64,000 nt of DNA from Eledone cirrhosa (Eukaryota): the NCBI GenBank assembly GCA_964016885.1, contig OZ024749.1, positions 4,588,001 to 4,652,000 of the forward strand. Reading direction: 5' to 3'. The stretch's first letter is position 1, and the number at the start of each line of letters is the position of its first letter. The notes beneath the pieces were generated by a model. That model saw nothing but the letters and a program-made list of their open reading frames with translations. It was not told the DNA's origin and ran no database searches. Below, in pieces: positions 1 to 64,000 of this stretch. A program made the translations under genes and the position numbers.

Positions 1-176
1 CCCAGGAGTTAACCCTGTGCAAGATGGCTGGAAAACATCCATGAGCTTGGCTAGTGACGATTTGGGACCCAGCCGGATCAGTTGAAGATAGTTGCTTCTG
101 ACAGAAAGCACTGGAAGTAGTTTTTGAGGACTTTGACCCCACGATTCTCTCAAGAATAAGTGGGCGAAGAAGAAAA
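1..176 (+). mobile_element. 3' end of an RTE-clade LINE (degenerate)
   Basis: Decayed RWLENIH...VASDRKHWK-like C-terminus followed by ...gaataagtgggcgaagaagaa tail; the same 3' end recurs at ~47970-48057. Confidence 0.55.
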
Positions 177-454
177 CTCTAGGAAGATGGCGGGGGCGTT
201 GACTTCTATGTATCGCCAAAATACTAATTCTATGCTATGGTGTCTGTTGGTTGCTATTACTTGCCAAGGGGCTGCCATGCTTCTCATGTCTTTCTTAGAT
301 ACTCTCTCTCCCTCTCTGTTTACTCTTCCTACAGATTCATCATCTCTCTACCCACTACCTCCTTTCTCTCTCTACTCAAACGATATTATTTCGATTGCCT
401 GTATCTGTAGAACATCGGATAACATGCTACTGACATGGAGTTACATCCCTTTAC

Positions 455-600
455 GTTCTGAGGTCAAAACCCACTGATGTTAACTTCGCCATTCATCTTT
501 ACGGGGTCGATAAAATAAGTATCAGTAATGCAGTGGGGTCGATATAATCGGCTCTCCGTTGCCCTTCAAATTTCTGGTATGTACTTATACTAGATATATA
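455..600 (+). mobile_element. tRNA-type SINE, partial copy
   Basis: Matches the window's abundant SINE core (gttaactt.gcc.ttcatc.ttacggggtcgataaaataa.gta). Confidence 0.7.
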
Positions 601-974
601 TTATTGGTAAAGCTGAAAGAGTGGAAGTGTCGAGATTTTAGGTGTTCAGTTAACACATGAACAAAGCAACACAAAAAGCACGCGGTTTAACACACCTAAA
701 TTCACACCAAAATATACTAAATAAAAATATATGTTACAGCAGACTTATTTATCTTATCAAGTCACGATATATCTCCACCATCTTGTTTCTTCAGATTTTA
801 TATATTTTACGTAAAGTTTCAGTTGTAACATAAGGTTTTGTAACTTTTACAAGTTTCATATTTGTCTTTTCGTTAAAATATTGTCTTGATTAAATGGCAT
901 TTTACCAAATACATCATCAGAGATATGGTGTCTCTTCTGTATAAGTCTGGAGGCATATTGAAATGTATGTGTAT

Positions 975-976
975 AC

Positions 977-1022
<46 letters not shown>

Positions 1023-1154
1023 GTGAAGGTATATATATACACACACTATACATATATATATGAGAGAAAGAGAGAGCGAGAAGTGAGAATAGGTAGATAT
1101 ATATTTACTCATATGTGTATGTATATGTATGTTATAATAGATATCTGTATCAAC

Positions 1155-1189
<35 letters not shown>

Positions 1190-1479
1190 CATGCGTCTCA
1201 GTCTTCGTGAGTGTAACTATGTGTGTATGTATATATATATATGTATACATGTATATATATATGTATACATGTATATATATATATGTATACATGTATGTAT
1301 ATATGTATGTATATATGTATATATATATATATGTATATATATGTATATATATATATATATATATGGATATATGTGTGTATATATATATATATATGCATAT
1401 ATGTATATATATTTGTATATATATATATATGGATATATGTATATATATTTGTATATATATATATATGGATATATGTATA

Positions 1480-1526
<47 letters not shown>

Positions 1527-1566
1527 ATATATGGATATATGTATATATGGATATATGGATATATGG

Positions 1567-1606
<40 letters not shown>

Positions 1607-1617
1607 GGATATATGGA

Positions 1618-1656
<39 letters not shown>

Positions 1657-1715
1657 GGATATATGGATATATATATATATATATATGGATATATGGATAT
1701 ATGTATATATATATA

Positions 1716-1778
<63 letters not shown>

Positions 1779-1849
1779 GTGTGTATATATATATATGTGT
1801 ATATATATATGTATATATATATATGTGTATATATATATATGTGTATATA

Positions 1850-1888
<39 letters not shown>

Positions 1889-1893
1889 ATATA

Positions 1894-1934
<41 letters not shown>

Positions 1935-2055
1935 ATATATATATATATATATGTGTATATATATATATTTTTGTGTATATATATATATTTATATGTGTAT
2001 ATATATATATATTTTTGTGTATATATATATATTTATATGTATATGTATATATATG

Positions 2056-2086
<31 letters not shown>

Positions 2087-2101
2087 GTGTATATATATAT
2101 G

Positions 2102-2132
<31 letters not shown>

Positions 2133-2241
2133 GTGTATATATATATGTATATATATATATGTATATATATATATGTATATATATATATATGTATATATAT
2201 GTATATATATATATATGTATATATATATGTATATATATATG

Positions 2242-2304
<63 letters not shown>

Positions 2305-2937
2305 GTATATATGTGTATGTATATATGTGTATATATATATGTGTATATATATATGTGTATATATATATGTGTATATATATATGTGTATATATATGTGTGT
2401 ATATATATGTGTATATATATATATGTGTATATATATATATATATATGTGTATATATATGTGTATATATATGTGTATATATATATGTGTATATATATATGT
2501 GTATATATATATGTGTATATATATATGTGTGTATATATATGTGTATATATATATGTGTGTATATATATGTGTGTATATATATGTGTATATATATATGTGT
2601 GTATATATATGTGTATATATATATGTGTGTATATATATGTGTATATATATATGTGTATATATATATGTGTATATATATATGTGTATATATGTGTATATAT
2701 GTATATATGTATGTGTGTGTATATATGTGTATATATGTATATATGTATGTGTGTGTATAAATATATATGTATATGTATATATGTATGTGTGTGTATATAT
2801 GTATGTGTGTGTATATATATATATGTATATATGTATGTGTGTGTATATATATATATGTATATATATATATATGTATATATGTATGTGTGTGTATATATAT
2901 ATATGTATATATATATATATGTATATATGTATGTGTG

Positions 2938-2968
<31 letters not shown>

Positions 2969-3075
2969 GTGTATATATATATATGTATATATATATATAT
3001 GTATATATATGTATATATATATATATATACATATAAATATATATATATATATATATATGTATATAGAAATATATA
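975..3075. repeat. Compound (TA)n/(TG)n microsatellite array
   Basis: Direct inspection; explains the Y/I/M/C/V pseudo-ORFs. Confidence 0.98.
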
Positions 3076-3745
3076 TACATTATCAGTATGTGAGTATATG
3101 AATGTATATTATATAGTGAAACTAATCTTAATTTGAGTTGCAAATTTTACTTGGGGGACATATTTAGCATACTGGCCCAGAGGCCTGATGATATGATTTA
3201 GTCTTTGTTTGAAGACCTGAGGCAAAATAAGAACTACTAACCGTGATTGAAATTGTATTTTACTGTAATAAACTATAAAATCAACGAGACTTGAAGTTCT
3301 GTCAATACACAGACACACATATAAACATACACACGCATATATATATTTATATATAACATATAATATATATATGGCGTATAATATATATATAATGTATAAT
3401 ATATATATAACGTATAATATATATAATGTATAATATACAAATGTATTGAGTACCTTAATTACTGTGGTTATCCCCGATTGAACCGGACACACAGACACAC
3501 ACACACACACACACATACACACACACACACACTCTCTCTCTCTCTCTCTCTGTATAAATAGATATAACGCTAAACAATGCGAAATGGACTGTAAGATGAG
3601 GTAAAGAAAAAGTAAGTTACCTGGTAATGTTTTGTTGTTGTAGCTGATTTTTATTGTGTCCTAATATTTCAGGCCCAAAAATTTCCTTCTTCAGAGTTTA
3701 AGGAACTTTTAGGTGTTCCACTTTCTTTTCTTTGGGATTTAATAT

Positions 3746-3838
<93 letters not shown>

Positions 3839-4480
3839 TCTCTCTCTCTCTCTCACACAGACTGAGCGAGAGAGACGGACAGAAATAGTTTGCCCACTTT
3901 CATCAACATTTACCAACATATACTAATATATACCGACAGCAACCGCCATACTTTATCGATTATGACTTGGAAGTATATAATTATCTCGGTTACATCTATA
4001 CCGTATAAAACTTTAGCGTATACTACGGTTCCATAACACACGTTTTATTACGTATCTTAATTATTTATATATCTTAATTATCCCGCAGTCCGAGCTCTAA
4101 TTATATGCAAATTACCACGTTGATTTCGTGATACAACTATAGGTCAATCTATAAAAGCCACATTGTAATGTAATCATTGCCTTTGATTACATTATATACT
4201 AGCCGTGGAGAGCGTTGTGTTCGTAGTATCGGTAGAGCGCCGGTCAACATGCTTGGTTGCGTAGAGCTGCGGCCATTTACTTCATGCGGCCCTTTACCTC
4301 ATGCGGCCCTTTAACTCCTGAGTTCGATTAAATCAACATTCGCTTTCCCCAGAATGTGTTGGCCTTGTGTTGTGCCTAAATAAGAAACCCTTATATAGAT
4401 GTCTGCTAATGAGGACGAGACTAGGTTTGAAAATAGGTTCCATGTAATTAACAACGTCTCTTCAGTTTACAAAGAAATAC

Positions 4481-4535
<55 letters not shown>

Positions 4536-4654
4536 ATATGTTGGAATTCCGACAAACCTAAATGTTTATAACTGATATAAAGCACTCAACAGTTTACTGG
4601 ATTAAATATTCCATGATATTAAATAAATGGAAATTATATTTATGAAACAATATT

Positions 4655-4719
4655 TATTTTATTATAAATATTTCAAGGGCAACCAAGCTAACTTTGCTGC
4701 GCTTTCTTCAGATAAAATA
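4655..4719 (-). ncRNA. Type I hammerhead ribozyme (minimal, PLE type)
   Basis: Minus strand: UAUUUUAU-CUGAAGA-stem II-GAAA-UAUUUA-UA-AUAAAAUA. Confidence 0.65.
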
Positions 4720-4998
4720 CAAAGTTTGTTTCATAAATAAAGACGTACCAATGAAAATCATACCTTATCGACCGGAAATTCACTGGATAGTGGAAACATG
4801 TTATGGATTATTCAAAGTTATGTTAACTTTCCCCAGCGTCATTTAAATAAACAGTTGTTTTTTCAATTATTTACACATTCATTTGCATATTCACATATAA
4901 CTTAGAAAAATCCCCAATATGTTTCCACTATCTAGAGAATTTCCGACAGATAAGGTATGATTTTCATGGGTACGTCTTTATTTATGAAACAAACTATG

Positions 4999-5063
4999 TA
5001 TTTTATCTGATGAAAGCGCACCAAGTTTGGGTTGGTTGCCATTGAAATATATATAATAAAATA
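4999..5063 (+). ncRNA. Type I hammerhead ribozyme with palindromic stem III
   Basis: tattttat CTGATGA aagcgca..tgccatt GAAA tatata TA ataaaata; 8-bp stem I. Confidence 0.75.
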
Positions 5064-5284
5064 AATACGGTTTTACAAATATAGTTTCCTTTCATTTAAT
5101 ATCATGGTATATGTAATATATATATTGGAAAATGCGTGAGATCCTTGGTACAGTTAGGTATATTTGCAAAAAAGCAAAAGAATGACTTCACTTTTAGTGT
5201 TAAAAAATTTGATTTAATTTTATATTATAAAATTAATTCAAATTTTTTAACACTCCAATTGAAGTCATTCTTTTCCTTTTTTTT

Positions 5285-5324
<40 letters not shown>

Positions 5325-5327
<3 letters not shown>

Positions 5328-5516
5328 CGAATGAAATGTGGTAAGGAACCAGGTGGACCATTACGCACCAAAGTAGTCAATACTTAGGGTAGTAGAGTGG
5401 GTAATAGGAGCCAGTAAGACCCCGACGGCTGAGCTCAGGCCGTTTCGACGACTAATTCTGGACTAGAATTAGCCGTCGAAACGGCTGAGAGCTCAGCCGT
5501 CGGGGTCTTACTGGTT

Positions 5517-5556
<40 letters not shown>

Positions 5557-5725
5557 CATAGCTCAAGCCGTTTCGACAGCTATTTATGGACTGAAATAGC
5601 TGTCGAAACGGCTTGAGCCCTGCAGTCGGGGTCTTCAACATTTCCCTATTACTCACTTTACTACACAATGAGTACTCTGGTGCGTTATGGTCCACCTGGT
5701 TCCTTACGACACTCCCTTCGTTATT
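5325..5725. mobile_element. Pair of palindromic half-hammerhead mini-elements separated by (TA)n
   Basis: Hairpins 5405-5520 and 5561-5618 containing GAAAC-stem III-GUC-ggggtctt; the outer tails are mutually inverted. Confidence 0.75.
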
Positions 5726-5804
<79 letters not shown>

Positions 5805-5925
5805 TTGTATATATATTTGTATATGTATATATATTTGTATATATATTTGTATATGTATATATATTTGTATATATATTTGTATATGTATATATATTTGTAT
5901 ATATATTTGTATATGTATATATATT

Positions 5926-5988
<63 letters not shown>

Positions 5989-6103
5989 GATTCCAGTTCC
6001 TCAGAAGAATAACGTAACAACCAGGAGCTGGACATATAGATGTATTGACGAAGTAAAACACACTTCAACAACATGTGTACCTGTCTTTCCCACGCCAATT
6101 CGG

Positions 6104-6158
6104 ACTGCCTGAAGAAGTCACAGCCAATGATGGCTGTCACCGAAATATATATAGCAGT
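6104..6158 (+). ncRNA. Type I hammerhead ribozyme
   Basis: actgc CTGAAGA agtc-acagcca atga tggctgt-cacc GAAA tatata TA gcagt; stem I actgc/gcagt, palindromic stem III. Confidence 0.8.
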
Positions 6159-6398
6159 ATATCTATAATTTATAATAAACGAAGCCAAATTTTACATATT
6201 TGACTGAAAAAAGGGCTGTTTATTGACGCGGTCGTAGTAAGTGAGAATTCGTCAGAGGCGTTGTGATAAATTAGCAGGTGATACAGTGGTCAGAGAATGG
6301 TGGTAAAAGGGGACAGTAAGTAGGTAACATATTTGCTAGAAAAACCAGTTAGAACACATCTGGTTAACTAAACCACAGGGAGATTGTGACAATATAAT

Positions 6399-6682
6399 AA
6401 TTGTTTCTATTTTAGGCACAAGGCCAGCAAATACTCAGTACATTACTGGTACTTTATTTTATCGACCTCGTTTAGGATGAAAGGCAAAGTTAACCTCGGT
6501 GGGATTTGAACTCAGAAGAGCAAGGGCCATAACTCTATGCGTTAAAGCATAGAGTTACGGCCTTTGCCATTCTGAGTTCAAATCCCGCTGAGGTTAACTT
6601 TGCCTTTCATCCTAAACGGGGCCGATAAAATAAAGTAATACACTGGGTATTTGCTGGCGTTGTGCCAAAAGTAGAAACAATT
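6399..6682. mobile_element. Head-to-head SINE palindrome
   Basis: Minus copy 6399-6546 fused to plus copy 6547-6682, apex aactctatgc-gttaaa-gcatagagtt. Confidence 0.85.
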
Positions 6683-6832
6683 AATTTATCAAATTAATTG
6701 TTTCTACTTCAGACACAAGGCCAGCAGTTACCCAGTGCATTACTGGTACTTTATCAAATTAATACGAGGAAATAATAGACAAAAATATACCTATTTTTTC
6801 TTCAAAGACCCGACTGCACTTTCGCTGAAGCA

Positions 6833-6873
<41 letters not shown>

Positions 6874-7103
6874 CACTATATACACAGAGTTATCCACAGT
6901 AAGTTGTGGGGTCTATTCTACATGAAGAACTCGATGTAATCCATATGTTGAAAATGTTGTAGGTTAAGATAAATCCCGGAAAACAATGAAACATTAAAAG
7001 GAAAACAGAGTCATGATATAAGTTAAAACAATGAATTAAAAAATCAATATCTCTGACTTGATTTGTTTAATTTCATTGTTTTAACTTATATATATATATA
7101 TAT

Positions 7104-7359
7104 ATGCCCGAACTGTGAAGAATTATATGTCGGTCAAACTGGAAATGCACTATCGGAACGTGCACAGGTGCACCGTCAGCAAATCAGAGACCCAAATGTC
7201 CGTCAGATACTCCTGAGTAACCATCTAGCAACATGTGGTCAGAAAATGTTTATAATATTTCCATTCTACAAATTACACAGCCCAAGTGAAATCAAGAGAA
7301 ACATTAAAGAAAAGAATGTTATTGATAAATTCCAACCCAAGCTAAATGAACAAGAATAA
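7104..7359 (+). pseudogene. Neptune-type PLE GIY-YIG endonuclease C-terminal fragment
   Basis: CPNCEELYVGQTG...R...H...H..TC...FPFYK...EK..IDKFQPKLN; clearly homologous to ORF 63427-63858. Confidence 0.85.
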
Positions 7360-7541
7360 TTGTTTCTATGTTAGGCACAAGGCCAGCAAATACCGAGTAA
7401 ATTACTGGTACTTTAATTTATCGACCCCGTAAGGATGAAAGGCAAAGTTAACCTCGGCTGGATTTGAACTCAGATCATAAAGGGACGTAACTCTATGCGT
7501 CAAAGCATGGCGTCCGCCCCTCTACCGATACTGCCAATCCA
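7357..7541 (-). mobile_element. Full-length tRNA-type SINE
   Basis: Minus strand gtggattggcagtatcggtagag (A-box-like) ... tctgagttcaaatcc (B-box) ... core ... agaaacaattatt tail. Confidence 0.85.
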
Positions 7542-8182
7542 CAATAATAATTGTTTCTACTTTTGGCACAAGGCCAATCCACAATAATAATGCTTAGAGA
7601 TATTACTTCTACTTTGACTACGCCTACGACCATGTCGACTACCACCACTAACAACAACAACAACAATAATAATAATAATAATAATAAAAGTGATGTTGAT
7701 GGTGATGATTACTGAAGACTTTTTATAAAAACCCTATAAAATGCTATTTTGATCATTTCTAAAAATAGCAAAACAATTGATGCTTTGGATAGGCTCAAAT
7801 AGAAGTCGCTAGACATACTCAACCAACCGTGACGCCTAAACCAATCAGATTTAGTAATCCAGTGAAACTACAAACTTAGCCTCCTGTAGCCCCATTTTAC
7901 TGTATATAAGGCACAAAATTTACCCATCTCATTACAGTTGAAAATTGCAAACTTGACTGTCACCACATAATGTGAACCTGAAGATTGGGAAAGCATGAAA
8001 GTACTTGTTCAATTAACACTTTACATTTAATATTCTACCATACTATTTCATTATAATATCATCATAATTTTAAAGGATTGTAAATAAAACGAGTAAATCA
8101 GACAGAGCTGGAATTCCTTTTATTAATATAATCTTCTATACACAATCATACACACCCGTGTATATTTATATATATATATACA

Positions 8183-8245
<63 letters not shown>

Positions 8246-8471
8246 TTAGAAAGTGAGGTTTTTTTTTACAAAATGAAAAAAATAACCAAGGTTTCCTACA
8301 CGAGTGAAAGTATAAAGAAAAAAAGATGAAATCGAAAATGCAACTGGAGTCTTATTTTTAAAAATATATATATTTATCTATTTGGTTCCTTTACCGGTTT
8401 CACAGTTCTACTGCTTTTCAAAAGTAGAATTGTGATGGAGGGTCTGTGGTTTTTCTCACATCTGATATATA

Positions 8472-8671
8472 NNNNNNNNNNNNNNNNNNNNNNNNNNNNN
8501 NNNNNNNNNNNNNNNNNNNNNNNNNNNNNNNNNNNNNNNNNNNNNNNNNNNNNNNNNNNNNNNNNNNNNNNNNNNNNNNNNNNNNNNNNNNNNNNNNNNN
8601 NNNNNNNNNNNNNNNNNNNNNNNNNNNNNNNNNNNNNNNNNNNNNNNNNNNNNNNNNNNNNNNNNNNNNNN
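8472..8671. other. Assembly gap (200 N)
   Basis: Run of N. Confidence 1.
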
Positions 8672-8687
8672 ATTTATATATATTATA

Positions 8688-8737
<50 letters not shown>

Positions 8738-8747
8738 ATATATATAT

Positions 8748-8781
<34 letters not shown>

Positions 8782-9114
8782 ATATATATTTATTATATAT
8801 ATATATATTATATATATGTATTTATTATATATATATATATATATTTATTATATATATATATATTATATATATGTATTTATTATATATATATTATATATAT
8901 ATTATATATATATATTTATTATATATATATATTATATATATATATATATTTATTATATATATATATTATATATATATATATTATACATATATATTATATA
9001 TATATATATTATATATATATATATATATATTTATTATATATATATATTTATATATATATATAATTATTATATATATATATTATATATATATATATTTATT
9101 ATATATATATATAT

Positions 9115-9148
<34 letters not shown>

Positions 9149-9218
9149 ATATTATATATATATATATTTATTATATATATATATATTATATATATATATA
9201 TATTATATATATATATAT

Positions 9219-9273
<55 letters not shown>

Positions 9274-9635
9274 TTTATATATATATATATATTATATATA
9301 TATTATATATATTATATATATTATATATATTATATATATTACATATATTATATATTATATATTTATATATATTATATATATATATATTATATATATTATA
9401 TAAATATATTATATATATTATATATATTATATAAATGTATTATATATATTATATATATATATATAAATATATTATATATATATATATATATTATATATAT
9501 TATATATATATATATATATTATATATATTATATATATATAATATATATATAATATATATATATTATATATATTATATATATATATATTTTATATATATAT
9601 ATTATATATATAATATATATATTATATATATATAT

Positions 9636-9667
<32 letters not shown>

Positions 9668-9825
9668 TATATATTTTATATATATATATTTTATATATAT
9701 TTTATATATATATATTATATATTTTATATATATATATTATATATATATATATATTATATATATTATATATATTATATATATTATATATATTATATATATT
9801 ATATATATTATATATATATATATTA

Positions 9826-9868
<43 letters not shown>

Positions 9869-10121
9869 ATTATATATATTATATATATATATTATATATA
9901 TTATATATATATATATTATATATATTATATATATATATTATATATATTATATATATTATGTATATTTATTATATATATATATGATATATATATTATATAT
10001 ATATATTATATATTACATATATTATATATATTATGTATATATATTATATATATATATTATATATATTATGTATATATATATTATATATATTATGTATATA
10101 TATTATATATATTATATAAAT

Positions 10122-10153
<32 letters not shown>

Positions 10154-10163
10154 TAGATATATA
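8672..10163. repeat. Degenerate (TA)n/TTATA array
   Basis: Direct inspection. Confidence 0.97.
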
Positions 10164-12680
10164 TGCTGACGCCAATGGCTGCTCCCCTCATTTTGGGTGT
10201 AGATCTTCTCGTTGAATTTGAATATGTGGCCCTTTAGGGTAGTTTTGATACTAGCCCCTATTGCATGTGCGACCCTTTTTCTTACCCGATCATTGTTTTG
10301 GGGAGTCCGTATAGCTTTGATCCACCCAATCCACCTTCCCATGGGAGTCGTTTTTACCATTGAGGTTATGGTGGGGGGGTCTACCTCTTATGGGTCTACT
10401 AGGGTAGAAACGTCTAAGGTCATGGCTGTCTAGGTAGTCAGTGTCGTAGGTAAGTCTAAGTAGGAGGCCCAGTTCATCTGTGTCGACGTCGCAGAACTCC
10501 ACCTCACTCTCAATGATCAACTCCACACATTTTTCCACAGCAAAATCAATGTTAATGGATGGGTACAGTGATACCACATCCATGCTGCCTATTATGCATT
10601 TGGATAGGGCTCCTGTTTTTGTTGCACTCACTGATTCTGCTGAGGAGGTCCTCTGTACTGTCACATACATCTGGGGACATCTTGACTATTGGGAGTATAA
10701 CCATTGAAAGGAAATAAGGAGATTCTGTAGTTGTTAGCTATATTAGCTCCGCATACGCGTCTTGTTGGTGGTCCTGTTGTCGTGTCGTCGACTGTCTTGT
10801 GGTCTTTGCGGGGCCCATATAAGGGTGGTATGCCATTGTTAGACGCCTGGAAGTTGTTCGCAGTGCGTCTGCTCTGGTTTAAGATGTCAGTCCACATCAT
10901 CAGTTGAGCGTTGAGGATTTTCTCTCTCCCATCATGTGTTTGCTGTGCAATTTCGCTCGTGTTGGTGATGTGGGGTTGCATAGCCTTGATATAGTTCGGC
11001 ATGCTATCTATTGACATCCTACCAGATTTATCCGTGGGTAGACGTACTACCTCACTATCCCTTGTGCGCTGCTTGAGGCTAACCAAGCCTTCTACAGGTT
11101 TCCTCCCAAGTTGTTGGGCCTCTGGTCTGCTCTGTCTTTTAGTATGCCGGTCTAGTATTTGTTTAATCTTATTTCTAGCTATGGTGAACTGTGCCTCTGC
11201 CTCGTCATCTATTTGTTGTGGTATGCAAACTCTTTTATTAAAGGGTAACCTCGTAGGATAGATATTACCCATCTTATATGTTTTGTCAGCTGGGTTGAAA
11301 AATAGTTTCTCTAAGGGTTGTCATTATATCTATCGTAATAGTTGTGTGTGTTGCTATTATTGTTATCATGGTGGTTGTTGTTGTTCCTCTCATTAGCATT
11401 ATTATTATTGTTATGATTGCTAGATGTATTTTTGTTTACTTCACCGTTATTGTTGTTGTTACTGTTATTTCTACCATTGTGGTTGTTACTTTTATTATGT
11501 TTCTTGTTTTTGTTGTGTCTATCATTAATGTTGCTACATGTATTATTTCCATTATTACCACTGTGGTTATTGTTGTTGTTGTTCGTATTGTTACTGTTAG
11601 TACTACTGTGGTCGCTGCTGTTGTGTCTGTGGTTAATGTTTCTATTATTATTATTATTATTGTGGTTGTTGTTGTTGCTCTGTCCATCGTTAGTATGATT
11701 ACCATTATTACTATTTCTCACTCTCCTGCTATTGTTATTGTTATGGCTGTTATTTCTATACTCAGAGTTATTGTTTATATTACTACTACCGTTATTATTG
11801 TTGTTGTTTACTTTTGCATTCCAACGTATTTTTGTGAAACACTTTTCCAGCTCCGTTTTGCACTCAATAGGGTTATCTTTTTGTAGATGGCAAATTTTGG
11901 TGGTAGCTGCAGGATTTGTTGTTCTTGTTCACTGATTAAAGTGTTCCCATAAATATTTACTGTGTGGTCATTGGTAAATTTTTCCGGTAATTTTACATCA
12001 GTCATACGGATATTGTTGATGTTATCTGGGTATTTTTGAGAATATTCTAATTTCCTTTCTTGTAGTTTTTTCTTATTGAAATGACTATTGCATTCGTTTC
12101 GGGCGTATTTAATTTCACGTCGGATGACGCTCATGAAGTTATCCATTTCGTTTAGTGTGGTGAGATTTTGGATTTCCTTACCCTTAATGCGTTTCTGTCT
12201 GTAAAGTTCGTTGACTTTTGTGTATGCTGTTCTTTTCATATTAATTGTTATTGTGTGTTTTAGTCGTTCAGCTTGTGTTTTGTTCAATATTAAATTATTT
12301 ACTTGTTTTGATATGTTTGTTGTGTATATTTTGGAGGAAACACAGTGTTTTAAGTAGCGGATTTGTTCTGTTGTTATTGTAGTTTTTATATAACAGAAAA
12401 CAGTGTCTTTCAATAACCTTTCAGCTTGGCACAAGCTAATGCCATAACGGCGATGAATTAGTTTTGCGAGGTTTTTTATATGAAATCGTGTGTCGAACAA
12501 ATATTGTTATACTTGGGGAGGGTCGTATTTGAGTAATATTGCCAGAATTAATAACAGAACACACTCACTGTTTGGTTGGTTTTCGCTTTTCGCTTCTGTG
12601 TCTTTTATATCGGTAATCTAATTTATTCGGTCCTCAATGTTGCCATTGACTGACCGGCGGTCAAAATTAATAATCTGGTG

Positions 12681-12685
<5 letters not shown>
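10164..12685 (-). mobile_element. Penelope-like retroelement, frameshifted, RT truncated after motif B
   Basis: ORF pieces: SEQEQQILQLPPKF; PTDKSG; PPLYGPRKDHK..GPPTRRVCGA; IIGSMDVVSLYPSI (RT motif A); HIFKFNEKIYTQNEG (motif B); flanked by (TA)n. Confidence 0.85.
11311..11810. repeat. (AAC/AAT)n trinucleotide tract inside the PLE ORF
   Basis: Asn-rich low complexity on the minus strand between two PLE ORF segments. Confidence 0.85.
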
Positions 12686-12742
<57 letters not shown>

Positions 12743-13111
12743 ATATATATATATATATATATGTATATAATATACTAGGAAATGAGACACGTGTATCTGG
12801 TCAATTGTTTCAGTTAATATGAATGATGCTCGTGTGTGTGTGGGGGGTAGGAATGAAGAAATAATATAATGCACTTTAGATCTTCGTTAGATGATATAAT
12901 TCATACTCTATAATAGATTTAACATGTCTAGACAAGATTAATGCTAAAAGGTGGCGCTGCGTGTAATAAATACACCCACGACGACAGGAGAAGCATAAAT
13001 ATAAGCAATTTCTGAAAGTAAAAGTCTATTTGTAAATCCATAGAGAATATAATCGCAGACAGATTAAAGTTAATCAGCTTTTTTATACCACATTCTCTTC
13101 ATAGATAAATG

Positions 13112-29425: not shown

Positions 29426-29522
29426 ATGTATATATATACATATATATTATATATATATATACATATATATTATACATATATATACATACATATTATATAT
29501 ATATATACATATATATATTATT

Positions 29523-29568
<46 letters not shown>

Positions 29569-29687
29569 TATTATATATATATATACATATATATAAATAT
29601 ATACATACATACCAGTTCAGAAAAACAATTGTCAGCAATGTGAATAAAGCCCTTATTGTTATCAAACCGTGTCACTCTTCTTTCTTG

Positions 29688-29732
<45 letters not shown>

Positions 29733-30009
29733 CAAAAAGTGTTCGTTCTACATGGCTGAATACAATAAATGTAATCTGAGTTTGTCGAATATTAATAATA
29801 ACATTCGATCCGTTTGCAATTATGCAAACAAGCCTCATTTTTAAAACCTTGTCAGTAGGATGAACTCTTCATCCTTGCTCTTGTGTTGGCATGTAAATAG
29901 AACTGCAGACACTAATGTTTCTAGGTATCACCCTTCATCAGTACAGCTCACTGTTCACCTGCCAAATATCAGAACTAGTGAAAATATATGATATTTTCTA
30001 AAATATACT

Positions 30010-30120
30010 GACTGATCGGACTGATTTGCATATTAGCAGACTGGCTGATCAGTTAGATCTGCATATTAGCAGATCCACTGATCAGCCAGATTTGCATATC
30101 AGCAGACTGGCCAGTCAGTT
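30010..30120 (+). repeat. 33-bp tandem repeat (x3+) containing the octamer ATTTGCAT
   Basis: atttgcat 30024, atctgcat 30057, atttgcat 30090. Confidence 0.8.
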
Positions 30121-31641
30121 TCTTGTATACCAGCGATAAATGGCCGGCTTGCCTGATTCAAATGAAAAAAAACACTCATCAATTATTACTCAGCTTAATA
30201 TGTTTTACGTGCTATGTCCAATCTCACCTTTTCTCTCTCTTTATCTCTCTCTATATATATATAATGTATAAATATATACGGATACGTACTTATATACATA
30301 TATCCACATATACATATTTCAAACGCTCACACACACACATATATATACATATATATATTTCCTTCTATTTTTCACAATGGCTTATGAGAAATATACTGAA
30401 TGATGTTTAAACAAACCGTACCATCATCTTACAGTGTTGTGTATATATTGGTTAATTCTTGAGTTGTACCGTTAATAGTGATGGCGGCATTCGTTTAACT
30501 ATATGTTTGCAGTCCAATAATAATATGTCATATATACCAGCATTATCGAGGATATAAACAATCATAGAAACTTAGAAATGTTGGTTTTGATAGATATGCA
30601 TAAGAGGAACCCCATAGTTCATGCTTATTACTGACACCACTGATTGTAGGAACAAATATAATATATTTTTCAGATAAAATTACATAAATGTTTAACATGC
30701 ATGGATTAGTGACATACATAATTAAAACTATGAATAGTTTTGTGTAAATAACAATTTACAGGGAGAAATGCAAGGTGAGAACTCTGATACTTGTGATAAT
30801 AAAGTGAAATAGTTATTGTAGTAATATGACTAGTATAGATAAAGCAATGGGGGCTTGTGTTTGTATGTTTTGGTATGCAAAATATAAAGACTTACAGACC
30901 AAGAGATTTATATAAACATAGAAACACATGGTGTGTTATTATGGCAGATGATTGTGAAACGGTATATTCAGAAATGATAAGAAAAGACAACGCTGACCTC
31001 TCTTCCAGTCTTTTGGCTTTCCTAATCACATATAGCTAATAATTAATCGGAAGCTTTTTATATTTCTTATTTTTTATGTTTCTTATAATTAGGATTCGAA
31101 AACCGGATCTTGCTCTTTAGTTTTTGTTCATAAATCTATGACTACTACAACAGGGGTGTCCTATATAATAACGATATGTTCTACTCAGATGTATCTGGAA
31201 GGCTTGTGATAAAGAAATCATTACGGCCATTAGATATAGTCTAAATCGGCGCGGTTTATAGCCTATGTTGGGTTATAATGATAAGCGAGACGAATATAAC
31301 AGGTTTCATGAAACACGTACGCTTACAAGTACGGCTAAGCACTGACAGACAGAAAAATCCACAAACAGAGACAAATACACACACTTATATGTACACACAA
31401 ACACACATTGTTCCAGTCGCTTTGTTTTCAATAAGTTTATATATACATATATATAATCTGTTTAAGTGTGTATACGTGTGTCTATGCTTAATACGAATTA
31501 TGAAATATAGTTTACAATCTCTATTTCTATCACTTTCCATTTTATTTCTAATACAATGTTTCTTGATGCGCATATACTTATACAGCCACACAAACCCCCG
31601 CTCACAACCACTCACCTATAAACACTTAAACACACACACAG

Positions 31642-31649
<8 letters not shown>

Positions 31650-31686
<37 letters not shown>

Positions 31687-31733
31687 ATATATTATATATA
31701 TATATATATGTTATATATATATACATATATATT

Positions 31734-31814
<81 letters not shown>

Positions 31815-31836
31815 ATATATATACATATATATTTAT

Positions 31837-31869
<33 letters not shown>

Positions 31870-31942
31870 ATATATATACATATATATTTATTATATATAT
31901 ATATATATTATATATATATTATATATATACATATATATTTAT

Positions 31943-31991
<49 letters not shown>

Positions 31992-32145
31992 CATATATAT
32001 TTATTATATATATATATATATTATATATATATATATTATATATATATTATATATATACATATATATTTATTATATATATATATATATATTATATATATAT
32101 ATATTATATATATATTATATATATACATATATATTTATTATATAT

Positions 32146-32177
<32 letters not shown>

Positions 32178-32218
32178 TATATATATACATATATATTTAT
32201 TATATATACATATATATT

Positions 32219-32263
<45 letters not shown>

Positions 32264-32454
32264 TATTATATATATACATATATATATATTATATATATAC
32301 ATATATATTATATATATATGTATATATATATATATATATACATATGTATATATATTAGATATGTATATATACATATATATTATATATATATATATACATA
32401 TATGTTATATATATGTATATATATATATAATATATAAGTATATGTATATAAATG

Positions 32455-32515
<61 letters not shown>

Positions 32516-32516
32516 G

Positions 32517-32565
<49 letters not shown>

Positions 32566-32570
32566 GTATC

Positions 32571-32601
<31 letters not shown>

Positions 32602-32608
32602 GTATCTA

Positions 32609-32647
<39 letters not shown>

Positions 32648-32755
32648 ATATATATATATATGTATATATATATAATATATATGTGTATATATATATATAT
32701 ATATACATATATATTATATATATATACATATATATTATATATATATATATGTATC

Positions 32756-32804
<49 letters not shown>

Positions 32805-32829
32805 CTATATATGTATATATATATATATA

Positions 32830-32881
<52 letters not shown>

Positions 32882-33136
32882 ATATATATGTGTATATATA
32901 TATATATACATATATAGTATATATATATATACATATATATTATATATATATATACATACATATATATACATATATATTATATATATAAACATATATATTA
33001 TATATATACATATATATTATATATATATACATATATATTATATATATACATATATATATATATATACATATATATTATATATATATACATATATATTATA
33101 TATATACATATATATTATATATATATACATATATAT

Positions 33137-33170
<34 letters not shown>

Positions 33171-33780
33171 CATATATATACATATATATATATATACATA
33201 TATATACATATATATATATATACATATATATACATATATATTATATATACATATACATATATTATATATATATATATACATATATTATATATATATATAT
33301 TATATATTTACATATATATTATATATATACATATATATATATACATATATATTATATATATATACATATATATATACATATATATACATATATATTATAT
33401 ATATATTATATATACATATATATTATATATATATTATATATATACATATATATTATATATATAAATTATATATGTATTCATATATATTATATATATTTTA
33501 TATATATACATATATAGTATATATATATTATATATATATACATATATATTATATATATAAATTATATATGTATTCATATATATTATATATATATTATATA
33601 TATATACATATATAGTATATATATATTATATATATACATATATATTATATATATAATTATATATGTATTCATATATATTTTATATATATATATATATACA
33701 TATATATTATATATATATATATATTATATATGTACATATATATTATATATATATATGTATACATATATATATATATATAT
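31650..33780. repeat. Degenerate (TA)n array
   Basis: Direct inspection. Confidence 0.97.
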
Positions 33781-33932
33781 AACGCACCAGACTACTCAGT
33801 ACTTACGGTAGTAGAGTGGCTAATAGGAAAAAGTTTAACCCCGTCGGCAGAGCTCAAGCCGTTTCGACGGCTATTTCTAGAAATATCCGTCGAAACGGCT
33901 TGAACTCTGCCGTCGGGGTTTAAATTTTCCTA
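33781..33932 (-). mobile_element. Third palindromic half-hammerhead mini-element
   Basis: Hairpin 33824-33932 homologous to 5405-5520; tail acgcaccagactactcagtacttacggtagtagagtgg matches 5363-5400. Confidence 0.8.
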
Positions 33933-33954
33933 TATATACATATATATATATATT

Positions 33955-34007
<53 letters not shown>

Positions 34008-34055
34008 TATATATCATATATATACATATATATTACATGTATATATATATATATA

Positions 34056-34094
<39 letters not shown>

Positions 34095-34164
34095 CATTCA
34101 TATACATATATATTATATATAGTTATATACATATACATATATATTTATATATATACATATATAT

Positions 34165-34195
<31 letters not shown>

Positions 34196-35623
34196 GGAGA
34201 AAGATGGAGGGAGTGGGGGTGAGAGAATGAGAGTTATAAACACATATATAATTGTATACAAAGTTCCACACACCCACACATAGTCATACGCATACATACA
34301 TATGTGTATGTGCACTCGTTTATGTATACATAATGTCTGTTGGAACGTATAGGTTTGAGTGTATATATATGTTTGTGTGTGTGTATTTACACATATATAT
34401 TTAATTATGTGTATGTGCGTGTGTCTGTGTGTCTGTATATATATATACAGGTATATAGAATTGAGAATGTATTTATCTGTGGATAAGATTGTCTGTATGT
34501 GAGAGTGTGTGTTGTAATCGACACCTCTTCCGCTCCAGATAGTTGAGCGATAAAGGTATTAGAATATCGGCTTTGATGTATCGAAAGTTACTTTCGCTGG
34601 CATTCTACGACATAGCCTTTCTGATCATAAACATTTTTCAATGGCTACTAAATTATACTACACAGGAAATACTCCTCTGCTGGCCTCTAGCTAGCACATG
34701 AATCTCCTCTTCCATTTCTTCTTTCTAATGTGAAATTCAAAATGACGGTTTATTATTCATAGTTGGAAAGACAGCGGAGCGCCATTGATTTTTTCGTCAC
34801 TGACTCTGCTTATAAAGTTTTTAACCTAATCCAGTACTGTTCACCTTAGAAGCGGAATTTAATGGTGCTTCCTCTTGCTTAATAATATATCTTAAATTCA
34901 AGACATTAGTGCCTGTTCGCTTTTATTTTAAAAACAAAAATAGCAAAGGAAAACGTGAATACAGCAATAATAATAATAACAACATTTGATAGAAGAAAGT
35001 GGGAGATGAAAGTGGGAGAGAGATTGAGATGAAGTGAAATAGAGTATAAAGACATCGTTGTAAAAAATAGGAAAGGAATAGCAACAAATAAATAGTAAAG
35101 TGACAAGACAACAAAAATGAGATGGCACAATTGTGTTGGGAACAATACAGGAATTCTATATGAGGAGTTAAGTATCCATAAAATCAAACAATAAATCCAT
35201 GTTGTTTTTCACACGATGATGATGATGACGATGATGATGATGATGATGGTGACGATGACGACGATGATGATGATGATGATGGTGATGGTGATGGTGACGA
35301 TGACGATGATGGTGATGGTGATGATTATGATGAGGATGGTGATGTCGATGATGATGTGAAGAAAAAGAATTAAATGAAAAAGATGATGAGTAGGAAGGAG
35401 CGAAAGAATAAGGAAAAAAGAAGAAAAAGATGAGGATGATGATAAGGAAAATGAAAAAGAAGAAGGAGGAGGGGTAGGACAAAGAGAAGAATAAAGTAGA
35501 CACAAGAGAACAAATGAAAATGAATAATTGGCTGAATGGAAATATGGATAAACTTATAAATTAAAAGAAAAAAGCTACAGAGAATAATAACAATAATGAT
35601 AGCAGTAGTAGTAGTTATAGTAA

Positions 35624-35667
<44 letters not shown>

Positions 35668-35720
35668 TTTGTAAGATGATATTGAAGGTAAAACGATATG
35701 GTTTATGATAACTTTATTAT

Positions 35721-35785
<65 letters not shown>

Positions 35786-35845
35786 ATAATAATAATAATA
35801 ATAATAATAATATTAATATTAATATTAATAATAATAATAATAATA

Positions 35846-36830
35846 ATTGTTTCTACTTTTGGCACAAAGCCAGCTATTATCCAGTGCATTACTGGTACTT
35901 TACTCTATCGACCCCGTAAGGATGAAAGGCAAAGTTAACCTCGGCGGGATTTGAATAATAATAATAATACTGCTGCTGCTGCTACTGCCACAATAACTAC
36001 TATGCCACTACTACTTCTGCTACTGATACTACAACTAATAATAATACTACTACAATTACTACTGCTATTATAATTTGGCAGTATCGGTAGAGGGTCGGAC
36101 ATGCTTTCTAGCATAGAGTTACGTCCCTTTATTGTCTGAGTTCAAATCCCACCGAGGTTAACTTTGCCTTTCATCAATAGGCGGTCGATAAAATAAAGTA
36201 CCAGTAATGCCCTGTTTAATTGCTGGCCTTGTGCCAGCTAGTAGAAACAAAATTATAATTAGAGCCAATAAAATAATGTACCAGTCACACGCTAGGGTCG
36301 ATATAACCGACTTTCACACTCCTCTTAAACTGCTGGCATTGCCCCTATAGTAGAAATTATTATTATAGGGTCGAACGCCATGCTTTGACGTATAGAGTTA
36401 CGGCCCTTGCCATTCTGAGTTCAAATCCCGCCAAGGTTAACTTTGCCTTTCATCCTTACGGGGTCGATAAAATAAAGTACCAGTAATGCACTGGGTAATT
36501 GCTGGCCTTGTGCCTAACGTAGAAACAATTATTATTAGTACCAGTTAGGGCGCTGGAGTGGAAATATTGGTATAGGGTCGGACGCCATGCTTTACGGCAT
36601 AGAGTTACGTCCCTTTATGATCTGAGTTCAAATGCCGCCGAGGTTAACTTTTCCTCTCATCCTTACGGAGTCGATAACATAAAGTACCAGTCACACACTG
36701 GGGTCGCTTTCATCGACTTTTCCCTCCCCCCACAACATTGCTGGCCTTGTGCCTATATAAGAAACCATTATTATTAGTACCAGTAATGTACTGGTTAATT
36801 GCTGGCCTTGTGCCAAAAGTCGAAACAATT
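35846..36830. mobile_element. Cluster of at least five SINE copies/fragments
   Basis: Minus copy 35846-35955; plus copies ~36073-36252, 36366-36530, 36572-36775 and tail fragments. Confidence 0.85.
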
Positions 36831-37109
36831 ATTATTATTATCATCAACATGATAATTATTATTCGTATCATGGCGGTGAATAATATTGATAATAATGAGA
36901 TATGGGAGGAGGTGGGGGAGGATGGAGGGGGGGATGGTGGGAGTCAAGGAGATGGAGTAGGTCTAGGTGGGGTAAGGGTATGAGGTGGATGAGGAGGGAG
37001 AGAATAAGGAGGAGGAGAGTGATAAGAATAATTATGGTGATGTTAGTGAGGCTTATATTATCATCGTTATTAATGTTGCGATGGCGGTGGGGATTCTTAT
37101 GTTCTTGAT

Positions 37110-37869
37110 AACTATGATCATCATCACCATCAACAACGCCTTCCCCCTCGTCGTCCCCCACGTGTCCATCAGCAATCATCACCATCACCAGCAACAGCGC
37201 ATCCCTCCTGCTCCTGCACCTCTCCCCCTCGTCTCCATCAGCAATCATCATCATCGCCATCACCATCCTCTCCATCACCACCACCATCATCAATCATCAC
37301 CATCACCATCACCACCATCACCATCATCACCACCATCACCATCCTCTCCAGCATCACCATCATCACCACCATCATCTCCATCACCACCATCACCACCACC
37401 ATGACCATCCTCTCTGTCATCACTACCATCACCATCATCACCATCATCTCCATCACCACCATCACCATCACCATCCTCTCCACCACCACCACCACCACCA
37501 CCACCACCACCACCACCATCATCATCATCACCATCATCACCGCCATCATCACCATCGTCTCCATCACCACCACCACCACCATCATCACCATCATCACCGC
37601 CATCATCACCATCGTCTCCATCACCACCACCATCACCACCACCACCACCACCATCGCCATCGTCACCAGCACCACCAACATCACCATCACCACCACCATC
37701 ACCATCCTCTCCACCATACCATCAACATCATCATCACCAACATAAAGTTTACGATGTCAACAGCAATCTGAAAATATCCGCCATTATCATATCTTTTGAA
37801 ATCTGATTCTTCAAAATTCTCATTCTTTCTAATATATTCCATATTTTTTATTTATATTTATTTAGCAAC

Positions 37870-37903
<34 letters not shown>

Positions 37904-39120
37904 GTTTGTGACGGTGATGGCGGTGATGGTGGCGATGGTGATGGCGGTGGTGGTGGTGATGGCGGTGGTGGTGGTGGTGGTGATGGCGGTGCAGTGGCGG
38001 TGGTGATGGTTGTGGTGATGATGGTGGTGGTGATGGTGGTGATAGTGGTGGTGGTGACGATGGTGGTGATGGTGGTGGTGGTGATGGTGGTGGTGGTGGT
38101 GATGGTGGTGATGGCGGTGCAGTGGTGGTGGTGATGGTGGTGGTGATGGTGGTGGTGGTGGTGATGGTGTCGGTGGTGATGGTGGTGGTGGTGGTGGTCC
38201 TATTGTTGTTGCTATTGATGTTTTTGTTGTAATATTTCGGTAGTTTTACTTGTTTTTTTTTCTCTTCTCTATCGTACATTGGTGATGTTTTCTTCTTTCT
38301 TGTTGTTGTTGTTGTTGTTAATGTTGTTGTTATTTGCCGTTGCTTTTGTTGCCTTTGTTGTTGCTGTTAATGTTATTGTTGTTGATGTTGTTGCTGTTGA
38401 TGTAGTTTTTTCTTGTTGTTGTTGTTGATGGTGCTGTTGTTGTTGCTGTTGCTGTTGCTGTTACTGTTGCTGTTACTGTTGCTGTTGTTGTTACTGTTGA
38501 TGTTGATATTGCTGTTGTTGTTACTGTTGATGTTGCTGTTGTTGTTATTGTTGATGTTGAAGTTGATGTTGTTGTTACTGTTGCTGTTGTTGCTGTTGAT
38601 GTTGTTTTTTGATGTTGCTGTTGTTGTTGTTGCTGTTGATGTTGCTGTTGTTGTTATTGTTGATGTTGAAGTTGATGTTGTTGCTGTTGATGTTGTTTTT
38701 TTATGTTGCTGTTGTTGTTGTTGCTGATGTTGTTATTGCTGTTGTTGTTATTGTTGTTGTTGTTACTGATGATGTTGCTGTTGTTGCTGCTGCTGTTGTT
38801 GTTGCTGTTTTTGTTGTTGTTGTTGTTGTTGTTGTTGCTGATGTAGTTGCTGCTGTTGTTGTTACTGTTGATAGTGCTGTTGTTGATGCTGTTGTTTTTG
38901 TTGTTGTTGTTGTTGTTGTTGCTGTTGTTGTTGTTGTTGTTGTTGCTGTTGCTGTTGCTGTTGTTGCTGGTGTTGTTGTTGTTGATGCTGTTGTTTATGT
39001 TGCTGTTGTTGTTACTGGTGTTATTGTTGTTGTTATTGTTGTTGTTTCTGTTGCTGTTGTTGTTGTTGTTATTGTTGTTGTTACTGTTGCTGTTACTGTT
39101 GTTGTTGTTGTTATTTGCTG
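37110..39120. repeat. Trinucleotide arrays (CAC/CAT)n, (GGT/GAT)n, (GTT/GCT)n
   Basis: Direct inspection. Confidence 0.95.
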
Positions 39121-39603
39121 TTGCTACTGGAAGATTATGTTAGGAAGCTGTGAATATTTTAAAGACATAGAGGCGACGGTGTTTTTTGTCAGGAAATATA
39201 TACATACATTCATTTATGTATGCATGTGTGTATGCATGTGTGTATGCATGTGTGTAAGCATGTGTGTACGGATGCATTTATGTATGGATATATATGTGCT
39301 TACGTGTAGATATGTAGACGTATGCGTTGTTTGTATACGCACACATATATGTACGTATTCCTATATACACACTCATACACATATATATATATATATATAT
39401 ATATGTGTTTATATATATATATATCATATATAAATATATTATATATATATATATTTATATATATATATAATAAATATATATATATATTTATATATATATA
39501 TATAATATATATATATATTATATATATATACACATATATATATATACATATATATATACATATATATATACATATATATATATACATATATATATATATA
39601 CAC

Positions 39604-39634
<31 letters not shown>

Positions 39635-39673
39635 CACATATATATATATATAGATATAGATATATATATACAC

Positions 39674-39704
<31 letters not shown>

Positions 39705-39743
39705 CACATATATATATATACATATATATATATACATACACAC

Positions 39744-39787
<44 letters not shown>

Positions 39788-39793
39788 TATATA

Positions 39794-39842
<49 letters not shown>

Positions 39843-39932
39843 TATATAATATATATATATATAAATATATATATATACATACATACATATACATACATAT
39901 ATGTACATAAATATATATATATACACATATAC

Positions 39933-39995
<63 letters not shown>

Positions 39996-41225
39996 ATGAG
40001 AGAGAGAGATAATGTGTGTGTATGCATATATGTGTCCATTTACGCATGTGAGAGAGTGCGTGTGTGTGTGGAGTTGTGTGTGTGTCAGCTTGGAGATAAG
40101 TAAAACTTTGTGTCAAGTAGCAAAGAATATTTTTCAAGATATCAGGTCGCCTCTGTGTCATAATTTTGAGCTGTATTTGGGTTATAGAAATATTCATGGA
40201 GACAATAGTTTTGTTTCTGGGGACTATTTCCATTTGCTTCTTATGGCAGGTTTGAAGGGTCATATGGTTATACTTATCCAGAAAACAGATCTGATGACTG
40301 TGTGCAGGTTTCTGCAGAATTTCCAGCTGTCTCTGAAAAAATGTATAATATAAGCCTCCTCCCCGCTAATGCTAATATTATATCTTGGTCAGATATAAAA
40401 TTTAAGTGCACTCATCATTTATATAATCATGAAGCTATCAACTAAATTGTGGGGTTTGCTTTTGTTGTGGAACAATGCGGTTCATGTCTAGGAACATTGC
40501 ATCGTTGACCCGTTTACCTGTCTCAAATGTGACGCATGAGCATAAGTTGTCAAATTGGGCACTACCGACCCCGGGGAGGGGGTCCTTTAGAGTGTCCAGG
40601 GGTATTCTGCGCCCTAAGGTGGTAGTGGGTGGTAGATGTGATATAATAATATATTAAATATCAAATAATACATATTATTTATAAATATAGTAAAATGAAA
40701 CAAATATATATTTATTTATACATAATATATATAATATTCTTCATTATATATAAATTAACGATTTTATAATTGTAGAAACAATTATATATAAATTAACGAT
40801 TTTATTTATTATATATTATTTAAAATTTGTGTCCAGGCAGTCTCTGGAAAGAGGGTCGGGCTGGTAGTCCCAAACCTTTGAGAACATCTGTGCTAGAGGG
40901 ACACATATATACGGCTAAGGTTCATTTGTATAGACATGGCAGTGGTTTTACTTATTACCTCCATTATGGTAACTGAATCTGGTGGGCTTAGTGGTTTTGT
41001 TAATCAGCTCATGGTAATAGGTACCTGTGATGTTAAGTGGTCCATTGTATAGTTACGTGAGAACTTAGGTAAATATATATTTTGAGAATATTTGAAACCG
41101 AATCACTCTATTCCAATGCGCCCACGTCAGTTTCAAGCGTGGGTGTTCCTCTTGTTCTATCAATGGAACAAACTGCTCATATACTTAATAAGAATATTTA
41201 TTTTTATTACAATTATAGTATAAAT

Positions 41226-41270
41226 ATGAGAGGAATATGTTCAACAAACCATAATAAAGACATTGGAAAT
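41226..41270 (+). pseudogene. Putative micro-NUMT of the cox1 5' end
   Basis: atgagaggaatatgttcaacaaaccataataaagacattgga = MRGICSTNHNKDIG versus the canonical MRW.FSTNHKDIG. Confidence 0.55.
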
Positions 41271-42055
41271 TAAGTTGCAAGTGGTGTTCAACATTCCACA
41301 GGAATGCGAACCATTGAAGTAATTCTCGTGTACCTTCAAGCTAATGTTCTACATTACATTTATAATCCAATGTAAAGGGCTTCAAAACAGTTTCCGTCTA
41401 CCATATTTTACTCACGAACTTTCAGGATAACCGAGACCATGGTGAATATCTTCTGCCCTAGTTGCTACACACATATATCGAATTGGTTATCTAATGTCTG
41501 TGAAGTGAACTTCTTAAAGATCTTGTCAACACGGTGAGATTAATGACACATAACAAAACCTGTGTCAAAATCGGCGACAGTAAAAATGGAGAGCAATAAC
41601 ATAAAGAACTACGAAAACAACAATAAGAATAGCAACAATAACAACAATAACAACAACAGCACTAAAATATAAAACACATAGAAGAAAAATATGTCAAGTG
41701 AGTTTAAAAAATAATTAACTACATCGCGAAATATAATTTTAATTAAAAATCCTTCACGTATTTGGTGTCATAGTTGTTTTCAAGTCAACAATAGTGTCCT
41801 TACCAAACGTAAAGGTGTGTACGCTTGTTCATGTATACTAATGTGTGTGGGTTTCTTTGTTCCGCTATATGTATGCGTTTGTGTGTAGGTTAGTGTGTTA
41901 GTGTGCCTGTATTAATGTGGGTTACTTTGTGAGCAGTAAAGTATGCTATTTTGCGTTTAGTTTTGTCTGTTGGTCTGTGTGTGGCAATGTATATTGTTGC
42001 AATGTGAGTTGAATTTTGTGTAGTGCTGTGGCTGAAATATTGCATGTGTGTGTAA

Positions 42056-42203
<148 letters not shown>

Positions 42204-42342
42204 TAAATCATGTCCATAGAATTATTAGATAAAATATATACCAATTTCCTCTTCCAATTAGCATAATTAACCATATAAATCAATTATACCAAGCTTATAT
42301 CTATAACTTTATGTATATTTAAACCTTTATATATATATATAG

Positions 42343-42439
<97 letters not shown>

Positions 42440-42487
42440 CATATATATATGTCTATCTGTCGTTTTCACTTTCACACGCACGCGTCA

Positions 42488-42534
<47 letters not shown>

Positions 42535-42542
<8 letters not shown>

Positions 42543-42718
42543 ATACTTGGGGAGGGTTGTAATAATATTGCCATAATTAATAACAGAAGACACTCACTGT
42601 TTATTCTGTCATTAATTCTGGCAATATTATTACAACAATATGACCCTCCCCAAGTATAACAATATTTTTTCGACACACGATTTCATATTAAAAAGCTCGC
42701 AAAACAAATTCGTCGCCG

Positions 42719-42720
<2 letters not shown>
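42535..42720 (+). mobile_element. Fold-back fragment of the 5' region of the PLE at 10164-12685
   Basis: Arms 42535-42588 / 42604-42665; matches 12445-12572; flanked by (TA)n. Confidence 0.8.
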
Positions 42721-42777
<57 letters not shown>

Positions 42778-43071
42778 CAAACATAAATTATCAAGTATCG
42801 CATTTCGGCCCTCGAAATAACGAAAATCAACCTCCGAGATGTGTGGCAAGTGCTAAATGATTCAGATGAACCAGAGCTATAACGAACGTTAAAGGCCAAA
42901 GACACTGAGACGATGGTTAAACAATCATACGCATAGCCAAAATAAAACGATCAAGTAATTCGGGTCAAACAAATATAAAATATCTGTTATTGAAAAGTTA
43001 CCCGGACCCCTGGAAGGTTGGTAAAATCCAGTATTTGGGTTTCTGGGGCTCCTAAATCAAGTACATAAATA

Positions 43072-43256
43072 ATTGTTTCTACCTTTGGCACAAGGCCAGC
43101 AATTACCCAGTGCATTACTGGTACTTTATTTTATCGACCCCGCAAGGATCAAAGGCAAAGTCACGCTCGGCGGGATTTGAACTCACATCGTAAAGGGACG
43201 TAACTATGCTGGAAAGCATGGCGTCCGACCCTCTACCGATACTGCCAATCCACCGC
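43072..43256 (-). mobile_element. Full-length tRNA-type SINE
   Basis: Same as 7357-7541. Confidence 0.85.
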
Positions 43257-44009
43257 TTACATAAATAATGTTAGGCTTCTGGTAAGATGATTGAATAAGG
43301 AAGCCACTTTCTCAACAGGTTTTAGTTCAATGTTAATACAAGGACTGACTATTGCTGACCCCACGTGGGGTCATATATATATATAGCTTATATATAGTCA
43401 TATATATATATAGCTTAATGTGGGCTATTTTGTGCCATAGATTAATCATTATAAAACATCTGAGTTCTTATTAATTTATTTTTTGTTTCAGTTGTAGAAA
43501 GGTAAAGTCTTTGATTATTTAAATTAATGACATGGTTCTATTTATCTATCATGCTATCTATCTATTATTCTATCTATATATATATCTATCATTCTATCTA
43601 TCAACCTATATATCATTCTATCTATCTATATAGCTATCTATCTATATAACCTGTCTATCTACTTATGTATGTTTACATCTCTATTCAGCTATCTCTCTCT
43701 TCGTATATACGTACACATACATATATACATGTTTGTCTGAATGTGTGCGATTGTGTGAGTTTATGTACGTTCCTTAAATACAAAAGCGTATATATGTGTG
43801 TGTGTATTAAGAGAATGAATTCCTTGTAAAAACGCTGTAGTGAAAATGCGTATGCGTCCCAGTTACGTCATCTTATGAAGGTTTTATTTTTACTTTTTAT
43901 TTTATTTTTGTTTGAGCAGCTTGTGACGTTGATTCGAAATAAAGGCATTGGATACTGATTTTAATGCCTTGTAAACATCACACGCTTAAATATATGACAC
44001 GCAAACGCG

Positions 44010-44107
<98 letters not shown>

Positions 44108-44377
44108 GGAACGATCAACTTTCGTCAAATCGGACCGAGGAAGCAATGTTTCCGTAGGTATTTCCAATTTCAAGACACAGTACAGCTTAATTAGGGATGT
44201 TTGTTTACAAACACACCGAGCATTATAATAAATGTTCGGTGAATCCATACGTACATATATATATATATATATATATATACTATACGTCTGTATACATATA
44301 TGTATGTACGTATACATACTTATATTTAAGTAACAGCCGTACTAAGAGTTAGAAATGAAATTTCGTTTCATTTTTCC

Positions 44378-44429
<52 letters not shown>

Positions 44430-44459
44430 AGATCAAAAGATGGTTAAAGGAGTTCCATA

Positions 44460-44530
44460 TATTTTATTATGCGCATTTCAAAAACAAACATCATCAAACA
44501 ATAATATTTGTGTTTTCATCAGATAAAACA
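44460..44530 (-). ncRNA. Hammerhead ribozyme in left pLTR
   Basis: Reverse complement of 47635-47705. Confidence 0.7.
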
Positions 44531-45457
44531 GGAGAACATGATATGAAGGCTAAAAAAGCTTGTTGATAGTGCAGTTTTAAATCAACATATGAAAAGTGGT
44601 TTTAGATTGATGTGTGATATTGGGAAAAATATTTTATTTAGAGAGGGGGGGGAGAAAAGGATGAAAATGGAAGGAGATGAGAGGGAGAGATGGGTGATAG
44701 AGAGAAAGAGATAGTTTTTATAACTGAGAGGAGATATATTTTATATAGAGGGGTTGAAAACCGTTGGAAGATACTGTATAAATAAAAAATTTTGAAAATT
44801 AACGAAGGGAGGATATGTGCGAGGAAAAAATATTTTATTTAGGGAGGGGGGGTGGAAAGGATGAAAAAAAGGGGAGGAGATGAGAGTGAAGGTGGAAAGG
44901 GAGAGATGGGTGATAGAGAGAAAGAGATAGTTTTTATAACTGAGAAAAAGATATAATGTTTTAATATAGAGAGGTTGGGAACCGTTGGAAGATAATGTAT
45001 AAATTAAAGGAATTTGAAAATTAACGAAGGGAAATTATGTATGAAGATAGAGAGAGAAAAAAAATAATAATTGTGGGTGAATATTCTAACGTCAAAAGAA
45101 GAAATGTATGTATTGTGAGAATTTCAAAATTAGCAAAGAGAAAAAAAGTTTATGTGTAGAAGGATTTGAGAAAAATAATGTGAAGTTAAAGTTTGTATAT
45201 TGAATTCATATGTATTAATAATGAGTTCGTTGATGGGGAGAAAAAAATAATAATAAATTAAGGATGAAATTGAGATTAAAAAGATTTATGATAGAGAGAA
45301 AAAAAATAATAATGATTGCGGATGAATACTCAAAATGTCAAAAACAAATGTTATTGTTTTACGAGAAGATAGAATGAGGCTAATGAGTAAACGAGTATTA
45401 TAGAGTGTATAATGCCCTTTAAAGTAAGGTAGTTTTTATCGAGGCAATGGTTGTTGA

Positions 45458-46651
45458 GATGTATCTCTTAATCTTGACACTGGCCTATATTACCCTTACC
45501 ATAAAAACAATGAGAATCTTAATTATGTTAACTTTAAATCTAACCATCCTACCAATATCAAGAATGCTATAGTTAATAATATTGGAAATAGAATATCTAA
45601 CATATCTTCTAATAAAAACATCTTTGATGCTAACGCCAATTACTATAATAACGCACTTTCTAAAGCCGGCTATCCAGATAAAATCAAATATAATAAAGAA
45701 ACAAATTCTAGGAAAACTTACAGTAGAATATTTAATCATAACCATTCCAATAATTTTAATAAAAGACCTAGATACAAAAACATAATCTGGTATAATGCTC
45801 CTTTCTCCATCTCTATTAATAACAATATTCCTAAATTATTTTTTAGTGCCTTAAATAAATGCTTCCCTCCCTCACATATCTATAGTAAAATATTTAACAA
45901 ACACACCATCAAATTTTCGTATTCTACATCCTCCAATATCTCCAACATCATCTCTAAACACAACAACAAAATATTAAATACTAAATCTCTTCCTTCCAAT
46001 ATTGAATTTCATAATAACAGTAATAGTACTCCTGACGTCATTATAAACCCTAGGCTAACTTCTGTAAACCCAAATGCAACGTCAAACACAACTTCGCTAA
46101 ATGTTCATAATCCAACTCTAAATCAAGAAACTATTATTCCTATTATTCCTATCGCAAACAACTTCTCCAATCCAATTCCTTCTATAGATAACACTAGATC
46201 ACTCATTAATAATCTCTCTAATTGCAACTGCCGCATTAAAAATAAATGTCCTCTCAACAACCATTGCCTCGATAAAAACTTAATTTATGAATGTAAAATT
46301 ATAACTAGCACCAATTCCTTCACCTATTTTGGCTCCACTTCCACCTCTTTTAAAGCTCGTCTCTATAATCATCATTCATCTTTCAAATACAAACTTAAAA
46401 GAACTAACACTGCTCTCTCAGAACTCATATGGTCCTTAAAAGACAAAAACATTAAATATAACATCTTTTGGAAACAGATTTCTTCTGCATCCTCATACTT
46501 GAACAGCTCTCTATCTAAAATCTGTAATCTCTGCCTAAATGAAAAATTTACCATTATCTCTAACCTAGAATCCATAATAAATAGACGCTCAGATTTGTTT
46601 TCTATCTGCCTGCATAAATTCCATAGAACTTTTCACAAAGTATACAGTTAA
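45458..46651 (+). CDS. Start-less open frame (397 codons): PLE RT thumb, CxCx5Cx5C linker and GIY-YIG endonuclease
   Basis: Manual translation: DVSLNLDTGLYYPYHK..SNHP..IIWYNAPFS..FNKHTIKFSYS..CNCRIKNKCPLNNHC..LIY..YFGST..FKARLYNH..LSELIW..CNLCLNEK..INRRSDLFSICLH; no stop and no Met, hence absent from the ORF track. Confidence 0.88.
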   Translation, partial: DVSLNLDTGLYYPYHKNNENLNYVNFKSNHPTNIKNAIVNNIGNRISNISSNKNIFDANANYYNNALSKAGYPDKIKYNKETNSRKTYSRIFNHNHSNNFNKRPRYKNIIWYNAPFSISINNNIPKLFFSALNKCFPPSHIYSKIFNKHTIKFSYSTSSNISNIISKHNNKILNTKSLPSNIEFHNNSNSTPDVIINPRLTSVNPNATSNTTSLNVHNPTLNQETIIPIIPIANNFSNPIPSIDNTRSLINNLSNCNCRIKNKCPLNNHCLDKNLIYECKIITSTNSFTYFGSTSTSFKARLYNHHSSFKYKLKRTNTALSELIWSLKDKNIKYNIFWKQISSASSYLNSSLSKICNLCLNEKFTIISNLESIINRRSDLFSICLHKFHRTFHKVYS

Positions 46652-47634
46652 TATTCAATTCGTTATCAATTTAGAATCTTTTCTCAAAGGCACATATACA
46701 TACACCTCTTTAAAATATACCCATCTACCTTACTTTAAAGGGCATTATACACTCTATAATACTCGTTTACTCATTACCCTCATTCTATCTTCTCGTAAAA
46801 CAATAACATTTGTTTTTGACATTTTGAGTATTCATCCGCAATCATTATTATTTTTTTTCTCTCTATCATAAATCTTTTTAATCTCAATTTCATCCTTAAT
46901 TTATTATTATTTTTTTCTCCCCATCAACGAACTCATTATTAATACATATGAATTCAATATACAAACTTTAACTTCACATTATTTTTCTCAAATCCTTCTA
47001 CACATAAACTTTTTTTCTCTTTGCTAATTTTGAAATTCCCACAATACATACATTTCTTCTTTTGACGTTAGAATATTCACCCACAATTATTATTTTTTTT
47101 TTCTCTCTATCTTCATACATAATTTCCCTTCGTTAATTTTGAAATTCCTTTAATTTATACATTATCTTCCAACGGTTCCCAACCTCTCTATATTAAAACA
47201 TTATATCTTTTTCTCAGTTATAAAAACTATCTCTTTCTCTCTATCACCCATCTCTCCCTTTCCACCTTCACTCTCATCTCCTCCCCTTTTTTTCATCCTT
47301 TCCACCCCCCCTCCCTAAATAAAATATTTTTTCCTCGCACATATCCTCCCTTCGTTAATTTTCAAAATTTTTAATTTATACAGTATCTTCCAACGGTTTT
47401 CAACCCCTCTATATAAAATATATCTCCTCTCAGTTATAAAAACTATCTCTTTCTCTCTATCACCCATCTCTCCCTCTCATCTCCTTCCCTTTTCATCCTT
47501 TTCTCCCCCCCCCCCCCCCTCTCTAAATAAAATATTATTCCCAATATCACACATCAATCTAAAACCACTTTTCATATGTTGATTTAAAACTGCACTATCA
47601 ACAAGTGTTTTTTAGCCTTCATATCATGTTCTCC

Positions 47635-47705
47635 TGTTTTATCTGATGAAAACACAAATATTATTGTTTGATGATGTTTGTTTTTGAAATGCGCATAATA
47701 AAATA
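47635..47705 (+). ncRNA. Hammerhead ribozyme in right pLTR
   Basis: tgttttat CTGATGA aaac..gttttt GAAA tgcgca TA ataaaata; palindromic stem III. Confidence 0.75.
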
Positions 47706-47829
47706 TATGGAACTCCTTTAACCATCTTTTGATCTTATATTATGCATACTCCAGTCCCACAAACTGTAGAGTGCTTCTTATCCGATATCTGCATTGCTTT
47801 ATTGTACTACAATAAAACTCACCTCCTAC

Positions 47830-47867
<38 letters not shown>

Positions 47868-48990
47868 TACATATATACATATATGTGGTATTCTCGTGTG
47901 GTATTCTCAATGTGAAATATAGTATTTTCGCCAACAACACAATGTTCTATCACGAATTGAACTCTCGACCTTCTTATCAGACTGATCCAGGTGGAAGGAT
48001 TGTTTGAGGGCTCTGCCCACACGACCCTCTCCGGAATAAGTGGGGGAAGAAGAAGAATTACCTTGTTTTACTCCCTGGTGGAGTGGGTGTTCAAATACAG
48101 AAATTTATGTAAATATGACGTAACCGCTTCGGTGCTATATTTCTAAAGGAATGTTTTTAGACAGAGCCATGTATCTAGAAACCAGAAGCGGTTTCTGCCG
48201 TTTAGTATCAAGAGTGTTAAGCCATAACACTTCTGATGCTACTATATACATGAAATTTTGAATTCTGGCCGCTTTTATTGTATTTTAATCTGCTAATTAG
48301 TTCCTCGATTTATATATAATTGCATCACTAATTTAATATTCTCAAACACGTCTGGAATCTACTTTTAAAGAGTTTATTATATCAAACAGAGAAACATATC
48401 ACCTAACTTGGACACTGCTGTAAAATACCCCTCTGTTAATATCACTCTGGTTCCTATTTGTATACATATATTCTGTCGTTTGGGTAACTTGGTCAGTTCT
48501 CTCACTTCTCCAGATATTTAAAATAAATGTTATGTCAATCATTTAAACATAACTACTAGCTTAGACAATGACACTGAACGGATGAAACCCTGTATATAAT
48601 ATATTCCGCTACTCTTTTTTCCTATCTATGTATATTTAATCGTGTGGTCAGGTTAATACTTTCACACACGACTTGGTCTTAATTCTAACCATCTGTGTTA
48701 TGTCAGACATATAAACAAAACCATAAACTCGGGCACAGACACAGGAGTATAGAAATTCAGTTATATATTTTCGTACGATATTTTAATATCAAATAATATA
48801 ATATTAAATTAGTTCTTTACGACATATTCCTGAAATCATTAGGTTAGGAAGGTTGAGTGTAACGAAATCATGGAGAAAATGAAAGGAGAATATGTCTTGA
48901 ATCTTTAAAATTACAACAGTATTGGCACGATACCAAAATCAACATAGACAAGAGACGTTAATAGAGTGAATATGTCTTTGTATCACATTG

Positions 48991-49900
<910 letters not shown>

Positions 49901-50001
49901 CTATGTATATATGGTTGTACGTATTTAGGTTTTTCTGAATATGTAATTGGGTTTATATGTGTGTGTTTATGTTTTGGGTGTTGTGTTTCTTCCTATTGGT
50001 G

Positions 50002-50078
<77 letters not shown>

Positions 50079-52086
50079 GTTATGTACATGTGTGAACTGT
50101 CTTCGTTTTCTCTTGCAAATTACACTGATTGTCCCACTCTTCGACCTCTGTTTTAATAACTTAACCTCGATTGACAAGCAAAAAACGACACATATTCTCT
50201 TTGATAGTGTGTCTGTATCTGTGTCCCTCTGACTGTGTTTATGGGTGTCTGTGTGTGAGTGGCTGTATGGTAGGTGTGTTTTAGCGTACGTCTTTATGAT
50301 GTGTGTTAGTTTCTGTGGTGTAAATAAATATAGAAAAAGAGAGATAGAGGGATAAATAGAGAGAGATGGGTTGAGAGTGTGTCTTAAACTGATTGAGTAA
50401 GTAATGTTAATAAAACATAAAAGTTATGGTATTTAGATTAGAAGCCATGGATAATTTCGGTAAGAGAAAAAATAACAAATATGTGACAATGTGACATATT
50501 GGTTTCGTAATAAGTTTAACGAATATCGCCAAGGAGACATGAGACAATTTGGTGGGGGTAAGAATATATACTTAGTGTGAAGATTCGACGTTACCAAATG
50601 TAAATTAAGAGATCCACTTCAATTATACACCTGTCTTTGCTTAGCTGAAGATATTTGGTGTGTATGGATGTGAACCAGTTTCATTTAACTTTGCTTTGTC
50701 TACTCCATAGAAACTGTGTGAGAGAGAATGGGTAGAAATAGATAGAGAGAGAAAGAGAGAGAAGGAGATAGTTATATAGAGAGAGCGAAAGAAAGATTGA
50801 GCTAGAGGGAGAGCGAAAAGAGAAGTAATGAGATAGAGCAGAAATTGAAATTAGTACCTAACCTCTTTTAGCAACACCTAGGCGACGAACTCTGTAGAAC
50901 ATGACATCAAATTGCATAAAGCCGGAAAAAAATCCTACAATTATTTCTGTCCAAAGTTCTTACGGTTCTGAACATACGAAGTCTATATTGCTTCAATAAA
51001 AATGGAACAGAACGGATCTTCCTCGGTTTCGAGGATCAGGCTGCAACATGTTTGATGAAGGAAACAACTAGTTCATGAAATTTATGTTTTAGAAGTTCAC
51101 TTTGCAATCATTAGGAACCGTGTTCGATTCGCCTTCATGGCAACCAGGGCCTTGTGTTGGCTCCTGTCTTGTGAGTGAAATTAAGGTAGAACAAACTTGT
51201 TTCGAACACAGTTGGATGAACTCTACCTGTAATTAAAAAGGCCAGCATAGATACATTTCCTTATACAGAATTTCTCTGAGTTTTTTATGAATAGTACACG
51301 TGTTAAGGAGAGGCCTAGCCACTTGCCTTTTAATTTCATGAAAGGAATGTCCCATTAATCGGAAAATAGTAATACTCGAAACGTCGAATCGATTCTGTAG
51401 TAAATTATTCGAACACGTTTCAGGAGAATCTCCGCCCTCTCGCCATTCTCGGATGTGTAAACGGATTTAGCGATAATGAACACAGTCTTTACTCCGTGAC
51501 TAAACTTTAAATAAGACATAATGTGATGGTGACGCTGCAGTCTCCCGCTTTAAATTATTTCGCATATTTTTTTTTATCGTACAATTACAGCTGAAACTAA
51601 ATTACCTGAAGAGAGAAATGGAGGAAAAATCAGCGAGACAGATGTTGTTGCTACTGTTGTTTGCCTCTTTGTCAGTCTTTATCGAGGAGGTATATGGTCA
51701 AAGACGTTAGAGCTGTGACAGTTCCAGATCATTGTTAGACCCACTCCATTGTATATAGGGAGAACATTAGCCAATATGTCACTTTTTAAATGGTAGAATA
51801 TGCTTTGAAAGAGATATGTGGGGCATTTTCGTATAGACAGGCAGTGTGAGACATATAGAGAAAGCGGTTTTAGCTGCTATAATTAGCAGATGGAGTGACT
51901 ACGCAGATGTTCCTACACTATGATGGAGGACAGGTGAATATACCACTTTATCCTCAAGTTCACTTGGTCTCATAACATACAATAAATAGAACACTGCTAC
52001 AAGCAAGCCAGGACACCCAAGGACCAGAAAATGGGGATATAAGCTGGATGAATCATTAAGTCTAACAAAGAATTTTGTAGAAATAC

Positions 52087-52172
52087 TTGTTTCTACTTTA
52101 GGCACAAGGCCAGCAATTACCCAATGCATTACTGGTACTTTATTTTATCGACCCCGTAAGGATGAAAGGCAA
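52087..52172 (-). mobile_element. SINE 3' fragment
   Basis: Same core and tail as other copies. Confidence 0.8.
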
Positions 52173-52523
52173 CCTTGGTGTTGTAAACGTTACTTTATTC
52201 TCTACGTTGCACAGATTCATCCTACTGCGACCTTTTAAACAGTAAATGTGTTGCAATTGTTTTTCAATTTTATGAACCAAATATCTTATTTTAAAATATT
52301 CCTATTTTTTGTTTCTTTTAATATTTTATCCTTTTTTGTAGCTTTTTCAAAAATGTGTTTGCAATTTAAAGTAGACAATAAATGAAAATGCATGAAGTTT
52401 AATATTTCGCTTTGCAAATTGATTTCTGCTTTTTTTGTTTTTCATTTGAAATGTTAATTTTTTAAGCAATTTTAGTTTGCAAAATTTTAACAAGACTCGT
52501 AAATAATGAAAATTTGTTCAAAT

Positions 52524-52663
52524 GTCTTCTTCTTCTTCTTCTTCTTCTTCGTTGTCTTCTTCTTCGTTCTCTTCTTCTTTCACTTCTTCGTTGTCTTCTT
52601 CTTCTTCCTCGTTGTCTTCTTCGTCTTCTTCGTTGTCTTCTTCGTCTTATTCGTTGTCTTCTT

Positions 52664-52694
<31 letters not shown>

Positions 52695-52978
52695 TTATTA
52701 TTCTTCTTCGTTGTCTTCTTCTTCTTCTTCTTCTTCTTCTTCTTCTTCTTCTTCTTCTTCTTCTTCTTCGTTGTCTTCTTCTTCGTTCTCTTCTTCTTTC
52801 TCTTCTTCGTTGTCTTCTTCTTCTTCCTCGTTGTCTTCTTCGTCTTCTTCGTTGTCTTCTTCGTCTTATTCGTTGTCTTCTTCTTCTTCTTCTTCTTCTT
52901 CTTCTTCTTCTTCTTCTTCTTCTTCTTCTTCTTCTTCTTCGTTGTCTTCTTCTTCTTCTTCTTCTTCTTCTTCTTCTT

Positions 52979-53009
<31 letters not shown>

Positions 53010-53112
53010 TTCGTTGTCTTCTTCTTATTATTATTATTATTATTCGTTGTCTTCTTCTTCTTCGTCTTCTTCTTCGTATTCTTCTTCTTATTATTATTAT
53101 TATTATTATTAT

Positions 53113-53154
<42 letters not shown>

Positions 53155-53168
53155 CAGTAGTAGTAGTA
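52524..53168. repeat. (CTT)n array with higher-order duplication, then (TTA)n(TAG)n
   Basis: Variant pattern cgttctcttcttctttc recurs at 52565 and 52784. Confidence 0.9.
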
Positions 53169-53685
53169 TCGTTACTATCATATTGCATTATTCTGTTTTA
53201 AATTATTTCATATTTTTATTTTCTATTTTAATTATTCTTTTGTTTATTTTTTTAAGGAATATTTTATCAAATATTATTTTGCTATTGTAGAGCAATATAA
53301 ATCAAATGATTATTACGATTTAATTATTTAAAATAAGTGAGTGAAAATATTCTAATCACGGCATGCTTTCAAGAAGATTCGTTTGTATCTAAAATACGGT
53401 GGTCTCGGCAGGGAAGAGCCAAGACTCGGCGATAAAATAGAGAAGATAATGCAGTTAAAATAAAATATTTAATACACTCGATGTGATTTATGTTTCCATA
53501 CATTTAGAAACATTGTTCTCTTCATATTTCACTTCTCTAAAGCGGCAGTGCACTGGCAGGGTCGTTGGAAATTCGGATTAAATGCCTGACCATATTTCTT
53601 TTGTTTTTATGTGTTCTGAATTCATATATCACGGAAGCCGACTTTCCTCGTCATGGGCTCGATATATTAACTAGCTACCAAGTAG

Positions 53686-54013
53686 TAGACCTGATAACCT
53701 CTAAAAGCTCAAATAGCAAGTACCATGAAAATACGTGCCCCCAAACGGGGAGAAAAGAGGGAAAATGGGTTGATTTTTACATTATGAAAGCTATACCTAT
53801 TTTCACAAGAGAAGTCATCTCTGCCCCACCTCGAAGTGGATGGGAGATATCCCTGTCGGACGGGGACAGTTGACAGATCTGAAGAAGTGAGGTTGTTATA
53901 AGTTGGTGGGAGATATCACCGTTGGACCGGGACAGTTCACAAGTCTGAAGAAGTGAGACTTTTGTAAGTGGGTGGCAGAACTCCCAGTAGGACCGGGAGA
54001 GTTGACCGGTCTG
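53686..54013. mobile_element. MITE (same family as 13269-13500) with triplicated right end
   Basis: ~66-bp unit ggga..cggac.ggga.agttgac...tctg.agaagt.ag repeated three times. Confidence 0.65.
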
Positions 54014-54758
54014 GAGAAGTAAGGCTGTTGGTTCACTTTCAATGTCTTAGACTCTTTGTTTTTATTCTTGGTGAGATGCATGTGTGATTACATATTTATC
54101 ATATGTGTGTGTTTGCATGATGGGATTAGTTCTGTAGATATTGGCGAACATATGAATGGTGTGTGGTATGTGAGAGGGAGAATAAGTAATTTGCATAACG
54201 TATGTAGACGGAAAGAAATCTTCATACATTCTCCTCTCGTTTTTTATTTCATTTCTCTAATTTTCTTGGTATACTACATTTCTAACTGTTAAAACATTTA
54301 CTCAGCTATTTGTATTATTATTCATGTTAAAAATATTATTAATATATTAGTTTCTATTAGTTTTTACAGTATTTCTATTTTTATGAATATTAAGTTCTTT
54401 ATTTAGTTTTGCATAAAGTGTTATCGTCTTACCAACTGTATTTTCAAGTTATTTACATTTCCGTATTGGAGATGTCTGACAACGACCGTAAGTATGTTAT
54501 TTATATTTTTTAATGGATTTTGAAGAAAACAGTACAGAGTAGAATGATGGAACATCTTGCTAAATTGATAGAAACGTTCTTTTATATATTTATGTGTGTT
54601 TGTGTGAAAACGTACACACCATCTCACATACACACTCACGCACACACAGACACACACAAACACAAATACACACTCATATATATATATAAGTGTGTGTGTG
54701 TGTGTATAAATAGAGACACAAAGGAGGCTTCGATTCCCAACGGCTAGCGAATTTGAAA

Positions 54759-55024
54759 ATTAGGTAGTAACGTGTGCTTACGCTGTATTTGACTACATAG
54801 AATTAGTCTGTTTGGTGGGATTTAAAAAAAACACATCTGAATGGTAAAAAAGGATGAGTATTGACATACATGGGACACGTGGTCCGACAACCAAATATAT
54901 AGGTACGTGCCCCATGTACCCCAATACTCATCCGTTTTTCCATTAAGAAGTTTTTTTTTAAATCCCAACAAACCGACTAATTATGTGAAGGCAAATACAG
55001 CGTAAGCACATGTTACTTCCAAAT
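54759..55024. mobile_element. Palindromic MITE-like element (~120-bp arms)
   Basis: gtaacgtgtgcttacgctgtatttg...catgggacacgt / acgtgccccatg...caaatacagcgtaagcacatgttac. Confidence 0.7.
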
Positions 55025-55026
55025 TA

Positions 55027-55107
<81 letters not shown>

Positions 55108-55394
55108 TAAATAACAGGAGGCTGGACTGGTGTAAATCCTTGAAAGGTTTATTATACTATGATCATTTAAATGACCGGGTTCCATATGAATCAGGTGATA
55201 TCATCTGGTATTGGAATATATTTGAATATATATTTATAATTAACTCCGTATTCGCACCACCAACTATACAAACGAAGAAGGTTCAACTGCACTACGTTGA
55301 GTACTCTCCACAATATTACACCAAGATTGACTATACGGAATGACCAACTCTATCCAGTGGTAAACCAACAAACCTAAAAAAAAAAAATATATAT

Positions 55395-55439
<45 letters not shown>

Positions 55440-55447
55440 ATACATAA

Positions 55448-56035
55448 TGGGATACATGTTACCAGTAGCACCAATGGTCGGGTCGGGTCATTGGCGACTA
55501 AACTGGCAACCCCACCAAGGTTTCTTGGTGAGGAGGGTGACTTTGGACATCCTGCAGGACTAAAAACTAAACCTGTCAAAGGGCAAAGGAGCTCTTAAGA
55601 GTTAATGCTCATCCAAAATCACCGGGAGAGATGATCCTTTAGCCTTTGTCAAGGCAGAATTCTAGGAGAAGGAAACCTCTGATATAACACCTGCAACTCT
55701 GATGGTATCCAATGATGTTGACTTGTTCTTCTTTTTGGTAAATATCATCTTGGTTAAGAGAGTGGGTCTGGCTTTGTGCAGTGCCTTTGCTCACTATAAA
55801 AGCTTCACAGCACAGGCATTGCTTTATATCTGGAGATCTCTCTGCACCTGTCGTCACATGGTACCATGGGCCCAGCACTCTGTGTCAATTATTGTCACAA
55901 ATGTAGTGTTTGTACCAGTGTCTTCAAGTCGCTGGCTGGACTAAAAAGTCACACTCGTTCAGCGCATCGGTAGGGGTTCTCCTACATGGATATAAAGTAG
56001 TGGCCGTACTCGAAAACGAGTTGGCAGCCACCATA
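55448..56035 (+). mobile_element. RTE-derived bipartite non-autonomous element
   Basis: RTE-like 5' region (ctaggagaaggaaacctctgat) joined to the last finger ([17 protein letters not shown]) and the terminal ggccgtactcgaaaacgagttggcagccaccat. Confidence 0.75.
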
Positions 56036-56290
56036 TACATAATGAGTATAACCGGACTTGCAGCTGCGATTGACAGATTCGCATCCGTTTTAAAAGGCTG
56101 TCTCAAAGCACTCAATGAGGGAATAATCAAAGAATTATTCTTCAGATTAAACACAATAAGTTAGGTAATAGTGACACAATAATGCGACCAGAGGCATGTT
56201 GCCACCTGAATACTACAAGAATGAAACATACAGACAGCTTAAAGACAAACATTGATCTGATAGATAGATATTATATATAAAGAGGAACAC

Positions 56291-56620
56291 TGGATTGGTT
56301 GTATCCGTAGAGGGTCGGACGCCATGCTTTGCAGCAAAGAGTTACGACCCTTTATGGTTTGAGTTCAAATCCCACCGAGGTTAATTTTGCCATTCATCCT
56401 TACGGGGTCGATAAAATAAAGTACCAGTAATACACTGAGATAATTGCTGTTCTTGTGCCAAAATGAGAAACAATTATATATAAAGAGGTACGGCCCTTTA
56501 TGGTCTCAGTTCAAATCCCTCTGAGATTATCTGAGCCTTTCATGCTGACGGGGTCGATAAAATAAAGTACCAGTAGTATACTCTGTATGCAGTCCCTCAT
56601 TCCTCCCTGAAATTTCTATA
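56291..56620 (+). mobile_element. Two tandem SINE copies
   Basis: B-box gagttcaaatccc and core in each. Confidence 0.8.
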
Positions 56621-56868
56621 CGTATTTGTATACAGCTATGTCTGAAGGTAAATCCTATATATATATATATATATATACAGTATAAAAGGTTGATTCTTTT
56701 TAGTTTCCCGTCCCTACGTAACATTTGTAAATCGGTGGCTAGTTGAGAGATAGAGTCCTATCGGTTGCCAGTTGCTAATCGTTTTACCATGTCGATTGTC
56801 ACAAACATTCATGACCGGCATGCGTCGGTGTTTGGACTCTGTCGATCGATTGGTTATTGATTAGGCGA

Positions 56869-56982
56869 TACCCGCTGATGAAGCCGCATAAGCCGATTGT
56901 GCATCGTTGCATAATATATGCAGACAGATGGTGCAGTGCACCTTACTGGTACATTAGTGCGACAGAAACTCGAGTCCGAGAA
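56869..56982 (+). ncRNA. Hammerhead ribozyme with long stem II, in a solo pLTR-like unit (56681-57128)
   Basis: CTGATGA (56875) ... GAAAC tcga GTC (56965-56976); stems I and II partly mismatched. Confidence 0.6.
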
Positions 56983-57125
56983 CCTTATAGGCACCCCTTT
57001 TACGTGTGTTGTGTTGAAGCACATAACTATGTGTATACTCTGGTAATTTATCTGACATTGCCCATCGAGTGCGCTGACATACAACCGGTACTGGCATTGA
57101 TAAATATGTTGGGTCCGTCAACCCT

Positions 57126-57169
<44 letters not shown>

Positions 57170-57229
57170 GTATCTATATATATATATATATATATGATTT
57201 ACCTTCAGACATAGCTGTATACAAATACG

Positions 57230-57260
<31 letters not shown>

Positions 57261-57293
57261 ATAAATGGAAAACTATATTTATAAAACCATATT

Positions 57294-57359
57294 TATTTCG
57301 TTATATATATTTCGGGGATATCATATTAACAATATGCTATGCCTTCATCAGACAAAATA
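57294..57359 (-). ncRNA. Hammerhead ribozyme, same family as 4999-5063
   Basis: Minus strand tattttgt CTGATGA agg..ccc GAAA tatata TA acgaaata; flanks match 4618-4650, family tail at 57762-57825. Confidence 0.7.
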
Positions 57360-57717
57360 CAATATAAACAGTTTTATAGATAAATATATTCGACATACCG
57401 TAATAAACATCAACTTCATTTGAAGAGGTTTACTCTAGCAGTGAAAATACAGAGAGAAAGAAAGAGAGAAAGAAAAGAGGGAAAAACGAAAGAAAGAAAG
57501 ACAAAACGAAGAGAAGGAAGAAAAAGAAGAAAAAGAAAAAGAAGAAATGCATGGAACAAAATAGAGAGATGGAAAAATAGATAAAGTGAAGAGCTTCATG
57601 TAAAGAGACAGAAAGATATATATATATAGAGAGAGAGGAAATAGAGATAGATATATATATATATATAGAAAATTAGGTAGTGGGAGGTCATTTTGAGTAA
57701 GTGTATCAATGATACAT

Positions 57718-57756
<39 letters not shown>

Positions 57757-57900
57757 TATATACTCCAAATATTTGTCGAGTGCTTTTATATCAGTTATAA
57801 ATATTTACTAGTTGTAACCCAACAATTTTAAATATAACTTTACATATATATATATATATATATATAGGATTTACCTTCAGACATAGCTGTATACAAGTAC

Positions 57901-57944
<44 letters not shown>

Positions 57945-58043
57945 GATTTACCTTCAGACATAGCTGTATAAAAATACGTATAGATATAAAAAGGGAAACA
58001 AATATTTTTCTTCTTAATAATCGTCTTTTTCTACCTGTTTTCA

Positions 58044-58136
<93 letters not shown>

Positions 58137-58340
58137 CTAACGTGGGTTGTTGACTTCACAACCAAAGTTTTCATTGTGTCTGGCCTTTATAAGGCATGTT
58201 AATTGCTCTGGTTTCTTTTTAGTCCAATGAGCGCTTCCTGCATATCTCGAAGAGTGCGTTCCGTCTTGTCTTGGCCACCGCCGAAATACGATCCCGCTGA
58301 CACTATATTTTTTATTTATTTATTTATTTATATATATATA

Positions 58341-60130
58341 CGGGATAACAAATTGTTATAGGTAGTTCACTTAGATGTAGTCCAGTTGGAGTACTCTGTG
58401 TAGTGGATGGTATTAACCTATGGCTTAGTTTGACTCAGCAAGACGTTTCCATAGTGATGCTGCGAGTTCGCGGTGATTTCTATGTAGTTTATACTTGGAG
58501 TAATAATAATTCAAGAAAGAAGAGTGACATGGTTGGCTATACAATAAGGGCTTTATTCACATTGCTGACAATTGTTTCTTTGATCTGGCATGTCCAGAGT
58601 TTGCTACTCGCTTGATGTTTTGTCAATCGATCTCCAATACTTTGTTTATAACCAGCCGTTTTCATCAGAGCGTGCGAAAGTGAGGAAGATACTCAAGGCA
58701 TGGCTTTTATAGAGGAGGCCGCAAAGGCCTATAGCAGTGGTATGTCCCATTGCGGGTTGTGCAAACTTGAATTGCTACATATCTTAAGGGGCGATAAAAT
58801 GCTACTCAACAGCAAAATAGAAAGGTAAAATGTTTGCAGACATAGGGTTGCTACAACATTCGTGAGATTTAAACGACAGTGATTCGAACCAGCATTCCCT
58901 ATATTAAGAGAAAATCACTTAGTATTTCACATATGAAATCCATATTCTCACACAGTCCACTCCAGAACCATAATCTTCTATAAACACCTTCTAACCTCCC
59001 TAAATCTATACCACTAGGATGGGGCAGTAATGTCTACAACTATCTTGTCAGCCCATAAATCAATCCCATCTTTGCTGTTGTTTACTCCTTCGAACCAAAC
59101 AATTATATCTACGTATCTCACATTAGCACTCATGATCTCTAATAGATGAACTTAATTCTAACTACATTATCTTATCACTCCTCTTATTATTATTATGATC
59201 ATCTCAATGTATCCCTAATTTTATTCATCATGTTCTCTCTATTTACCATGCATACTTTATTATGTTATTATCTTCATTGCCTCTATTATTGTTGTTATTA
59301 TTGTCTTATTTATACACTATTTGTTATTGATGTTGTGAAAACAAAACCCCCGTGATTCTAACTAACAATCTCAACTTTTACCGAATCTACAACTTCACTT
59401 AACACTATATATCTCTATACACCCACCCTATCACTCTCACTAAATTAATACAACGAAAATACTTATCTGTCAAACAATAAATAAATCTCCGGTTTATTGC
59501 CAGTGTGCCCTCGGACCTACAGCACACGCATATACATCCTAAATCCTGACTCCAAGTACATTTTATCAGTTAACTATTCACCACCTTAACACTACATCTA
59601 ATGTACCCTATAGCAGTATTCACATGCCAGTCAATTACATACATCTGTATCATATCAGTTCGTTTAATATACAAGATTCATCATTATACTCTATTTCTTA
59701 CTTATATTGATGTTATTATTTAAACTATTCAGTAATTAGTTATTTTATTATTGGTATTATTGTTCTGGTTTAATACCACTTCTCTATAAAAGCCATGCCT
59801 CGAGTATCTTCCTCACTTTCGCACGCTCTGATGAAAACGACTGGTTATAACAAAGTATTGGAGGTCGATTGACGTAACATCAAGCGAGTAGCGAACTCTT
59901 GACATACCAGATCAAAGAAACAATTGTATAGCCAATCATATCAACTCATCTTCTTGAATTATTATTACTCCAAGTATAAACTACATAGAAATCACCGCGA
60001 ACTAACAGCATCACTATGTAAACGTCTTGTTGAGTCAAACTAAGCCATACGTTAATACCACCCACTACACAGAGTACTCTAACGGGACCACCTCTAAGTG
60101 GACTACCTATAACGATAACCTCTTATCCCG
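58341..60130 (+). mobile_element. Second Naiad-type PLE remnant with inverted pLTRs
   Basis: Arms 58341-58714 / 59782-60130; 58721-58882 reads AKAYSSGMSHCGLCKLELLHIL..LLNSKIER*NVCRH (Naiad endonuclease C-terminus). Confidence 0.85.
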
Positions 60131-60952
60131 TATATATATATATTAAATTATCCATTTTCTATATGTTCATCATGTAACTATAACTTGAACTAAGTTACAA
60201 TACCTGCTCTATATTTACCGTAGATTATCTTCTTTTACTGATATTATTTGGCTGGTGAAATTCAATAAGTCGTTTCAGCTAAATTATTGTTATATTTATT
60301 ACTGCTATATTCTTCTATAAATTTTAACTTACTTTTAAATATATTTACATGTACCTCTTTCAGAATTCCAGTAACAAATTCATAATACGATTTTTAAATC
60401 CCATTGTTAGAACTCTAACTCTAGATTTATCTACGTAATATATTATATTTAGTGAAATATCTACAGATACGGAACTTAAATATAATATTATTTAAAAATG
60501 TTAATTAACTCTTACCTAATTACCTGGATCACTATTTAGAGCGTTGAATTAACAATCGCGAGCTTGTGAGTTCGATTCCCGCAATAGGTGATGCGTTATT
60601 TCCTCTTTTTGCCAATAGTTGCAACCCACAGATATTATTAGCAATTGGAAGGAACAACGGAAGTCTTGTTTCTGACGAGTTTCATTCCACTCTTAAGGTG
60701 AAGGACGTCTGGAAATCTTGCCGTTTCGACTCATATCATATATACATGTTTTTAAACGTTGTTTTACAACTTCACTTAGGAAATCAAATCATTTCTCCCA
60801 CTGAGGTACAACAACATGTAAGGGAAAATATTTCATTCTTATTGGATTATGAAGAGACAGCCTTCCAGGAATGAACACTCTTTCAATTCTTGTCAGCCTA
60901 GTGAAACAGTCGCAATACTTAAATATCTTAATATGTGTTATATATATATATA

Positions 60953-63900
60953 CAACCAACAATACCTCCCCACATACCAAAAAATAAGGCATCACCTGGC
61001 CCCTACCGCCTACATCCTCCACACAAAAACCACACGGATTCCCAAGCAACAAATATAGTAATAGAGAAACATCAGCTACAAGATAGGCACTACAACTTTT
61101 CTCCAACCAGGAGAAACCATAGAATCCCCCACACTTACAACCCCCCCCCCCCCACATCTAACATTCCCACACAACAAACCCACAACCATCATTACTTCCA
61201 ACATAGAACCCAAAATACGCAACTACCACACATGTCACATATAAGGAAACCCTAATCTACCCTCCCCCACTAACCACATCCTACTACAACACCAGCAGGA
61301 GACAATACAACCACATGAGACACCCTAACCACTACAGCCACCATAGCTACACACCATATAACAGCAACAGCAGGACTCAATATAACCAGACAAGACAACC
61401 CTACTACAACTACCATCAAATCTACACACCCTACAACAACATCAGCAGGGTTCAATACAACCACACGATACAATCATAAACTCAACAACCACCACAGCTA
61501 CACACCATATTACAACAACAGCAGGAGCCAATACAACTATAAGAGACATCCAAACTTCAACAGCCATCACAACTTCCGTAATCATTTTTTAGACACAGCA
61601 CACAGACACAGGATAACAAGATAACACAAAACCCACAGGAGAACAAAATGCAATAAAAATTGTCAATTTAACCTCTAAAGACCAAATCAACAGACCAAAT
61701 CAACATACTCTCCAAAGGTCTAAAATTTACACCAACTCCACAACAACCAAACTACCCCAAAATGAAGGAAGATATTGCAGAATTCTGTAGAAATCTAAGA
61801 CTCAGCTAGCAACTATACGACAAATACAATGAGGATGACTCAATAGCCAGAAATAGAAGCAACTACAACCCACCAAAAGGCAAGAACAAATTCCTCGATC
61901 AATTCTGCGAACACATTACTAATTACCCATACCACCACCTACACAGACATAAACATACACCAAACCTAAGCAAAAAAGAATGGAATGGTATTAACAGTCT
62001 AAAAAACGACAAAACCCTAACAATCAAAGAGGCAGATAAAAGGAGTGCAGTAGTCCTTATGGAGACAGATTATTACAAGACGCTAGTACTCTCAACTCTA
62101 GAAAACCAAACATATTATGAAAAGGCCCAACACTACACACAACAGAAAATAATGAGAAACCTAAAATCCCTAACAACCCTTTACAAAGAAGGCCTTACAG
62201 ACAAGGAATACAACTATATCACAGTTTCAAAAGCACGGTATCCCAACGACACACAAAATCGAAATAATAGGGAGGGCCTGCAAGCAAGCCGCAAACATTT
62301 ACATCCTGATGACCTTAAATTAAGACCCGTAATTACAGGTACCACATGTGAAACCCACCGCCTAAGCAACTTCCTAGATATTCTGCTTAAACCTTTCCTA
62401 AAACACATAAAAAGCTTCATAAGGGACGACCTTGACATGCTCAACCACCTCCCAACAACTCTCAATAATGAACGTACCCTACTAGTAACCTTTGATGTCA
62501 TCAATTTATTTTCCAATATCCCACACAACCTAGGTATAGCAGCAATACAATTTTGGCTTGAAGATTTGTGTTGGAGGGACTCATATTCATCTTGGAAAAC
62601 AATTTCTTTGAATTCAATGCCAAATACTACAGACAGAAATACGGGACTGCCATAGGCACGAAAGTAGCCCCTCATACGCCAACCGTGTCATGGGATATTT
62701 GGAAACCACTCTCTACCGCAAAGTTCTAGACAAATACGACAACCACTTCTACCAACACATAGAAAAGAACTGGAAGAGATATCTGGACGACTGCTTCATC
62801 TTCTGGCATGAAAAAGTATAGAAAGACTGATTGAGTTTAAAACCCTTCTGAATAGACTCAACACAAACTTACAATTCACAATGGATTACAGCCATGAACA
62901 ACTCCCTTTCCTCGACATCCTCATCAAGAAAACAAACACCAAAATAGAAACAGACATATACTACAAACCGACAGACTCCAAACAATACCTTCCATTCAAC
63001 TCGTGCCACCCTAGACCCACCAAAATGGCAAATCCTTATAACCCAGCCAGAAGAATCTGCACAATAGTTTCAGATACATACACATGCTACACACGACTAG
63101 AAGAATTAAAAAACACACTTATCAGCAGAAACTACCCACCAGCCCTAATCGACAATGGATTCCAACGTGCCCTAAAACTCTACATCCAAGAAATCAGACA
63201 CCCCAAACTCAGGAATGAATCGCAACAGAAAACTCTACTATACATCTCCACACACAAACCCTTCAACAATGAGGCATTCGACACCATCCTCCAGAACATT
63301 CCTTTACTATAAAGAGGACCAAGAATGAACACAATCCTGCAAACACACAACATCATAAAAGCAAAAGACAACCTAAATCCATAAAAAAACATCCTCACAC
63401 AAGCCAAAATCCAACAAACTCTCACAATGAACCCTACAGTAACAAAATGCGGAAGGCCCAACTGTGGCATATGCATAAATCTAATAGAAGGTTCAACATT
63501 CCATTTTAAACAAGGGCAACATTTCACAGTTAAACACAACTTTACATGTGCATCTGAAAACCTAATCTATGTTTTGACCTGCTCAGGTTGTCAAGAGCAC
63601 TACATAGGACAGACAGAAAACAGCCTCCAACAACGTATGACTGTCCATAAATCACAAATCAAAACACAAGAATATAGAAAGATTGCATTTAGTGAACATA
63701 TCGCCAATTCTGCACCCAACCAATATCCAAACTTTAAATTTTTCCCCATTTACAAATTCATAAACAACGCTACTTTCATCCATCGTACCAATGAGGAAAC
63801 GTATTTCATTAACAAATTCCAATCTCTACTTAATGCACTAAACTTCGGACTAAACTAAAACTGGAACGAACAATCAAGCATTTACAAGAGTTACCTACCT

Positions 63901-64000
63901 CACACCCTACCTAATCCTCTTTCTTAAATAAATTAAATATCATCAAGCATGAATTACCTCTCCCTGCGTATTAAACTCTCTAAAAAGGGAAATCATATCA
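60953..64000 (+). mobile_element. Neptune-type PLE, near full-length but frameshifted; runs off the window
   Basis: ILSKGLKFTPTP, IKEADK, LRPVI, TFDVINLFSNIPH, YRQKYGTAIGT, WKRYLDDCF, LPFLD, YYKPTDS..SCHP, CGRPNCGIC linker, LIYVLTCSGC..YIGQT. Confidence 0.93.

What the first reader, a model, noticed from the sequence alone, without database searches (positions are those of the whole stretch)
5325..5725. Recurrent 'half-hammerhead' palindromes folded back at stem II (also 33781-33932)
Seen: three related hairpins (5405-5520, 5561-5618, 33824-33932) whose arms read cgtc-GAAAC-ggc(tga gagc tca)gcc-GUC-ggggt, i.e. stem II 3' strand, A-rich core, stem III, cleavage triplet and stem I 3' strand, with no CUGANGA half. 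The apex falls at the same place in all three, two share the loop ggact in the same orientation, and two end at ccta+(TA)n on the short side with a pLTR-like tail on the other. Inference: either cDNA repeatedly snaps back on the HHR stem II, or a ~150-200 bp palindromic family propagates as such, possibly as a substrate cleaved in trans by the parent PLE ribozyme. I do not know of a description of such an element.
Basis: partly seen in the sequence, partly recalled or inferred. Interest (0 to 1): 0.75.

Follow-up and report, generated by a model that had tools for sequence, protein, structure and literature searches.

The report
Penelope stubs marking a transcript start
These hairpins are three of tens of thousands of mirror-image stubs of a Penelope-type jumping gene whose long copies carry the whole ribozyme motif; both halves stop at the same spot inside that motif, likely because the enzyme ran off the front end of the element's own message, which would make the stubs a DNA record of where its transcription starts.

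Summary
The three hairpins are real. They are short insertions of a Hydra-clade Penelope-like element (PLE), roughly 50,000-120,000 insertions in this animal genome. I found the parent: pLTR-ORF-pLTR copies whose hammerhead motif is complete, as a U3-A8 core variant with a long stem II. Each stub is two head-to-head arms, one with the 78-nt tail and one without (206 of 210). Junctions differ copy to copy (46 distinct in 48) and either arm can be the longer. That argues against snap-back on stem II, self-propagation as a unit and a DNA MITE; it fits two cDNAs primed on the two ends of one break. New here: arm 5' ends peak at an initiator-like motif in the hammerhead's loop and drop sharply upstream, with a modest excess of a non-templated G, as cap copying would give (22 of 46 vs 20 of 87). 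Likely the enzyme starts inside the mRNA's 5' end and runs off at the cap. No RNA was seen. The scan noted the two-armed PLE footprint before on other DNA of this genome; my look-ups showed no note on the start-site reading.

The parts
5326..5404 (-). Copy A: 78-nt PLE tail (stretch between the two fixed 3' end sites), ending in (TA)n
   Evidence: Same end in 30 of 30 loci; in full-length copies the tail runs on into the 5' UTR and ORF
5405..5465 (-). Copy A: tailed arm; 3' half of the hammerhead; its 5' end lies at about -1 of the candidate start site (+1 = 5464 on the minus strand)
   Evidence: Arm plus tail 137 of 143 identical to long copy L272
5466..5520 (+). Copy A: tail-less arm (GAAAC 5478-5482, cleavage triplet 5499-5501, stem I strand 5502-5506), ending at the second fixed end site plus (TA)n
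   Evidence: 55 of 56 identical to L272
5555..5592 (-). Copy B: tail-less arm, outer part missing; reaches +1 of the candidate start site
   Evidence: 37 of 42 identical to L272
5593..5722 (+). Copy B: tailed arm plus tail, another and older subfamily; starts at about +7
   Evidence: 112 of 130 identical to L272; relatives
33781..33878 (-). Copy C: tailed arm with a shortened tail that ends at an internal look-alike of the normal tail end
   Evidence: 88 of 103 identical to L272
33879..33932 (+). Copy C: tail-less arm; both arms start at about +3 and meet in a 4-nt self-complementary junction
   Evidence: 49 of 58 identical to L272

Best explanation
The hairpins are short head-to-head insertions of a Hydra-clade Penelope-like retrotransposon whose long copies carry a complete U3-A8 hammerhead motif, and they likely arise when the element's enzyme extends both ends of a cut in (TA)n from two fixed internal sites near the 5' end of its mRNA and both cDNAs likely run off the capped 5' end, which would lie in the hammerhead's loop. 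Shown here: the parent, the two fixed 3' ends, one tailed and one tail-less arm per insertion, independent junctions, a sharp peak of arm 5' ends at an initiator-like motif, and a modest G excess there. Inferred: two-ended priming (from genome anatomy plus the in vitro work on another PLE), host end-joining of the two cDNAs, and that the boundary is a capped transcription start. On this reading the 'half-hammerhead' is a by-product: the mRNA would begin between the two core halves, so only read-through into a second repeat gives long copies and a whole ribozyme.
For: Parent: 30 of 30 loci from an upstream-only query continue into the arm. pLTR-ORF-pLTR units L276 and L279 encode RT and C-terminal GIY-YIG motifs. 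Core read in 99 long arms: U3/A8 54, C3/A8 44, A/A 1; position 7 free (G 51, A 38, U 5, C 5). One long copy folds as the three-way junction by itself (L243, z -3.5). Two cDNAs: 206 of 210 palindromes have exactly one tail (sampling favoured at least one tail); tailed arm longer 20, tail-less longer 19, equal 9 of 48, and 46 distinct junctions, some with local templated repeats; tail-less arm far longer in L173-L176. Same template kind for both arms: diagnostic 8-mer identical in 137 of 210 vs 33 expected; 3.8 vs 9.0 differences per 55 nt within vs between copies, but 2.9 vs 3.2 inside one subfamily. Boundary: of 301 arms chosen without regard to what lies upstream, 179 start at +1 to +7 (peak +1: 51, +2: 46), 59 at -1 to -18, 22 run on, 41 start inside stem II or are degenerate. 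Held-out set of 135: 93, 18, 6, 18. Same peak in three sequence groups, including the old one whose long copy has a different loop. Non-templated G before +1: 13 of 33 vs 10 of 58 elsewhere (p 0.025); held-out 9 of 13 vs 10 of 29 (one-sided p 0.039). PMC11167929 (main text parts 1-2 of 4): a PLE cuts and extends both strands and starts at two internal sites that bound the tail. PMC11702581 (passages): an extra G marks cap copying in L1 insertions. PMC2377424 and PMC8557442 (passages): PLE start sites lie in the pLTR.
Against: No RNA was seen; the start site rests on DNA junctions alone. The G excess is modest: against boundaries whose parent base is also T it is 22 of 46 vs 9 of 35, p 0.064, and G before +1 is not the majority in the pooled set. 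More arms start at +2 to +7 than at +1, which needs trimming to explain. The initiator-like motif is short, AT-rich, and compared only with the Drosophila consensus; a TATA-like stretch about 30 nt upstream overlaps stem II and is poor in two subfamilies. Two of three long copies did not fold as a hammerhead at minimum energy, and stem covariation does not beat shuffles (27-30 of 500). Long copies exist in the thousands (1652 and 2290 first-look candidates) and need a longer template. Samples come from top-40 search lists plus 0.8 Mb of evenly spaced stretches, not from a full count.
Confidence: 0.6

Rival explanations
1. Same parent and same two-ended priming, but the boundary is a strong stop or an RNA cut on a longer template: the enzyme stalls in the hairpin that caps stem II, or a nuclease opens the loop.
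For: The boundary lies in the 3' strand of a distal hairpin predicted in all three long copies folded. The G signal is weak under the strict control.
Against: The enzyme has already passed stems III and II. The peak is several nt inside the hairpin strand, not at its base. The old subfamily has a different loop in its one long copy (L297) but the same motif and peak. A stall gives no extra G.
Confidence: 0.27
2. The palindromic stubs are themselves a non-autonomous family: read-through transcripts of stubs are copied again, and the loop is rebuilt or flipped at each round.
For: Stubs outnumber long copies about ten to one; both arms share subfamily marks; a few loops recur (up to 9 of 166).
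Against: Long copies were found for every subfamily sampled. Junctions are mostly unique (111 distinct in 166). Some arms reach 15-28 nt into the parent's loop. The bulged hairpin behind the tail end lies outside the stub, so a stub RNA would lack it.
Confidence: 0.07
3. One cDNA snaps back on itself at stem II, or self-primes on an antisense template as proposed for rotifer PLE palindromes, and copies itself.
For: Arms are near-perfect mirror images; PMC3846280 (passages) reads junction palindromes as self-priming.
Against: The tail-less arm holds sequence that the tailed arm lacks in 19 of 48 and is kilobases longer in L173-L176. The inverted arm copies the 3' strand of stem II and never shows the parent's own 5' strand in the stubs viewed. 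Some arms are joined to other families or directly to (TA)n.
Confidence: 0.04
4. An ordinary DNA MITE, or a selected half-ribozyme that the parent ribozyme cleaves in trans.
For: Fixed ends, TA flanks and high copy number resemble a MITE; GAAAC, stem III and GUC are kept in most copies.
Against: The inverted repeat is not terminal: a 78-nt tail lies outside it. The sequence is the 3' end of an RT-encoding element. In a stub RNA the half-ribozyme is paired in a perfect duplex. One large subfamily has a C3/A8 mismatch even in long copies.
Confidence: 0.02

Closest known systems
Hydra clade of C-terminal EN+ Penelope-like elements (Craig et al. 2021, PMC8557442; passages and section 20 read)
   Same: DKT, RWR (paper: RWK), CxCX5C linker, no CCHH, CxxC and CxH in the endonuclease, (TA)n targets, hammerhead in the pLTR, inverted 5'-truncated copy and optional tail.
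   Different: Tail of 78 nt (the paper gives 30-40 for PLEs generally); unit about 3.6 kb with a long 3' UTR; U3-A8 core with long stem II; most insertions are ~195-bp stubs with a fixed inner boundary.
Poseidon_Ac in vitro mechanism (Frangieh et al. 2024, PMC11167929; parts 1-2 of 4 and passages read)
   Same: Both target strands cut and extended; two internal start sites bounding the tail; uncleaved RNA used as template.
   Different: Other clade. In what I read, the paper does not treat short head-to-head stubs or run-off at the mRNA 5' end.
PLE hammerheads (Cervera and de la Pena 2014, PMC4209133; parts 1-2 of 4 read)
   Same: Type I motif in the pLTR; U3-A8 covariation described; motif pairs on opposite strands 100-700 bp apart noted as truncated PLEs.
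   Different: Here both motifs are cut in half at one place, and one subfamily has C3 with A8.
Rotifer Penelope elements with inverted pLTRs and junction palindromes (PMC3846280; passages read)
   Same: Head-to-head pLTRs, tail on one side, TATA/Inr-like motifs in the pLTR.
   Different: That paper favours self-priming; the arm-length data here favour two cDNAs.
Animal non-LTR retrozymes (bioRxiv 10.64898/2026.07.22.740005; part 1 of 5 read)
   Same: PLE-derived, hammerhead-related, non-coding, high copy.
   Different: No tandem monomers, no complete ribozyme in the stub, ends unrelated to the cleavage site.

Membership tests
EN+ Penelope-like element (parent) | Single ORF with PLE-type RT and C-terminal GIY-YIG endonuclease | tested here: met
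   ORF pieces in L276 and L279 with RT motifs and AYIG; Pfam GIY-YIG E 0.0047, under the curated cut-off; 1757 relatives of about 700 aa, none with an informative name among the 120 listed. All copies seen are interrupted.
EN+ Penelope-like element (parent) | pLTR-ORF-pLTR partial tandem, inverted 5' copy, optional tail | tested here: met
   L276, L279; inverted pairs L173-L176, L273-L275, L278, L280
Hydra clade | DKT motif, RWK-type motif, CxCX5C linker, no CCHH, CxxC and CxH motifs | tested here: met
   Read by eye in translations against the description; RWR in place of RWK
Hydra clade | Placement in the RT phylogeny | not tested
   No reference set fetched; the paper's supplements were not opened
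Hydra clade | Insertion into (TA)n | tested here: met
   30 of 30; at least 194 of 217 tail-end hits, duplicates included
Type I hammerhead (long copies) | Core 3-9 with a 3-8 pair, G10.1-C11.1, GAAA, NUH triplet, stems I-III | tested here: met
   U3/A8 in 54 of 99 long arms; 93.6% of cells paired in 12 copies. Not met in the C3/A8 subfamily (44 of 99). Rfam finds no hammerhead.
Type I hammerhead (long copies) | Self-cleavage | not testable with these tools
   Needs in vitro transcription
Type I hammerhead (the stubs) | Complete catalytic core | tested here: not met
   5' half absent in all three window copies
Non-LTR retrozyme | Tandem monomers each with a complete hammerhead | tested here: not met
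   Single head-to-head pairs
DNA MITE | Terminal inverted repeats at both ends, constant interior | tested here: not met
   Tail outside the repeat; interior varies per copy
DNA MITE | Target-site duplication | tested here: inconclusive
   Cannot be read inside (TA)n
Capped Pol II start site (the boundary) | Extra G at full-length cDNA junctions; initiator motif | tested here: inconclusive
   Pooled 22 of 46 vs 20 of 87, p 0.006; strict control p 0.064; motif differs from the Drosophila Inr hexamer at 1-2 places

The most novel reading that the evidence does not exclude
The default product of this PLE's retrotransposition is a stub: both start sites lie near the mRNA's 5' end, so a unit-length capped message yields two short cDNAs that end at the cap and are joined head to head. 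The promoter fires inside the hammerhead's own loop, splitting the ribozyme so that it is whole only in the 3' repeat or in read-through RNA. If general, the apex of each PLE mini-palindrome family maps that family's transcription start from DNA alone, and full-length copies can come only from tandem or circular templates.
Probability: 0.45. Interest if true: 0.65.

Novelty: new variant of a known kind. Interest (0 to 1): 0.45.

Why it matters
How PLEs make their tandem and inverted insertions, and what their hammerhead is for, are open questions (stated in PMC8557442 and PMC11167929). This family gives hundreds of countable junctions that separate two-ended priming from fold-back, and one precise prediction: a capped 5' end at a named base inside the ribozyme loop. 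If true it explains why solo, inverted pLTR stubs swamp full-length copies and why active PLEs need a partial tandem. In practice such stubs look like MITEs or miRNA hairpins (weak Rfam miRNA hits) and may be mis-annotated.

Tried and rejected
Pattern search for a CUGANGA core within about 30 nt of the arm: 62 hits genome-wide; none of the 30 viewed was a parent, because the real core is U3-A8 and lies further away. Queries with near-consensus arms returned nothing, as the tool skips very common words. A core lacking position 7 (C3-G8 covarying with U3-A8) was considered and dropped when copies with U3 and G7 appeared. A 3' splice site at the boundary was rejected: 97 of 301 arms keep the AG or its G. 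Ends at the ribozyme cleavage site: not seen. A tRNA-type SINE head: no proper B box (by eye). Sequencing runs: no RNA holder listed. The three contig runs, one sample and possibly the assembly's own, show a fall of more than tenfold upstream of the boundary and about 500-fold beyond the tail, but depth is no copy number, and the fine-scale lay was swamped by edge effects. Covariation in the hammerhead stems did not beat shuffles. One search had a two-base offset; the arm distance was faulty. No exact genome-wide count of junction types was obtained; all counts are samples. No paper on the C3/A8 mismatch was found; that it impairs cleavage is recalled. Searches for a published description of such stubs or of the start-site reading showed none in their listings; no supplements were opened and many journals are not covered.

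Full report
Observation. The three hairpins are present at 5405-5520, 5555-5630 and 33824-33932, fold with z-scores of -18.2, -10.0 and -11.7 and align with one another. They are the only members that blastn finds in the window. Each arm holds the 3' half of a type I hammerhead. Copies A and B point in opposite directions, so the loop they share sits in the tailed arm of A and in the tail-less arm of B. Rfam gives only sub-threshold miRNA-like hits among the 150 rows shown.

A large family. The window lies in a 3.0-Gb animal genome. Copy A gave 4109 first-look candidates, 40 scored. The 30 loci fetched all start and end at the same bases inside (TA)n, with a 78-nt tail outside a palindrome of about 117 nt. 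In 80 evenly spaced stretches (799,800 bases) a profile found 21 clusters (two of them are one long palindrome), about 79,000 genome-wide, 95% range 49,000-120,000.

The parent. Two of the sampled arms continued into a shared upstream sequence. An upstream-only query gave 1652 candidates, and 30 of 30 loci ran on into the arm. Further upstream lie a long 3' UTR and an ORF with RT and GIY-YIG motifs. L276 and L279 are pLTR-ORF-pLTR units in which the tail continues into a 5' UTR and the ORF start. Motifs match the Hydra clade as described in PMC8557442: DKT, RWR, CxCX5C, no CCHH. I built no tree. Long copies were also found for the subfamily of copy A (4 of 30 loci), a second subfamily (30 loci), the old subfamily (L297), a relative of copy B (L323) and relatives of copy C.

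The hammerhead. In long copies the missing half is there: a stem I strand, a 7-nt core, and a long stem II closed by a loop of about 30 nt. In 99 distinct long arms positions 3 and 8 are U/A in 54, C/A in 44 and A/A in 1; position 7 varies freely. U3-A8 is a described PLE variant (PMC4209133). The C3/A8 subfamily lacks the 3-8 pair and is probably impaired (recalled; no paper found), yet it makes the same stubs. One of three long copies folds as the junction unaided; 93.6% of stem cells pair in 12 copies, without significant covariation. Rfam misses the motif.

Two arms, two cDNAs. Of 210 distinct palindromes 206 have exactly one tailed arm, 3 none and 1 two (queries favoured at least one tail). 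In 48 palindromes from two queries that ignored the apex there were 46 distinct junctions; the tailed arm reached further in 20, the tail-less arm in 19, and 9 were equal, by a lenient measure (the other 12 of 60 loci were long or lacked a close partner arm). Several junctions hold short locally templated repeats, as end-joining leaves (inference). In long insertions the tail-less arm can be kilobases longer, e.g. about 2.7 kb against 0.4 kb in L175. Some arms are joined to other PLE families or straight to (TA)n. A fold-back of one cDNA cannot give these. Both arms come from the same subfamily far more often than chance (137 of 210 vs 33) but within a subfamily are about as far apart as separate copies (2.9 vs 3.2 per 55 nt). 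This fits PMC11167929, where a purified PLE protein cuts and extends both strands and starts at two internal RNA sites that bound the tail. The scan's earlier notes reached the same two-armed reading for other families of this genome; they are AI notes, not independent support.

Why the turn is always there. Numbering from the A of a short motif kept in long copies of all subfamilies, 1-2 letters from the Drosophila initiator hexamer: of 301 arms not selected on their upstream side, 51 start at +1, 46 at +2, 82 at +3 to +7, 59 at -1 to -18, 22 run on and 41 start inside stem II or are degenerate (central hits, the long fetched regions and the query copies were left out). A held-out set of 135 repeats this: 22, 25, 46, 18, 6, 18. 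The peak is the same in three sequence groups. The base before a +1 boundary, where the partner arm does not explain it, is G in 13 of 33 against 10 of 58 elsewhere and 9 of 13 against 10 of 29 in the held-out set; pooled p 0.006, but p 0.064 against boundaries whose parent base is also T. An extra G marks cap copying in L1 insertions (PMC11702581), and PLE start sites lie in the pLTR (PMC2377424; PMC8557442). A bulged hairpin follows each of the two 3' end sites (lead from earlier notes). The one behind the tail end folds as described in L276 and L279 and lies outside the stub; the one behind the other site folds in a somewhat different register in L279. So a tailed arm likely needs RNA that spans the pLTR-ORF junction, that is the 5' part of a message.

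Mechanism. Shown: parent, ends, arm pairing, junction variety, boundary peak. Inferred: the 5' pLTR starts a capped mRNA inside the hammerhead loop; the enzyme cuts (TA)n, primes one end at the tail site and the other at the inner site, both cDNAs run off after about 140 and 60 nt, and the host joins them. Long copies need read-through into a second repeat. I put 0.9 on parent plus two cDNAs and about two in three on the boundary being a capped start, so 0.6 overall. The main rival is a stall or cut at the loop hairpin (0.27).

Known and new. Inverted pLTRs, tails, junction palindromes and U3-A8 cores are published (PMC8557442, PMC3846280, PMC4209133). Other PLE families here make similar palindromes with their own turning points. 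I found no description of stubs halved at one place or of run-off at the message's 5' end in the listings of five paper searches or in the scan's notes; supplements were not opened. PMC13282606 (passages) has no hit for palindrome or hairpin. Verdict: a new variant of a known kind, interest 0.45. No RNA evidence was available.

Noticed in passing
L142-L171 and other long copies: A large subfamily has C3 with A8 in nearly all long copies, a broken 3-8 pair, yet it amplified to many copies; the ribozyme seems dispensable for its spread.
   Followed up: partly
L279:3348-3367 with about 3524-3545; L245, L276: In the 5' UTR a downstream segment is predicted to pair with the stem III region, and another with the tail; this would hide the half-hammerhead in the mRNA and may form the enzyme's binding site.
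   Followed up: partly
window 6074-6165: Hammerhead-like motif of another PLE family with a complete CUGAAGA core; weak fold (z -0.3).
   Followed up: no
window 6392-6689 and 35835-36900: Head-to-head palindromes and stacked copies of a repeat with (AAT)n ends that resembles a Deu/Nin-domain SINE (label recalled); a non-PLE element may form the same mirrored insertions.
   Followed up: no
window 4601-5117, 42535-42665, 54758-55025: Further palindromic insertions of other families in or near (TA)n; one search lists about ten such families in fetched loci, one turning just upstream of a complete core.
   Followed up: partly
window 45458-46651 (+), 61810-63858 (+), 10661-12506 (-): Broken PLE-like ORFs (Hydra-like, Neptune-like with a GIY-YIG hit E 9e-8, and a third type; clade labels by eye); an RT fragment of a LINE at 26128-27687.
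   Followed up: no
L032, L042, L052, L031, L054: An arm of this family joined at the usual boundary to an arm of a different PLE family; either two different RNAs primed one break, or nested insertions.
   Followed up: no
L215 and L343: Junctions holding long T/A homopolymer runs between the arms.
   Followed up: no
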